From Cyanobacteriota bacterium (lineage in GTDB: Bacteria; Cyanobacteriota; Cyanobacteriia; Cyanobacteriales; Nostocaceae): a DNA stretch of 64,000 nucleotides. Both the position numbers and the translations under genes were made by a program. The DNA is taken from contig JBJOKS010000022.1 in assembly GCA_046045965.1 (NCBI GenBank), positions 32,001-96,000 on the forward strand, in the 5' to 3' direction. Below are positions 1 to 64,000 of this stretch, one piece after another. The notes under the pieces are model-generated. The model was not told the DNA's origin, made no database searches, and was given only the letters and a program-made list of their open reading frames with translations. The first letter of the stretch is position 1; every line of letters begins with the position of its first letter.

Positions 1-62
1 GGAACTTCTAGGGGTGAAAGTTTTAACGCGTGACGGTCATTGATAGAAATTGTGGATGTCAT
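1..62 (-). CDS. 5' end of alanine-glyoxylate aminotransferase family protein (runs off window)
   Basis: Minus-strand ATG at 62 reads MTSTISINDRHALKLSPLEVP, resembling the N-terminus of Nostocales class-V AGT; only ~20 codons are visible. Confidence 0.65.
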   Translation of the reverse strand, partial: MTSTISINDRHALKLSPLEV

Positions 63-502
63 AATTTTTTTTGGCTAAAGGGTAATTAATCGCATGATAA
101 AACGATTAGATTACCGATGTTTTTCATTTCCTTCAAGATTGTCTATCATTCGTAGGAAGATGCAATAGCTCTCAAGTCTTAAAGTGGATATAACAAGCTG
201 TAGTTGATGCCTCATGATTTTACTAGATGCCATGCACCCAGCTGCTGTCTCCACTGCTCTCAGTTTTGCTTTAAGAGCAAATAACGTCAGTAATCTGGTA
301 TTATTTGCTTGGGCGCTGGCAATCACAGCAATTTTGGTAAGTTTGGAGCGTTATGCTTTGTGGTTATTAGCACATTACGCAAGTGACAGGTGACAGAGAA
401 GAAGATTCATGGCGATCGCTTTATATTTCTAATTATTTAATATTTAATTTAACTACCTTAATTTATCATCAGTAGTTGTAAATAGGAAAATAGCTATTAG
501 TA

Positions 503-547
503 AAGCTCAAGCAAAAGCATGAGGAGAATTTTTTAATGTTTCTCCAG
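503..547 (+). repeat. 45-bp direct repeat, copy 1 (copy 2 at 2296-2340)
   Basis: AAGCTCAAGCAAAAGCATGAGGAGAATTTTTTAATGTTTCTCCAG is identical at both sites. Confidence 0.95.
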
Positions 548-571
548 CATTGTTTATTTAAAGATTTAGCT

Positions 572-606
572 AAACCCGCCAGAGTGAAGGGAAGAATGGC
601 GGGTTT
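572..606. terminator. Stem-loop downstream of NDH-2 gene
   Basis: AAACCCGCCA...TGGCGGGTTT inverted repeat. Confidence 0.6.
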
Positions 607-647
607 TTCCATAAAATTCAATGCAGTGGGACTACAAACCACAAATC

Positions 648-2009
648 CTAGAGCTTAACTGGCTGCTTCTTTTCATTAGTCTGAGAATCACTGCTATTGT
701 TAACAGTTTGTGGTGCTAAAAAAGCTTCTTTACCTGTAATCAATCGAGAGCGACGATTACGAGTGATATAATTCCAAGCCCATTGAATTACTACTACTAA
801 TTTAGTATCAAACTCAATTAAGAAGTAGATGTGAATTATGAGCCAAAATACCCAAGCAAGGAAACCTGTGAGTTTAATGAAGCCTAAATCTACAACAGCT
901 AAATTTTGTCCAATCATTGCCAAACTACCCACATCGGTGTAATGAAATTCTGGCAAAGTATGACCTTGAAGCCGGAGTTGAATTAGTCCACCTACATATT
1001 CTCCTTGTTGTTTGGCTACGGGTGCAACACCAGGTAAGGGTTTACCATTTTGATGGGAGAAGTTAGCTAAATCTCCAATTACGAAAATGTTTTTATAACC
1101 CTTGATACTCAAGTCAGGTTCTACAATTACTCTTCCAGAGAAATCGCATTCTACATCTGTTCTTTCTGCTAGGACTTTACCCAGAGCCGAACCTTGAACA
1201 CCTGCTGCCCACAATACAGTTTTTGAGGCAATTTCTGTCAATTTATCATCTTGCTTAAAAGTAACAACGTCATTTTCAATATTTGTGACTCTAGTTTGAG
1301 TGTGGATAACCACTCCCAACTTTTGCAAAGATTCTGTTGCTACTTTCGATAATTCTGGCGCAATATGTGGGAGGATGCGAGCGCCCCCTTGCAATAGTAA
1401 AATTTTCGTTTCTGAGGTGTTGATGTTGCGGAAATCTTCTTTGAGAGTTTTGTATGCCAACTCAGCGATCGCACCTGCTAATTCTACACCAGTCGGACCA
1501 CCACCCACAATCACAAAAGTTAAGAAAGCACGGCGTTTTTCGGGATCAGTTTCTTTTTCTGCTGCTTCAAATGCCGAAAATATCCGCCGACGCATTTCTA
1601 TGGCATCTTCCACCGTTTTCAAGCCAGGAGCAAATTCTTTCCAGTTATCTTTACCAAAATAGGAATGATTAGCACCTGTGGCAACAACTAATGTATCATA
1701 ATGTATTACTTCATCACCCAGAATAACTTGTTGCGCTTTTGGATCAATATAATTTACTTCCCCCAACAACACTTTTGTATTCTTGCTTTTGCTGAATACA
1801 GATCGCAATGGTGCGGAAATATCAGCAGGTGATAAAGTACCTGTGGCAACTTGATATAAAAGCGGCTGAAATAAGTGAAAGTTGCGTTTATCAATGAGAG
1901 TAACATTGACATTTGCGTTGGCCAAAGCCTTTGCTGTATACAGTCCACCAAAGCCACCACCAATGATAACAACCTCATGTGATGGCTTTTTATCAAGTGA
2001 AACTACCAT
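648..2009 (-). CDS. Type-2 NADH dehydrogenase (NAD(P)/FAD-dependent oxidoreductase)
   Basis: GGGFGG and VGGGPTGVELAG Rossmann motifs, FQPLLYQVATG, IGD, C-terminal membrane anchor. Confidence 0.93.
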   Translation of the reverse strand: MVVSLDKKPSHEVVIIGGGFGGLYTAKALANANVNVTLIDKRNFHLFQPLLYQVATGTLSPADISAPLRSVFSKSKNTKVLLGEVNYIDPKAQQVILGDEVIHYDTLVVATGANHSYFGKDNWKEFAPGLKTVEDAIEMRRRIFSAFEAAEKETDPEKRRAFLTFVIVGGGPTGVELAGAIAELAYKTLKEDFRNINTSETKILLLQGGARILPHIAPELSKVATESLQKLGVVIHTQTRVTNIENDVVTFKQDDKLTEIASKTVLWAAGVQGSALGKVLAERTDVECDFSGRVIVEPDLSIKGYKNIFVIGDLANFSHQNGKPLPGVAPVAKQQGEYVGGLIQLRLQGHTLPEFHYTDVGSLAMIGQNLAVVDLGFIKLTGFLAWVFWLIIHIYFLIEFDTKLVVVIQWAWNYITRNRRSRLITGKEAFLAPQTVNNSSDSQTNEKKQPVKL

Positions 2010-2117
2010 AAGAAATATTTCCTTTTGTTAAGAGGCGTGTAATGTTTCTTAACAAATATGTAACAAGATTATAATATATTTTGCCGTTTATTTAGAACAC
2101 TTGAAAAAATAATAAAC

Positions 2118-2131
2118 GTAGTCAAAGTTAC
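2118..2131. promoter_or_regulatory. Candidate NtcA site
   Basis: GTA-GTCAAAGT-TAC matches GTA-N8-TAC, in the divergent region upstream of a UrtA-like gene; no correctly spaced -10 box seen. Confidence 0.35.
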
Positions 2132-2295
2132 TAATCAGTTATTATTAAAAGGGAACAAGGAGAAGAAGGAGAAGAAGTTAGACTCATCAACTCATTTGTA
2201 CTCCTGTATTCTCTTGTAAACCAGTTTTAGGTGGGGTTTCGTTCCTAGACCTAAGACTATTGGTATTTTACGGTTAATGTTGGATGCAATTAGTT

Positions 2296-2340
2296 AAGCT
2301 CAAGCAAAAGCATGAGGAGAATTTTTTAATGTTTCTCCAG
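2296..2340 (+). repeat. 45-bp direct repeat, copy 2
   Basis: Identical to 503-547. Confidence 0.95.
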
Positions 2341-2444
2341 GATGGTTTATTTAATAGTAAAATCACTCCACAGCAACTTATGACACTAACCCTCAAAATT
2401 TATCCTCCAGCATTTCTCTAGTTAATTTACAGCTTAGAAAACTG

Positions 2445-3704
2445 ATGAATAAAAAAATTATTCTTTTATTTGTAGCTTTTGGATTAGGGTTAACAATATA
2501 TTTTTTAACTCATATCCAGTTTCAACTCTCCCAAAAACCTATAAAAGTTGGTATTCTTCATTCTCTGACTGGTACAATGGCAATTAGTGAGAAATCTGTG
2601 GTAGATGCTACCTTACTCGCTATTGAAGAAATCAATAAAAAAGGCGGTATTCTCGGCAGAAAAATTCAACCAATTATTGTTGATGGTAAATCTGACTGGA
2701 ATACATTTGCGAAACAAGCTGAAAACCTAATTACTCAAGAAAAAGTAGTGACAGTTTTTGGTTGCTGGACTTCCGCTAGTCGTAAAACAGTAAAGCCTAT
2801 ATTTGAGAAATACAATCATCTCCTGATTTATCCTGTTCAGTATGAAGGACTAGAAGAATCACCAAATATTGTTTATACAGGTGCAGCACCAAACCAACAA
2901 ATTATTCCCGCTGTCAAGTGGTCTTTTGATAATTTAGGTAAACGCTTTTTCTTAGTTGGTTCTGATTATATTTTTCCGCGTACAGCCAACGCTATTATTA
3001 AAGATCAAGTAACCGCCTTGCAAGGAGAAATTTTAGGAGAAGAATATATACTTTTGGGTTCTACTAAAGTAGAAACTGTGATCAATAAAATTGTGGCGAC
3101 TCAACCAAACGTCATTTTAAATACAATTAATGGTGATAGCAATATTGCTTTTTTTAAAGCTTTGAGAAAAGCGGGAATTAGCTCTGATATCATACCTACA
3201 ATTTCCTTTAGTATTGCTGAAGAAGAATTGAAATCTCTACCAAATAAAGATGTGGTAGGTGATTATGCAGTTTGGAATTATTTTCAGAATATTAATAATC
3301 CTAAAAACAGGGAATTTATTCAAAACTTTAAAACAAAGTATGGTAAAAATAGAGTAACATCTGACCCCATTGAAGCTGGATATTTTGGAGTTTATTTGTG
3401 GGCGCAAGCAGTAAAAGACGCTGGTACAGATGAAGTTAATACAATTCGGGAATATATGAAAGACCAAAGTTTTAAAGCACCACAAGGAGTTGTCTACATA
3501 GATGCTAATAACCAACATACGTGGAAAACAGTCAGGGTAGGGAAAATTCAGTCAGACGGACAATTTAAAATTGTTTGGAATTCCGGTAAACCAATTCGTC
3601 CTGTACCTTATCCTATCTCCCGTTCTAAAGCTGACTGGGAAGTATTTATAAACAATCTTTATCAAGGCTGGAATCAAAATTGGGCTAATCTTAATAATGA
3701 TTAA
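2445..3704 (+). CDS. UrtA-like urea/amide ABC substrate-binding protein (no permeases adjacent)
   Basis: IKVGILHSLTGTMAISE, VFGCWTSASRK, YPVQYEGLE, GAAPNQQI motifs; N-terminal hydrophobic anchor. Confidence 0.92.
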   Translation: MNKKIILLFVAFGLGLTIYFLTHIQFQLSQKPIKVGILHSLTGTMAISEKSVVDATLLAIEEINKKGGILGRKIQPIIVDGKSDWNTFAKQAENLITQEKVVTVFGCWTSASRKTVKPIFEKYNHLLIYPVQYEGLEESPNIVYTGAAPNQQIIPAVKWSFDNLGKRFFLVGSDYIFPRTANAIIKDQVTALQGEILGEEYILLGSTKVETVINKIVATQPNVILNTINGDSNIAFFKALRKAGISSDIIPTISFSIAEEELKSLPNKDVVGDYAVWNYFQNINNPKNREFIQNFKTKYGKNRVTSDPIEAGYFGVYLWAQAVKDAGTDEVNTIREYMKDQSFKAPQGVVYIDANNQHTWKTVRVGKIQSDGQFKIVWNSGKPIRPVPYPISRSKADWEVFINNLYQGWNQNWANLNND

Positions 3705-3824
3705 GTAGGTTGGCGTTAAAAATTGTCGTTGGGGCAAGGGAACAGGGAACAGGGAACAGGAAGAGAGTTTTGGGTGATTTTACTTTTCTTCACATACCTT
3801 TAAATTTTTCTGTTCACCTACTTA
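3702..3824. mobile_element. Small MITE-like element containing GGGAACA repeats
   Basis: Terminal inverted repeat TAAGTAGGT...ACCTACTTA. Confidence 0.6.
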
Positions 3825-3844
3825 GATAAATATCTAAATTTGGA

Positions 3845-5941
3845 GTGAAGGATTTGAAAAATAAAAAACTTGTTAACAAACTACTATTGTGGTTTTTATT
3901 AATTGCCTTAGTACCCCTGAGTATAGTTACCTCTATACAATATTACATTGGACGGAATTCTTTAATAAAAGAAGTTAATAATAATTTAATTTCTATTGCA
4001 GATAATAAAGCTAAATTTTTAGATTTTTATATTAACGAAAAACAAAAAAATGCTGCAACTATCGCCCAAATACCAAATATAATTGATGCATCTGAAAAAT
4101 ATCAAAAAGCTGTTAACGACAATGGAATTAATGCGAGAAAATATCAGCAGATAGACAAACAATATCGTCAATTTATTACTAATTATTTAGATATATTTGG
4201 TTATTCTGATATCTTGTTAATCTCTCAATCTGGAAATACTATCTTCTCTATCAATAACAGCAAAGAAATAGGCAAAAACTACTATAAAGGAACTTATAAA
4301 AATTCTGAAATAGCTAAAGTATTTGACCGTGCCAAAACATTAATGCAAGTGGAAATATCCAATTTCACCTATTATACATCTAATAATGAACCCACAGCTT
4401 TTATTGCTGCCCCTATCTTTAAAAATAATCTAATTATTGGTGTATTAGTGCTGCAACTGAATAATCAAGAATTTAATAAAGTAGTCAATGACTATACTGG
4501 CTTAGGTAAAAGCGGTGAAACAATTGTCAGTTCATTAGTTAATGAACGCATAATTTTTACTGCTCCCACTAGACATGATCCAAAAGCAGCTTTTCAAAGA
4601 TATATCAATATTAGCAACAATCAATCACACCCACTCAACCAAGCAAATCAGGGTATTAAAGGAAATAGTATCACAATTGATTACCGGGGTAAAGAAACTA
4701 TTGCTGCTTGGAGATATTTACCTTCTTTAAATGCCGGACTTTTGGTAAAAATGGATGTGGGAGAAGTTTTTACACCCTTAAAAACCCTGCAAAATATTGT
4801 TATTATTTTAGGAAGTATTACACTTTTGTTAGTTACATTGGCAGCTATTATAGTTGCCAAATCTATTTCTCAACCAGTTATTGAACTTACCCAAGTAGTA
4901 CAAGAATTTGCTCAAGGAAATCTCAAAAAACAAGCATCAGTTTTTAGCGATGATGAAATTGGTCAATTAGAACTATCATTTAATCGCATGGCCGCACAAC
5001 TAGAAACATCCTTTGAAACTATTCAAGAACGGGAACAGGAACTGACTACAGCTAAAGAACAATTAGAAAAAGTTTTAGCAGAAGTGCAGCAGGAGGCACA
5101 TCAATTAGCGGCTCAATTAATTCAAAGTGAAAAGATGTCAAGTTTGGGACAGTTAGTAGCAGGTGTAGCACACGAAATCAACAACCCAATTAACTTTATT
5201 TATGGTAATCTCACTCCTGCCAATGAATACATTGAAGATTTATTGAGACTCTTAAAACTTTATCAAAAACACTATCCTCACCCAGTTCCAGAAATTGAAG
5301 ATGAAGCAGAAGCAATAGATATTGATTTCTTAATGGCAGACCTGCCTAAATTGCTGAATTCAATGGGAATTGGTGCTAAAAGAATAACCGAAATTGTGCG
5401 ATCGCTGCGAAACTTTTCTCGCTTAGATGAGGCAGAAATGAAAGCAGTAGATATCCATGAAGGTATTGATAGTACACTCATGATTTTAGAAAATCGTCTC
5501 AAAGCTACATCTGAGCGTCCAGCAATTGAAGTGATTAAAAAATACGCTGATTTACCATTAGTAGAGTGTTATACAGGACAACTTAATCAAGTATTTATGA
5601 ATATTCTTGCCAATGCAATTGATGCTTTGGAAGAAAGCAAAATCAAGAACTTTGTTGGTTTAGGTCAATTACAAATTTGTATTTACACAGAATTAATTAA
5701 TGATAAACAAGTCGTTATTCGCATTAAAGATAACGGTGTTGGTATCCCAGAGAAATTAAAAAGGCTATTATTTGATCCTTTTTTTACTACTAAACCTATA
5801 GGTAAAGGAACAGGTTTAGGTTTATCTATTAGTTATAAGATTATTACTGAACAACATCAGGGAAAATTAGAGTGTATTTCTTCCCCAGGAAAGGGTACAG
5901 AATTTATCATTACCATTCCCTTGTATCAAAATATTAAATAA
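3845..5941 (+). CDS. Membrane sensor histidine kinase (Cache-like periplasmic domain, HAMP, HisKA, HATPase)
   Basis: Two TM helices, DEIGQL HAMP, GVAHEINNP H-box, NQVFMNILANA, DNGVGI, GTGLGLSIS. Confidence 0.93.
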   Translation: MKDLKNKKLVNKLLLWFLLIALVPLSIVTSIQYYIGRNSLIKEVNNNLISIADNKAKFLDFYINEKQKNAATIAQIPNIIDASEKYQKAVNDNGINARKYQQIDKQYRQFITNYLDIFGYSDILLISQSGNTIFSINNSKEIGKNYYKGTYKNSEIAKVFDRAKTLMQVEISNFTYYTSNNEPTAFIAAPIFKNNLIIGVLVLQLNNQEFNKVVNDYTGLGKSGETIVSSLVNERIIFTAPTRHDPKAAFQRYINISNNQSHPLNQANQGIKGNSITIDYRGKETIAAWRYLPSLNAGLLVKMDVGEVFTPLKTLQNIVIILGSITLLLVTLAAIIVAKSISQPVIELTQVVQEFAQGNLKKQASVFSDDEIGQLELSFNRMAAQLETSFETIQEREQELTTAKEQLEKVLAEVQQEAHQLAAQLIQSEKMSSLGQLVAGVAHEINNPINFIYGNLTPANEYIEDLLRLLKLYQKHYPHPVPEIEDEAEAIDIDFLMADLPKLLNSMGIGAKRITEIVRSLRNFSRLDEAEMKAVDIHEGIDSTLMILENRLKATSERPAIEVIKKYADLPLVECYTGQLNQVFMNILANAIDALEESKIKNFVGLGQLQICIYTELINDKQVVIRIKDNGVGIPEKLKRLLFDPFFTTKPIGKGTGLGLSISYKIITEQHQGKLECISSPGKGTEFIITIPLYQNIK

Positions 5942-6001
5942 GGTAACTACAAGACCTGTACTTATAATACTTCTCGTTTAATCATCGACCAATTAATTAC
6001 C

Positions 6002-7096
6002 CTAATCTAACACTTCCGAAGAGAACAGAGAAGATAATACCTGAAAATATGGCATTAAAGTATTAGCTTGTACAACAGTTAGGTGATCTTGAATTTCAAA
6101 CCTCAGTAAATGTAACATTTGCCGGATTAATTCCCATTTCACTTTTAAGGTAGGATAGAGCATCACACACAGAGGAAATAACTCTTCTTGAATAGCAGAA
6201 ATGCTGCCTTCTAAAGCACATACCCATAAATAAACTTGGAACATTTCCACATCCCGAATGCTGGAAGTTCTGACCACTTCATCAGTCAACATACCAGACA
6301 TAGTTTCATACTTGGGGAAAATTTCAATAATTCTTTTAGAAACTTTCTTGGCAATCTCTGTACTAGCTGGTAATAGTGTTTGCACTGCGGATATAACTGG
6401 AGAATTATAATCATGTTTCGCAGCTGCCAGATAAGCTCGCTGCAAAGGCATATACAAATGGTCATCAATAACTTTAAAATATGCACCTATCAGCGATCGC
6501 TCAAAACCCTCTAGCGGTGCTATCAGCATTTGTCCAGTGTAGTGAAACTGCATACTCACAAAACCAATGGCTCTAGGGTCAATGATTGTATATTTTTTTC
6601 TCATTGCTCCTAAATCTGCACCAATAACCTTCGCCAATTCGTTAGGAGCTACCTGTTCAGTATAAACCTCTAATGCCTCTTGATATATTTGATGATCTTT
6701 TTCAGCTAATTTCATCACAAAAGCAAGAGGCCGATTTACTGCTGATTGGGTGTATACATCCAAAGCTTTTTGGTAAATCTGATAACAATCCCCGGAAATC
6801 TCCCAAGGATTAATGATGTTGAAGTCTATACGGTGTTGGATGATTTGATCTGCTAGTAGCTCCTCTGTTTTATTCCAAGCTTTAGCACTGACACTTCGTA
6901 AAGATGCCATGATTTTTTGGGCTGTTTTCTTGCGTCCTGCTGGTGATACTATCTCTGACAAATTCAGCGGCTGATCATGTTCTTGAATATAAGTATCAAC
7001 CAAGAGGTTCTGCAAATACTTTTTAGCCCATTGCTGTGCTAAAGGTTCAGCGGCTAGTGTATTTTCTGTATCTGATAATGGCTCTATATCTGACAC
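6002..7096 (-). CDS. Hypothetical protein with possible phycobiliprotein/globin-like C-terminal domain
   Basis: 364-aa ORF; SSIRDVEMFQVYL...EGSISAIQE resembles the phycobiliprotein helix E/F pattern. Confidence 0.75.
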   Translation of the reverse strand: MSDIEPLSDTENTLAAEPLAQQWAKKYLQNLLVDTYIQEHDQPLNLSEIVSPAGRKKTAQKIMASLRSVSAKAWNKTEELLADQIIQHRIDFNIINPWEISGDCYQIYQKALDVYTQSAVNRPLAFVMKLAEKDHQIYQEALEVYTEQVAPNELAKVIGADLGAMRKKYTIIDPRAIGFVSMQFHYTGQMLIAPLEGFERSLIGAYFKVIDDHLYMPLQRAYLAAAKHDYNSPVISAVQTLLPASTEIAKKVSKRIIEIFPKYETMSGMLTDEVVRTSSIRDVEMFQVYLWVCALEGSISAIQEELFPLCVMLYPTLKVKWELIRQMLHLLRFEIQDHLTVVQANTLMPYFQVLSSLFSSEVLD

Positions 7097-7440
7097 TGCT
7101 TTTCAATCATTGCCTCAAACTTTCTTGATTACAAATATTATTTCTTTTCTGAGTAAGTTTTAAAAAAAACTTAAGAATTTTTAATACACGTAAGTCCCTT
7201 ATAAATGCTGAAAGAAACTGGGAAGCAATTGATTTTCCCGAGTCCCTAGTCCCTTCCAATACCTAACCGTTGGGAGCAATGCGAAAATGTGAGATCGGAT
7301 TTTATATCTCAATTACCAGGGCTTATTCCTAATAAACCCTGGTCGAAGTTCCTTATTTTTACCTTTTCTAAGTAGCGATCGCCAAAAAGTTGGCAACTTA
7401 TATTACAGGTTTTTAGCACTTCACAAAATCACGTTGCTCC

Positions 7441-8289
7441 CTAACCCCCAGTTTCTGGACTTGGCGGTAATTTTTCCGGCGGTGCTTCTGCTGGGGGAGC
7501 AAGTACAGCATCTGGGGCAACTTCCTCAACAGGAACGGGTTGTTTTTCCTCAGTTTCCTCTTGCGCTGCTGCTACTAACTCAGGAGTTGGAGGCGTTGGG
7601 GGTGTCAATTCCGGGACAGTTTCAGTTTTGACTTGAGTCTCACTCTCAGGTGTAACTTCCTCACTCACTTTTGTTGCTTCCGGTTCTTTGGTTTCACTCA
7701 CCTCTGCTGCTACTGCTTCCGTTTCAGCAGTGGGAATAGAGTCCACAACTGGTTCAGGTAGAGAAACATTTACCGCTTCAGCAGATGGTGTTGCTGTTTC
7801 GCTTGGTTGTTCTGGAACTGGAGTAGTTTGATCAATAATCTCCACAACAGGTTTTTCTGTAGGTGCGGCTGGCTTTTTGCTCACAGTCTGCTGTACCTTA
7901 CCTTTCACACCACTGACGACATTAGCAATTAACGCTGGTAATTGTCCCAGCTTTTCCTGGAAAGAAAACTTAGATACCTGTTCTTGGATACTCACCTTAA
8001 CTAGCTCAGGACTGGGGAGAGGCGTTTGTTGTACCTCTGGTGTAAGTTGACGACGAAGAGAAAGAGTTTGCCAACCAAACCACACCAAAAGAGCTACACT
8101 AGCTACATGACCCAGCAACAGACCCCCAGTAATCCGGGGTGCAAAAATCCATAATACCAAAGCGTAAAATAAACCTACGCCACTCCAGATAAAATCATTC
8201 TTGCGGTGGATTTCTGGGAAAAAGAAAGCCGCTAAATAAATGGCTAAACTGCCAAATCCGACTACTAACGCTAGGAGATAGGCCAGCAT
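7441..8289 (-). CDS. ycf66: Ycf66 family protein
   Basis: FFPEIHRKNDFIWSGVGLFYALVLW membrane N-terminus plus Pro/Glu-rich tail. Confidence 0.8.
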   Translation of the reverse strand: MLAYLLALVVGFGSLAIYLAAFFFPEIHRKNDFIWSGVGLFYALVLWIFAPRITGGLLLGHVASVALLVWFGWQTLSLRRQLTPEVQQTPLPSPELVKVSIQEQVSKFSFQEKLGQLPALIANVVSGVKGKVQQTVSKKPAAPTEKPVVEIIDQTTPVPEQPSETATPSAEAVNVSLPEPVVDSIPTAETEAVAAEVSETKEPEATKVSEEVTPESETQVKTETVPELTPPTPPTPELVAAAQEETEEKQPVPVEEVAPDAVLAPPAEAPPEKLPPSPETGG

Positions 8290-8520
8290 TTTTTCAAACT
8301 CCTTACTGTTTCATTTGTGCTACTATTTCCATTTTGCAAATTTTGTCACTAAATTGTTGACTTAGATACAAATAAAAACTAATTATTGGACATAGTTGTG
8401 ATTTTTTGTCGTTTACTTCAACTCTTAATATCTTCTTTAGGAGTGAAGCTAAAATCTCGGTTTACCCTTAAAGAGAAAGGATCTGCAAGAGTTAGCCAAA
8501 CCCAAGAAAAGATTTGAACT

Positions 8521-9951
8521 ATGACACTACAAAGCTTTGGTGTGATTGGATTAGCCGTTATGGGCGAGAATATCGCTCTCAACGTTGAGCGCAATGGCTT
8601 CCCAATTGCAGTTTACAACCGTTCTCGCGAGAAAACCGATGCCTTCATGGCGCAACGCGCTGGAGGACGGAATGTGGTTGCAGCCTTTACCTTAGAAGAA
8701 TTCGTTGCTGCACTAGAACGTCCCCGCAAAATTCTAGTGATGGTACAAGCTGGTAAGCCTGTTGATGCGGTAATTCAACAGCTTAAGCCTTTACTGCAAG
8801 AGGGTGACATCATTATTGATGGTGGTAACTCTTGGTTTGAAGATACCGAAAGACGGACTCAGGAATTAGAACCCACAGGTTTACGCTACATCGGTATGGG
8901 TGTGAGTGGTGGTGAAGAAGGTGCGCTGAATGGTCCTTCTTTGATGCCTGGTGGTACAAAAAGTTCCTATGAGTACCTATCCCCCATTTTCAACAAAATC
9001 GCTGCTCAAGTTGATGATGGTCCTTGTGTAACTTACATTGGTCCGGGTGGTTCTGGACACTATGTAAAAATGGTTCACAACGGCATTGAGTACGGCGATA
9101 TGCAGTTAATTGCAGAAGCCTACGATTTGCTGAAAAATGTCGGTGGTTTAAATGCTGCACAGCTACATGAAGTATTTGCTGAGTGGAATAAAACCGACGA
9201 ACTCAATTCATTTTTGATTGAGATTACAGCCAATATTTTCCCCTACGTTGACCCAGAAACTAAGAAACCCTTGGTTGATTTGATTGTTGACGCTGCGGGA
9301 CAAAAAGGCACCGGTCGTTGGACTGTACAAACTGCTTTGGAATTAGGCGTTGCTATTCCTACAATTACTGCTGCTGTTAATTCCCGGATTCTCTCTTCGA
9401 TTAGAGATGAACGGATTGCAGCATCTAAACAATTAACTGGTCCTGTTCCTGCTCAGTTTAAGGATACTAAGACTTTCGTGAACATGGTGCGTGATGCACT
9501 TTATTGTTCCAAAATCTGTTCTTATGCTCAAGGTATGGCGTTGATATCTACAGCTTCTACCACCTATAATTGGGGTCTAAATCTGGGTGAAATGGCTCGA
9601 ATTTGGAAGGGTGGTTGTATTATTCGCGCTGGTTTCTTGAACAAGATTAAGAAGGCGTTTGACGAAAATCCAGCATTACCTAACTTGTTGTTAGCACCTG
9701 AATTTAAGCAAACAATTCTGGATAGACAAGCTGCTTGGCGGGAAATAATTGTGACTGCTGCTAAGATGGGTATTCCTGTTCCAGCTTTTAGTGCTTCTCT
9801 TGATTATTTCGATAGCTACCGTCGGGAACGTTTACCTCAAAACTTGACTCAAGCACAACGCGACTATTTCGGCGCTCACACCTACAAACGTACTGATAAA
9901 GAAGGAACTTTCCACACTGAATGGGTTCCTATCGCTGAAGCTAAGAAGTAA
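8521..9951 (+). CDS. gnd: 6-phosphogluconate dehydrogenase (decarboxylating)
   Basis: GVIGLAVMG, YVKMVHNGIEYGDMQ, QAQRDYFGAHTY. Confidence 0.98.
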   Translation: MTLQSFGVIGLAVMGENIALNVERNGFPIAVYNRSREKTDAFMAQRAGGRNVVAAFTLEEFVAALERPRKILVMVQAGKPVDAVIQQLKPLLQEGDIIIDGGNSWFEDTERRTQELEPTGLRYIGMGVSGGEEGALNGPSLMPGGTKSSYEYLSPIFNKIAAQVDDGPCVTYIGPGGSGHYVKMVHNGIEYGDMQLIAEAYDLLKNVGGLNAAQLHEVFAEWNKTDELNSFLIEITANIFPYVDPETKKPLVDLIVDAAGQKGTGRWTVQTALELGVAIPTITAAVNSRILSSIRDERIAASKQLTGPVPAQFKDTKTFVNMVRDALYCSKICSYAQGMALISTASTTYNWGLNLGEMARIWKGGCIIRAGFLNKIKKAFDENPALPNLLLAPEFKQTILDRQAAWREIIVTAAKMGIPVPAFSASLDYFDSYRRERLPQNLTQAQRDYFGAHTYKRTDKEGTFHTEWVPIAEAKK

Positions 9952-10009
9952 ATTGCATCTGGTTAAGCTTTCAAGTTAGTTCTTGCTGTTTATTTTGGCA
10001 AAATTGCCT

Positions 10010-10033
10010 GTAGGGGCGGGGTTTACCCGCCCT
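10010..10033 (+). repeat. GTAG-type REP-like palindrome / gnd terminator
   Basis: GTAGGGGCGGGGTTTACCCGCCCT hairpin. Confidence 0.65.
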
Positions 10034-10050
10034 TAATTGTAAGATATTTA

Positions 10051-10080
10051 TTGAATTTAGCTCAAAAGCTATGCTATAAT
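10051..10080 (+). promoter_or_regulatory. Sigma70-type promoter for the tRNA-like RNA
   Basis: TTGAAT (10051-56), 18-nt spacer, extended -10 TGcTATAAT (10072-80). Confidence 0.7.
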
Positions 10081-10097
10081 TTTCAAAAAAATATCAT

Positions 10098-10379
10098 GCG
10101 GGGATAGCAGGTGTCTATGCTTTCCCAAAAGCTTCGTAATAAAGGTTCTTCTGGAAGTTTTCAATGGCTGTTCAACAGTGCAAGAGTTGTCCTCTTTCTT
10201 CGTGAACATTAAGGATAGTCTTATGATTGCACCTGTTATATACGTTATTGTCGGTTCATGCGGGGTAGCGTTGCTGCGGAGGTCTGGTGACTACCCAAAT
10301 GTACTGAAAGCAGTGCTGGAAGCTAAAAGAAATTCCTGTCGAAGAGTCAACGCTGGGGGTTCGATTCCTCCACCCCGCA
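10098..10379 (+). ncRNA. Putative structured tRNA-like non-coding RNA (not a canonical tRNA)
   Basis: Acceptor-like stem GCGGGGT(10260-66)/ACCCCGC(10372-78) plus A; T-arm GGGGG-TTCGATT-CCTCC (10355-71); stem AGCGTTG/CAACGCT; upstream stem ATAGCAGGTG(10104-13)/CACCTGTTAT(10230-39); own promoter. Confidence 0.7.
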
Positions 10380-10452
10380 CTTTCCATAACATACCTGTAA
10401 AATAGAAGGTTGGGCTAACTAAAGTAAAACCAATAACCTTGCAAGAATGATT

Positions 10453-10502
10453 AAATACGTTAGAATAAGAGATGTATTGCGATATTTAACAATAGTGAAA
10501 TA
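10453..10502 (+). repeat. 50-bp direct repeat, left copy flanking the ATPase-nuclease cassette
   Basis: 42/50 identical to 13091-13140 by manual alignment. Confidence 0.85.
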
Positions 10503-10587
10503 CATATATAAGGTAAAATAATTAAGCAACAATAGCAATAATATTGTCATTAAAAATCAAAAATGATCTCATAAACATAAAAAAGCT

Positions 10588-12039
10588 ATGTATATACGAA
10601 AAATTGAAATTAAAAATCTGTGGGGAAATGATTTTTTATGGACACTCAATGAAGATGTAAATGTTTTGATTGGCAAAAATGGTTCAGGAAAATCAACAAT
10701 ATTACGAATGCTTCATGAAGCAGTATTGCCTGTTGAAGATAGCAAATTAAACTTTAGGTTATTTGACCCCATTGATGAAATAATTATCGAGTTAGAAGAT
10801 GATATTGTCGTCAGAGTTAATAGTGAAAGTAGAAGTATAACGGCAAACAAAGAAATTACTAATTATAAACTGAATATAAACTTTATTAATACTTTTGATG
10901 TCGTTGAAAACGGGTTAAGCTCAGATACCACATTACTTGACTACCAACTTAATAAATTAAAATACGAGTTTGTTACTTATCAAAGAGATTTATCTAATCA
11001 AGTAGAGGAAGAATTTAAAATTAATTTTAAAACAAATAATATTAATGATCAAGCATCAAGAAAAAATCAATTAGATAAAATTGAATCTATCTATGAAACT
11101 AAAAATAAATTCATTAAGATATTAAATCAACTATTTTCTGAGACAGAAAAGAAATTTGATGAAAAGGAATTTCATTTTTTAAAAGAAGGCATACAAACAC
11201 CCATATTACCAGAGGATTTATCATCTGGAGAAAAACAGATATTGATTATTTTATTAACAACATTACTTCAAGATGCCAAAGATTATATATTGTTAATGGA
11301 TGAACCAGAAATATCCGTGCATATTGATTGGCAAAGGAGTTTAATAGCAAATATAAGAGAGATAAATCCAAATTGTCAAATTATTCTTACCACTCATTCA
11401 CCGACTGTTTGGTATCAAGGTTGGATTGAAGAAGTTACGCACATAGAAGATATTCAGTCAACTTCAGATTTAGTAACAGAAAGTACAATTCTCAAAGAAA
11501 AAACTGATCAATTAGGAGAGCGTGTAGAAGAAATAAAAGATATTTTTAGTGGCTTTTCAGGCAACAATTTACGTAAACTTTATCAATTTAATCGCAAAAT
11601 TAATGAATATACTTTATTTACAAAAGATGAATGCCTTCAATTGTTGAAATTTCTAAAAGAAAACAAGATTTATCCTGATGTCATCACATTTACTACTCTT
11701 ATTTCCAAACTCACTAATTATCAAGATGCTAAAGATATTTTCGATTTAATGGAAGCAGAAACTTATAGTAAATCATCTCATGTCAAGCCTAATGATATAA
11801 CTCTTAATACTTTGATCAAAAAAGTCAGTGGAGTTGAAGAAGGTATTGAACTTATTCAAAACATAAATGAAAACATGGAATTGCGTCCTGATATTATCAC
11901 TTTTAGCACGTTGCTTGGGAAAGCAAGAAATATGGATGAGATTACATTTCTTGAAGATGCACGAACTTACTATGGAATTAAAGCAAATAATATATACTTA
12001 AATAAATTAGCTTTTAAGGGGTTTCAGGGAGGACGATAA
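10588..12039 (+). CDS. ABC/AAA_21-type ATPase (PARIS AriA-like) with C-terminal PPR repeats
   Basis: Walker A GKNGSGKS, signature LSSGEKQ, Walker B LLMDEPE, TTHSP; C-terminal PDVITFTTLI / PNDITLNTLI / PDIITFSTLL repeats. Confidence 0.88.
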   Translation: MYIRKIEIKNLWGNDFLWTLNEDVNVLIGKNGSGKSTILRMLHEAVLPVEDSKLNFRLFDPIDEIIIELEDDIVVRVNSESRSITANKEITNYKLNINFINTFDVVENGLSSDTTLLDYQLNKLKYEFVTYQRDLSNQVEEEFKINFKTNNINDQASRKNQLDKIESIYETKNKFIKILNQLFSETEKKFDEKEFHFLKEGIQTPILPEDLSSGEKQILIILLTTLLQDAKDYILLMDEPEISVHIDWQRSLIANIREINPNCQIILTTHSPTVWYQGWIEEVTHIEDIQSTSDLVTESTILKEKTDQLGERVEEIKDIFSGFSGNNLRKLYQFNRKINEYTLFTKDECLQLLKFLKENKIYPDVITFTTLISKLTNYQDAKDIFDLMEAETYSKSSHVKPNDITLNTLIKKVSGVEEGIELIQNINENMELRPDIITFSTLLGKARNMDEITFLEDARTYYGIKANNIYLNKLAFKGFQGGR

Positions 12040-12042
12040 GTA

Positions 12043-13044
12043 ATGAATTTGTATGAAGTAGCTGCCCAAAGAATGCAAGAAGAAGCTCGCTAAAAAAGGT
12101 GTGAAATTTCTGTATTGGTTGAAGATGTTTATGATGAAGAATTTTGGAGACTTATTATTGAAAATGTTAAACCGAATTTAAGAAATAAAATTTATTTCCC
12201 ATATCCCAGTAAGAAAGGAACACGCGGAAAAGATACTTTAAAAAAGTTTAGAGAGTTCGTTAATAAAAAATTTATTATTTGTATTGATAGTGATTGCGAA
12301 TACTTGTACGATAATAATGTTTGGTATATCGCTGACTATATTTACCATACAGTTGTTTATAGTAAAGAAAACTTTCAGTGTAATCATTTTTCATTAAATG
12401 AAATATGCAAAAGTTTAACCACAGAAAACTATGATTTTAGCAGTTTACTTGAAAATATTTCCCGAAGAGTTTCTCCTCTATTTTACGTTTGGTTCTACTT
12501 TAAAGAAATCAACTACAATAATGTTGAGCATCTTATAAATAATGAAGCATTTGCAAGAATTTTAAATTTTCAAGATAGTCAATTCGACAATATTGGAGAT
12601 GAAAATATCTTATTTCAAAATATTGAAGATAGAGTGAAAAATATATTACAAAATCTAAAAAATGTCATGGACAATGATAGTTGGTATGAATCAATATTTA
12701 CAATTGATATTCCTAATATACAAAATCGGTTAATAGAACAATACTCAATACATCCAGAAGATATTTTATCATTTTGCTGTGGACATGGTGTATTAGACCA
12801 ATTTGTTGAACCTTTTATGAGAAAACTCATTACAATATTAAAGAATTTAAAAATAGAAGAAGTAAAACAGGCTTTAAGTGAAGACAAAAATATTGATAAC
12901 ACAATTAGTCGTATCGAAAATATTGCCAGACGAGACATTAAGACTATGTTAAACACCAGTTTAATATATCTCCTTCTTTATAATGCTGTCGAAAATCAAC
13001 AGATGCAAGAAATTAAAGACAAACTAGCTAGAGAACTGAACTAG
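12043..13044 (+). pseudogene. DUF4435/TOPRIM nuclease (PARIS AriB-like) with in-frame TAA at codon 17
   Basis: ATG at 12043 after GGAGG; MNLYEVAAQRMQEEAR*KRCEISVLVEDVYDEEFW continues in frame into the 12115 ORF; motifs VEDxxDxxFW, ICIDSD, HTxxYSKEN, GH. Confidence 0.8.
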
Positions 13045-13090
13045 TGCGATCGTAAAGCGCATCTGCAAGCAGATCGCCCTTAGTTAATGG

Positions 13091-13140
13091 AAATACGTTA
13101 AGATAAGGGATGTAGTGCGGTGTTTAATAATAGTAAAATA
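13091..13140 (+). repeat. 50-bp direct repeat, right copy
   Basis: 42/50 identical to 10453-10502. Confidence 0.85.
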
Positions 13141-13257
13141 TGACAAATCAAGAGTTTTTAAAAGTAGGAATCTTAAAAATGTATCAAAAGGTGGAGATAA
13201 AGTGAAAAGATTCTATCTTTAATTGGATATAGCTTCTGTCTTTAGGGACATTAAACA

Positions 13258-13512
13258 ATGCTGAAAAAGATTAATTCTATAATCTCCAAAAATACTGAAA
13301 TTTTTCAAAAAATAACAGATGAACAAGCAGCTTTTATTAGTGGTGGTATGGAGATACCTGTAGCTCCTGATATACCTTCTATACCTTATGATGTTGGTGA
13401 GCTAACACCTCAAATTCCTAATCTTCCTAATCTTCCGGTTGATCTGCTTAATTCTGTTCCTACTACTTTTCCACTTGATATGAGTTCTTTTGGAGTTCCC
13501 GTAACTGTTTAA
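13258..13512 (+). CDS. Small double-glycine-leader peptide (bacteriocin/RiPP precursor-like)
   Basis: Leader IFQKITDEQAAFISGG followed by a Pro-rich 54-aa core. Confidence 0.65.
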   Translation: MLKKINSIISKNTEIFQKITDEQAAFISGGMEIPVAPDIPSIPYDVGELTPQIPNLPNLPVDLLNSVPTTFPLDMSSFGVPVTV

Positions 13513-13561
13513 ATTTTGCTCCAGCATTAATTTTAGCAACTTACAAAATTTTCAAAAAAGT

Positions 13562-13592
13562 AAACCATCTCACTTGTGTTGATGGTTTTTTT
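13562..13592 (+). terminator. Rho-independent terminator
   Basis: AAACCATC...GATGGTTT followed by a T-run. Confidence 0.65.
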
Positions 13593-13782
13593 ACTTGGCT
13601 TTTTTTACTTGGTAGTTTTTAGTTTTTGTAGGTTGGGTTAAGCAATAGCGTTTAGTTGTAACCTGCATAAATTTTTCCTGATAAATACACTAGCTATCAG
13701 CATTCAGAAGTAAGCTTTTTAACGGTTAAGCTAAAAACTTTATAAAGAAAAGCATTTCTGATACAAACCAGAATAAAAATAA

Positions 13783-14931
13783 TCAACCATTCCCCAAAAA
13801 CTTAGCCTTCATCTCCTCCAATTCTTTATCTACAGCATCGTTATTATTAGGATTATTAGTAGAAACAGAAGATTGTGGTGTCACATTTTGCGGTTGCACC
13901 TTACCACCAGTAAACTGTGTTTTTAATTCCAATAATTCCTTCTCAAGTTGACTAGGAGTTTGAGGAACAACAGCAGGTGGAGAAATAGGAGATTTTTGTT
14001 TAACAGGTTGATTAATAATTGTGGGTGGGATAACTGCGGGAGATTGAATATTTAAATTATTATTTAAATCTTTAAGAACTGCATCAGTTGTTTGATAACG
14101 CTGACTAGGGATAGTTTCTACCATTTTGTCAATAATATTACCCAATTCCTTACTAACCGGACTTTTCAAATATTGTCGCCATACCCAAGCAGCGTTATGG
14201 GTATCATAACTATCAAAAGGCGATCGCACTGTTAACAAATTAATACAAGTTACCCCTAAACTATAAATATCACTGGCAAAAATTGCCCTTCCTCGCATTT
14301 GTTCTGGTGCAACATATTCAGGACTACCAATACTCGTACCTGTGCGATTTAAAGCCTCACCTGCGGTAGATTTTGCCGCTCCAAAATCAACAATTACTAG
14401 TTTATGATCACTACCCCGACGAATAATATTTTCTGGTTTAATATCTCGATGAATTACTTGTTTACCATGACAAAATTGCAACACAGGTAATAAATCATTT
14501 AATAATTGTCGAATCTGAATTTCATTAAAAGCACCTCTATTTGCTAATTCCTGAGCCAAATTTAGCCCATCAATAAATTCTTGGACTAAATACTGTCTGT
14601 CATCTTGAGTACAATAAGCCAACAGTGCGGGAATTTGCGGATGTTGTCCCAAATCATCCAACTGTACTGCTTCCTGGTTAAATAACTCTATCGCTTTTTG
14701 TACCGTATTTGTACCTTGAGCTTGGGGAAAAAATTGCTTAATTACACAGGTAGGTTTTGAGGGTTTATCCTCATCCACCGCTAAAAAAGTTCTCCCAAAA
14801 CCACCTTGTCCAATGGGTTTAATAGCGCGGTAACGTTCTTTTAACAGTAACTTAGTACCGCAAGTTAGACAAAACTTGACATCATCAGGGTTTTCCGGTT
14901 TAGAACAATGGGGGTTAAGACAGTAACTCAT
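13783..14931 (-). CDS. Ser/Thr protein kinase with N-terminal 4-Cys motif
   Basis: MSYCLNPHC..CLTCG, GQGGFG, HRDIKPEN, DFG, APE. Confidence 0.95.
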   Translation of the reverse strand: MSYCLNPHCSKPENPDDVKFCLTCGTKLLLKERYRAIKPIGQGGFGRTFLAVDEDKPSKPTCVIKQFFPQAQGTNTVQKAIELFNQEAVQLDDLGQHPQIPALLAYCTQDDRQYLVQEFIDGLNLAQELANRGAFNEIQIRQLLNDLLPVLQFCHGKQVIHRDIKPENIIRRGSDHKLVIVDFGAAKSTAGEALNRTGTSIGSPEYVAPEQMRGRAIFASDIYSLGVTCINLLTVRSPFDSYDTHNAAWVWRQYLKSPVSKELGNIIDKMVETIPSQRYQTTDAVLKDLNNNLNIQSPAVIPPTIINQPVKQKSPISPPAVVPQTPSQLEKELLELKTQFTGGKVQPQNVTPQSSVSTNNPNNNDAVDKELEEMKAKFLGNG

Positions 14932-15070
14932 AGGGTGTTCGCGCTTACTTATACTTATTGTTTACTTATTGTTTATTGTGCCTTGTACTTTGTTAAATGT
15001 TAATTGTTAAGATTATTGAAGAAAGGCATAGTTTAACAAAATAGTATCAACAAACTGGATTTTGATAATC

Positions 15071-16471
15071 ATGGAAAATCAATTTTCTTGGACTCAACAA
15101 TGGTATCCTATTAGTCCCATCAGTTATTTAGATCCTACTCAACCTACTCCTGTCAACCTGCTGGGTAAAAAATTGGTAATTTGGAGAGATAAAAATCAAA
15201 ACTGGGTGGTAATGGATGATGCTTGTCCTCATAAGTTAGCGCGTCTATCTCTGGGAAAAATCAATGCAGATGGAATGTTGATGTGTAGACATCATGGTTG
15301 GTGTTTTAACAGTGAGGGAAAATGTACAAAAATTCCCATGTTAGCAGGTAGTGAAGCAGAAGAAACAGCTTGTAAAAGTGAGCGATCGCAAGTTACAACC
15401 TATCCCACACAAGTAGCACAAAACTTACTTTGGGTATGGCCTGATCATAGTTTAACAGCATTTACAGATTGTACATCTAAACAACCAGCCACCATCCCAG
15501 AAACAGAACTGGATCTTAATGCCACAGATTGGTATATGTTTGAAGCACCAGTCGGTTATACAGTATCAGTTGAAAGTAGTTTTGATCCTTCCCATGCTCA
15601 ATTTTTACATGAAGGAATTGGTAGTTTTTCACCAGAAAAAACCGTACCCATCCAGCAGTTTGAAAATATCGGAGAAATCACAGTTCAAGGAGGTTTTACC
15701 CTCAAACATAGCGGTTATAATCTTGCAAATAAAGATATGGAAGCTATGCGGAAATTTACACCACCTTCTGCAAATACGACTATATATAAATATCCTAATG
15801 GCAAAAGCAACCTATTTCAATTATATTTTGTGCCGACAAAACCAGGTTATTGTCGCTACATTGTCAAGTTTATAACTGGGATGAATTCTAGTTCTAAGAA
15901 TCTGTTTTTTAATTTGCTTCCCCAATATTTTCAAACGGGATTACAACATATATCTGGTTACAAACTTGGTGATCAAGATTTAGCCATGATGCACTCTCAA
16001 GAAACCCTGGAATCATCAATAAAAAAACCTTGGCAAAAAGCTTATTTTATGCCAGCTAAATCTGATGTAGGTGTAGTCACTTTTAGGAAATGGTTAGATG
16101 AATTTGCTGGAGGTAGTCCCGCTTGGTCAGGAGATATAAAAGCTAGTTTTCAAGAATTAGATGATCAGCAATTATTTGATAGATGGAACAGACACACAAA
16201 ACATTGTCCTAGTTGTCGTAATTCATTAATGTTGATAGAAAAAGCGCAAAGAATTTGTAATATCAGCACTGTAGTTTTTGCAATATTGGCATTACTGTTA
16301 ATTATTATCGGTGTCCCTGTACAATTAGCAGTGATATCTACAATTATTGCTGTTGTTAGTTCCTTAGCATTTTATTTATTAGATGATTTGAGACATCGTT
16401 TTTTAAGCAGTGTTCCCAAACGGGGTATACCTTGGCTAAAGCTGTATGAAAATCAGGTAAAACTTGGATAA
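15071..16471 (+). CDS. Rieske 2Fe-2S oxygenase, pheophorbide a oxygenase-like
   Basis: CPH...CRHHGW Rieske motif, DPSHAQFLH iron site, HTKHCPSC, C-terminal TM helices. Confidence 0.9.
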   Translation: MENQFSWTQQWYPISPISYLDPTQPTPVNLLGKKLVIWRDKNQNWVVMDDACPHKLARLSLGKINADGMLMCRHHGWCFNSEGKCTKIPMLAGSEAEETACKSERSQVTTYPTQVAQNLLWVWPDHSLTAFTDCTSKQPATIPETELDLNATDWYMFEAPVGYTVSVESSFDPSHAQFLHEGIGSFSPEKTVPIQQFENIGEITVQGGFTLKHSGYNLANKDMEAMRKFTPPSANTTIYKYPNGKSNLFQLYFVPTKPGYCRYIVKFITGMNSSSKNLFFNLLPQYFQTGLQHISGYKLGDQDLAMMHSQETLESSIKKPWQKAYFMPAKSDVGVVTFRKWLDEFAGGSPAWSGDIKASFQELDDQQLFDRWNRHTKHCPSCRNSLMLIEKAQRICNISTVVFAILALLLIIIGVPVQLAVISTIIAVVSSLAFYLLDDLRHRFLSSVPKRGIPWLKLYENQVKLG

Positions 16472-16939
16472 TTTACATATTACTTAGGGTAACATTTATA
16501 CAAGATTAAATATCTTACCCTAGTAATAATATTGAACAAAAATTTTATCCTACCAAAACTTAAACAAGTTTTTATATTAACTTGATATTATCTTTATTTT
16601 TGCAAATTTTTTCTATGTTAAGCTGACCTGCATTACTAGAAACAAAGTACCAAAATTCTTGGAGGTAATATCTTCAAGGTAAAAAGTCAGTTGATGCAAT
16701 TGGTAGGTGATTTGAAATACAAGATAATTTTCCCTGGTCAATTGACATCTAAAACCGCATCTACTCCAGTTTTTTGGTACTTAAACAGGGGCATTTTCTC
16801 AACTTGTGAGCAGTCCAAATAGCTAATGCTCATCAAGTATGAAACACATATCAACATTTTTAGCAGAATGTCTTGAATGATTTAGTAGCTGAAATATCAA
16901 AATTCCATTCACTTTTGCAAAACTATTGAGGGTTAACAG

Positions 16940-17620
16940 ATGGTTCTTACTTTTAGGAAAACAATTCGTGATATTGTATTCAGTAATCGCCAACTAGCAA
17001 AATTGTACTACTCAGTGAGCTTGAGTCAGCCTGTTTTACCACACTGGGTTGGTAATGATTACTACCGCACAAAATCCTCATGGGAATTACAACCGCACCT
17101 CTGTCCATGTGATTTGGAATTAATCGAATATTTGCAAAAGTATAATATTCAAGATCAGACAGTATTTCATTTTGGTACAGGGTCTCATCACATTTTAGGA
17201 TTAGAAAATCAGAAACTTGATAAACCCAATGAAATTATTGGTATTACTGCTTCTATTCCTGAACATGAAGCTTATGTTCAGATGTGTCGTAAAAATCGCC
17301 AATTGGCTAAATTTTACAAGGTACTTTGTACAGATATCTACACTTTAACAGATCGTTCTTTACCGATGTTAGATGTGGCTGCACTCTTTCATATTGGTGA
17401 ATTTTATATGGCTGAAGACGCTCCCTTTGTGCATCATAATGATGAATCAATGGTTGATCTATTTCTCAGAAAATTGAATCCTCACGGGAAAATACTGTTC
17501 TATACACAGTCTGTAGGTTATGCTAAAGCTGAAGAAATCATTGAATCATTTACAGCCCAAGGGAAAATTTATCTAGTTGAAAAATACAAGAGTCTTTTGG
17601 TTTATGCTAAGAGTAAGTAA
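16940..17620 (+). CDS. Hypothetical protein, possible SAM-methyltransferase-like fold
   Basis: 226-aa ORF with GAGGG RBS; VFHFGTG resembles methyltransferase motif I. Confidence 0.7.
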   Translation: MVLTFRKTIRDIVFSNRQLAKLYYSVSLSQPVLPHWVGNDYYRTKSSWELQPHLCPCDLELIEYLQKYNIQDQTVFHFGTGSHHILGLENQKLDKPNEIIGITASIPEHEAYVQMCRKNRQLAKFYKVLCTDIYTLTDRSLPMLDVAALFHIGEFYMAEDAPFVHHNDESMVDLFLRKLNPHGKILFYTQSVGYAKAEEIIESFTAQGKIYLVEKYKSLLVYAKSK

Positions 17621-17692
17621 GTTGAATCAAGCCGTGATGTGATATTAATTTGGAGTATGTAGGCATTCAGTTTATATTTGAATGCTTACATT

Positions 17693-17953
17693 TCAATATC
17701 CAAAGCGTTGATTTAATGGGTGTGCTGCTCGATCTTTCATTACTTCTTCTAGCATAGCGTCTACTGACTCAGGATCATCAGCAAATAATCCCAGTAAACG
17801 GTCCTTTGCTGGTTCTGCTACTGCTAGTTTATCAATTGCATAAGCAACCAACTGTGAAAAGTCTAAATTGTGGGACTTTGCCAAAGTAAGGGCTTTTTCC
17901 AGGGTTTTTTGGTCGAGTTGTAGTTCTATTTTTTCTACGTCACATTTTACCAT
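17693..17953 (-). CDS. Small antitoxin-like (RHH-type) protein
   Basis: KIELQLD...LAKSH...SQLVAYAI pattern and acidic tail LLGLFADDPE. Confidence 0.55.
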   Translation of the reverse strand: MVKCDVEKIELQLDQKTLEKALTLAKSHNLDFSQLVAYAIDKLAVAEPAKDRLLGLFADDPESVDAMLEEVMKDRAAHPLNQRFGY

Positions 17954-18233
17954 GAGCTAAACCCTCCAGTGCAGATGTAAAGGCTTCTATACTAACCATT
18001 TTAGACTGAGTAAGTGCAACCTCAGCAGATTGACCTAAAACCATATCTTCTAATTCATTCAGCCGATGAATTAATTGTTGGTAGCTTTGGGCTGAGATAA
18101 TTACATGACTAGGGCGTGATTGTTTGGTGAGTAGAACTGGCTCAGTAGTGGCTTTGTCAAAAACTTCTCCGTGTTGATTGCGAGCATCTGTGAAAGTGTA
18201 GGTTTGTATAGCAATTTTGACTAATTTCGACAT
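17940..18233 (-). CDS. Phd/YefM family antitoxin
   Basis: YTFTDARNQHGEVFDKATTEPVLLTKQSRPSHVIISAQSYQQL; start uncertain. Confidence 0.85.
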   Translation of the reverse strand: MSKLVKIAIQTYTFTDARNQHGEVFDKATTEPVLLTKQSRPSHVIISAQSYQQLIHRLNELEDMVLGQSAEVALTQSKMVSIEAFTSALEGLAHGKM

Positions 18234-18321
18234 TTTGGCTATATTTATTTTAGCAGATGCGATCGCATAACTATAGTCAATGTAGAGATGCAAGTATTAT
18301 TTCATCAATGGGCTGCTAACT

Positions 18322-19515
18322 TTAATTTATCCAAAACACCCCCACCTTATCCACCTTTTCCCAAGGTAATTCTATATCACTCCTACCCACATGACCATAA
18401 GCAGCAAGCTGACGATAAAAACCACCTTTAGTTAATGAAGGTAAAAACCTTAAATTAAATTGTTTAATAATTCCTGCTAACCGAAAATCAAAATGTTTCT
18501 CTAAAATTGCCGTTATTTCCTCATCAGAAATCTTCCCAGTTCCAAAAGTTTCTACCTGCACACTTACAGGTCGAGAAAGTCCAATAGAATAACTTAACTG
18601 CACTTCGCATTCATCAGCTAATTTAGCAGCAACAACATTTTTAGCAGCATATCTGGCAGCATAAGCCCCAATTCTATCTATTCTCACAGGGTCTTTACCA
18701 CTTAACGCCGAACCGCTATGTTTAGAATATTCACCATAGGTATCAATAGCGTTTTTTCTACCTGTTAAACCTGCATGAGTAGTAGGACCACCAATAATAA
18801 ATCTGCCATCAGGATTAATAAATATTCTAGTTTTAGCATCAGGTTTAATTGCTTCATTTGCAAACACAGGAGCAATCACAGTTTCACGAATATCATCACG
18901 TAATTGCTGTAAATCAGGTTTTGCAGATTGATTTTGACTAGCAATAACTGTAATACTGTGAATTCTATAAGGTCTACGATTTTTATATTCAACACCTACC
19001 TGAGTTTTACCATCTGGTGTCAGATAGGGGAGGATTTTTTGCTTTCTCACCTCACTAATTTGTCGAGCTAATTTATGTGCTAACCAAATGGGTAAAGGCA
19101 TAAAATTATAAGTTTGATTGCAAGCAAAACCAAAAACCGTAGCTTGATTAGTAACAGTAATTTTCTCTATTTCCGCATCAGATAAAATTTTTTCATCAAA
19201 TAAATGATGTTCTTCAGGAGGCAATTCTGTTAAACTAGTTAAAATACTGCAATTTTTACCATTGAATTCCGTTTTGTGATAACCAACTTGTTCAATTACC
19301 TGCCTAGCAATATTTGTAAAATCCACATTAGCACTAGGTTCAAATCTAGCAGCAATAAAAACAATTCCTGTAGACACAGCACATTCTGTAATAATTCTCG
19401 CGTAGGGATCTTGTTGTAAAAACCTATCTACAATAGCATCACTAATCTGATCACAAAGCTTATCAGGATGCCCTTCCGTAACAGATTCCGACGTAAACAT
19501 AAAATCCTTTTTCAT
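18322..19515 (-). CDS. metK: S-adenosylmethionine synthetase
   Basis: FTSESVTEGHPDKLCDQISD, PDGKTQV, GLTGRK, SGKDP; start set to ATG 19515. Confidence 0.93.
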   Translation of the reverse strand: MKKDFMFTSESVTEGHPDKLCDQISDAIVDRFLQQDPYARIITECAVSTGIVFIAARFEPSANVDFTNIARQVIEQVGYHKTEFNGKNCSILTSLTELPPEEHHLFDEKILSDAEIEKITVTNQATVFGFACNQTYNFMPLPIWLAHKLARQISEVRKQKILPYLTPDGKTQVGVEYKNRRPYRIHSITVIASQNQSAKPDLQQLRDDIRETVIAPVFANEAIKPDAKTRIFINPDGRFIIGGPTTHAGLTGRKNAIDTYGEYSKHSGSALSGKDPVRIDRIGAYAARYAAKNVVAAKLADECEVQLSYSIGLSRPVSVQVETFGTGKISDEEITAILEKHFDFRLAGIIKQFNLRFLPSLTKGGFYRQLAAYGHVGRSDIELPWEKVDKVGVFWIN

Positions 19516-19576
19516 AGAAAAATCCTCTCTTTTCTCTGCGTTCTCTGCGCCTCTGCGGTTCGTTACCATCATGATT

Positions 19577-22546
19577 TTAATTGATTTTTTTACTCCCTTC
19601 ATTAACCAAAAGTGGCAACAAAGCACCACCAGCAATAACAGCAGCATCTCCTATATTCAATTGTGCAATCTTCAACAAACCCCGTAATTGTGGCACAGTT
19701 AAAGCTAAAATTTGAATACCAAAAGAACCAACAACAGCAGTATTTAAATAAGGATTAGATGGTAATTTTTCTTTACTAAAAATACTGTGTTTTTCAGAAC
19801 GACTGCTAATAGTATGTAGTAATTGCCCTGATGTTAAAGTCATAAAAGCTAAGGTACTAGATTTAGGACTAATTCCATATTTAAAAATACCGTAACCATA
19901 AGCAGCTAAGGTACTAATAGATATGGCAGCAGATTCAAACACAATTCTGCCGAAATCGGTATTTTTAATAATTTGTTCATTAGGGTTACGAGGAGGTTGA
20001 TTTAATACGTCTGGTTCTGGTGCTTCCATAGCTAAAGAAAGTCCAGGGAAAATATCAGTTACTAAGTTCAACCATAGCAGTTGAATTGCGTTTAAAGGTT
20101 CACCAATACCCACTGCGGTAGCGGTTGTCATCACCATAATTTCACTGAGATTTGTAGCTAGGAGAAAATGCACAGATTTTCTGATATTGTTGTAAATTGT
20201 TCTGCCTCTACTAACCGCAATCATCATTGTTTCTAATCTGTCATCTTCCAGCACGATATCAGCAACTTCACGGGCAACATCTGTACCTTCTTTACCCATT
20301 GCTACACCGACTTGGGCAGCTTTTAATGCTGGTGCGTCATTAATACCATCACCGGTCATAGAGACAACTTTACCCGATGTCTGCAATGCTTGGACAATTT
20401 GTAGCTTATTACTAGGACTAATGCGGGCAAAAACGTCAACTTTGTCGCTGAGTGCTGCTAATGCTTCGGGTGTGAGATTATTGAGGTTATTAGAGTCGAG
20501 AATTTCTAATTGAGGATGTCGATTTAATTCTAACTCTTTTGCGATCGCATAAGCTGTAGGAGTTTGATCACCAGTAATCATTACCGTATCAATTCCCGCT
20601 TGATGAAAGTCTGCAATTAATTCTTTTGCACCTTTTCTAATTGGATCAGCCATCCCCACCAAACCCAACCAAATTAAATCTGATTCATGATTATTGTTAT
20701 TTTCTACTTCCTCAATATAACCATAAGCTACACCCAAAACTCTTAACGCTTTTCCTGCCAAACGATCATTTTCTATTTCCATCTTTTGCCTATCTTCTGC
20801 TGTCAAAGGTACAACTTCACCGTTGTTGATCCACCGATGACAAATTTGTAAAACTTCCGCAGGATTTCCTTTAACTGCAACCATTTGATGACAATTATGA
20901 GTTGAATGAATTGTACTCATGAGGTTGCGATTTTCTGACCGCAAATTAGTTTGCAATAAAGGATATTTTTCTTTCAATGCCATCACATCTACACCCGCAC
21001 TAATCGCTGTGTAAATCAAAGAATTTTCTGTGGCCGAACCTGTAACTTGATATTCACCATCATGGTTTTGACTAACTTCACTTTCATTACAAAGCACTGC
21101 CACGTGAATTAATTTTAATAATTCATTATAGGTATAGGGATTAATAGATTTTTCCTCTACAATAAATTCACCATCAGTTACTTGAATGTGTTTACTGTCG
21201 GTGACAATTTCCACTACAGACATTTTATTTTCTGTGAGTGTCCCGGTTTTATCTAAGCAAATTGTTTGCACAGAACCCAAGGCTTCAACTGCATTTAAAC
21301 TGCGGACAAGAACGTGATTTTTTCGCATATCACGAATGCCTAAAGCTAGGGTTGTGGTGGCAATTGTTGGTAAACCTTCGGGTACTGCTGCGACTGCTAA
21401 AGAGATAGAAGATTGCAAAATTGCTAATAAATTATATCCTCGTAATATTCCCAAACCAAAGACTAAACCACATAATCCCATGCTAATTAAAACCAGTTGG
21501 CTACCCACTTGATCTAATTGTTTAGCAAGGGGAGTTTGGGTTGTTGTTGCTTCACTTACTAATTGCTGAATCTTGCCCATTTCGGTAAATTTGCCTGTAG
21601 CAACTACCGCAGCTATTCCCTGTCCATTAATTACTAATGTACCTTTATAAATCATATTGATGCGATCAGCTAAAGGCACATCTTCAGCATTTAAAGAAGT
21701 AGTAATTTTAGTAACGGGAACACTTTCCCCAGTTAAAGCAGATTCATCAATACTTAAATTTTCAGCTTCAACAATTCTCGCATCTGCGGCAATATAGCTA
21801 CCAGGTTTAAGGACTAAAATATCTCCTAATACTACATTTTCTGTAGGTATTTCTTGTAAGTTACTATCTCTAATTACCCAGGTTGATTTTTCTGAGCGAT
21901 TTTTTAGGGAATTAATAATGCGTTCTGACTGACTTTCTGTAAGATAACCAATGGCAGCATTTAAACCAACTACACCCAAAATTACTACAGCGTCAATAAT
22001 TCCCCCAGTGAAAATAGAAATTCCCGCAGCAACACCTAATAAAGCAACTGGTAATGATTTAAACTGCTCAACTAACATACTGATTTCTGAGCGTTTTACT
22101 GTTGCTGATAATAGATTTTTACCATATTTATTGAGGTGTTTATTGGCAGTTTCACTAGATAATCCTGAAATGTTAGAAGTATTTAATGATTGCAGAACAT
22201 TATCCGCTGTCCTTAAATGCCAGTTTTCGGTTTTTTGTTCTTGTTTGGGTACAGTAAATTTATCTTTTTTGGGAATTTTAGCTAATACTTTCACATCATA
22301 AAATCCAGCCTTATCTTTATAATCTGATAAAGCTTGATCAATGAGATATGCAATTTTTTTATAGCTAACATCCGGTTGAAAAGTTACCAGAATATTACTG
22401 GTTAACACATTAGCAGCAACAGAAAATATTTCTGGGTAACTGGCAAGCGATCGCTCCAAATATATCTTTAATGACTGCGAACGATAAAGTTCATCAATTT
22501 TATATCTAGCTCTCCCTTTGACACTGTTGTGTATTATTTGAATCAC
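19577..22546 (-). CDS. P-type cation-transporting ATPase (P2/Ca2+-like) with N-terminal HMA2-like domain
   Basis: LTGES, VPEGL, DKTGTLT, MTGDGINDAPAL. Confidence 0.95.
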   Translation of the reverse strand: MIQIIHNSVKGRARYKIDELYRSQSLKIYLERSLASYPEIFSVAANVLTSNILVTFQPDVSYKKIAYLIDQALSDYKDKAGFYDVKVLAKIPKKDKFTVPKQEQKTENWHLRTADNVLQSLNTSNISGLSSETANKHLNKYGKNLLSATVKRSEISMLVEQFKSLPVALLGVAAGISIFTGGIIDAVVILGVVGLNAAIGYLTESQSERIINSLKNRSEKSTWVIRDSNLQEIPTENVVLGDILVLKPGSYIAADARIVEAENLSIDESALTGESVPVTKITTSLNAEDVPLADRINMIYKGTLVINGQGIAAVVATGKFTEMGKIQQLVSEATTTQTPLAKQLDQVGSQLVLISMGLCGLVFGLGILRGYNLLAILQSSISLAVAAVPEGLPTIATTTLALGIRDMRKNHVLVRSLNAVEALGSVQTICLDKTGTLTENKMSVVEIVTDSKHIQVTDGEFIVEEKSINPYTYNELLKLIHVAVLCNESEVSQNHDGEYQVTGSATENSLIYTAISAGVDVMALKEKYPLLQTNLRSENRNLMSTIHSTHNCHQMVAVKGNPAEVLQICHRWINNGEVVPLTAEDRQKMEIENDRLAGKALRVLGVAYGYIEEVENNNNHESDLIWLGLVGMADPIRKGAKELIADFHQAGIDTVMITGDQTPTAYAIAKELELNRHPQLEILDSNNLNNLTPEALAALSDKVDVFARISPSNKLQIVQALQTSGKVVSMTGDGINDAPALKAAQVGVAMGKEGTDVAREVADIVLEDDRLETMMIAVSRGRTIYNNIRKSVHFLLATNLSEIMVMTTATAVGIGEPLNAIQLLWLNLVTDIFPGLSLAMEAPEPDVLNQPPRNPNEQIIKNTDFGRIVFESAAISISTLAAYGYGIFKYGISPKSSTLAFMTLTSGQLLHTISSRSEKHSIFSKEKLPSNPYLNTAVVGSFGIQILALTVPQLRGLLKIAQLNIGDAAVIAGGALLPLLVNEGSKKIN

Positions 22547-23090
22547 TACTTTGTTGCTCCTGAAATTCCATTGAAACAGTATTAATTGATAAATTCGTTA
22601 ATTGAGTTTCATCCTCAAAATTCAATCTGGTAAAAATATCAAAAGCATACCAAGCCAATATATACCAAGGTATTTCTTCTAATTCAAATCCTTTTCTTAA
22701 CAATTGTCGCAGCGAAAGTAAACCTATTGCTAAAGGTAATATTACTCGTAAATCAGCAACACCATTTGTCATTCTCCCCACATCTGCATTAAGATCAGAT
22801 ACTACATTTATAAAATCTTTTGCTGCTTCTGTTTTACCATTGGTGAACCGGTTTGAATAAGTTCTAGATTTCCAACTTTCTGGTTTTTCCTTTCTAGCAT
22901 CTGCGGTTGCTTTTTCCACAGTTTCGCCCATTTCTGCAACTGCATCCTTGACCCTTTCTGATAAAAGAATACTATCTTTAATAGTATTTTGGACTACAGG
23001 TTGTTTCATAGCTGACGCAATAGGTAAAATCACAGGTGAGAAGACTATTGCTGTCAACCCTTCAAAAATAGTGTCTAATGTAGATGCCAT
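22506..23090 (-). CDS. DUF5132-like hypothetical protein
   Basis: FSPVILP...KDAVAEMGE pattern; overlaps the ATPase start. Confidence 0.7.
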   Translation of the reverse strand: MASTLDTIFEGLTAIVFSPVILPIASAMKQPVVQNTIKDSILLSERVKDAVAEMGETVEKATADARKEKPESWKSRTYSNRFTNGKTEAAKDFINVVSDLNADVGRMTNGVADLRVILPLAIGLLSLRQLLRKGFELEEIPWYILAWYAFDIFTRLNFEDETQLTNLSINTVSMEFQEQQSSDSNNTQQCQRES

Positions 23091-23366
23091 TTTTTAACCT
23101 CCATTGTGAGTAAGTTATCTAAGTCAATCAATATAAAAGTGTAATTAAAATTATAACTATTTCCATCATCCTAAAGTCAGAGAAGTATTGGTAAGCAAAT
23201 AGCAAAATTAAAGCTTATTTTCCTCTAAAATTATTACTTTAGTAATACACTAGATGGCTTGGTGACTCACATAAGAATTACACCTCTAGACTCATGTAAT
23301 AGAAACATAAAAACCTTAATACTAAAAAGGATATTCAATAACTATGACTTACATAAAAATAGTTCC

Positions 23367-23828
23367 ATGACAAATTCAGAAAACCCAAATCAACAAATTC
23401 AAACATTGCGTACACTGATTCAAGATGTTGACTCTGCAATGTTAACCACAGTCGATGATGATGGTAGTTTGCATAGTCGTCCTATGTCTATTTTTAGCGA
23501 CATTGACACAGATGGTAGACTTTGGTTTTTTACCTTTGCGAATTCCCATAAAGTATTAGAAATTGAACGTCGTCAACAAGTAAATGTGAGTTTTTCTTCA
23601 CCTGATCAACAGCGATATGTTTCCATATCCGGTACAGCAGAACTCGTCAGAGATAGAAATAAATTACAAGAAAAATGGCAACAAAAATTACAAACTTGGT
23701 TTCATCATGGAGTAGATGATCCGAATATTGCTTTGTTGAAGGTGAATATAAACAAAGCAGATTATTGGGAAAGTCCATCAAGTTTTACACCACAAACAAT
23801 TAGTTTATTAGAACTTTCACACCGTTAA
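23367..23828 (+). CDS. Pyridoxamine 5'-phosphate oxidase-like / general stress protein 26 family
   Basis: AMLTT...LHSRPM, LWFFT, YVSISGTA, ADYW. Confidence 0.88.
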   Translation: MTNSENPNQQIQTLRTLIQDVDSAMLTTVDDDGSLHSRPMSIFSDIDTDGRLWFFTFANSHKVLEIERRQQVNVSFSSPDQQRYVSISGTAELVRDRNKLQEKWQQKLQTWFHHGVDDPNIALLKVNINKADYWESPSSFTPQTISLLELSHR

Positions 23829-23894
23829 ACTTTAATTTTTCCTAGCCCCTTTTTACCCCTTTTTAAGGGGTATCTCCATGCAAATTAAAATTGA

Positions 23895-24107
23895 TCAGCT
23901 TCTAACTTCTCTTTGACTTTGGGAATGAGTTTTTTCAATATATCCCATTAAGCTTTCCGCCATTTCTACAGACGCAATAATTAATTGCTGTTCCATATTT
24001 CCAGAACCTCCCTCATCACTAACTTGGGGGTAAATATGAGGATTAGATAGCATCGCAGCCAATAATTGAGATGCAGTCTTTTTCAATTCATCAACTTGTG
24101 TATTCAT
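23895..24107 (-). CDS. Small hypothetical protein
   Basis: 70-aa ORF starting 4 bp after the upstream gene's stop. Confidence 0.7.
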   Translation of the reverse strand: MNTQVDELKKTASQLLAAMLSNPHIYPQVSDEGGSGNMEQQLIIASVEMAESLMGYIEKTHSQSQREVRS

Positions 24108-24111
24108 TTAT

Positions 24112-24741
24112 CTATTCCTGCCAATCTAAAGGCGGTTCAATCATAGTTTCTGATGATTTACCAGCACGAACACCGGGTTTATCAACGATTTTTACAGAGC
24201 TTGCTTGGGGTCCTTCTTCACCTTCTTCTTGAGAAAAATGCACACCCGTACCAATTTCTAAACGGTCAAAATCATTATGTAAAACGCTATTGTGATGGAA
24301 ATATATTTCCCTACCATCTAAAGTTTTTAGGAAACCATAGCCATCTTCTCGAAATATTTTAGTGACAAAACCTGTACTTTCTTGTACTTCTTCATATCGG
24401 TGAGCTACTTCACTTGCACGTTGCATTTGCGTAAGTTTAGCTAACTGCTGACGCATAGCATCAAAGGTGTCTCTAATGACTGCATCTAGCGGTTGATATT
24501 GAATACCCTCACCAGGATTTTTTTCCGCTGCTAGTTCATGTCCTGGGGGAACAGTCAGATCAATTCTCACCCGGTAAGGAGAACCACTGCTGGGACGGTC
24601 ATGAATTTTTTCAATAGCGATATGACAGCTATTGATGTAGTTACAAATATTTTCCAGCTTGGCGATTTTTTCGTGAACTAAAGTATCAATTGCATCTGAT
24701 TTTTCTAGATTACGATAGGTGATTTCTGGTTGTATTTTCAT
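24112..24741 (-). CDS. HPF/RaiA ribosome-associated domain fused to cold-shock domain
   Basis: PEITYRNL...RVRIDLTVPPG (HPF-like); GYGFL...IYFHHNSV...GPQAS (RNP1/RNP2 of a CSD). Confidence 0.88.
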   Translation of the reverse strand: MKIQPEITYRNLEKSDAIDTLVHEKIAKLENICNYINSCHIAIEKIHDRPSSGSPYRVRIDLTVPPGHELAAEKNPGEGIQYQPLDAVIRDTFDAMRQQLAKLTQMQRASEVAHRYEEVQESTGFVTKIFREDGYGFLKTLDGREIYFHHNSVLHNDFDRLEIGTGVHFSQEEGEEGPQASSVKIVDKPGVRAGKSSETMIEPPLDWQE

Positions 24742-24976
24742 GCTTTTATAGTCCAAATAGCCAATCTAAATATTTACTTGTTACAAATGCCTTGGTTCTA
24801 TATTCCATCTAAGTTTATCTTACATTCATTAAACAATTTTAAACAAAAAAATAATGATTTTCCTCTCACTCAGGGTAAGAGATTTTTACTTTAAGTATCT
24901 ACCTTGAGGATGAGTTGACCAGGCAATTATTAAGTATTATATTTAAAATGAACTTTGTTGTTATAGAAAACTTAAA

Positions 24977-26272
24977 TTGAATGCAGATTTAATCAGTAGC
25001 ATAATATGGCTAAGTGGCTGCCTTATCCTAGTTTTATTTGTACTTGCTTTATTCGTCCTTTATTTAAGGATTTCTTGGTATAAGAAAATCAAGTACAGAA
25101 TGACAGATGTTCCTAACTTTGAGGAACCTCATTTTTTTCCAGCAATGATGAGCGTGTCAAATTCACTCATTACTTCTGGTGATCCAGCAAAATTTTGGTT
25201 TGATATTGATGCTATTTATACAGCTAGACTAGAGGCAATTAAATGCGCCCAAAAAACAATTCATTTTGAAACATTTTACATGACTCCTGGGCAGCGGGCT
25301 GATGAATTTGCTAGGGCGTTAATTGAGCGATCGCAAACAGGTGTAGAAGTCCTCTTTATTGCCGATAGCGTGGGGGTAAACTCAATTTCTACCAACTATT
25401 GGCAACGGTTAAAAGCTGGAGGTGTAGCAGTCCGATTTTTTCATCAATTTAATTGGCAAACTCCCCTCACTTATAACATCCGCACCCACCGCAAATTATT
25501 ATTAATTGATGGTGAAATTGCTTTTGTTGGCGGTATGGGTGTTTCTGATCATTGGGATGGTATTATGCCTAAAAATATCACCCCCCCTTGGCTAGATTTA
25601 GAGGTTTGCTTTAGTGGGCAAATTGTTGTTACTCTAGAAGGAATTTTTATGCAACATTGGTTGTACGAAGGTGGTGTGGCCAGTCTGAGAGCAGAACTGT
25701 TTAAAACTCAAGTTGTTGGTGGTTTAACTATGTTAGTAACACCTAGTAGTTCACCATCTCCTTTTTCTTCTGTCTGCGCTCTTTTTTCTACAGCTTTCCT
25801 AGCAGCGAAAAACCGCATTTACATTGCTACCCCTTACTTTTTACCTGATAGCAACTCTCGGAGAGCTTTATTAGCAGCAAAACAAAGAGGTGTTGAGATT
25901 CGTATTCTGACAATGGGTGCAAAGAATGATAAAACTTTAGTTTACTATGCAGTCCGTCAAGGTTACGGTGAATTATTAACAGCAGGAATTAAAATATATG
26001 AATATCAGCCCAGCATGATGCACGCCAAAGTTTTGCTCATTGATGATAATTTTGTTAGTACAGGTAGTGCTAACTTAGATCCCCGCAGTATGTTCCATAA
26101 TGATGAATTGAATATTTCTTTATCTGAGTCTAAATTAGCTCAATTTGTACAACAATTCTTTGTTTATGGTTTCTCTCACAGTCATCAGATAAATATGTCA
26201 GAATGGAGAAAGCGCAGTATTTGGCAAAAGTTTTTAGGTAGATTAACTTTGTCTTTTCGTTGGCAATTATAA
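24977..26272 (+). CDS. Cardiolipin synthase-like phospholipase D
   Basis: Two HKD motifs (HRKLLLID, HAKVLLID), GSANLD. Confidence 0.9.
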   Translation: MNADLISSIIWLSGCLILVLFVLALFVLYLRISWYKKIKYRMTDVPNFEEPHFFPAMMSVSNSLITSGDPAKFWFDIDAIYTARLEAIKCAQKTIHFETFYMTPGQRADEFARALIERSQTGVEVLFIADSVGVNSISTNYWQRLKAGGVAVRFFHQFNWQTPLTYNIRTHRKLLLIDGEIAFVGGMGVSDHWDGIMPKNITPPWLDLEVCFSGQIVVTLEGIFMQHWLYEGGVASLRAELFKTQVVGGLTMLVTPSSSPSPFSSVCALFSTAFLAAKNRIYIATPYFLPDSNSRRALLAAKQRGVEIRILTMGAKNDKTLVYYAVRQGYGELLTAGIKIYEYQPSMMHAKVLLIDDNFVSTGSANLDPRSMFHNDELNISLSESKLAQFVQQFFVYGFSHSHQINMSEWRKRSIWQKFLGRLTLSFRWQL

Positions 26273-26305
26273 AAAGTAATAATTCAGTATTTAAGAGACT
26301 TTCCA

Positions 26306-26373
26306 CCCTATTCCCTATTCCCTATTCCCTATTCCCTATTCCCTGTTCCCTGTTCCCTGTTCCCTGTTCCCTG
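26306..26373. repeat. Short tandem heptamer repeat CCCTATT/CCCTGTT
   Basis: Directly visible. Confidence 0.95.
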
Positions 26374-26377
26374 ATAT

Positions 26378-27205
26378 ATGATCAAAATACTTTCAGAACC
26401 ATTAAGCATTGAATATTTAACTGTAGAAATTTTTGGCTTACCTCAACATTTACAAAACACTAAAATAGTTCAACTTTCTGATTTTCATTATGATGGGTTA
26501 TTACTAACAGAAGATTTACTTGCCGAAGCAATTGCTGTCACCAATCAACTAGAACCTGATTTAATAGTATTAACAGGTGATTTTGTTACTCATAATCCCC
26601 GACCCATCTATCAATTAGCAAAGCGGTTAAGGCATTTAGAAAGTCGCGCTGGTGTTTATGCTATCTTGGGTAATCATGACCTTTATTATACTCATTCAAA
26701 AACCGAAATTACCTCGGCATTAACTGCTGTAGGAATTGAGGTACTTTGGAATCAAATTTCCTATCCTTTAGGTTCAGATTTAGCATTAGTAGGACTCGCT
26801 GATTTTTGGTCTCCAGAATTTCATCCCGCACCTGTGATGAATTCTTTAGATATCAATATTCCTCGCCTTGTTTTATCTCATAATCCTGATAGTGCAGTAG
26901 TTTTGAAAAACTGGCGCGTAGATTTACAATTATCAGGACATACTCATGGGGGTCAAATTGTTATTCCCGGTGTTGGATCTGTCCCAAATTGGATTTCTTC
27001 TTCCCGTCACAAAATTCCTGAATTCTTTTGGCCTTGGATACCTTTTATGAAGGGGAAATGGCCGAAAGTAGTGGAAAATTGGCAATGGAGTCAAGGACTA
27101 CATCAAGTAGGTACAAATCAATTGTATGTAAATCGTGGTTTGGGAACTTTCCCCCCCGGACGTTGGTATTGTCCACCCGAAGTCACAGCGATTTCTCTAG
27201 TATAA
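26378..27205 (+). CDS. Calcineurin-like metallophosphoesterase
   Basis: SDFH, TGD, GNHD, SHNPD, SGHTHGGQ. Confidence 0.92.
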   Translation: MIKILSEPLSIEYLTVEIFGLPQHLQNTKIVQLSDFHYDGLLLTEDLLAEAIAVTNQLEPDLIVLTGDFVTHNPRPIYQLAKRLRHLESRAGVYAILGNHDLYYTHSKTEITSALTAVGIEVLWNQISYPLGSDLALVGLADFWSPEFHPAPVMNSLDINIPRLVLSHNPDSAVVLKNWRVDLQLSGHTHGGQIVIPGVGSVPNWISSSRHKIPEFFWPWIPFMKGKWPKVVENWQWSQGLHQVGTNQLYVNRGLGTFPPGRWYCPPEVTAISLV

Positions 27206-27259
27206 AAACATTAGACATCTCTACTGAATTTTGCCAATATTCTCACCGAAAAATCCTCT

Positions 27260-27510
27260 CTTGTGGTAAAATTCTAATTCCTATGATTTGGGAAACTTCG
27301 GTTAAATTCCGAGACTGTGCCGCAGCTGTAAAGCAATTTGAGATTTTAGATTGCTGATTTTAGATAGTTGATGCTGAAAAACCATCTAGTACAAAAGATA
27401 CGGGTAATCAGAAAATCCAAAATCTAAAGTCTAAAATCCAAAATTGAACAAGTCAGAATGCCAACTCTAGGAAATACATCTCAGTTCTGTCTCCGCGTCG
27501 CACGGGGAAG
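27260..27510 (+). promoter_or_regulatory. Cobalamin riboswitch (5' boundary uncertain)
   Basis: GGGAAACTTCGGTTAAATTCCGAGACTGTGCCGCAGCTGTAA ... AAGTCAGAATGCC upstream of cobG; downstream GCGTCGCAC is complementary to GTGCCGC. Confidence 0.85.
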
Positions 27511-27521
27511 GAGTTATAGTT

Positions 27522-29066
27522 TTGTTAAGTGCATTTACTGCTTGTCCAGGCTTATTTTACACCACACCAGCCCAAGATGGGATATTATCTCGTCTGCGAA
27601 TACCCGGTGGTATTTTGAATAGTGAACAGTTTCGCACTATTGCTCACATAGCTGCTAATTATGGTGGGGGCTACGTCGATGTGACAAATCGCGGTAACTT
27701 GCAAATAAGAGAAATAAAAAAAGAAATAAATCTTGAAGTTCTCGAACAGTTACAAAAATTGGGTTTAGGTTCTATTAATCCCGCTGTAGATCATATTCGC
27801 AATATTATGACTAGTCCCACTGCGGGTATAGATACTCAAGAATTAATAGATACTCGTCCGCTAGTGCAAGCTTGGGACGAATATATAACAACCAACTCCC
27901 ATTTAGGAGGACTTTCGGCAAAATTTAGCGTTTGCTTTGATGGTGGTGGTAAACTTTCTCTGAAAAACTGCCCCAACGATATCACTTTTGTTGCTGTTCA
28001 GGTAGATGGGGGGGGTAGGAAAGAACCGAAGTTCCTTCCTACGGGGAAATGGGGACATAATTCAGTATACCTCATTTTGCATCTTTGTGGTGGCGAACAA
28101 GAAAAATTATCTAAAAGTACAGGAATGTTGTTAACACCAGCGGAATGTATCCCGGTTTTAGCCGCTTTAGCAGAAGTCTATTTACAACATACAGACTCTA
28201 GCAGTCGTCGGAAACCACGTTTGCGGGAAGTTATTTATAATTTAGGCTGGGAAAATTATCTACAACAAGTTAAAGAAAACTTAACCACTGCCAAACTCCA
28301 GGTAGGTACAAAGCTAGAACATCAAAATATCAACCATAGGAGCAAAGACGCAAATTTGCATATTGATAAAAATAAAAATTTATATCATCTTGGTATTCAT
28401 CGCCAAAAACAATTAGGTTTATTTTATATCGGTATTGTTTTACCTTTGGGGCGTTTGCAAAGTTGGCAAATGCGCGGTTTAGCTAATTTAGCCGCAAAAT
28501 ATGGTAGTGCTAATCTCAGACTCACACCTTGGCAGAATATACTGATCACTGATATTCCCCAGAAACACATTTCAGAAGTTGAAACAGAAATTACCCATTT
28601 AGGACTGAGCTATTCAGAACTAAACATCAAAAGCGCATTAGTATCCTGTTCTGGAAACCAGGGTTGTGCTGCTGCTGCAACTGACACCAAAAGTCATGCT
28701 TTAACATTAGGAGAATATTTAGAAACTCAAATTACCTTGGATTCTCCCATTAATATACATTTTAGTGGTTGTGTTAAATCTTGCGCTCAACATCATCAAA
28801 GTGATATTACATTGCTTGGTGTGAATATTGAGGCAGAAAATGAAACTTGGGAAGGATATCAAATGTATCTTGCTGACGATACCTTACAACAATTTGGTCG
28901 TCAAATTTATGAAAATGTGACCTTTGCTGAATTACCTCAACTCATGGAACGAATGTTAAAAGTGTATCAAATTAAACGGGTTAGTTCTCAAGAATCATTT
29001 AGAGAATTTGCCAATCGTTATGATATATCTGAACTCAAACAATTGTTCACTGTTCAATCAATTTAA
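27522..29066 (+). CDS. cobG: Precorrin-3B synthase
   Basis: CPGL...DGILSRLRIPGG, CSGNQGC, HFSGCVKSCA; first gene of cob cluster. Confidence 0.92.
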   Translation: MLSAFTACPGLFYTTPAQDGILSRLRIPGGILNSEQFRTIAHIAANYGGGYVDVTNRGNLQIREIKKEINLEVLEQLQKLGLGSINPAVDHIRNIMTSPTAGIDTQELIDTRPLVQAWDEYITTNSHLGGLSAKFSVCFDGGGKLSLKNCPNDITFVAVQVDGGGRKEPKFLPTGKWGHNSVYLILHLCGGEQEKLSKSTGMLLTPAECIPVLAALAEVYLQHTDSSSRRKPRLREVIYNLGWENYLQQVKENLTTAKLQVGTKLEHQNINHRSKDANLHIDKNKNLYHLGIHRQKQLGLFYIGIVLPLGRLQSWQMRGLANLAAKYGSANLRLTPWQNILITDIPQKHISEVETEITHLGLSYSELNIKSALVSCSGNQGCAAAATDTKSHALTLGEYLETQITLDSPINIHFSGCVKSCAQHHQSDITLLGVNIEAENETWEGYQMYLADDTLQQFGRQIYENVTFAELPQLMERMLKVYQIKRVSSQESFREFANRYDISELKQLFTVQSI

Positions 29067-29092
29067 TTCTCAAATCCAAAATCTCAGAACTT

Positions 29093-29722
29093 ATGTTTAA
29101 TTATATACGTGATGCCAACGAAATATACAGAAAATCCTTCGCCATTATTCGCTCAGAAGCTAACTTAGATATTCTGCCCGAAGATGTATCACAAGTTGCC
29201 GTCCGTCTAATTCATGCCTGTGGAATGCCGGATATTGCCACAGATTTGGCATATTCACGCAATGCGGTAATCTCAGGGAGAAAAGCTTTAGCAGCTGGCG
29301 CACCCATTTTGTGTGATTGTCGTATGGTTGCCGAAGGTGTCACCCGCAAAAGATTACCTGCCAATAACGCCGTGATCTGCACCTTGAATGATCCAGAAGT
29401 CCCAGCAATAGCGAAACGGCTGACAAATACCCGTTCAGCAGCCGCTTTAGAACTATGGCGTTTTCATCTCGATGGGGCAGTTGTCGCTATTGGTAATGCA
29501 CCCACAGCCTTGTTTAGATTATTAGAAATGCTAGATGAGGGAGTACCACGTCCAGCACTAATTTTAGGCTTTCCCGTGGGTTTTGTCGGTGCAGCAGAAT
29601 CAAAAGCCGCTTTAGCAGCAGATAGCCGTGGTGTACCATTTTTAACTTTACATGGACGACGAGGCGGTAGTGCGATCGCTTCTGCTGCTGTTAACGCCTT
29701 AGCAACCGAGGAAGAAATATAA
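29093..29722 (+). CDS. cobH: Precorrin-8X methylmutase
   Basis: IYRKSFAII, TRSAAA, IGNAPTAL, PVGFVGAAESK, GRRGGS. Confidence 0.96.
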   Translation: MFNYIRDANEIYRKSFAIIRSEANLDILPEDVSQVAVRLIHACGMPDIATDLAYSRNAVISGRKALAAGAPILCDCRMVAEGVTRKRLPANNAVICTLNDPEVPAIAKRLTNTRSAAALELWRFHLDGAVVAIGNAPTALFRLLEMLDEGVPRPALILGFPVGFVGAAESKAALAADSRGVPFLTLHGRRGGSAIASAAVNALATEEEI

Positions 29723-29724
29723 AT

Positions 29725-30429
29725 ATGAACTCAAAAGGTCGTCTGTATGGAGTCGGTGTCGGTCCTGGAGATCCAGAACTATTGACATTAAAAGCATTAC
29801 GCTTATTACGTTCGGCCTCTGTTATTGCCTATCAGTCAGCAGTAGACCGGGAAAGTATCGCCAGAAAAATTGTGTCGCCATATTTACCCGGTCATCAAAT
29901 TGAGGTTTTATATCATCTTCCCCGCGCCTTAGAACCAGAAAAAGCTCAAGCTATCTATGACAAAGAAGTTGAACCCATCGCCGAACATTTAGCCGCAGGT
30001 CGGGATGTGGTCGTATTGTGTGAAGGAGATCCGTTCTTTTACGGGTCTTTTATGTATATCTTCACTCGTTTATCTGACCAATATCAAACAGAAGTAGTGC
30101 CTGGTATTTCTTCTTTGATGGCCTGTCCAGTATCCTTGGGTGTACCCTTCACCTACTACAATGATATTCTCACCGTTCTACCCGCCACACTGCCCACAGA
30201 AATGCTCACTTCTCAACTTTTAGCCACAGATGCAGCCGCAATTATGAAACTCGGCCGCCATTTTACTAAAGTCCGTGATGTCTTGCATCAATTGGGACTA
30301 ACTTCACGGGCAAAATATATTGAACGAGCAACAACTACCCAACAACGCATCATACCCTTAGATGAAGTAGATCCAGAACAAGTACCCTATTTCTCTATGA
30401 TCGTCATACCTACTAAGCAAAGGCTTTAA
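29725..30429 (+). CDS. cobI: Precorrin-2 C20-methyltransferase
   Basis: LYGVGVGPGDPELLTLKA, EGDPFFYGS, PYFS. Confidence 0.95.
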   Translation: MNSKGRLYGVGVGPGDPELLTLKALRLLRSASVIAYQSAVDRESIARKIVSPYLPGHQIEVLYHLPRALEPEKAQAIYDKEVEPIAEHLAAGRDVVVLCEGDPFFYGSFMYIFTRLSDQYQTEVVPGISSLMACPVSLGVPFTYYNDILTVLPATLPTEMLTSQLLATDAAAIMKLGRHFTKVRDVLHQLGLTSRAKYIERATTTQQRIIPLDEVDPEQVPYFSMIVIPTKQRL

Positions 30430-30609
30430 GGAGTCAGGAGTCAGGAGTCAGGATATATATTACTTCTTCCCAGTCCCCAGTAAAGAGTCCCCAGTCACAG
30501 CGCAATAGTAAGTTAAGACTATTGACTACGACCGAAAAACCTGATATAGTTAGTCTTGACGAGGAAGAACTATCTGGCAATAATTAAATAAAAATAATTT
30601 AAATATTAA

Positions 30610-32340
30610 ATGAAAACAAGGGTTGCACCAGCCGTTGTCATACTGGGACAAAATAGTATCGCAGTAGCCAGGCAAATTATCAGAATTTTACCAGGGGCGA
30701 AGTTATACGGTTTAGCAAGTCGCACCTGTGATGTTGATGCGAGTTATACGAATTTTGGCGATACACTGCGGGAGTTTTTTGCTGCGGGAACACCTATAAT
30801 TGGCATTTGTGCGGCTGGGATTCTCATTAGAACTTTAGCACCACTGATTACAGATAAAAGTCAAGAACCACCAGTATTGGCTGTAGCCGAAGATGGGAGT
30901 GCAGTTGTCCCGCTTTTAGGTGGACTAAGTGGGGTAAATGAATTAGCACGGCAAATAGCAGAAGCTTTAAATGTCCAAGCTGCAATTACAACTACAGGAG
31001 ATTTGCGTTTTCGCACAACGTTGTTATCTCCTCCTCCTGGATATTATTTAGCTAACCCAGAAGATGGGAAAAAATTTATAGCAGACTTATTAGCAGGAGC
31101 AAAAGTTAAATTAGTAGGAACAGCACCTTGGTTAAGTGAAAGTAACTTACCCATTGATGATGATGGTGAGTTAACCATTCAAGTGACAGAAAAAGAGGTG
31201 ATTTCTCAACCTAACTGTTTAGTTTATCATCCCAAAAAAGTTGCGATCGCCATCACTACCCCCAATTCAGAAACACTTAGCCACATTTACGAACTACTAG
31301 AAGACGCACAGGTTTCACCCAAAACAGTCGCAGTCATCCTTGCACCTCTCTACCTAGCTACTAACTCCATACTCCAAAATATTGCCAATATTTTTAAAGT
31401 ACCAAATCGGTTTTTCAAAGCCAGTCAACTAACAGAATTTACCATACAAGGATACAGTTTCCACGAAGCAGTTGTTTTTGCAGGTACAGAACCAAATAAC
31501 AAATCTTTGTGTTCTGCATTTTCCCACATTACTTTGAGCATTTCTCCCCAAATTATCGACCCTGAAACCATCGGACAACCACAGGGAAAATTAGCCATCA
31601 TTGGTACAGGACCTGGTGCATCAAAATGGATGTCACCCGAAGTTAAAGAAATTCTCAATCATGCTACAGATTTAGTAGGTTATAAAACTTATATCAATTT
31701 AATTGGTGCTTTAGCTGAAGGTAAAAAAATTCATGAATCTGATAACAGAGAAGAAGAAACACGGGCAAAAATGGCCTTAGACTTAGCCGCAGAGGGTAAA
31801 TATGTAGCGGTAGTTTCTTCAGGAGACCCCGGTATTTATGCAATGGCCACCGCAGTTTTTGAAGTCATAGATAAATATAATCAACCAGAATGGCAAACTA
31901 TTGATATTCAAGTAGCCCCTGGTATTTCTGCTATGCAAGCCACCGCAGCAGCTATTGGCGCACCTTTAGGACATGACTTTTGTGTAATTTCGCTTTCTGA
32001 CATTTTGAAACCTTGGGAAATTATCGCCCAACGCATCACAAACGCAGCCCAAGGTGATTTTGTTATAGCATTTTATAACCCTGTTTCTAAAGAACGCACT
32101 TGGCAATTAGCAGAAGCTAAAAATATCTTGCTACAGCATAGAAAACCAGATACACCAGTAATATTAGGGTGGAATATTGGCAGACCAGGACAAACTGTAA
32201 AAGTCATCACCCTCGAACAATTAGAACCAATAGAAGCCGATATGCGAACTTTAATTATTATCGGTTCTTCTCAAACGCGGAAAATTGAAACCAGTGAAAA
32301 AAATATACGGGTTTATACACCACGCCGTTATAATTCGTAA
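30610..32340 (+). CDS. cobJ: CbiG N-terminal domain fused to precorrin-3B C17-methyltransferase
   Basis: AAGILIRTLAP...VPLLGG (CbiG); SSGDPGIYAM, GHDFCVISLSD, YTPRRY (CobJ). Confidence 0.92.
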   Translation: MKTRVAPAVVILGQNSIAVARQIIRILPGAKLYGLASRTCDVDASYTNFGDTLREFFAAGTPIIGICAAGILIRTLAPLITDKSQEPPVLAVAEDGSAVVPLLGGLSGVNELARQIAEALNVQAAITTTGDLRFRTTLLSPPPGYYLANPEDGKKFIADLLAGAKVKLVGTAPWLSESNLPIDDDGELTIQVTEKEVISQPNCLVYHPKKVAIAITTPNSETLSHIYELLEDAQVSPKTVAVILAPLYLATNSILQNIANIFKVPNRFFKASQLTEFTIQGYSFHEAVVFAGTEPNNKSLCSAFSHITLSISPQIIDPETIGQPQGKLAIIGTGPGASKWMSPEVKEILNHATDLVGYKTYINLIGALAEGKKIHESDNREEETRAKMALDLAAEGKYVAVVSSGDPGIYAMATAVFEVIDKYNQPEWQTIDIQVAPGISAMQATAAAIGAPLGHDFCVISLSDILKPWEIIAQRITNAAQGDFVIAFYNPVSKERTWQLAEAKNILLQHRKPDTPVILGWNIGRPGQTVKVITLEQLEPIEADMRTLIIIGSSQTRKIETSEKNIRVYTPRRYNS

Positions 32341-33098
32341 TTAGTAATTTAACAACTCCTGAGTTCCTGAGAGGATATTTGTAAAGTCTTAAAGTCTACC
32401 GAAAAACCTCTCTCCTTGTAGAATAAAAGCTTTGAAACATTAGGTTCTGAGGATTTTGGTGTTTCATACAATACTTTTAAAACATCCCCAGTATTCCACA
32501 AATAAAGCCCCAAGAATAACAACTTATTCTCAGGGCTGTCATACCTGACCACATTTACATTTTTAATTGAAAAATACCAGAAGTTTTGAGAAATCAAAGA
32601 CATAAATATCGGAATTATGTCTAAAAATGAATGACTGAATTTAGGAATTTGTGTTATGATGTTATGGCTTTTTTTTATGTAATACATCCAGATATTTATG
32701 AGACTATTTCTGCATTTATATTTTTTCTAAAATTGGCAATATTCAAAACATAGAAGATGCTTAACCCCATCTGCGCTGACAAAAGTCAGAATCATCATCA
32801 TTTTTTGGATTCAGACTTGATAATTTATATAAAAAGGCGTTATTTTGTAATACTATTTTGACAAAGATTCTGTAAATAAATTCCATCTCAGAAACTCTAA
32901 TGACTCATAAAGTCTCAAACAAAAAGATATAATTAAAGTAGTTATGTCCAGTCAAATGCTCACAAATACTTGATTTTTTAGTTTTTATCATCAACAATAA
33001 AAGCATCATGTTTCATACATGATTGTAGCCAATAAAAGTGACAGAAGCCCTAATATATGTCCGCCCTTGCGGACATTTTATTTACTTATTTATTTACT

Positions 33099-33208
33099 TA
33101 TAGGAATCATATTTGATTATTGAAAAACACTCCGTACACTTTCCCTGTTCCCTGTTCCCTGTTCCCTCTCTACACAGATAATTTCACAAATCAAATACCA
33201 ATCCTATA
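33099..33208. mobile_element. MITE-like element with internal CCCTGTT repeats
   Basis: Imperfect TIRs TATAGGAATC-ATATTTGATT ... AATCAAATA-CCAATCCTATA; related copy at 48775-48913. Confidence 0.65.
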
Positions 33209-33597
33209 TAAATCACCATCTATAGTCGTGGACAGGGTGCTTAGGACATCAATTGATCATAAAACTCCCACTACAAGAGGGTTTTACTCCTGACTCCTGA
33301 CTCCTGCTATAGATTGATTTTTTGTTTGATTAAAAAAATAATTTCTCAGTCTCTTGCTCAGGGTGAGATTGCCATAATAAAAAGACATAAATACTATAAT
33401 TATGTCCAAAAAAATTTAATGCCTGTCCTAGAAGTCGGGTATCTGGATATTGTATTTTTTAAGTTGCGCCACTTACTATGACAGATGCTGAGATTAGCTA
33501 TCACATAAATCAACTATTATTATTCCTGATAGCTCTGCTCTTGAATTGAAAGATTTAATCGTGTATTCTGAAAATTCAAGAACATTTATCAAGAAAA

Positions 33598-33969
33598 ATG
33601 ACGAACAAATTTATACTAACCTTATTTTCCTCTCCTGTGTTGATTAGCTCTTTTTTGACGATGGGAGTAATGCTAAATCAAGCCCAAGCAGCCGAACCAG
33701 TAGCCAAAAACACAGCCCAAAATAAAGATAATTTGTCTTGTATTCGCAATAAACATAAAGTGGGTTTAGTCTGTGCCAGAGCTTCCGTATTGGCTCAAAT
33801 TCCAGAGTATCAAGCCCAACCAGAAGATTTTGCTACTCCTGATGATATTCAAATGCTAGAGTTCAATATTGAAGAAAGTAATATGGCAGTAGATTTATTT
33901 GGCTGTGACTGCCCAGCTTGTATAAATTCTTTACGAGCCATGCGTGGTGTAACACCTTTGGTTTATTAA
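33598..33969 (+). CDS. Exported hypothetical protein with C-terminal CxCxxC motif
   Basis: Signal-like N-terminus ending AQA; GCDCPAC. Confidence 0.75.
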   Translation: MTNKFILTLFSSPVLISSFLTMGVMLNQAQAAEPVAKNTAQNKDNLSCIRNKHKVGLVCARASVLAQIPEYQAQPEDFATPDDIQMLEFNIEESNMAVDLFGCDCPACINSLRAMRGVTPLVY

Positions 33970-34007
33970 GAACCAAAGACTGGGGACTGGGGAACAGTGA
34001 AGAATGA

Positions 34008-34085
34008 TAGGACTTACGCACAAAAGTTATCTGTGGAGACAGGATGTAGGGGTGTAGGGGTGTAAGGGTTTTTGCGTAAGTCCTA
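34008..34085. mobile_element. MITE-like element
   Basis: Perfect 13-bp TIR TAGGACTTACGCA...TGCGTAAGTCCTA. Confidence 0.8.
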
Positions 34086-34115
34086 AATGATGGACAATGA
34101 TAACTGAATTGAAGC

Positions 34116-34919
34116 CTATCCGCGAATACCATTCACATACGCAGATGTCAAATCGTGCTGTGGTTCAGTAAAAATCTGTTCGACTGTACCATACTCGATT
34201 AATCTTCCCACTTCTGCTTGTACCCAAAATAGGGCAGCGTGATCGCCAATGCGTCTGGCTTGAGCGAGGTTATGGGTGACAATTACCACTGTGTAACGTC
34301 CGCGCAGACTAGCAATTAAATCTTCAACTACGCCGCTAGAAATTGGATCAAGGGCGCTACAAGGTTCATCAAATAATAAAACTTCTGGTTGCAAAACCAA
34401 AGCACGGGCAATACATAAACGTTGCTTTTGTCCACCAGATAAAGATAAAGCTGAAGTATGCAGTCGATCTTTAACTTCGTTCCACAGTCCAACATCTTGG
34501 AGTGTGCTTTCAATTAGCCAGTCTAGTTTCTCACGGTTTTTGATTCCGTGTTCTTGTAGGGGAAAGGCTAAATTCTTCCAAATTGAGAAGGGAAAAGGAT
34601 TAGGTTTTTGAAAGATTTTACCCACACGCCGACGTAAGGCGATCGCATCTACACTGTTATGGAGAATTTCTAAATCATCTAACCGAATACTGCCCGAAAT
34701 CTTGGTATGAGGAATTAAATCAGTTAAGCGATTGAGACAACTTAAAAAACTGCTTTTGCCACAGCCAGAAGGTCCCACCAATGCCGTAATTTTACCTGCC
34801 TGAATCGGCATGGTGATATCTTTAAAAGCTGCTTTTTTGCCATAATACAAACTCAGTCCCTCAGTGTACATTGAAGGCAGAGTTGAGGGAGAATTGTGTT
34901 TAAATTGAGATTGCTTCAT
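34116..34919 (-). CDS. pstB: Phosphate ABC transporter ATPase
   Basis: GPSGCGKS, FQKPNPFP, LSGGQKQR, DEPCSALDP; ATGA overlap with pstA. Confidence 0.93.
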   Translation of the reverse strand: MKQSQFKHNSPSTLPSMYTEGLSLYYGKKAAFKDITMPIQAGKITALVGPSGCGKSSFLSCLNRLTDLIPHTKISGSIRLDDLEILHNSVDAIALRRRVGKIFQKPNPFPFSIWKNLAFPLQEHGIKNREKLDWLIESTLQDVGLWNEVKDRLHTSALSLSGGQKQRLCIARALVLQPEVLLFDEPCSALDPISSGVVEDLIASLRGRYTVVIVTHNLAQARRIGDHAALFWVQAEVGRLIEYGTVEQIFTEPQHDLTSAYVNGIRG

Positions 34920-35761
34920 GTAATTCTCCGCGCTAACCAAAATTGGGTTGTCCAAGTTGCCATACCATTCACCAGCAACAATAAAATCAACAGCACTAAA
35001 GCAGAAGCGTAGGCGTTAGCATCCCCACCGGCGACATTCATTGATAAATCGAAAATGTGCAGTGATAGCGATCGCCCGGAATCTAATAACGACTCTGGCA
35101 TTCGATCTACATAACCACTGGTAAAAATCAATGCGGCTGTCTCGGCGATCGCCCTACCAATTCCCAGTACCAAACCCACAACTAACCCCGGTGTCGCTGC
35201 TGGTAAAAGCAGTTTCCATAATGTGGTGGTGCGTGATAATCCCAAAGCCGCAGCCCCTAACCGATACTCAGCTGGAACAGCTTGCAGTCCTGCTTCTGCG
35301 GAACGAATCAATATCGGCAACACCATACAAGCCAAGGTCAAACCACCTGATAAAATCGAAAAACCTAATCCCAACTTAATTGCAAAAAAGGCATTACCAA
35401 ACAAGCCAAAAACAATGGATGGTACTCCTGCTAATACATCCAAACTGCGACGAACTAAACGCCCAAACACACTTTCAGTAGTGGTAAACTCGGCTAACAG
35501 TACGGCAGTTCCCACACCCAGGGGAAGAGAAACTGCTAGACAAACTCCCAATATCAGACAAGTAGAAATCAAGATTGGTGCAATTCCCCCCTCTCGTCCC
35601 GCATTTTGCGGTTCAGTGGTTAGAAATTCCCAGGAAATTTGCCCTGCACCATGCCAGACAATATCACCTAAAATCCAACAAAAAACGGCGGTGACAAATA
35701 TAGCGATCGCCCACAGAATCAGAGTAGGTAATAAAATCTGATTTTGTAATTTTTTACCCAT
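34916..35761 (-). CDS. pstA: Phosphate ABC transporter permease
   Basis: GGIAPIL, LAGVPSIVFGLFG, RAIAETAAL. Confidence 0.93.
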   Translation of the reverse strand: MGKKLQNQILLPTLILWAIAIFVTAVFCWILGDIVWHGAGQISWEFLTTEPQNAGREGGIAPILISTCLILGVCLAVSLPLGVGTAVLLAEFTTTESVFGRLVRRSLDVLAGVPSIVFGLFGNAFFAIKLGLGFSILSGGLTLACMVLPILIRSAEAGLQAVPAEYRLGAAALGLSRTTTLWKLLLPAATPGLVVGLVLGIGRAIAETAALIFTSGYVDRMPESLLDSGRSLSLHIFDLSMNVAGGDANAYASALVLLILLLLVNGMATWTTQFWLARRIT

Positions 35762-36632
35762 AAATGTCTCTCCTGCTGATCACTTCGGCAATAACCACCA
35801 AAGCAGCGATCGCTATCATCAACAACAAGCCATTTACAAATAATGCAGAACGGTGATTTCCTGTGGCATAAGCCATTTCTAAGGCAATATTGGCAGTGAG
35901 GGTGCGAACAGGGTCAAATATGCTTTTGGGTGTTTGCACGACATTGCCACAAACCATCAACACTGCCATTGTTTCGCCAATAGCGCGACCTGTTCCTAAA
36001 ATCAAACCAGTAAATAAACCAGATTTAGCAGCAGGTAACACAACACTGCGAATGGTTGACCAGGGAGAAATTCCTAAAGCAGCCGCACCCTGTATATACT
36101 CTGTAGGAACTTCTGAAAAACTCGCTTCTGCTGTTAAGGCGATCGTCGGTAATATCATTAATGTCAAAATAGCAATTCCCGCTAACAGGCTAGTTCCTGG
36201 TGCTTGCAATTTGCCAATTAGTGGTACAAGCACGACCAAACCCCAAAAACCGTAAACTACAGAAGGAATACCTGCCAGTAACTCAATTAACTGCCGATAA
36301 AATCTAGTGATCAAAGGAGGTGCATAATACTGACAAAATATTGCCGAGCCAATACCTAAAGGTGCAGCAAACATTACAGAACCCAGCGTTACCAACAGAC
36401 TTCCCCACAGCATCGGCATCAAATTATAGAATCCTTCTACCGGATGCCAAGATGGATCTTTTACAAAACGCCACCATCCTAACTGTTGTAATATCGGCAA
36501 GGCTTCCAGTAATAAGAATCCTGTAATTAAGATCACAATTACACCTGTGATCAGAGCTAATCCCCGTAATATCCACAAAAGAAAGATATCACTTTGATAT
36601 GGGGACAAAATCTTGTTTTTTAACAATGTCAT
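35754..36632 (-). CDS. pstC: Phosphate ABC transporter permease
   Basis: ELLAGIPSVVYGFWG, GRAIGETMAV; start approximate. Confidence 0.93.
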   Translation of the reverse strand: MTLLKNKILSPYQSDIFLLWILRGLALITGVIVILITGFLLLEALPILQQLGWWRFVKDPSWHPVEGFYNLMPMLWGSLLVTLGSVMFAAPLGIGSAIFCQYYAPPLITRFYRQLIELLAGIPSVVYGFWGLVVLVPLIGKLQAPGTSLLAGIAILTLMILPTIALTAEASFSEVPTEYIQGAAALGISPWSTIRSVVLPAAKSGLFTGLILGTGRAIGETMAVLMVCGNVVQTPKSIFDPVRTLTANIALEMAYATGNHRSALFVNGLLLMIAIAALVVIAEVISRRDIYG

Positions 36633-37443
36633 GAACTTGTGGCGACTGTGCAAACTCAATAAATGCTTGATCTAAGCCTTGGGGCTGGGTTTTAGTAACC
36701 AAATTTAGGGAACGGGAAAGGGGAAATGTCCCATTTTTGACATTCTCTGTAGTGGCGGCAATTCCATTTAGAGGTAATAATTTAATAGGAACGCCGTTGT
36801 TAATACTAAATTCAGCCGTACCAATTGATACGTAACCAATGGCATTGGGATTACCTGCTACTGTCTTAATTCCCTGCTGGTTATCTCCTATGACAACCGA
36901 TGATTTAATATCGTTATTTTTGAGTTGAAAGTAGCTCAGAAACAGTTCTAAAGTAGAACGTCCTTCTGCTTTATTCACAACTGTAATCGGTGCATTTTTG
37001 CCGCTAACCTGTTGCCAATTGTTAATTTTACCAGTGTAAATATCCACAACTTGTTGATTTGACAAGGATTTTACTGGATTATCTTTGTGTAAAATTATGC
37101 CAATTCCATCTCTAGCAATTGAAAAAGCTTGTAGGTCTTTTTCTTCATCTTTGAGGCTACGAGAAATCATCCCAATATTAGCAACGCCTGTACGAGCATC
37201 AGCAATACCACGAGATGAACCTCCGGTTTGTACATCCACTCGCACATCAGGATGCTCTGATTCAAATTGCTTACCAATTTCTGCTACCAACGGTGCTACT
37301 GTACTAGAACCTGTTAAAATTAACTTTCCTTGCAGCTTGTCGGTTGCTTGAGTAGCTGTTTTTGCAGGTTGTGTGCAAGATTGTAGACCTAAACTAATGG
37401 TGGTAGCAACAGTTATAAATGCTAGTGTGTTAAGTTGTTTCAT
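36589..37443 (-). CDS. pstS: Phosphate-binding lipoprotein
   Basis: Lipobox LQSC, TGSSTV, GGSSRG, AIGYVS. Confidence 0.9.
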   Translation of the reverse strand: MKQLNTLAFITVATTISLGLQSCTQPAKTATQATDKLQGKLILTGSSTVAPLVAEIGKQFESEHPDVRVDVQTGGSSRGIADARTGVANIGMISRSLKDEEKDLQAFSIARDGIGIILHKDNPVKSLSNQQVVDIYTGKINNWQQVSGKNAPITVVNKAEGRSTLELFLSYFQLKNNDIKSSVVIGDNQQGIKTVAGNPNAIGYVSIGTAEFSINNGVPIKLLPLNGIAATTENVKNGTFPLSRSLNLVTKTQPQGLDQAFIEFAQSPQVHDIVKKQDFVPISK

Positions 37444-37465
37444 CGAATAATTGCGTTAAAACTTT

Positions 37466-37774
37466 TTATTCAAAAGAGAGCAGACAACAGCCTAAATCAA
37501 TTGCTTTACCAGTGTTAATTTGTCGAATGCTAGGAACAAAATGGTAAAGTACCGCCTTACCATCTCGTTGTGCTTCTACAAAACCTGCTTCTCGCAATAT
37601 TTTTAAATGGTGGGATAATAAACTCTGCTCCAGCTTTAAGAAAGAATTCAGTTCCCCTACGTGCTTTGGTCCTTCCATCAGTATTTTGAGAACAGATAGA
37701 CGAGTTGTATCCGCTAACACTTTAAGTTGACAAGCGCAGAAATCTGAAGATGTTAAATTTTTAGGGTTCATCAT
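37466..37774 (-). CDS. ArsR/SmtB family repressor
   Basis: LKVLADTTRL, SLLSHHLKILREAG; N-terminal CAC and C-terminal GCC. Confidence 0.92.
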   Translation of the reverse strand: MMNPKNLTSSDFCACQLKVLADTTRLSVLKILMEGPKHVGELNSFLKLEQSLLSHHLKILREAGFVEAQRDGKAVLYHFVPSIRQINTGKAIDLGCCLLSFE

Positions 37775-37807
37775 CTACCATTGGTATAATTTGAATGGCT
37801 ATTGATA

Positions 37808-37834
37808 TGAAAAATTTTTCAATTCTAAATTATA
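37808..37834 (-). promoter_or_regulatory. -10 box and putative ArsR operator
   Basis: Minus-strand TATAAT (37829-34) followed by perfect palindrome TGAAAAATTTTTCA (37808-21). Confidence 0.65.
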
Positions 37835-37940
37835 GTTGTTTTCTGCTACAGAGTGGTAGAAGTTGTGGATGTTAGATCAGGACTTAAGCAAAAACACGAA
37901 AAATTAAGGGGTGATGAAAAGATGAACTTTCGTTTTTGTC

Positions 37941-37984
37941 CCGCTATCCATCCCCACCCTATAGAGGGATGGGGAATTTCGCGG
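37941..37984. mobile_element. IS200/IS605-type end hairpin remnant
   Basis: CCCCACCCTATAGAGGGATGGGG imperfect hairpin; no transposase nearby. Confidence 0.45.
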
Positions 37985-38015
37985 ATATTTGGTAAAACTC
38001 CTACACCCTGTCGAA

Positions 38016-38564
38016 TCAATAATTTCCAGCCCATGTTATCCATGTATGGGATAAACATAAGTGCAGAACTTCCTGGGTTGTCTCTGGTTCAGAAATGATT
38101 GCATTAGTTAAATCTGCTTTATTGAGTTCTGACTCCTCGATATTGCTACCCATCAAATTTGTTTTTTGAAGATTAGCACCACTGAAGTCAGCACCACTGA
38201 TATCTGCTTCACGGAGATTTGCACCCTCTAGGTTAGCCAACTTTAGATTTGCACCTCGCAAGTCTGCACGACTGAGGTTGGTTTCCTGAAAATTAGCTCT
38301 CGTTAAGTCAGCACCAATCAAATTTACTTGACTCAAGTTTGCACCTTGCAAATTTGCACCATTGAGATCAGCATTAGTCAAGTTTGCGCGACTGAAGTTG
38401 CAGTTACTCAAATTTGCTTCACTTAAATCAGCACCACTCAAGTCAGCTTCTGATAAATTAACTCCAGTTAATTCAGCTTTTGTTAGCTTGACTTGATGTA
38501 GAATTGCTCCTTGAAAATTCCGCTGTCCTGATTTATATTCATTCAGGAAGCTGATACTATCCAT
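38016..38564 (-). CDS. Pentapeptide repeat protein
   Basis: Y.SGQRNF followed by A(D/N)LxG repeats. Confidence 0.93.
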   Translation of the reverse strand: MDSISFLNEYKSGQRNFQGAILHQVKLTKAELTGVNLSEADLSGADLSEANLSNCNFSRANLTNADLNGANLQGANLSQVNLIGADLTRANFQETNLSRADLRGANLKLANLEGANLREADISGADFSGANLQKTNLMGSNIEESELNKADLTNAIISEPETTQEVLHLCLSHTWITWAGNY

Positions 38565-38751
38565 AGTTCACCTCTCTATGTCTATAGGTGAGTTCAACTC
38601 CTCAAACCACACAAAAGACAATCGGGTTATTCTATTGTGCTAAAGATTTTTGGATTTTAAATCTCTCCTTTAGAGAAAGATACTTAACTTAATGTTAATC
38701 CCATGCGTTATGATTAAAATCTATTGAGACAGAGAAAAAACAAGTATTAAT

Positions 38752-39384
38752 ATGACGGCTGATTTGATATCTACCATTACGCCTGATTTTTTCAGCATTT
38801 TAACCCAAAGCGCGATCGCCTATCGACAGGGAAATAAACTTCCTCCGGCTGAGTTAGTAGTCAATGCGTTGTTACAAGCAGAAAAAAATGCCAAACAGCA
38901 ACGTCTCAATTATCCTTTTGGTTCTCTCTTCGGTAAATGGCGGCTTTGTTTTGCTACTGGTACTAAGAAAGTCAGAAAGCGTGGGGGAATTATTTTAGGT
39001 AAGGGTTTCTATCTACCAAAATTTGCATCCGCTTATATTTCTTTTAGTCCCAGTTTAGAACAAAGTTTAGAACAATCTGCGGTTAAAGGGGAAATTGCTA
39101 ATCAAGTACAACTAGGATCTATGTTGTTAAAACTCACAGGTCCAGCGCAATATTTGGGTAAGAAAAATCTCTTGGCTTTTGATTTTACTCAGATGCAAAT
39201 TAGTTTATTTAATCGTGTTGTCTACAACCAGCAGATTCGTTCTGGTAAAGTTCAATCTGAGGATTTTTATAGTCAAACTATAGCTAAATTACCCTTTTTT
39301 GCTTTCTTTTTAATCACTGATGATTTTATTGCTGCTCGTGGCCGTGGAGGAGGTTTAGCTATTTGGATTCGAGAAAACAATTAA
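38752..39384 (+). CDS. Conserved hypothetical protein (fibrillin/lipocalin-like)
   Basis: LFGKWRLCF motif, AARGRGGGLAIW C-terminus. Confidence 0.75.
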   Translation: MTADLISTITPDFFSILTQSAIAYRQGNKLPPAELVVNALLQAEKNAKQQRLNYPFGSLFGKWRLCFATGTKKVRKRGGIILGKGFYLPKFASAYISFSPSLEQSLEQSAVKGEIANQVQLGSMLLKLTGPAQYLGKKNLLAFDFTQMQISLFNRVVYNQQIRSGKVQSEDFYSQTIAKLPFFAFFLITDDFIAARGRGGGLAIWIRENN

Positions 39385-39395
39385 AAACCCAAAAT

Positions 39396-40355
39396 CTAAA
39401 ATCCAAAATTATCTGAAAGAGATTTTTCTATTACTTCACTCACAAATTGATTACCTTTAAGATTAAGATGAATGTTATCTTGATAGATACTTTGTGGATT
39501 TTCTATTGAGTTAAATTCCGGTAAAAAATCAATGTATTTAATTTGCTGTTCTTTGGTAAAATCATCTAAACGTTTACGCGCGACAATTTCATAATCACGG
39601 GGTCCAGGCTGACCAATTTCTCTCAATAATGGAGTCATGGCTAGTAGAAATCTACTGTTATTTTCTTGAGCGAAACTGTGAATTTTACCAATGGTTTCTA
39701 AATTAATTCCCACGCGATCGCCTGGTTCTTTTTGCAATGCTTCTAATTCAGGTATGGGTTTTTGTTTAATTAAATAACGCTGTAAAACTTCTATAATTGC
39801 TAAAGGCTGTTTACGATCTGGATAATTGCGATCGCGTCCCACAGGTAAGGAAGTAGGAGTAGTGGCAAATAAATCATCAGTGTTAATTAATAACACTATA
39901 ACTTGAGCTTGAAAATTGCCGAAACGCCGCAAATAAGCTAATTCGTTTCTCGGTCCCCAGGAATTAGCAGAAGCATTTAAAACTTCTACCTGTTGGTAAT
40001 TACTCTGAGATTTTTGAGATTTTAAGGAAGTTTCAATTAAACTAGAAATGGTATTTTGTTGATCTGTCCACCAACCGCCATTAGCAATAGAATCACCTAA
40101 AAGCAAAATTCGCAGTGTCGAGCTTTGAGGTAGCTTTTGTATTGGCGCACTTCGCATAGAATACTGATTAATTTCAATGCGGTTGCCCATTCTGCGGGTG
40201 CGTTGATTAGGTGCTAATAAATAACCAATTTGTTCATCACCAATATAAATGAGGGGATTACCAAAACCAAACAGCGATCGCAAACCCAACTCTATGATCG
40301 CAAATAACCCCACAACTACCGCCAAAATCACCATCAACACTACTTTCACCTGCAA
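39396..40355 (-). CDS. SGNH/GDSL hydrolase
   Basis: LLGDS, VLNAS, NTDD, DNIHLN. Confidence 0.88.
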   Translation of the reverse strand: MQVKVVLMVILAVVVGLFAIIELGLRSLFGFGNPLIYIGDEQIGYLLAPNQRTRRMGNRIEINQYSMRSAPIQKLPQSSTLRILLLGDSIANGGWWTDQQNTISSLIETSLKSQKSQSNYQQVEVLNASANSWGPRNELAYLRRFGNFQAQVIVLLINTDDLFATTPTSLPVGRDRNYPDRKQPLAIIEVLQRYLIKQKPIPELEALQKEPGDRVGINLETIGKIHSFAQENNSRFLLAMTPLLREIGQPGPRDYEIVARKRLDDFTKEQQIKYIDFLPEFNSIENPQSIYQDNIHLNLKGNQFVSEVIEKSLSDNFGF

Positions 40356-40528
40356 TACCTTTCATTGAATAGTATTTACTTATCTATAAATTCCCCAGTC
40401 CCCAGTCCCCAGTCCCCAGTCACCCATAACCTGTAAATAATAATGTGAATTTAACATCATTAGGTGAACAGAAGAACTACAATCAAAACGGACAGAATGG
40501 CAATGTAACAAAGGAGGCTTACAAAGGT

Positions 40529-40669
40529 ATGTCCGACTTAAATCGCGGAATTATGAAATTTGAAGGTGCAGATTCACCAAAAGTAGTCACAATCTCTACT
40601 GTGTTAGTTTTGGGATCAATAGCAGCACTCATCCTGTGGGCGTTGCAGTCTGCCTATGCGTTAAACTAG
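40529..40669 (+). CDS. 46-aa single-TM small protein
   Basis: AAGGAGG RBS at 40511-17; MSDLNRGIMKFEGADSP plus hydrophobic helix. Confidence 0.75.
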   Translation: MSDLNRGIMKFEGADSPKVVTISTVLVLGSIAALILWALQSAYALN

Positions 40670-40839
40670 GATCATTGATAAGCTTAAAGGACACTGGCAA
40701 CAAAGGTTTACCTAGCTGCTCAGTGTCCGTAAAGACATCAAATAGATAGCAAAAAAAATAATTAGAAATAATTCAAATTTAGATTTGCTATTTGCAACTT
40801 TAGATGCAATATAAATCTAAAATACAAAAACAACAATAA

Positions 40840-43710
40840 ATGTTTCAGCTTTGGGGTTTATTAGTTATTTTAATTACTTGCCCACTCTTAGGGGCAATGC
40901 CGCTAATCGCTTGGATTACTTACGCTATCAAGCGTCAGCGATTAGCAAAAATTGGTACAGGAAATATTACCGTCTCCGCTGCTTTCTATCACGGTGGTAA
41001 ACTCGTAGGTATTCTGGCAGTGCTGTCGGAAGCATTCAAAGGAATTGCAGCGGTATTAATTGCCCGTATTTTCTTTCCTGAAGGTTCATTTTGGGAATTG
41101 ATAGCTTTGATCGCCTTAGTTATCGGTAGATATACTGTAGGTAGAGGTGCAGGAACGACAAACGTAGTTTGGGGATTTTTGATGCACGATCCCCTAATTG
41201 CCGGATTTGTCAGTTTAGTAGCAGCCATTGGTTTTATCATTCTGCGCTCTAAACAAGCGATCAAATATGGGGTTTTGATTTTATTTCCCGTATTTGTAGC
41301 AGTCCTGCATTTTAATGATTTTGCCAAAATTGTCGCTGCCTTTGCATTAGCGGGGTTAATTGGTTGGATTTATCAACAAATCCCCGATGACATGGATCTG
41401 CCAGTCGCAGAAGCAGACACAGAATCACAACCCATGATGCAATATTTAAGCGGTGGTGAGCAAACGATTATCACTTTGGACGATGAAATAGAACCAGAAG
41501 TATTTGGAGCTAAAGCCGCTACATTATCGCAAATTAAACGCTGGGGTTATCCAGTGCCAAAAGGATGGATTTTAGCGCCGTTTGATGATCCTGGGATGTT
41601 GATTGATTTTCTGCAACCATCATCACTTTCACCCTTGGTAGTGCGTTCCTCAGCTATTGGGGAAGACTCAGAACAAGCTTCTGCGGCTGGACAATACGAA
41701 ACAGTGTTGAATGTTACGAATAAACAAGAATTAGAAACAGCGATCGCTCAAGTCCAAGCCTCCTATAATCATCCTGCGGCTGTCCAATATCGGCGCGATC
41801 TTGGTGCTAAAGATGCAGCCATGGCCGTACTCATTCAACCCCAAGTCCAAAGTGTATATTCTGGGGTCGCCTTTAGCCGTGATCCTATCGTCCAACAAGG
41901 TGATGCGGTAGTGATTGAAGCAGTATCAGGAAGTCCTGCACAAGTTGTTTCTGGAAAAATCACACCAGAACAATATCGAGTGTTTGTTGTAGGTGAAGAG
42001 AAGTTATCAACTTTACAGTTTGAGGGAGAAGGAAAAATTCCCCAAGCATTAATTAAGCAAGTAGCGTACCTAGCTCGACGACTAGAAAAACGTTATCATG
42101 GCATTCCCCAAGATGTAGAGTGGAGTTATGACGGACAAACTCTCTGGGTATTGCAAGCAAGACCAATTACCACCCTCCTACCACTTTGGACAAGGAAAAT
42201 AGCCGCTGAAGTCATTCCCGGTGTGATTCATCCCTTAACTTGGTCGATTAATTTACCCTTAACTTGTGGGATGTGGGGTGAACTGTTTACTTTAGTTTTA
42301 GGCGATCGCTCTCGTGATTTAGATTTTACCAAAATGGCGACGCTGCATTACTCTAGAGCCTATTTTAATGCTTCTTTCTTAGGGGAAGTTTTTCTAGAAA
42401 TGGGTTTACCGCCAGAAAGTTTGGATTTTTTAACTAGAGGTGCAAAAATGAGTAAACCCCCTCTAGCTTCAACTTGGGAGAATTTACCAGGACTGACAAA
42501 GCTGCTACAGCGAGAAATCAGCTTAGAAAAGGAATTTAAGCAGGATTATCGCACAAGGTTTATTCCTGGGTTGACAAAATTAGCAAATGAACTAATTGAG
42601 GAATTATCAGCACCTCAGTTATTAGGCCGAATTGACTTGATTCTCGATTTGCTCAACCAAGGTACTTACTACAGTATTTTATCTCCCTTGAGTGCTGCCA
42701 TCCGTCAAGCAGTTTCTGGGGTGAAGGATGAAAAAATTGATCATAGTATCACTCCCGAAATTTCATCATTGCGATCGCTGAGAATTTTAGCCGCAGATGC
42801 CAAAGAAATATTACCTGAGTTTGACCCAGGGAGAGTTTTTGAAGACTTGGCGCAAACTCCAGAAGGTGAAAGGATTTTGGATGATTTTGCCGAAATACTG
42901 GAAGATTACGGTTATTTAAGTGAGGTAGGAACTGATATTTCTGTACCCACCTGGAAAGAACAGCCTCACCTAGTCAAACAATTGTTTATCCAGTTCATGG
43001 AAACAAGTGAACCAGCAAATGGGGATGACTCCAGAAAGCGTCAGCAAGGTTTTGTCCAAAGCCGTGTGGATCTTAAAGGAAGAGTCACAGAAGTTTATTC
43101 TCGCTTGTTAGCTGAATTGCGCTGGACTTTTTTAGCTTTAGAAAAGATTTGGCTGCAAAATGGTTTATTACAACAAACGGGGGATATCTTCTTTTTAAGA
43201 TTGGGTGAAGTGCGACGTTTAGCCGCAAATGCTGATCCAGAACTAAGAAATCAACTTTCAGCATTATTGCAAAAACGGCGATCGCAATTTCTCCAAGATA
43301 GCCAAATTACTCAAATTCCCCCTCTAGTTTATGGCAACAATCCCCCCCATCCTATCGCCTCTCCAATAGATACCTCTGACCATATCTTACTAGGCATTCC
43401 CGCCAGTCAAGGACAAGCCGCAGGACAAGTTAAGGTGGTGAGAAATTTACAGGAAGTAGGCGAAATTAATAAGGGGACAATTCTTGTCGTACCTTATACA
43501 GATTCCGGTTGGGCTACCATCTTAGTCAGGGCAGGAGGAGTCATAGCCGAAGCTGGTGGTAAACTTTCTCATGGGGCGATAGTTGCCCGTGAATACGGTA
43601 TTCCCGCAGTCATGGATGTACGAGGTGCTACCTATCTGCTCCAGGATGGTCAACAAGTACGCATTGATGGTTCTAAAGGAATTGTCGAACTAGAGGAATT
43701 TTTAGCCTAA
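40840..43710 (+). CDS. PlsY-like acyltransferase domain fused to PEP-synthase-type ATP-grasp and phospho-His swivel domains
   Basis: GTGNI...EAFKG...GRGAG (PlsY-like); VVRSSAIGEDS, QDVEW, LQARPIT; GGKLSHGAIVAREYGIPAV. Confidence 0.88.
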   Translation: MFQLWGLLVILITCPLLGAMPLIAWITYAIKRQRLAKIGTGNITVSAAFYHGGKLVGILAVLSEAFKGIAAVLIARIFFPEGSFWELIALIALVIGRYTVGRGAGTTNVVWGFLMHDPLIAGFVSLVAAIGFIILRSKQAIKYGVLILFPVFVAVLHFNDFAKIVAAFALAGLIGWIYQQIPDDMDLPVAEADTESQPMMQYLSGGEQTIITLDDEIEPEVFGAKAATLSQIKRWGYPVPKGWILAPFDDPGMLIDFLQPSSLSPLVVRSSAIGEDSEQASAAGQYETVLNVTNKQELETAIAQVQASYNHPAAVQYRRDLGAKDAAMAVLIQPQVQSVYSGVAFSRDPIVQQGDAVVIEAVSGSPAQVVSGKITPEQYRVFVVGEEKLSTLQFEGEGKIPQALIKQVAYLARRLEKRYHGIPQDVEWSYDGQTLWVLQARPITTLLPLWTRKIAAEVIPGVIHPLTWSINLPLTCGMWGELFTLVLGDRSRDLDFTKMATLHYSRAYFNASFLGEVFLEMGLPPESLDFLTRGAKMSKPPLASTWENLPGLTKLLQREISLEKEFKQDYRTRFIPGLTKLANELIEELSAPQLLGRIDLILDLLNQGTYYSILSPLSAAIRQAVSGVKDEKIDHSITPEISSLRSLRILAADAKEILPEFDPGRVFEDLAQTPEGERILDDFAEILEDYGYLSEVGTDISVPTWKEQPHLVKQLFIQFMETSEPANGDDSRKRQQGFVQSRVDLKGRVTEVYSRLLAELRWTFLALEKIWLQNGLLQQTGDIFFLRLGEVRRLAANADPELRNQLSALLQKRRSQFLQDSQITQIPPLVYGNNPPHPIASPIDTSDHILLGIPASQGQAAGQVKVVRNLQEVGEINKGTILVVPYTDSGWATILVRAGGVIAEAGGKLSHGAIVAREYGIPAVMDVRGATYLLQDGQQVRIDGSKGIVELEEFLA

Positions 43711-43770
43711 TGGGGACTGGGTATTGGGGACTGGGGACTGGGGACTGGGGACTGGGGACTGGGGACTGGG
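43711..43770. repeat. Short tandem heptamer repeat TGGGGAC
   Basis: Directly visible. Confidence 0.95.
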
Positions 43771-43817
43771 TTATTAATCTCCCCCTGCTTCCCCTGCCTC
43801 CCCTGCTTCCCTGGTTC

Positions 43818-45440
43818 CTACAAAAATCCCCGTTTACCATTAGGGCGCACTGTCAGCCAATTAATCTTTGCTAATGCCAGTTGCTCATCAGTAACCTTAG
43901 CACCAGTGAGATTAGCACCACACAAATTAGCACCTCGGAGATTAGCCTGACTCATATAAGCATAACTGAGGTCTGCACCTCTGAGGTCTGCCCCATCTAA
44001 ATCAGCATGACTCAAATAAGCTTTAGTCAAATTAGCATCCTTGAGATTCGCCTCTTTCAGACTAGCCCTCCCAAAGTCAGTATTTTCGAGATTAGCATCT
44101 TGCAGGTTGGTTTTTGTCAATTGAGCGCCGTGGAAATTAGTTCCCGATAAATCCGCACCTTGTAAGTTCAACAGACAGATATTGTATGAAGCAAAATCCC
44201 GCCTTCCCTTAGTATAGGCTGTTAGCAAATCTTGGGAATTTAATTTGCGGTTAACTTGAGAACCACTGCTGTTACTGTTAACCAGATTTGAAGATTTGGT
44301 GATGAATTGTTTACGCTCTCTTCGTCCAGCCTGTAATCCAGAAGTTTCTCCTAATTTAGCTCGTCTAGCACGAATCGCAGCCGCAACCTGGGCTACACCA
44401 TTATTATCATTGGCAGCAGACTCCTTGAACAAAACAGCAGAATTGTCTGGACGGTTGTTAATTCGCTCTTTAACATCCACATCAGATTTAACATCAGACT
44501 TAACTATTAACCCCTTAGCTAAACTGTCTAGATATGGTTCCATATCTAACGCTCTCAGTACCTCTGGGGCTGACTGGTAGCGATTGCGAACTGAAACTTC
44601 CAACATTTTTTTTAACACGCTTGTGAAATGCTCACTCAAATCCACAAGCTGTTCCCACATAATTTCTCCCGTTGTGGGATTGTATGGCAAGTCTTTGGGA
44701 GTTTTAGCAGTCAATAGATAAATACAGGTGATACCTAGCGCATAGATATCGCTGGCGTAAACTGGACGCATAGCCATTTGTTCAGGAGGAGCAAAACCTG
44801 GTGTACCAATGGCATAGGCTGTTAACGCTGTCTGTCCTGCTGGGTTAGGCGCAGTTTGGCTAACTTGGTTTTTGACAGCGCCAAAATCAATCAGTACCAG
44901 TCTTGCATCCTGAGAGCGGCGAATTAAGTTAGCTGGTTTGATATCACGGTGAATTACCTTTAGCTCATGGATGTATTGCAGTAGTGGCAGAATCTCGCTT
45001 AAGAACTGTTTCACTCCCGCTTCGCTATAGCATCCAATTTTTTTCACTTCCTGTTGGAGAGTAGCACCACTGATGTATTCCTGAACCAAGTAAAATTGGT
45101 TATCCTGTTTAAAATAGTCTAGTAGCCGTGGTATTTGTGGATGATTGCCAATCTTACCCAAGGTTTTAGCTTCTCTCTCAAACAACTCCTCTGCCATCTG
45201 CAATATATGTGGGGCTGTTCCTGATGGACGTAGCTGCTTGATAACACAGCTGGGTTTTCCAGGTAAGACTTCATTCTGGGCTAAAAACGTTGCTCCGAAG
45301 CCTCCCTGACCTAATTGTTTGATTGCTCGATATTGACCGCATTTACCGCTCAACAGTAGTGGAGCGCCACAAGATTCACACCTTTGGACAGATGCCAAAT
45401 TTTTTGGATGGGGACAGGTAGGATTGAAGCAGTAGCTCAT
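43818..45440 (-). CDS. Ser/Thr kinase with C-terminal pentapeptide repeats (SpkB-like)
   Basis: 4-Cys N-terminus, HRDIKPAN, DFG, pentapeptide tail. Confidence 0.93.
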   Translation of the reverse strand: MSYCFNPTCPHPKNLASVQRCESCGAPLLLSGKCGQYRAIKQLGQGGFGATFLAQNEVLPGKPSCVIKQLRPSGTAPHILQMAEELFEREAKTLGKIGNHPQIPRLLDYFKQDNQFYLVQEYISGATLQQEVKKIGCYSEAGVKQFLSEILPLLQYIHELKVIHRDIKPANLIRRSQDARLVLIDFGAVKNQVSQTAPNPAGQTALTAYAIGTPGFAPPEQMAMRPVYASDIYALGITCIYLLTAKTPKDLPYNPTTGEIMWEQLVDLSEHFTSVLKKMLEVSVRNRYQSAPEVLRALDMEPYLDSLAKGLIVKSDVKSDVDVKERINNRPDNSAVLFKESAANDNNGVAQVAAAIRARRAKLGETSGLQAGRRERKQFITKSSNLVNSNSSGSQVNRKLNSQDLLTAYTKGRRDFASYNICLLNLQGADLSGTNFHGAQLTKTNLQDANLENTDFGRASLKEANLKDANLTKAYLSHADLDGADLRGADLSYAYMSQANLRGANLCGANLTGAKVTDEQLALAKINWLTVRPNGKRGFL

Positions 45441-45788
45441 GCACTCTTAACTCGCTGCACGACAAATGAGGGAGAAAATTGGACTCTTATTACATTATTG
45501 AGCGCAAATTTCAATGTTGTCAGGTAATTTTTGCGGGAATATCTTTAAAGATTTCCTAAACTTATAGTGATGTTAATTCAAATTATAGCAAATCACTGAG
45601 AATTTTCTATACTTAGAATTAAAACTATTTTCTGCACTATTATCTCATTAAAAGAATGCCATAAGTGCTGATTTTTTTATGTAAAATTTACGTAAAATAG
45701 TTTTTTTTTGATACAAATTATCTAGATAATGAATACTATTAATATTTACGTATACTACTTAGATATACTTTCCATGAAATTACTTGCA

Positions 45789-45820
45789 AATAACGCATGA
45801 ATGATTGTTTATGTGTTATT
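45789..45820. promoter_or_regulatory. SmtB-type operator
   Basis: AATAACGCATGAA-TGATTG-TTTATGTGTTATT imperfect inverted repeat upstream of the metallothionein gene. Confidence 0.7.
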
Positions 45821-45852
45821 GTGTTATTTACAATCTCAGAATGGAGAGATGT

Positions 45853-46014
45853 ATGACTAACGTCAATCAAATGAAATGCGCCTGTCCGAGTTGCTTGTGC
45901 ATCGTTTCCCTAGAAAACGCAGTCCTCAAAGAAGGTAAATATTATTGCTCTGATGGCTGTGCTGAGGGACATGAAACTATCCAAGGCTGTGGCCATAAAG
46001 GATGTGGCTGTTAA
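45853..46014 (+). CDS. smtA: Bacterial metallothionein
   Basis: KCACPSCLC...YYCSDGCAEGH...GCGHKGCGC. Confidence 0.95.
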   Translation: MTNVNQMKCACPSCLCIVSLENAVLKEGKYYCSDGCAEGHETIQGCGHKGCGC

Positions 46015-46019
46015 TACGC

Positions 46020-46078
46020 AGGGAATAGGGAATAGGGAATAGGGAATAGGGAATAGGGAATAGGGAATAGGGAACAGG
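46020..46078. repeat. Short tandem heptamer repeat AGGGAAT
   Basis: Directly visible. Confidence 0.95.
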
Positions 46079-46146
46079 GCGAATTTTCACTCTTTCCCTT
46101 ACTCTTATTCCCATATCCCTATCTTTCTGTTTCCAGTAACAAGAGG

Positions 46147-47445
46147 TTACAGACTGGAAAGCACTTCTTTTGCAGCTGCTAAGGTTTGCTCAATATCTTC
46201 ATCTGTGTGAGCTAAAGAGGTAAACCCAGCCTCAAACTGAGATGGTGCTAAGTAAATACCACGCTCTAACATCCCCCGATGGAATCTGCCAAACTTCACG
46301 GTGTCAGCTTTTTTCGCATCTTCATAGTTATGAACTGGACCTGCGGTGAAGAATAAGCCAAACATGGCGCTGATACTACCACCACAAGCTGCATGACCAG
46401 TTTCTTGAGCAATTTTTAGCAAACCATCAGCCAGTTTCTTAGTTATCCGTTCTAGGTACTCGTAGCTACCGGGTTTTTGCAGTAATTCCAAGGTTTTAAT
46501 TCCCGCAGTCATAGCTAGGGGATTTCCAGAAAGAGTCCCAGCTTGATATACAGGACCTGCGGGAGCAACCATTGACATAATATCACGGCGACCACCATAG
46601 GCTCCCACTGGTAAGCCACCACCGATGACTTTACCCATTGTGGTTAAATCAGGGGTGATGCCAAATTTCTCTTGAGCGCCACCGTAAGCAATACGGAAGC
46701 CGGTCATTACTTCATCAAATACTAATAAAGCTCCATGTTCGTGGGTAAGTTCCCGCAAACCTTCTAAAAAGCCAGCATCGGGAGTAATAAAGCCAGCATT
46801 ACCAACTACTGGTTCGAGAATGACACCAGCAATTTCGTCGCGGTTTTGCTCAAATAAAACTTTGACAGCTTCCAAATCATTGTAAGGCGCTGTTAATGTA
46901 TCGCTAGTTGCAGCTTTGGGAACTCCAGGGGAGTCAGGTAAACCCAGTGTAGCTACACCAGAACCTGCTTTGACCAGGAACATATCAGCGTGTCCGTGAT
47001 AGCAACCTTCAAATTTGATGATTTTATCTCGTTTGGTGAAAGCTCGCATTAACCGCAGTACGGCCATACAAGCTTCGGTTCCAGAGTTGACAAATCTTAC
47101 CATTTCGATGCTAGGAACTGCATCTATTACCATTTCTGCGAGGACGTTTTCTAACGCACAGGGAGCGCCAAAGCTTGTACCTTTTTCTAAAGCTGTATGT
47201 AGTGCGCTGATAACTTCTGGATGAGCGTGACCACAAATAGCCGGTCCCCAAGTACCAACATAATCAATGTATTTGTTACCATCCACATCCCAAATATATG
47301 CGCCATTAACGCGATCAAATACTATAGGTTGTCCACCGACGGATTTAAAAGCACGTACTGGAGAACTAACGCCTCCTGGCATCAGGTTTTGAGCAGCTGC
47401 AAAGATTTCTTGTGATTTTGTGGTTTTAATTGTGGTGTTTACCAA
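46147..47445 (-). CDS. hemL: Glutamate-1-semialdehyde 2,1-aminomutase
   Basis: [39 protein letters not shown]. Confidence 0.98.
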
Positions 47446-47793
47446 GGTTATCTCCTATAGGTGGTAATTAAATTGAGCTTCTATTTGAGGATAAGACAAA
47501 ATCAGGCTGAAAGTGTCTATGCTCACATAATTGGGGTTTGCTGTAACTTTTGTTGCTGTTGTGATTTCTGTAATTTCTGAGATCCGGCATAGGCATAAAA
47601 GTTTTTTTATTGAGGCAAGGATCAGGGTAAAAAATTATATAATTTTTCAGTGAAGCCACTAGACTAAAATGTTCTTTTTTTTACAATACAGTCAATAAGG
47701 GAATGCTTAGGTGTTCAAGTTGCTTTCTGGACTGGAAATCACCTGTTGCTGTCTCTGATAGATGTGATTTGCAAACAGTAAAAAAAGGACAAC

Positions 47794-48441
47794 GTGATGA
47801 AATTATCTCGGATTTTCCCATTGGTGGTTGGTGGTGCTGTGGCTGGTATGGTGGTTAGTGGTGCATCTCCAGCGCAAGCACTGGAATTTGTCACTAATGG
47901 AGATTTTGAATCTGGTTTGACTGGATGGACGAGTGTTGGTTGGACTTTTTTGAATGCGAGTGATATCGGAGGTGTCGGAGGCAACTTTTCTGGTATCGCT
48001 GATACAGGTGCTAGTAGCAGTTCTCCAGCCAATTTATCGCAAACTATCAGCGGTCTAGTTGTGGGACAGACCTATAACTTTAGTTTTGACTATTTTACGG
48101 AGCAGAGTGAACCAAATGGTATTATAGCCACACTGGGGTCTACGACTCTGGCCTCTCTCATTAATACCACTCCAGCTGCTTTCACCACCTTTTCCACCAG
48201 TTTTGTAGCCTCACAAACCTCAGCTACATTAAATTTCCAAGGTTACAATGATCCTTCTTTTACTTCTTTAGACAACGTATCTTTGACCGGTGCTGCTGCT
48301 GCTCCAGTACCCTTCGACGTTCCTGGTGGTGCAACTATTCCTACAGTCGGTTCTCTGTTTGCACTAGGATTGATGAGACAAGCTAAAAAGCGGTTAGCAT
48401 TAAAAAAACTTGTTGTTAATTCTGGGGAGACTGTTGTTTAA
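47794..48441 (+). CDS. Exported Ser/Thr-rich protein with PEP-CTERM-like sorting signal (VPFD variant)
   Basis: Signal peptide ending AQA, NGDFE...LDNVSL domain, VPFD-TM-basic tail. Confidence 0.8.
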   Translation: MMKLSRIFPLVVGGAVAGMVVSGASPAQALEFVTNGDFESGLTGWTSVGWTFLNASDIGGVGGNFSGIADTGASSSSPANLSQTISGLVVGQTYNFSFDYFTEQSEPNGIIATLGSTTLASLINTTPAAFTTFSTSFVASQTSATLNFQGYNDPSFTSLDNVSLTGAAAAPVPFDVPGGATIPTVGSLFALGLMRQAKKRLALKKLVVNSGETVV

Positions 48442-48444
48442 TTT

Positions 48445-49198
48445 TGTCTGAATCAGGATGTCCAGGATTTAAGGATTTTCAGGATGGTTTATTAGGGTGC
48501 GTTAGATGTTTAAGAGTTTGACGCACTTTATTAATTGTCTGCATCAGGATGTCCAGGATTTAAGGATTTTCAGGATGTTGATTTTGTCTGCATCAGGATG
48601 TCCAGGATTTAAGGATTTTCAGGATGGTTTATTAGGGTGCGTTGGATATTTAAGAATATGTTTGAGGCACTTTATAAACTGTCTGAATCAGGATGTCCAG
48701 GATTTAAGGATTTACAGGATGTTTTATTAGGGTGCGTTTGATATTTAAGAATATGTTTATTGACATTATGTATATATAGCAATCCGATTTGAGTTATGAA
48801 CAAATAGTACAAATAATTTGGTAAGGTTAGGATACTCAAAGCCTTAATCTAATTCGATTTACGTCAATAGTAACTATGATCTAATCGTTCTATAATCATT
48901 TAGGATTTCTATAGTTTAAATTAGCATCAGTTAAACTACAGATAAAACCCTATAAGAAATATTGTTGATTCTCATATTTTACGTTTATTATTATTTCTTA
49001 ATTACTAAAATCTTGATGTTAAGCAAAAAACCCTATCCTGTAAATCCTCTAATCATGGAAATCCTGATTCAGACAAAAATTCCTAACTTCTAAAATTACG
49101 ATGTTTGAAAAAAACCATCCCGAAAATCCTTTAATCCTGGACATCCTGATTCAGACAAAATACCACATCCTGAAAATCCTGAAAATCCTGATTCTGAC
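48445..49198. repeat. Composite repeat: four direct 42-bp units, REP-like spacers, central MITE, three inverted units
   Basis: TGTCTG(A/C)ATCAGGATGTCCAGGATTTAAGGATTT(T/A)CAGGATG at 48445, 48536, 48585, 48680; reverse-complement variants at 49035, 49116, 49166. Confidence 0.9.
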
Positions 49199-49323
49199 GA
49201 ATTATATGATTAAACGCAGATAAACGCAGATAAACGCAGATTTTTAATTTTTAATTTTTAATTTTTTTAAGGAATGATATCTTAAAACCATTAATCATTC
49301 TTAATTAGAGAAAATAATCTGAT

Positions 49324-49974
49324 ATGTCTTCTTCTGAACTGCGATCGCTCACATCTGCCATTCCTGTAGAGAAAATCCGTTATGATGACAAAGGTTTAGT
49401 ACCGGCAATTATTCAGGATCATCTAGATGGTACTGTGTTAATGATGGCCTGGATGAATCAGGAATCTCTACAAAAGACTTTGGAAACTGGAGAAACTTGG
49501 TTTTGGAGTCGTTCCCGTCAGGAGTTTTGGCATAAAGGTGCTACTTCTGGTCATATTCAGAAGGTGCAGACTATCCGTTATGATTGTGATAGTGATGCTT
49601 TACTAATTGGTGTGGAGCAGTTGGGAGATATTGCTTGTCATACCGGGGAACGTAGTTGTTTTCACCAGGTTGATGGGAAAGTGACACCACCACCAGGAGA
49701 TATGTTATCACAGCTTTTCCAGGTGATATGCGATCGCCGTGATCATCCCAATGAAAGTTCTTATACTTGTAAATTATTGGCAGGTGGTGATAATAAGATT
49801 TTGAAAAAGATTGGTGAGGAAAGCGCCGAGGTAGTCATGGCGTGTAAAGATGATGATGCTGATGCGATCGCAGGTGAAGTTGCAGACTTGTTTTATCATA
49901 CTCTTGTCGCTCTGGCACATCATCAAGTTGATTTAAAAGCTGTATATCGTAAATTGCAAGAACGCAGGAAATAG
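49324..49974 (+). CDS. hisIE: Bifunctional phosphoribosyl-AMP cyclohydrolase / phosphoribosyl-ATP diphosphatase
   Basis: [27 protein letters not shown]. Confidence 0.97.
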
Positions 49975-50056
49975 GCAGGGGAGCAGGGGAGCAAGGGAGC
50001 AGGGGAGCAGAGGAGAAATATTTATCTTTCTTTTGCTATTCCCTGTCACCTGTCAC

Positions 50057-51769
50057 CTAAAATGTAAACGTAGTACGGAGTACACCTACAGCGGTGGTTT
50101 GGTTGTTGCTATTACCTTCAGGGTTAAACAGGACAAACGCACCAGGGGTAATACTCACATTGTCATTAATCCGAAAACGATAATAACCTTCTAGATGGTA
50201 AGGTGTTGCTCTAGCTGGTTCTGGAACTGAATCACTGCTATAAAGAGGTTGTCCAAAAAGCAACCCAGCAGTATTACCTTGTTTAAGCAGATCCTTAAAA
50301 TGCAAACCTACCATCCAACTGCTGAAAGTTGTAGAAGCTTCAACAGTAGGAGAATCTACAAATATAGCAGCACCGTAACCAGAAAAGGCTACTTTCGGCG
50401 AAAATCTCCAGGTTACTGTTCCACCAACAGAGTTCAGATTTACAGGTGTTCCTAGAGGTAAACCTGGTAAAGCACCAATGTCACTACTGGTTAAACCAGT
50501 ACCTAAAATATTAATCTCGTGATAACTATTGGCGTAGTTTAATCCTACATCTATGGAATTAGTAGGTTTAAAAGTCAGTTGGGTTGAAATTACGCTACTA
50601 CCACCAAATACACCAGAACCCAAAGGTGTACTACCGTCGCTTTGAGGAATGTTGGCATTCACACTAGCATACAAAGCTCTTAAATCCAGTTTTGGGGAAA
50701 AACTATAAATAAAACCCGCCGCAGATGCTAAACCAGTACCAGAAGTACCACCAGAAACGCGAACAACAGGGTTTAAGTTACCAAAACGAGAAATTGATTC
50801 TTGTCCTTCTCCATAAAAGGGTGTAATAGCTGGAAAAGCATCAGAAACTTCCGCCGCAGTTCCCGCAAATAAGGTTAATTTCTCCGCAACTGGGAAAATA
50901 TACAGCAGTTTATAAAGTTCCAGTGAGTTTGCACCAACTGGAGTTAAAGTTTTTACGTCAACTCCAGGAAATTGCGGTTCAAAGCCTGTCCGCGCACTGC
51001 TGGAACTCAGTAATGGTGATGCTAATCCTAAACTATTTTGCAGACTACCAGCACCAGTGACACCTCCCAAGAAATTATGAGCTTGTAACCCGGTAATTAG
51101 TAAGTCTTTACCTGTAAAGCTGGTGGTGAGGTTTAAGCGGACTCGGTTGGTGAGGATGATGTTAGGGTTATCCTGACCGGTAGCACCTCCTGTAGCACCA
51201 ATAGCGGCGATAATGGCTTCACCGCTTAATTTGGTTGTGGTAGAAAATCTATTGGCTTCTATTTCAGCAGTACGAGCTTCTAAAGCATCAACTCTACCCC
51301 TAATGGTTGCAAGTTCGGCTGAAAAATCTTCTTGCAGTTTTTGGAGAGTGGTTAAATCTTGTTTTGTTAATGAATCTCCTGTAGCTGTAGCAATTAATTC
51401 GTTAACTCTGTCTAAACAAGCATTTAAACCAGCTGCAAATTCATAGCGAGTCAACGCACGGTTGCCGCGATATGTGCCGTTTGGATACCCAGCAATACAA
51501 CCATATCGCTCAACTAAAGATTGTAATGCACCAAAAGCCCAATCCCCAGGTTGTACGTCTGAAAGTTGGGATACAGATGTTACTTGTTCTATTGGTTCTG
51601 ATGCTAGAACTAGGGGTGATGATGTGGATAAATCAGCACTTTGTTGTTTTTGATTGACAGTTGGTGCATCCTGTGGCGGGCTATTAACAGCTATAGCCTG
51701 TACAGGCAAAAATCCAGAGAGTAAGCTGAGTAAAACTACTCTATGATAATTCAGTAAATTTACTTTCAT
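50057..51769 (-). CDS. SLH-domain OprB-type outer membrane porin
   Basis: VTSVSQLSDVQP, RYEFAAGLNACL, FSTTTKL, terminal RTTFTF. Confidence 0.93.
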   Translation of the reverse strand: MKVNLLNYHRVVLLSLLSGFLPVQAIAVNSPPQDAPTVNQKQQSADLSTSSPLVLASEPIEQVTSVSQLSDVQPGDWAFGALQSLVERYGCIAGYPNGTYRGNRALTRYEFAAGLNACLDRVNELIATATGDSLTKQDLTTLQKLQEDFSAELATIRGRVDALEARTAEIEANRFSTTTKLSGEAIIAAIGATGGATGQDNPNIILTNRVRLNLTTSFTGKDLLITGLQAHNFLGGVTGAGSLQNSLGLASPLLSSSSARTGFEPQFPGVDVKTLTPVGANSLELYKLLYIFPVAEKLTLFAGTAAEVSDAFPAITPFYGEGQESISRFGNLNPVVRVSGGTSGTGLASAAGFIYSFSPKLDLRALYASVNANIPQSDGSTPLGSGVFGGSSVISTQLTFKPTNSIDVGLNYANSYHEINILGTGLTSSDIGALPGLPLGTPVNLNSVGGTVTWRFSPKVAFSGYGAAIFVDSPTVEASTTFSSWMVGLHFKDLLKQGNTAGLLFGQPLYSSDSVPEPARATPYHLEGYYRFRINDNVSITPGAFVLFNPEGNSNNQTTAVGVLRTTFTF

Positions 51770-52554
51770 GGTGACTCCTCACAGCTAAATTTTCATTGAA
51801 TATTTCCAAGCAAAAGCTAGGATGGCTCTAGTTTTGCCACAATCAGAACTTGGTGATGAGAATAAATTTTGTTTGGTAGCTGTAATTACTGGTTAAAAAT
51901 TTGTTACCAGATTATTTAGTAATTATATTAAATAACACTTGTATCAAAAATGGTTGCAAACAATTGTTAAGAATTTTCGTACTTATTTGAAAACGAACAA
52001 TCTTAATTTTCAGTATAACCGTGCATCCGGTGAGAATTTTGCCTTTGAAAACTCAGTCACCTATTACCAATACCTTTTACGGCTGGATTTTGAATTTTGA
52101 GTTATTTTGTTAGCAAACCTTGACATTTTTGTAATTCTTATCATTAGCTGCAATTATCCTCTTTGATTCCACAGAGTTTCCACAGGCATTTTACTAGTTT
52201 TCCACAGATGCTCTACGAATTAATCAAGTCTTGCTGGGTTACTGGGGATTTTATGCTTTCATCAGTTAACAAAATCATTAACTGAGTTTTTGTTAAGTTA
52301 AGTAACAGAAAATTGCTTATAACCCTTATTCTTTCGTGAGTATTTATTTTTTGTCTCCTAATTTTTAACATTTCGCAGCATTGACAAACCCACCCTCTCT
52401 GAGCGCACAATGATTCGGCTTGCTTTTTTATTCTGTTCCAGTATGAGCATCAATTTTGGACAGTGGCCTCAGATATTAGCGCGGATGATAGGGCTGGTGA
52501 CAATACTGGAGAGCAAGCAACATCTCTTGATAGACCATATAGAAGGGAGATCTT

Positions 52555-52752
52555 ATGAACACAACAGTTAGTATCTTTACAGTGATTCCCGAAGCACTCC
52601 ACGAATCCCTAAAAAACTACCTAGAAACTCATCCTGACTGGGATCAAACACGAGTATTGACTGCGGCGCTATCGCTGTTTTTGCTCCAAAATGGAGAGAG
52701 CGATCGCCAAGCGGCTCGTATCTACTTAGAAACTTTATTTTATCAATGCTAA
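52555..52752 (+). CDS. DUF2811 family protein
   Basis: IPEALHESL..YLETHPDWDQ.RV..AALSLFLLQNG. Confidence 0.85.
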   Translation: MNTTVSIFTVIPEALHESLKNYLETHPDWDQTRVLTAALSLFLLQNGESDRQAARIYLETLFYQC

Positions 52753-52809
52753 GTAGAAATGATTAGGGAGAGGGGCAGATGGGGAGATGAAGACTAGGAA
52801 AAAATTCTT

Positions 52810-52868
52810 ACCCTACACCCTACACCCTACACCCTACACCCTACACCCTACACCCTACACCCTACACC
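52810..52868. repeat. Short tandem heptamer repeat ACCCTAC
   Basis: Directly visible; overlaps the stop codon of the adjacent gene. Confidence 0.95.
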
Positions 52869-53581
52869 TGGTCTTCTTGTGGCTCAGTAGTACATTCAAA
52901 CTTGTAACCTACACCGCGTACAGTCTGAATTAATGCTGGTTGACTAGCATCAATTTCAATTTTCTTGCGAATTTGACCGATGTGAACATCAACAACTCGC
53001 TGATCGCCTACATATTCATAGTCCCAAACCTCTTGTATAAGTTCTGCTCGCCGCCAAACTCGACCTGGATGACTGGCTAAAAAATGTAACAAATCAAATT
53101 CTAAAGCAGTCAACGGTACTGGTTCGTCATTAAGTGTTACTTCCCTACGAACCGGATCAATCATCAGCTTGGTAAAAATGAGGCGTTTTTGTTCGGCAGT
53201 AGTAACCACCCGCTGTCGCCTTAAAATCGCTGCCACTCTGACCTCTAGCTCTCCCAAACCAAACGGCTTGGTGAGATAATCATCAGCGCCTTTAGAAAAA
53301 CCGCGAATTTTATCGGCTTCATCTGTGCGACTCGTGAGCATCAGCACAAAAACACCATTCCGGCTTTGCATTTCTTGGCACAGGTTAAAGCCAATGGCAT
53401 CTGGTAAATTTACATCTAGAATTACCAAGTCTGGGTTAAATTGCTCAAAAACAGCTAAGGCAGCCTTACCATCTTCAGCAGCTTCTACTTGATAGTTCTG
53501 TTTGATCAAAAAGCGTTGGATTAAATTCCGAACGGCTGGGTCGTCATCAACTACAAGAATCTTGGCGGGAGCCATGACCAT
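52862..53581 (-). CDS. OmpR-family response regulator
   Basis: ILVVDDD, LVILD, GADDYLTKPF, IQTVRGVGY. Confidence 0.95.
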   Translation of the reverse strand: MVMAPAKILVVDDDPAVRNLIQRFLIKQNYQVEAAEDGKAALAVFEQFNPDLVILDVNLPDAIGFNLCQEMQSRNGVFVLMLTSRTDEADKIRGFSKGADDYLTKPFGLGELEVRVAAILRRQRVVTTAEQKRLIFTKLMIDPVRREVTLNDEPVPLTALEFDLLHFLASHPGRVWRRAELIQEVWDYEYVGDQRVVDVHIGQIRKKIEIDASQPALIQTVRGVGYKFECTTEPQEDQV

Positions 53582-54160
53582 TACTTTGCACAAAAATTCA
53601 TTATGATTAACGGGGGAATTGCGTAGGAACGCATTTTCAACTTTGGCGGTACTTAAGAATCTACAAGGTGTAGGTACGAGTATCCTGATTGTTCAAATAA
53701 ACTGTAATTACAATTATGAACGATGTTGGCACTAATCTTCTGTTCATCAGTCCGGTGCTTAAGTATATCACTATATACATCCAGAGATTGTTTGGACTCA
53801 GTTTGTAGCTTTTTGTTTAAATTTGGATAATGTGTACTCGGTGGAACAGCAATTTAAAACGTTCTAATTGTAAATCAATATGCAAATTTATACCATAAAA
53901 TAAATAAGGTAATTATAATTCGGGGATAAAACTCTAATTGCTAAACCATAGGGGAATATATGTTTTGCAATACTGTGTGATGACAATATGTTAAAGTAAC
54001 TGAAGTGAAAATTCTTGGGTCGAACCAACTCAGCCGTGCTAATATCCTGATTAAAGGATAATAATCGGCCGAACCCATTGTTTCGATTACAATAAAAAAT
54101 AAGGTTGTTTTTTCTTCAACAAAAGACTGCCGCTTACTAAGGCCGAAGTAATAAACTGCC

Positions 54161-54787
54161 ATGAGCGATCAAAATCCCTACGAAAAACTTGGGGTATCAG
54201 AAGATGCTAGCTTCGATGAAATTCAGGATGCTCGCAATCGCCTGTTGGAGCAACATGGTGGTGACGGCAAGGGTCGAGAATTGATTGAAGCAGCTTATGA
54301 TGCGATTCTAATGGATCGCTTACGAATGCGCCAAGAAGGTAAAATTAAAGTACCAGAGCGTATCCGCTTTCCAGAGATGCGAGTCCCATCTCCACAGAAA
54401 GAAAGCCCCGTTCCTCGTGAGCAGTCACCTGCATGGCTGCAACGAATGTTAGATCAACCAAGTCTACCAGATATACTCTTACCAGCAGCTTGGTATCTGG
54501 GGTTAAGTGCCATCAGTGTATTTGTTCCTGCTGCAAGCGATCAGGTTTTGCAACTGGGATTGGTGGTTGGGGTTGGAGTTAGTATTTATTTTCTCAACCG
54601 CAAGGAAAACAAATTTGGTCGAGCAGTTTTGTTCACCCTAGCAAGTCTAATTATAGGCTTAATAGTTGGGGGACTGATTGCTACTTGGGTATTACAACAA
54701 TTACCGTTTATCAACATCACACCAAATCAGTTTTCTACGGTGCTGACGTTTATCTTGATGTGGTTAATTAGCAGCTTTCTGCGTTGA
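54161..54787 (+). CDS. CPP1-like (J-domain-like) membrane protein
   Basis: PYEKLGVSEDASFDEIQ...EAAYDAILM; C-terminal TM helices. Confidence 0.85.
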   Translation: MSDQNPYEKLGVSEDASFDEIQDARNRLLEQHGGDGKGRELIEAAYDAILMDRLRMRQEGKIKVPERIRFPEMRVPSPQKESPVPREQSPAWLQRMLDQPSLPDILLPAAWYLGLSAISVFVPAASDQVLQLGLVVGVGVSIYFLNRKENKFGRAVLFTLASLIIGLIVGGLIATWVLQQLPFINITPNQFSTVLTFILMWLISSFLR

Positions 54788-54893
54788 TAAGGCAAGAGGC
54801 AAGAGGCAAGAGGCAAAAGGTAAGAGGCAAGAAAAAAATTAATTCTAAACTCCTTTCCTGACTCCTGACTCCTGCTGAATTGTAAAACATATT

Positions 54894-57389
54894 TCACCCG
54901 ATGGGATAAACCAACTCCCTGACACTATGAGCAGAATCTTGCTGTAATGCTACAGATGCGATCGCTTGAGCTTCTGTGATGGTTAAATGTGAAATTGCCT
55001 GTTTAAGTGGGGCGATCGCTTGGGGATTGACACTTAACTCATCTAATCCTAAACCTAATAAAATGGGTGCTACTAAGGTTTCTGCTGCGACTTCTCCACA
55101 TAATCCTACCCAAATATTAGCAGCGTGGGCAGCTTGGACAGTTTGCTGAATCATTCGTAATACCGGAGGTTGCAAGGCATCAGCTAAAGTTGCTACTCTA
55201 GGGTTAGTGCGATCGCCAGCCATCACATACTGACTCAAATCATTTGTACCAATACTAAAAAAGTCCACTTCCCGCGCTAACTGATCAGCGATCGCTACCG
55301 CTGCGGGTGTTTCGATCATCATCCCCACTTTGATATTTTCATCAAAAGCTATAGCAGCTTGTCGCAGTTCTTCCTGTACCTGATTTAAAATTGTTTTAGC
55401 TGCTCGTAATTCTGTTAAAGTGGCAATCATCGGCCACATAATTTTAATATTATTCCCCACACTAGCACGTAAAATTGCCCGTAATTGAGTTTTCAAGAAT
55501 TGAGGATTTTCTAAACAGAACCGAATTCCGCGCACACCTAAAAAGGGGTTAGCTTCCGTAACTGGGGAACTCAAATAAGGAAGGTGTTTATCTCCACCTA
55601 CATCCAGAGTGCGAATAATTAACGGACGATGATCCAAAACTTTTGTAATAGCCTGATAAACTTCTAATTGCTCCTGTTCTGTAGGTGCGTTTGTCCTTTC
55701 CAAGTACAAGAACTCCGTGCGAAGCAAACCCACACCTTCTGCACCATGACTTACAGCCGCTTTAGCATCCGCAACACTACCGATATTAGCAAAAACTTTA
55801 ACGTAACTACCATCACGGGTAATTGCTGGTTGATGTGCTTGCTTTCGTGCTTGTGCTTGGGCAATTTTCCAAGCCTCTCGCTTAACTTCCAGTATCTCTA
55901 ATGTTTCTGGTGCTGGTGCAACCCACACTTTACCACTTTCGCCATCAAGCGCCATCAAAGTTCCATTTTGCAAGTTTAACACCTGGGCATCTACACCCAA
56001 AACCGCAGGAATACCAAGAGTTCTGGCAATAATAGCACTATGGGAAGTCGCACTACCACAGGTCATGCAGATACCCATGACTTTGGTTGGATCTAGTTTA
56101 ACGGTATCTGAGGGACTTAAATCTGTTCCTACCACAATAGATGGTTCTGTCAGTTCCAAGTTGGTGGGAGCATTACCCAGTAATATTCTTAACACCCTCC
56201 GCCCGACATCCACCACATCGTCAACTCGTTCCTGTAAATAAGCATCCTCTAGTTTGCGGTATGAGTTGGCCACTTCATCCACTACAGCTTGCCAAGCAAA
56301 TTCCGCATTGAGACGTTCTTGAACAATATGCTGACGTGCTGCCTCTAGCATCACCGGATCTGCTAAAAATAGAAGATGAGCATCAAAAATAGCTGCTTCC
56401 GCATCACCAATTTGAATAGATGTGTGGGAGAGTAAAGTTTCTATTTCCTGTTGAGCGACTTGAATAGCAGATTGTAATCTTTGCCACTCTATATTTACAT
56501 TCTCTATGTAATATTCGGTAAAAGGAATCACCACAGATTGATAATGAACTAATGGAGCGATCGCCACACCTGGAGAGGCTGGAATTCCCCCTAGTTCGCC
56601 CTGGGTAGGTGGGGTAAATTCTTGGGGAGGTGGTGTTAATTCTACCAGGCTATCATTTTCGCCAAAATTGTGAATAATCAATGTTTGTAAAGCTTGTAGA
56701 GCCTCTTGAGCATCAATTCCCGTGGCAGTAATCAACAATTCATGTCCTTGACGTACTCCCAAGGTGGCGACTTGGTTGATACTGTCACCCCGGACAGCTT
56801 CCGTATTTCTCGTTAAATTTTGGACTCGAATTTGCGATTGAAACCGGGATGCAGTGGCGACAAATTGGGCAGATGGACGAGCGTGTAAACCTAAGCGGTT
56901 ACTGACTTTTATTCTTATTTCTCTGGTTGCAACTTCATTAGTGATGGGGTGGCTACTGACTATTGATAATGGACTACTCACTAAACCTAGTTGTGTTGCT
57001 TTTGCGACTAATGCCCCTTGTGCTTCGGCGATTACTTGCTGAATATTCCTACCAGTAGCAGCAGCGACAGCAGCAGCAATAGCACCTTCAACTAATGGTG
57101 CTGCACAGAGATATACTTTTTCTCGCTGTTCTGGGGGTAGAAACTCCAGAGCCATTTCCGCACTCATTAAAGCACTACCTAAATCCATCAACACGATAAC
57201 ACCATCTTCGGAGAATACGGAGGCGATCGCTTCATAAACCCGGATCGCATCTGTACCTAGTGGGTTTGCAGGATCATCAATACCTGCTGCAACAGCCAGG
57301 GGAACTTTTCCTTGAACCATCTGTGCAGCTAGTTCTCGTACTCCCAGAGCCAATTGTTTACTGTGCGAAACAATAACAATGCCAACCAC
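54894..57389 (-). CDS. ptsP: Multidomain PTS protein: DhaM/EIIA-Man-like + HPr + Enzyme I
   Basis: MVGIVIVSHS and DLGSA (DhaM-like); GLHARP (HPr); TSHSAII, GLLRTEF, SIGTNDL, GLCGE (EI). Confidence 0.92.
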   Translation of the reverse strand: MVGIVIVSHSKQLALGVRELAAQMVQGKVPLAVAAGIDDPANPLGTDAIRVYEAIASVFSEDGVIVLMDLGSALMSAEMALEFLPPEQREKVYLCAAPLVEGAIAAAVAAATGRNIQQVIAEAQGALVAKATQLGLVSSPLSIVSSHPITNEVATREIRIKVSNRLGLHARPSAQFVATASRFQSQIRVQNLTRNTEAVRGDSINQVATLGVRQGHELLITATGIDAQEALQALQTLIIHNFGENDSLVELTPPPQEFTPPTQGELGGIPASPGVAIAPLVHYQSVVIPFTEYYIENVNIEWQRLQSAIQVAQQEIETLLSHTSIQIGDAEAAIFDAHLLFLADPVMLEAARQHIVQERLNAEFAWQAVVDEVANSYRKLEDAYLQERVDDVVDVGRRVLRILLGNAPTNLELTEPSIVVGTDLSPSDTVKLDPTKVMGICMTCGSATSHSAIIARTLGIPAVLGVDAQVLNLQNGTLMALDGESGKVWVAPAPETLEILEVKREAWKIAQAQARKQAHQPAITRDGSYVKVFANIGSVADAKAAVSHGAEGVGLLRTEFLYLERTNAPTEQEQLEVYQAITKVLDHRPLIIRTLDVGGDKHLPYLSSPVTEANPFLGVRGIRFCLENPQFLKTQLRAILRASVGNNIKIMWPMIATLTELRAAKTILNQVQEELRQAAIAFDENIKVGMMIETPAAVAIADQLAREVDFFSIGTNDLSQYVMAGDRTNPRVATLADALQPPVLRMIQQTVQAAHAANIWVGLCGEVAAETLVAPILLGLGLDELSVNPQAIAPLKQAISHLTITEAQAIASVALQQDSAHSVRELVYPIG

Positions 57390-57657
57390 GGTAATACCTT
57401 AGCCAGTTACCCATTCCATTATGAGTTGTGAAAACGCAAAGACCGCATTTATTTAGGTTGTATTTAGGTTTGAGTGGAGAAGATTAATTTTTGTAACAAG
57501 AAGCAAGAAAAGTAGTCAGGAGAAAGCATTCATATTATTGCTTATGTTGTGCTATCAGCATTGAGTGAGTTTAATAGCTGTTCTGTAACTTCAATAAGCT
57601 CAAGTACAGAGTTTAGAGTTATTGTAGTAGTTTTGAAACTTCATCATTCTATCATTA

Positions 57658-58917
57658 CTAAAGTTTCTTAAGTTGATTATCTGCCAATTTCAATAATCTT
57701 TGTGCCTCATTATAGGAAGTTGTTCCTGTTTTCACACTACTTAATTGATTCATAACTCTGATAATTGCAGCCTTTGTCTGATTCTTATCACCTGGTGGTG
57801 AAGCAATCAAACTTTGAATTTCTTTGTTAGCTTCATCAAGAATTTCTTTAGCTTCACTTTCAGCTTGACGGCGATTTTTAATAGTTCCCAAGTTAGTTTG
57901 ATACTGTGCCATTAATTTTTTAGCTTCCACATAACTTGGTTCTTGAACTTGAATATTATTTAATTCTTGAATTGCCTTTTCCCATAACTCTGCAATTTGC
58001 TCCCATTTCTGCACAGTATGGGGTGGATTTTGGGAAGCTTGTGCTGCTGCTAAAGCATATTGTTTTGCTGCTGCAATGTAAGTGGTACTACGTGGATCAA
58101 CTACAGTTTTTTGTTTCACCTGATAAGAAGCAATTAATTTTTGTGCATCTACATATTGGGGATTTTCATTTGGCACTTTTTCCAGTCTGTAAATTGCTTG
58201 TTGCCATAATTCCGCAGCTACTTGAGAATTTGTTGGTTGAATTTTTTGAGCTTCTAAATCAAACTCTTGTGCAGCAGTAATAAAACTACTAACCCGCGCA
58301 TTTTCAAAATCGCGTTTGTAAGCTATAAGTTGAGTTTGGGCTGTTTTTCCTGCTAATGTTTGTTGAGAAATTTGTTCTAATTGATCTATAGCTGCTTGCC
58401 AATTTGCGATCGCATTTTCTCTGTCTTTTGTATTTTCAGCCTGTGCATATTGCTGTTTTGCCGTCTCTAGAGAATTTTTTGCTTCATTCAACGGAACTAA
58501 AGCATTTTTGTCTTGAAAAACAACCGCATCCAGTCGCGCTACTCTTTCTCTGGCCTGTTCAAATTCATCAAAAGTAAACTGCCAACTACAACTAAATAAA
58601 CTACAATAACGCTGAGGATAATAACCCAAAAACCAAACTGGTAAATTATCCAAGTGTTTTTTTGCCGCTTTTACCTTCTCTCCACCCAGTTCAATATCCG
58701 CACTGCTGGTAGCACGACTTACTAACTGATCCGCTTGTTCTAAAGCATCTATCGCACCTCGGTAGTGATGATCCATACTGATAAAACTAGGTAACAATAA
58801 AATTGGTGCTACCTGTGCTACAGGTTTGCGGATCATGGGATATGGTAAATTGACAACCCACACAACCCCCGCTGTACCTGCGATGAGAAAAGCCGCAAAT
58901 TTGATTTTACCGAACAT
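57658..58917 (-). CDS. Hypothetical alpha-helical repeat protein
   Basis: N-terminal anchor, repeated W(Q/E)xAI motifs. Confidence 0.8.
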   Translation of the reverse strand: MFGKIKFAAFLIAGTAGVVWVVNLPYPMIRKPVAQVAPILLLPSFISMDHHYRGAIDALEQADQLVSRATSSADIELGGEKVKAAKKHLDNLPVWFLGYYPQRYCSLFSCSWQFTFDEFEQARERVARLDAVVFQDKNALVPLNEAKNSLETAKQQYAQAENTKDRENAIANWQAAIDQLEQISQQTLAGKTAQTQLIAYKRDFENARVSSFITAAQEFDLEAQKIQPTNSQVAAELWQQAIYRLEKVPNENPQYVDAQKLIASYQVKQKTVVDPRSTTYIAAAKQYALAAAQASQNPPHTVQKWEQIAELWEKAIQELNNIQVQEPSYVEAKKLMAQYQTNLGTIKNRRQAESEAKEILDEANKEIQSLIASPPGDKNQTKAAIIRVMNQLSSVKTGTTSYNEAQRLLKLADNQLKKL

Positions 58918-59070
58918 GGTTATACCCTGAGTATACTAAATCTAGTATTCCCTCTTCTGACTAGAAATAATACAAACATTACCAAGAAAAATTTTTCTGT
59001 CTGCACACAACCTGTAGGCAGAGTTGCTACCATAAATAAAGGTGAGAAAATAAATCAGATAATATCTAAA

Positions 59071-59850
59071 ATGTCAACAGCTTTAATTACCGGTGCGTCA
59101 GGTGGAATTGGTAAAGCTTTTGCTGAGGAACTTGCTGCACGTAAAACAAATCTTGTTCTTGTTGCACGTTCAGTAGAGAAACTTAACGAAATAGCCACTA
59201 AATTACAACAACAACATCAAATAAAGGTCGAGGTTATTCCCAAAGACTTGACAGAAACTAATGCTACTAATGAGGTATTTGATGTCATTAAACAAAAGGA
59301 ATTAACCATTGATTTGTTAATTAATAATGCTGGTTTTGGCGACTATGGAGATTTTGCCGAACGAGACGGAGAACGGCAATTAAACATGATTCAATTAAAT
59401 ATTATGGCATTGGTAGATTTAACCCACAAATTTCTCCCTTTAATGCGTCAACGTCGTTCTGGTAGCATTATTAATGTTTCTTCAATTGCCGGTTTTCAAC
59501 CAATGCCTTATATTTCTATTTATGCTGCAACTAAAGCTTTTGTTCTCAGTTTTAGTGAAGCACTTTGGGCAGAAAATAAAGATTATGGGGTGAAAGTTTT
59601 AGTCCTTTGTCCTGGTCCTACAGAAACTGACTTTTTCACTGAAGCTAAGTTTCCTGAAACTTTGGCAAAAACAAATAATCAAATAGCAACTCCTGAACAA
59701 GTTGTACAAGATGCTTTACAAGGTTTAGAAAAGGGAGATTCTACTGTAGTTAGCGGCGGTTTAGGAAATAAAATCATCGTCAATATGCACAGGTTTCTAC
59801 CACGAGAATCTTTGGTAAGTGCGATCGCAAAACAGTTTAAAAAAGGGTAA
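59071..59850 (+). CDS. Short-chain dehydrogenase/reductase
   Basis: TGASGGIG, NNAG, YAATK. Confidence 0.95.
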   Translation: MSTALITGASGGIGKAFAEELAARKTNLVLVARSVEKLNEIATKLQQQHQIKVEVIPKDLTETNATNEVFDVIKQKELTIDLLINNAGFGDYGDFAERDGERQLNMIQLNIMALVDLTHKFLPLMRQRRSGSIINVSSIAGFQPMPYISIYAATKAFVLSFSEALWAENKDYGVKVLVLCPGPTETDFFTEAKFPETLAKTNNQIATPEQVVQDALQGLEKGDSTVVSGGLGNKIIVNMHRFLPRESLVSAIAKQFKKG

Positions 59851-59929
59851 TTGGTAATTGGTAATTGGTAATTGGTAATAATTCTTATCTATCACCTATT
59901 CCAATTATTTTTTCTTGGGTTATCCAATT

Positions 59930-60229
59930 TTAACTTGTTGATATTAATGGGTTAAATATATGATTTCCAGTGGATATATCACCTGCACAGGTTAAATGCT
60001 TCGCAACTAAATCATGCAAAAAATCTTCTCCCTGAATTTCACCACTACTAATAAATCTTTCTACTTCCACTGAACCATCAGCGAAAAATTCTACCTCCCA
60101 GCGTTCCCCAGGTACAGCAACATTTACCATAACGGTTTCTTCTCGGTTATGGGCTAAAGTGTAACTAATTTTATCTAGTTCTAATTGATTTAAAAAGGCA
60201 ATGAGTTTGTCAAATCCATTATTTTTCAT
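59930..60229 (-). CDS. Small acidic hypothetical protein (immunity-like)
   Basis: VAVPGERWEVEFFADGSVEVERF; ATGA-coupled to an upstream reading frame. Confidence 0.7.
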   Translation of the reverse strand: MKNNGFDKLIAFLNQLELDKISYTLAHNREETVMVNVAVPGERWEVEFFADGSVEVERFISSGEIQGEDFLHDLVAKHLTCAGDISTGNHIFNPLISTS

Positions 60230-60441
60230 TTGTCAAACCTCTTATCGCTCAATAGTTTACGAACTACCTTAAAACCAGGTTTATTTGCTGCTACTCCTGC
60301 TTCTATATCTTCCCAAAACATATCACAAAATTCATCCCAAGTGGGCGAACCTTCTGGAAGTGGAGCTTGTTTAATACTAGCCTTTTTGGTTTTGAGAATA
60401 TCGGCAACTTTTTGTCGAGAAAATCTATGTATAATTTTTAC
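60226..60441 (-). pseudogene. 71-codon open frame lacking a canonical start codon (missed by ORF track)
   Basis: GTA-initiated frame VKIIHRFSRQKVADILKTKKASIKQAPLPEGSPTWDEF...KLLSDKRFDK*; its TGA overlaps the next ATG. Confidence 0.6.
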
Positions 60442-60504
60442 CCCTTATCCATGCTTCATAATTACTACCCAGTCCCCAGTCCCCAGTCCCCAGTTCCCTA
60501 TTCC

Positions 60505-61284
60505 CTACATATATCTAGTCAATTGCACGCGGTAACGGTCTTTTTTAGTAACAGCAATTTCCCCAACTTCTAAACGTCCTTTACCGCGAATTGCAATTAA
60601 ATCTCCGGTTTTCAATTGAGAACTAGCTTGAGTAATTTCTTTCCAATTAACGCGCACATCACCGGAGTCGATAAAATCAACCATTTTGCTGCGGGACATT
60701 CCAAAACCTGCTGATGCGATCGCATCTAATCTTAAAGAAGCTTCTACTGTAGTTAATTCTTTCTTTTTCGGTTCTCTAATTTTTAACTCATTAATATCAA
60801 TAGGTTGAGTTTTCACAGGCACAGAACGCACCTGTTTTAAACTCATTTCCAAAAATTCTGCGAGTTCAGGAACTACAATTGCTTGCGCTCCCCTTTCTCC
60901 CAAAATAATAATATCTCCCGTTTTTTCCCTGACAATTCCTGTACCCAACATCGCACCTAAAAAGTCACGGTGGGTTGCAGTATCAAACAAGAAATTACCA
61001 GCAATTTCGACAACGGTAATAGCGACTTGAGATTGATCTAATGGTAATTCAGAACGAGCGATCGCCACTCGTTGACGTTCAGCTTGAGGATATCCACCCC
61101 AGGCAACTAAATGCACATCTGTTAATCGGCTAAAAACCCGTTGAATTTCCGCCAACTCCGGCGGAGATAAAAAATCAGTTAAAACTACTTCCCAGGTCTT
61201 TATAGCTTGCTCTGCTTGGTCAATTACACGAGCAATGCTATCACGATTTTCAACACCTTTTAAAAGTTCTTCTCTGGGTAACAT
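60505..61284 (-). CDS. Photosystem II S4 domain protein (YlmH-like)
   Basis: WGGYPQAERQR, HRDFLGA, SLRLDAI...IRGKGR. Confidence 0.92.
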   Translation of the reverse strand: MLPREELLKGVENRDSIARVIDQAEQAIKTWEVVLTDFLSPPELAEIQRVFSRLTDVHLVAWGGYPQAERQRVAIARSELPLDQSQVAITVVEIAGNFLFDTATHRDFLGAMLGTGIVREKTGDIIILGERGAQAIVVPELAEFLEMSLKQVRSVPVKTQPIDINELKIREPKKKELTTVEASLRLDAIASAGFGMSRSKMVDFIDSGDVRVNWKEITQASSQLKTGDLIAIRGKGRLEVGEIAVTKKDRYRVQLTRYM

Positions 61285-61418
61285 TATTCCTATAGGAGTT
61301 CAGGAGTTCAGGAGTTCAGGAGTTCAGGAGGCAGGAGGCAGGAGCCAGAAGAGTTTGAATTTATTTTTCCCAATTACCAATTACCAATTACCAATTACCA
61401 ATTAGCAATTACCAAACA

Positions 61419-61919
61419 TTAGTTTGTTTCTGCATAACCTTGGATATTTTCTGGGTCAAATTGGCGTAAGATGCGGGTAGCTTGGCGAGTCAGAGTTTCT
61501 GAACCCTGAACTACAATGATGTATTTACCAGCGTCTAAACGGTTGCGGTAAGGTAAAGCATCTCCACCACCGGCAACTAAACCTACACCACCACCAACAA
61601 AGACGCTACCCATAGCACCGCTACCAGCACCAAGCAAACCACCAATTACATGATTACCGATTTCTCCAGCCCAAGCAAAGGTATTTAAGCCAGTGATAAG
61701 ACTGAAGGTAGCACCAGCAAAAAAGCCGAATGGTATTAACCAGAATGCCATTAATCTTGCTTGTTTTTTGGCTTCTTCTTTGGGGTCAATTAAACCAAAC
61801 TCATCAGCGGTTTTGTATCCTCTACCCAATATAGAGCTATTTATGCCTTCTTTTTCTAAGCCTAAGTAAGCAGCTTCAGCTTGGATACGATCTGATAATA
61901 CGGCAACAAGGTAATTCAT
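61419..61919 (-). CDS. Conserved hypothetical membrane protein
   Basis: 166-aa ORF with two Gly-rich TM segments. Confidence 0.8.
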   Translation of the reverse strand: MNYLVAVLSDRIQAEAAYLGLEKEGINSSILGRGYKTADEFGLIDPKEEAKKQARLMAFWLIPFGFFAGATFSLITGLNTFAWAGEIGNHVIGGLLGAGSGAMGSVFVGGGVGLVAGGGDALPYRNRLDAGKYIIVVQGSETLTRQATRILRQFDPENIQGYAETN

Positions 61920-61974
61920 TAGTCTAAAAATTGTGATCTGAAAAAAATTGTTCTTAATTAACAGGGTATCAGGA

Positions 61975-62085
61975 CTGGTACCGCAGGGCGGAAGTCAAAA
62001 GTCAAAAGTCAAAAGTCAAAACAAAGACAGCATAAGCTTTTCGGAGATTTAGAATGGTTGAGTTATTTATGCCAACCTGTACTAG
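61975..62085. mobile_element. MITE-like element with AGTCAAA repeats
   Basis: Imperfect TIR CTGGTAC...GTACTAG. Confidence 0.55.
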
Positions 62086-62109
62086 TTCCACGAAATACTC
62101 AGCTAAATA

Positions 62110-62487
62110 TTATTTTAGCGAGTCCAACGGTTCACAAAAATTATTCACGCCTTGCTTGAGGACATATATTAAAACTGGGGTAGCCAAAACCTTGGGAAAC
62201 TCTGGGATACTTCTCAGGTGTGACATCATCCCAGCAACTGATCTATTTAGCAAATCATCTCGATATTCTTGTTCACATAAGACTGCACGCCATTTTCTCG
62301 CTAACGCGTCTAACCACTCAGAATTTGTTCGTCCTGGTTCTTGTCCGGCTTTGATAGCAAGGGTCATAGCTGCATCTTCTAAGTCTCCCTCACAGTCTTC
62401 TATCAAGTCTAATACTTCCATAGCTTGAGGATCATCTGCTAATTGAGAGCGAAATTTGGCAATTTCTTGTGATGTGATTTTAGTCAT
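62110..62487 (-). CDS. Hypothetical protein
   Basis: MTKITSQEIAKFRSQL...CEGDLEDAA; start set to ATG just downstream of the tandem repeat. Confidence 0.75.
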   Translation of the reverse strand: MTKITSQEIAKFRSQLADDPQAMEVLDLIEDCEGDLEDAAMTLAIKAGQEPGRTNSEWLDALARKWRAVLCEQEYRDDLLNRSVAGMMSHLRSIPEFPKVLATPVLIYVLKQGVNNFCEPLDSLK

Positions 62488-62567
62488 TGGTAATTGGTAA
62501 TTGGTAATTGGTAATTGGTAATTGGTAATTGGTAATTGGTAATTGGTAATTGGTAATTGGTAATTGG
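62486..62567. repeat. Short tandem heptamer repeat ATTGGTA
   Basis: Directly visible; same family at 59846-59879 and inverted at 61368-61415. Confidence 0.95.
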
Positions 62568-62723
62568 GAAAATGCAAATAATCTCCCCCTGCTCCCCCTG
62601 CTCCCCCTGCTTTCTGTCCCCAGTAAAGAGTCCCCAGTCCCCAGAGAACTGATAAAAGCCTCATTGTGCAGTTTAATTACTGGCAATGAAGCTTTTCGTG
62701 GCTTGTAAACCGTTTTTATTTGT

Positions 62724-64000
62724 TTACTTATTAAAAGCTCTGGAGGTGACAAAGCGTTGCAACTGTGTTAAAGCACGGTTGTAATCCAAAATAGCACGAA
62801 TGCGATTACCTTCGGATCTTGTCAGTTCAGTTTCAGCGTTGATAACATCAGTTTGAGTACCTACACCAGCTTGGAAACGCAAACGCGCTAACCTTAGAGA
62901 CTCTTTAGCTTGCTCTAGAGCCGCATTAGCAGTTTGTACGTTTTCCAAATTAGAGAGCTGGTTAGAATAAGCCTGTTCTACCTGAAAGCGGATTTGGTTA
63001 CGTTGTTCAGCAAATTGAGTTTCAGCGATGGCCATATTAGTTTTAGCCTGGGCTGCTCTTGCTTTTGCTGCACCACCATCATATAAGTTTATTCTTGCTT
63101 GTACTCCCAGTGAATAACCATCGCTAACATTGACATTATCATTAAACACATCGAGCAGTTCATATTGAGCAACTAAACTAATCTGTGGACCTAAAGTAGC
63201 TAGTGCTTGTCTTCTTTGTTGTTCGCTAATATTGCGCTGTGCTAACTGCTGTTGTAGTTCAGGACGGTTTTGATAAGCTAAGACAATGCTATCTTCCAAG
63301 GTTCGCTCCCAAAGACCAGCCAGTTGTACAGGATCAGCCGCACTAATATTTACAGCATGGGGCAGATTTAACCGCAGAGCTAACTGACGACGAGCAATGA
63401 TTTGCTGAGAAATAGCATTAGTTAAGTCTTGTTGAGAATTAGCTAAATTTACTTGCGATCGCAACACATCGAACCTTGTACCCACTCCAGCCCGTTCTAA
63501 AGCCAAAGCATCTCGCAAACTAGCCTGAGAGTTCTCAACTGCTGATTGAGAAATACGTACATTTTCATCCGCTTGTTGTAAAGCATAGTAATCTGTGGCC
63601 ACATTCAAGCGAATTTCCTCAGATTGTCTTTCTAATTCCAACTCTTGAACACGTACCTGTTCCTCAGCTTCTGTAATGGCCGCGTTTCGTCTCCCAGAGG
63701 TATAAAGATCATACCTGAGTTCCGCTTGACTATTGAAACTGGTATTAGATTCAGCATCAGGGGCAAGAGGATTTAACCTCTGTTGCTGTTTAGCTTGCAG
63801 TGTACTATTAGAACTACGGCTATTTGCCAGCGCACCATTTACATCTAAAGTAGGCAGCAAAGCAGCTTGAGCTTCCTTTAAAGCAGACTGACTACGTTGC
63901 AACTGCAAAATAGACACCTGTAGTTCATTATTATTCCGCTTTGCCAGTTCTAGAGCCTGTTCTAAAGTAATGGGCTGATTTGCTTGAAGTCTCACTTCCT
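62724..64000 (-). CDS. tolC: TolC family outer-membrane efflux protein (HgdD-like), 5' part outside window
   Basis: ITLEQALELA, AGVGTRFDVL, RFQAGVGTQTDV outer-membrane efflux repeats. Confidence 0.9.
   Translation of the reverse strand, partial: EVRLQANQPITLEQALELAKRNNNELQVSILQLQRSQSALKEAQAALLPTLDVNGALANSRSSNSTLQAKQQQRLNPLAPDAESNTSFNSQAELRYDLYTSGRRNAAITEAEEQVRVQELELERQSEEIRLNVATDYYALQQADENVRISQSAVENSQASLRDALALERAGVGTRFDVLRSQVNLANSQQDLTNAISQQIIARRQLALRLNLPHAVNISAADPVQLAGLWERTLEDSIVLAYQNRPELQQQLAQRNISEQQRRQALATLGPQISLVAQYELLDVFNDNVNVSDGYSLGVQARINLYDGGAAKARAAQAKTNMAIAETQFAEQRNQIRFQVEQAYSNQLSNLENVQTANAALEQAKESLRLARLRFQAGVGTQTDVINAETELTRSEGNRIRAILDYNRALTQLQRFVTSRAFNK

Follow-up and report, generated by a model that had tools for sequence, protein, structure and literature searches.

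A PARIS cassette with a PPR-bearing AriA adjoins a small RNA with a tRNA-like 3′ domain in a cyanobacterial hotspot: probably neighbours, not partners

Results

Organisation of the locus

The window is the whole stretch of DNA analysed, 64,000 nucleotides of a Nostocaceae genome (contig JBJOKS010000022.1 of GenBank assembly GCA_046045965.1). In it the ORFs that surround a small RNA are gnd, ariA, ariB and genes for a small peptide and a kinase. The features of the locus are:

10051..10080, + strand: small-RNA promoter block (TTGAAT-18-TATAAT with a TG extension; 10 of 12 consensus matches)
10092-10097: second -10-like hexamer (TATCAT), shortly before the 5′ end observed for the RNA
10105..10380, + strand: small RNA of about 275 nt, conserved, discrete and abundant (metatranscriptome contigs, covariation)
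10223..10288, + strand: possible small ORF, with about 22 conserved hydrophobic codons, the last two for arginine
10260-10379, + strand: 3′ tRNA-like minihelix domain of the small RNA (covariation)
10439..10466, + strand: promoter-like site upstream of ariA (TTGCAA-16-TAGAAT), a consensus match only
10453..10502, + strand: left copy of D1, a 50-nt direct repeat, 84% identical to the right copy
10588..12039, + strand: ariA (483 aa)
12043..13044, + strand: ariB (DUF4435/TOPRIM); 3 bp separate its ATG (12043) from the stop codon of ariA
13091..13140, + strand: right copy of D1; the first codons (MTNQEF...) of a decayed antitoxin gene start at 13133

The G+C content is 24–33% over 10450–13150, against about 40–48% in gnd, and of the 41 HIP1 sites in the window none lies between 7383 and 14219; the absence of HIP1 alone is weak evidence, because only about two sites are expected per 3.1 kb. 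The promoter, the co-oriented ABC ATPase and DUF4435/TOPRIM genes 3 bp apart, and their setting in AT-rich DNA free of HIP1, all of which had been proposed in a preliminary description of this DNA, were thus confirmed. The D1 repeats bracket ariAB only, leaving the small RNA outside the bracketed cassette, and in relatives without PARIS the sequence of the left copy lies directly 5′ of an antitoxin gene. The region between gnd and the Ser/Thr kinase gene is best explained as a variable hotspot that houses two independent elements.

AriA carries a C-terminal PPR domain

The assignment of the gene pair to the PARIS (AriA/AriB) architecture held in a PADLOC check, in which AriA matched PDLC04164 (E 6e-52) and AriB its own model (E 5e-28). 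Residues 1–290 of AriA are an ABC ATPase of the short type (Pfam AAA_21, E 1e-24). All four motifs, Walker A, the signature, Walker B and the H-loop, are present, and G29-N-G-x-G-K35, L-S-S-G-E-K-Q (211–217), D-E-P-E (238–241) and T-H-S (269–271) are invariant. Residues from about 300 to 476 form an alpha-solenoid of three to four P-type PPR repeats, with 11 helices over residues 300–476 in the AlphaFold model (pLDDT 84.7). The PPR domain that had been read on the ATPase is genuine, as PPR_2 (31.9 bits, cut-off 30), PPR_3 (29.8, cut-off 25) and PPR_1 (28.3, cut-off 23.8) all exceed the curated Pfam cut-offs, and a profile of the AriA family searched against the PDB matches designer PPR proteins (E 8e-87) and PPR10 (E 5e-21) over positions 339–464.

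The best Foldseek match of the AriA model is AriA of E. coli PARIS (8ux9_B, E 3e-9, about 18% identity). The E. coli B185 system (PDB 8ux9, 8v45–8v49) resembles the pair described here in that an ABC ATPase gene is followed by a DUF4435/TOPRIM nuclease gene in one operon. E. coli AriA, however, has no PPR domain; its ATPase fold, with long helical insertions, takes up 464 aa, and it matches the AriA-family profile in its ATPase part only. Here the core, with a short coiled coil, measures about 290 aa and is joined to a PPR solenoid of about 180 aa. A PDB sequence search did not recover E. coli AriB. The short-AriA PARIS of gut Bacteroidales (PDLC04164/PDLC04165 type) shares the compact core (35–40% identity over residues 2–289); at 70 such loci AriA is 263–353 aa long and, unlike here, lacks the C-terminal PPR domain, and 61 of the 70 have a tblastn match to AriB.

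Among the 120 best homologues listed, 97 carry PPR Pfam matches and measure about 448–485 aa, and AriB lies directly downstream at all ten AriA-PPR genome loci (one AriB being partial). Judged by sequence, a widespread AriA clade is thus composed of a short ABC ATPase core with C-terminal P-type PPR repeats, followed by AriB. No PPR-bearing PARIS was known to the preliminary description, and the literature covered here, which was that naming DUF4435 or PARIS, likewise makes no mention of pentatricopeptide repeats. The two-residue PPR code would give roughly U-A-U-A for the AriA repeats, which is too short to use.

ariB is interrupted in the source genome

AriB also matches Pfam DUF4435 (E 1e-15). 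Its gene has an in-frame TAA at codon 17 (12091–12093), a position at which the intact ariB of Anabaena sp. UHCC 0451 (332 aa) has CAA. The catalytic Glu27 and Asp82-Ser-Asp84, both invariant in 10 AriB sequences, are retained downstream of the TAA; the equivalent N-terminal glutamate of the E. coli protein is E26 (PMC11464382). A restart at the TTG at 12115 would delete the first strand of the AriB fold. From the sequence, the effector has most likely been inactivated by the nonsense codon, and the CAA-to-TAA change would probably leave the PARIS system dead in the source genome. The TAA could also be an assembly error; no metatranscriptome contig was found over 12080–12481 of ariB. The family assignment of the pair stands, and its activity in the source strain is doubtful.

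The small RNA is a discrete, abundant transcript

The small RNA is present in a single copy in the source genome. The metatranscriptome data are assembled contigs, which are strandless and give one depth figure per contig. In run X2 a contig covers 10105–10377 at a depth of 700, with the Illumina adapter immediately before 10105, and in runs X3 and X4 contigs begin at 10106. Run X1 gives a depth of 70.7 over 10163–10385 vs 3.5 over 10384–10620. The depth over ariA and ariB is 0–5, and the depth of small-RNA contigs exceeds that of ariA contigs by a factor of 20 to more than 200. In the metatranscriptome the sequence of another strain departs from that of the window immediately after 10380, and in alignments the promoter block accompanies the small RNA in other genomic contexts. 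These observations are best explained by a free-standing gene with its own promoter. No intrinsic terminator was found between the small RNA and ariA and a low-depth contig spans 10384–10620, so transcription may partly continue into ariA. In Anabaena sp. 54, where the RNA body is missing, ariA is preceded at 84 nt by a copy of the promoter block (31 of 35 positions identical), which suggests that the small-RNA promoter may drive ariAB.

Structure of the small RNA

In the 5′ domain, helices sequester a Shine-Dalgarno sequence and the AUG at 10223. In nine homologues recovered by whole-genome searches, the 3′ 120 nt (10260–10379) adopt by themselves a fold that consists of an acceptor stem of 7 bp, a helix stacked on this stem and a T arm with the loop UUCGAUU. 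On an alignment of 11 sequences 99.1% of cells pair and four pairs are changed on both sides; none of 500 shuffled alignments matched this pairing support. Covariation in the aligned sequences therefore supports an acceptor/T-arm minihelix. The D arm and the anticodon arm are absent. The tRNA-like non-coding RNA of the preliminary description is thus real and expressed, the resemblance being confined to the acceptor/T-arm half.

The RNA was rejected as a tRNA, since ARAGORN found no genes in the window and Rfam gave only a 17-nt T-arm match (9.5 bits). Rfam scans at E up to 1 over 9000–14500 and at E up to 10 over 10085–10395 returned chance-level matches only (sucA-II, snoRNA, lncRNA and the 17-nt T arm). 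With the tRNA-like domain of tmRNA it shares the 7-bp acceptor stem stacked on the T arm, the canonical T loop and a helix directly off the acceptor stem in place of the D arm. Unlike in tmRNA, the 5′ strand of the acceptor is internal (10260), 155 nt from the 5′ end of the RNA, CCA is not encoded (the trailer is CUU) and no tag frame conserved across the 3′ domain was seen when the homologue alignment was inspected by eye. A tmRNA was rejected, with ARAGORN and the Rfam tmRNA models negative as well. A retron-type RNA was likewise rejected, as no reverse-transcriptase gene is among the ORFs around the RNA in the window and the neighbours at 12 other loci lack a reverse-transcriptase Pfam match. 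Searches of the literature for tRNA-like small RNAs in Nostoc or Anabaena gave nothing pertinent. The RNA may, as a best guess, be a stable molecule with a regulatory or dual function, to which the minihelix would give tRNA-type end processing and stability.

Distribution of the small RNA and of PPR-type PARIS

Intact copies of PPR-type PARIS are carried by Anabaena sp. UHCC 0451 (genome G002, locus L036) and Anabaena sp. 54 (locus L034).

The small RNA occurs in 9 of 401 genomes of the host's order and 8 of 151 of its family, and further in G009 and nine metagenome contigs. It is found in toxin-antitoxin and defence islands of Nostocales, in 13 distinct genomic contexts, only one of which, the gnd-linked arrangement of the window's clade, includes PARIS. 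AriA and AriB adjoin it only in G000, G002 and L035. Counted from the side of the proteins, it is present at 3 of the 11 AriA-PPR/AriB loci (the window and ten others, of which nhmmer and covariance model R1 found it only at L035 and L036), all three gnd-linked. The same searches found it at none of the seven loci away from gnd, three of which have less than 200 nt upstream of ariA. It is adjacent and co-oriented at three of the four gnd-linked PARIS loci; at the fourth, in Anabaena sp. 54, gnd is followed by PARIS with ariA and ariB intact. Conversely, in the relative G267 gnd is followed by the small RNA without PARIS genes, and the RNA is 97.7% identical where the 3′ end of gnd is 86.6% identical; seven metagenome contigs show the same arrangement. 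The three co-occurrences of RNA and PARIS are one inherited arrangement in close relatives.

A pair of an AAA_21-type ATPase and a nuclease adjoins the RNA in 3 of the 13 contexts (PARIS, an AbiL/HEC-01-like pair and Septu), the random-site expectation for an AAA_21-type gene within 2 kb being about 1.3% (about 17 genes in 5.3 Mb); this may reflect an island effect or a functional link. An all-against-all BLASTP of 11 proteins encoded beside the RNA found no partner that its contexts have in common. The search for tRNA genes and Rfam families around the other AriA-PPR loci found only incidental opposite-strand tRNAs, 1.3–1.8 kb downstream, at two of eight loci.

Discussion

In most other genomes the small RNA and the PARIS genes are apart, which argues that they are neighbours and not one system; we consider it probable that the cassette and the RNA are two independent elements sharing a hotspot. 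The PARIS cassette would have landed downstream of a pre-existing small-RNA gene, and such an insertion would give adjacency without partnership. By analogy with E. coli PARIS, AriA oligomers would restrain AriB until a phage cue frees it, and freed AriB would cleave tRNA and so halt translation; phage-triggered release of AriB and tRNA cleavage are known from E. coli PARIS only (PMC11464382). The small RNA would move independently among toxin-antitoxin and defence islands, its 3′ end mimicking the acceptor/T-arm half of a tRNA.

The preliminary description had instead made the RNA a component of a PARIS variant, whether as decoy, antitoxin or trigger; in the form weighed here, the PPR domain of AriA would read the RNA. 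The adjacent, co-oriented arrangement in three genomes, the promoter block that still precedes ariA in Anabaena sp. 54 and the RNA-binding habit of the PPR family all speak for such a third component, and a precedent is Retron-Eco7 with PtuAB, an ATPase-nuclease pair that is controlled by a non-coding RNA and degrades tRNA (PMC12673091, abstract). No described system in which a structured non-coding RNA controls an ABC-type ATPase and a nuclease that act on tRNA is nearer than these type I-A retrons (Retron-Eco7/Ec78) with Septu PtuAB, which a three-part PARIS would resemble. PtuAB there, however, needs a reverse transcriptase and msr-msd RNA; the RNA described here has no reverse transcriptase nearby and does not co-occur with the ATPase family. 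The distribution largely refutes the three-part model: PARIS is in one RNA context of 13, the RNA is lacking at all seven AriA-PPR loci away from gnd, Anabaena sp. 54 retains both proteins without the RNA body, G267 keeps the RNA after gnd without the proteins, the co-occurrences go back to a single arrangement, and the RNA lies outside the D1-bracketed cassette. Nor has a role as substrate decoy a structural basis, since E. coli AriB recognises the anticodon stem-loop of tRNA (PMC11464382) and the RNA has no anticodon arm. We therefore give a three-part system a very slim chance. A broader version, in which the RNA belongs to a new tRNA-like class that modulates tRNA-directed ATPase-nuclease systems generally, the PPR domain reading this RNA or phage RNA, has a slim one; the RNA could, for example, be an antidote or buffer occupying the nuclease or sensor until infection. 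This version draws on three separate lineages, in which the neighbours of the RNA are PARIS, the AbiL/HEC-01-like ATPase-TOPRIM pair and Septu.

Two further readings concern the elements taken singly. The small RNA might mainly be an mRNA for a hydrophobic peptide (core about 22 aa), either type I toxin-like or a small membrane protein, whose translation would be gated by the conserved 5′ folds; a toxin-like product would account for the selfish, island-hopping distribution. An AAGGA and ATG at 7-nt spacing are invariant in all nine full-length homologues, an upstream strand forms 10 pairs with the start-codon region (96.7% of cells paired), a hairpin holds the Shine-Dalgarno sequence, the changes include an in-frame 6-nt insertion in G009 and four synonymous substitutions in G397, and the RNA lies among the toxin-antitoxin genes VapBC, HigB and ParDE. 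Type I toxin mRNAs (hok-like, aapA-like) share the hydrophobic small ORF, the sequestered ribosome-binding site, long-range 5′–3′ pairing and a location in mobile islands, but neither the tRNA-like 3′ domain nor the unconserved end of the ORF: beyond the core of about 22 codons frame and stop position are not kept, and the length ranges from 22 to about 100 codons. Moreover, the acceptor and P2 helices account for the near-total nucleotide conservation of the 3′ half of the ORF, third positions included, and its variable codons fold into a 3-bp hairpin in which both strands have changed. By the criteria for type I toxin-antitoxin systems, the conserved core with its Shine-Dalgarno sequence is present and an antisense partner was not identified, the sole antisense promoter-like site being directed away from the RNA. 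A messenger as the main function is thus unlikely. Somewhat less doubtful is a protein-protein role, in which AriA, instead of reading RNA, would use its C-terminal repeats as a scaffold to dock AriB or capture a trigger protein and the clade would work exactly like classical PARIS. Ocr is among the proteins sensed by E. coli PARIS, whose sensing surfaces are poorly conserved across clades (PMC11464382); three to four repeats would, moreover, confer little RNA sequence specificity. A predicted complex of AriB with AriA residues 296–483 scored 0.00, which is uninformative either way. Against a scaffold, the repeats fit P-type PPR profiles far best, with conserved ‘P-D/N-x-I-T-F/L-x-T-L’ starts, and to our knowledge all characterised PPR tracts bind RNA. 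By its family, the solenoid most likely gives AriA an additional surface that senses or recruits single-stranded RNA.

For the hotspot, adjacency by itself is no evidence for partnership. The small RNA, with about 275 nt, helices backed by covariation, high abundance in environmental metatranscriptomes and no Rfam entry, is a candidate new structured RNA family, and its tRNA-like minihelix and island-hopping distribution merit separate study. PARIS has so far been shown to sense acidic phage proteins, and the PPR module is a classic sequence-specific reader of single-stranded RNA; a PPR-bearing sensor in a widespread clade suggests that RNA may be a cue or a recruited partner in some PARIS systems.

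Organisation of the gnd-linked locus

The preliminary description proposed a three-part system of a tRNA-like RNA, a PPR-fused ATPase and a DUF4435 nuclease. The layout on which it drew (promoter, non-coding RNA stretch, and ATPase and DUF4435 genes 3 bases apart, in AT-rich, HIP1-free DNA) was confirmed, since the gene models, the spacing, the drop in G+C and the HIP1 gap are all present.

Features of the locus (window coordinates)
8521-9951: gnd, with a hairpin at its end
10051-10080: RNA promoter, near-consensus (TTGAAT-18-TATAAT), followed by a conserved non-coding stretch
10588-12039: ariA, 483 aa
12043 (ATG, 3 bases past the ariA stop): ariB (DUF4435), frame broken by TAA at codon 17
10453-10502 and 13091-13140: D1, a 50-nt direct repeat, 84% identical, bracketing ariAB only

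The G+C content across ariA and ariB is 24-33% compared with 40-48% in gnd, and none of the 41 HIP1 sites of the window lies across 7383-14219. This gap (6.8 kb, against a window mean of one site per 1.6 kb) reaches past the AT-rich cassette into gnd. The hairpin block past gnd (approximately 9998-10040) is a dispersed short repeat; G006 and G024, two further Nostocales genomes, have 14-15 matching sites apiece. An 84-aa ORF (13258-13512, + strand), conserved at the same position in genomes G001 and G018, has a double-glycine-type leader ending in ISGG and no Pfam matches; it may encode a bacteriocin- or RiPP-like precursor.

AriA with a PPR domain

Both the PARIS identity of the gene pair and the PPR domain on the ATPase were borne out. 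Residues 2-290 of AriA match the PADLOC AriA model PDLC04164 (E = 6e-52) and Pfam AAA_21 (1e-24), and the ariB frame matches Pfam DUF4435 (1e-15) and PADLOC AriB (5e-28). An AlphaFold model built from 18 homologues (pLDDT 84.7) places a short coiled-coil insertion in the ABC ATPase and eleven helices after it (300-476); its top structural matches are E. coli PARIS AriA chains (8ux9_B, E = 3e-9), with PtuA ranking lower. Three Pfam PPR families hit residues 347-412, each exceeding its curated cut-off, and over positions 339-464 the family profile matches designer PPR proteins (8e-87) and maize PPR10 (5e-21) in the PDB, whereas it aligns E. coli AriA over the ATPase part only. Three clear P-type repeat starts, flanked on both sides by partial repeats, are kept from cyanobacteria to Bacteroidia.

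PPR Pfam matches were present in 97 of the 120 top-ranking clusters in the database listing for AriA, which carry names from Nostocales, Microcoleus, Desulfobacterales, Pseudomonadota and Bacteroidia; the ATPase-PPR fusion is a family and no one-off. A scan of species-representative genomes found the long form at 10 loci (448-483 aa where intact), all 10 with AriB directly 3'. By contrast, AriA at 70 further loci, mostly of gut Bacteroidales, is short (263-353 aa) and without the PPR domain. In AriB, Glu27 and Asp82-Ser-Asp84 are invariant; mutation of E26, the E. coli counterpart of Glu27, inactivates AriB (PMC11464382). Our literature search found no paper naming both 'pentatricopeptide' and 'DUF4435', and the former term was not found in the PARIS literature searched. 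Fusions of PPR domains with HNH nucleases have been noted in immunity settings (PMC12738770).

Two of the four gnd-linked PARIS copies are broken, each in a different gene. At the position of the TAA in the window ariB, Anabaena sp. UHCC 0451 (G002, same genus) has CAA and an intact AriB of 332 aa; a TTG restart at 12115 would retain Glu27 and lose the strand before it. The locus of Sphaerospermopsis aphanizomenoides BCCUSP55 (L035, 5001-6443) is the mirror image, with a stop at codon 39 of ariA and ariB intact, and in Anabaena sp. 54 (L034) both genes are open. The source genome has only one DUF4435 gene, and PARIS is probably inactive in this strain.

Structure and expression of the RNA

The RNA (10105 to approximately 10380; one copy in the source genome) had been described as tRNA-like. 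This holds in part, as an acceptor stem and T arm fold, while neither ARAGORN nor Rfam recognises it. Its 3' 120 nt share a fold in nine homologues from whole-genome searches (7-bp acceptor stem, stacked helix, inner hairpin and T arm); across 11 sequences, pairing holds in 99.1% of cells, and four pairs have changes on both sides. RNAalifold on the nine full-length RNAs gave long-range helices from the 5' domain to the interior of the 3' domain, and other helices covering a Shine-Dalgarno sequence and AUG. This set and the helices of the 3' domain cross, so that the molecule adopts either a pseudoknot or alternative folds. The 5' domain helices pair in 95.8% of cells, with changes on both sides in 7 pairs (14 cells). 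Past the AUG, about 22 hydrophobic codons of a possible ORF are conserved; the frame further on is not.

Contigs of the RNA occur in four metatranscriptome runs (X1-X4) from four studies at depths far above their neighbours, although these assembled contigs inform on presence and boundaries, not on strand or true level. In X2, a 294-nt contig (depth 700) spans 10105-10377 with an Illumina adapter joined immediately 5' of 10105, and another switches to other sequence immediately past 10380; X3 and X4 contigs start at 10106. In X1 the depth is 70.7 on 10163-10385, 3.5 on the adjoining contig (10384-10620) and 0-5 on ariA and ariB.

Distribution of the RNA and its relation to PARIS

The RNA was found in 9 of 401 genomes of the order (BLAST) and 8 of 151 of the family (covariance model), G009 being an extra carrier from the first search; an exact-pattern scan of metagenomes added 9 contigs, 7 of one population. 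Its 13 distinct contexts are always toxin-antitoxin or defence islands.

Genomic contexts of the RNA (G, genomes; L, loci)
gnd, RNA, PARIS: G000 (source genome), G002, L035/G451
gnd, RNA, antitoxin-like gene, Uma2: G267 and 7 metagenome contigs
VapBC, RNA, Uma2: G037
LRR kinase, RNA, NYN-like gene: G208
DUF29, RNA, AbiL/HEC-01-like ATPase with DUF4276: G172
HigB, RNA, DUF1688: G240
S41 peptidase, RNA, gene without assigned function: G397
AraC, RNA, PDC-S32: G009
RNA 3' domain only, XisH, Septu PtuAB: G159
two RNA copies, each ParDE-flanked: G496
two further metagenomic contexts: L120, L122

In G159 (L033:7898-8029) the tRNA-like 3' domain (68.8 bits over the whole length of the model) is the only part of the RNA retained; the sequence 5' of it differs, and XisH and Septu PtuA/PtuB lie next to it. 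In G172 (L030:8396-10715) the RNA is divergent from the ATPase and its DUF4276 (OLD-like TOPRIM) partner, a second ATPase-TOPRIM pair adjoining the RNA, in a different genus.

The RNA as a third PARIS component is not supported. AriA/AriB lie near it (tblastn within 5-6 kb) in one of the 13 contexts, gnd-RNA-PARIS, and no neighbouring protein common to different contexts was found. Conversely, among the 10 AriA-PPR loci, nhmmer and the covariance model detected the RNA only at L035 and L036 (= G002); three loci without it have <200 nt upstream of ariA, and none of those lacking it has an Rfam RNA in that stretch. The gnd site of G267 has the RNA (97.7% identical, against 86.6% for the gnd 3' end) and no PARIS. 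That of L034 has PARIS 318 bp past gnd and neither RNA body nor D1. G001, G003 and G018 carry other cargo there; in G001 (L018:5030-6331) the place taken by the RNA in the window is filled by a 433-aa ORF, which has no Pfam match and resembles PADLOC PDC-S11 only weakly.

In relatives, the D1 sequence has an antitoxin gene directly 3' (80 aa, intact in G002, G001 and G003, and followed in G001 by a PIN toxin gene), of which the window retains only the first codons (MTNQEF...; 13133-13180). As D1 brackets ariAB only and these codons remain, the cassette entered downstream of a pre-existing RNA gene.

The RNA promoter may contribute to ariAB transcription, since its block precedes ariA in L034 (31/35 identical, 84 nt upstream) and no intrinsic terminator was found between the RNA and ariA. 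These observations, together with an AAA_21-type ATPase and nuclease at 3 of the 13 contexts, could be read as a tRNA-like modulator of tRNA-directed ATPase-nuclease systems generally. With about 17 full-length AAA_21-type genes in the 5.3 Mb source genome, this count is well above random expectation, but that baseline is genome-wide whereas the RNA is always in islands, and we regard such a general role as very unlikely. The RNA is instead independent of the PARIS clade: a real, structured, abundant and partly tRNA-like RNA, separate from the PARIS genes, beside a PPR-bearing PARIS clade that is undescribed in the literature searched yet widespread.
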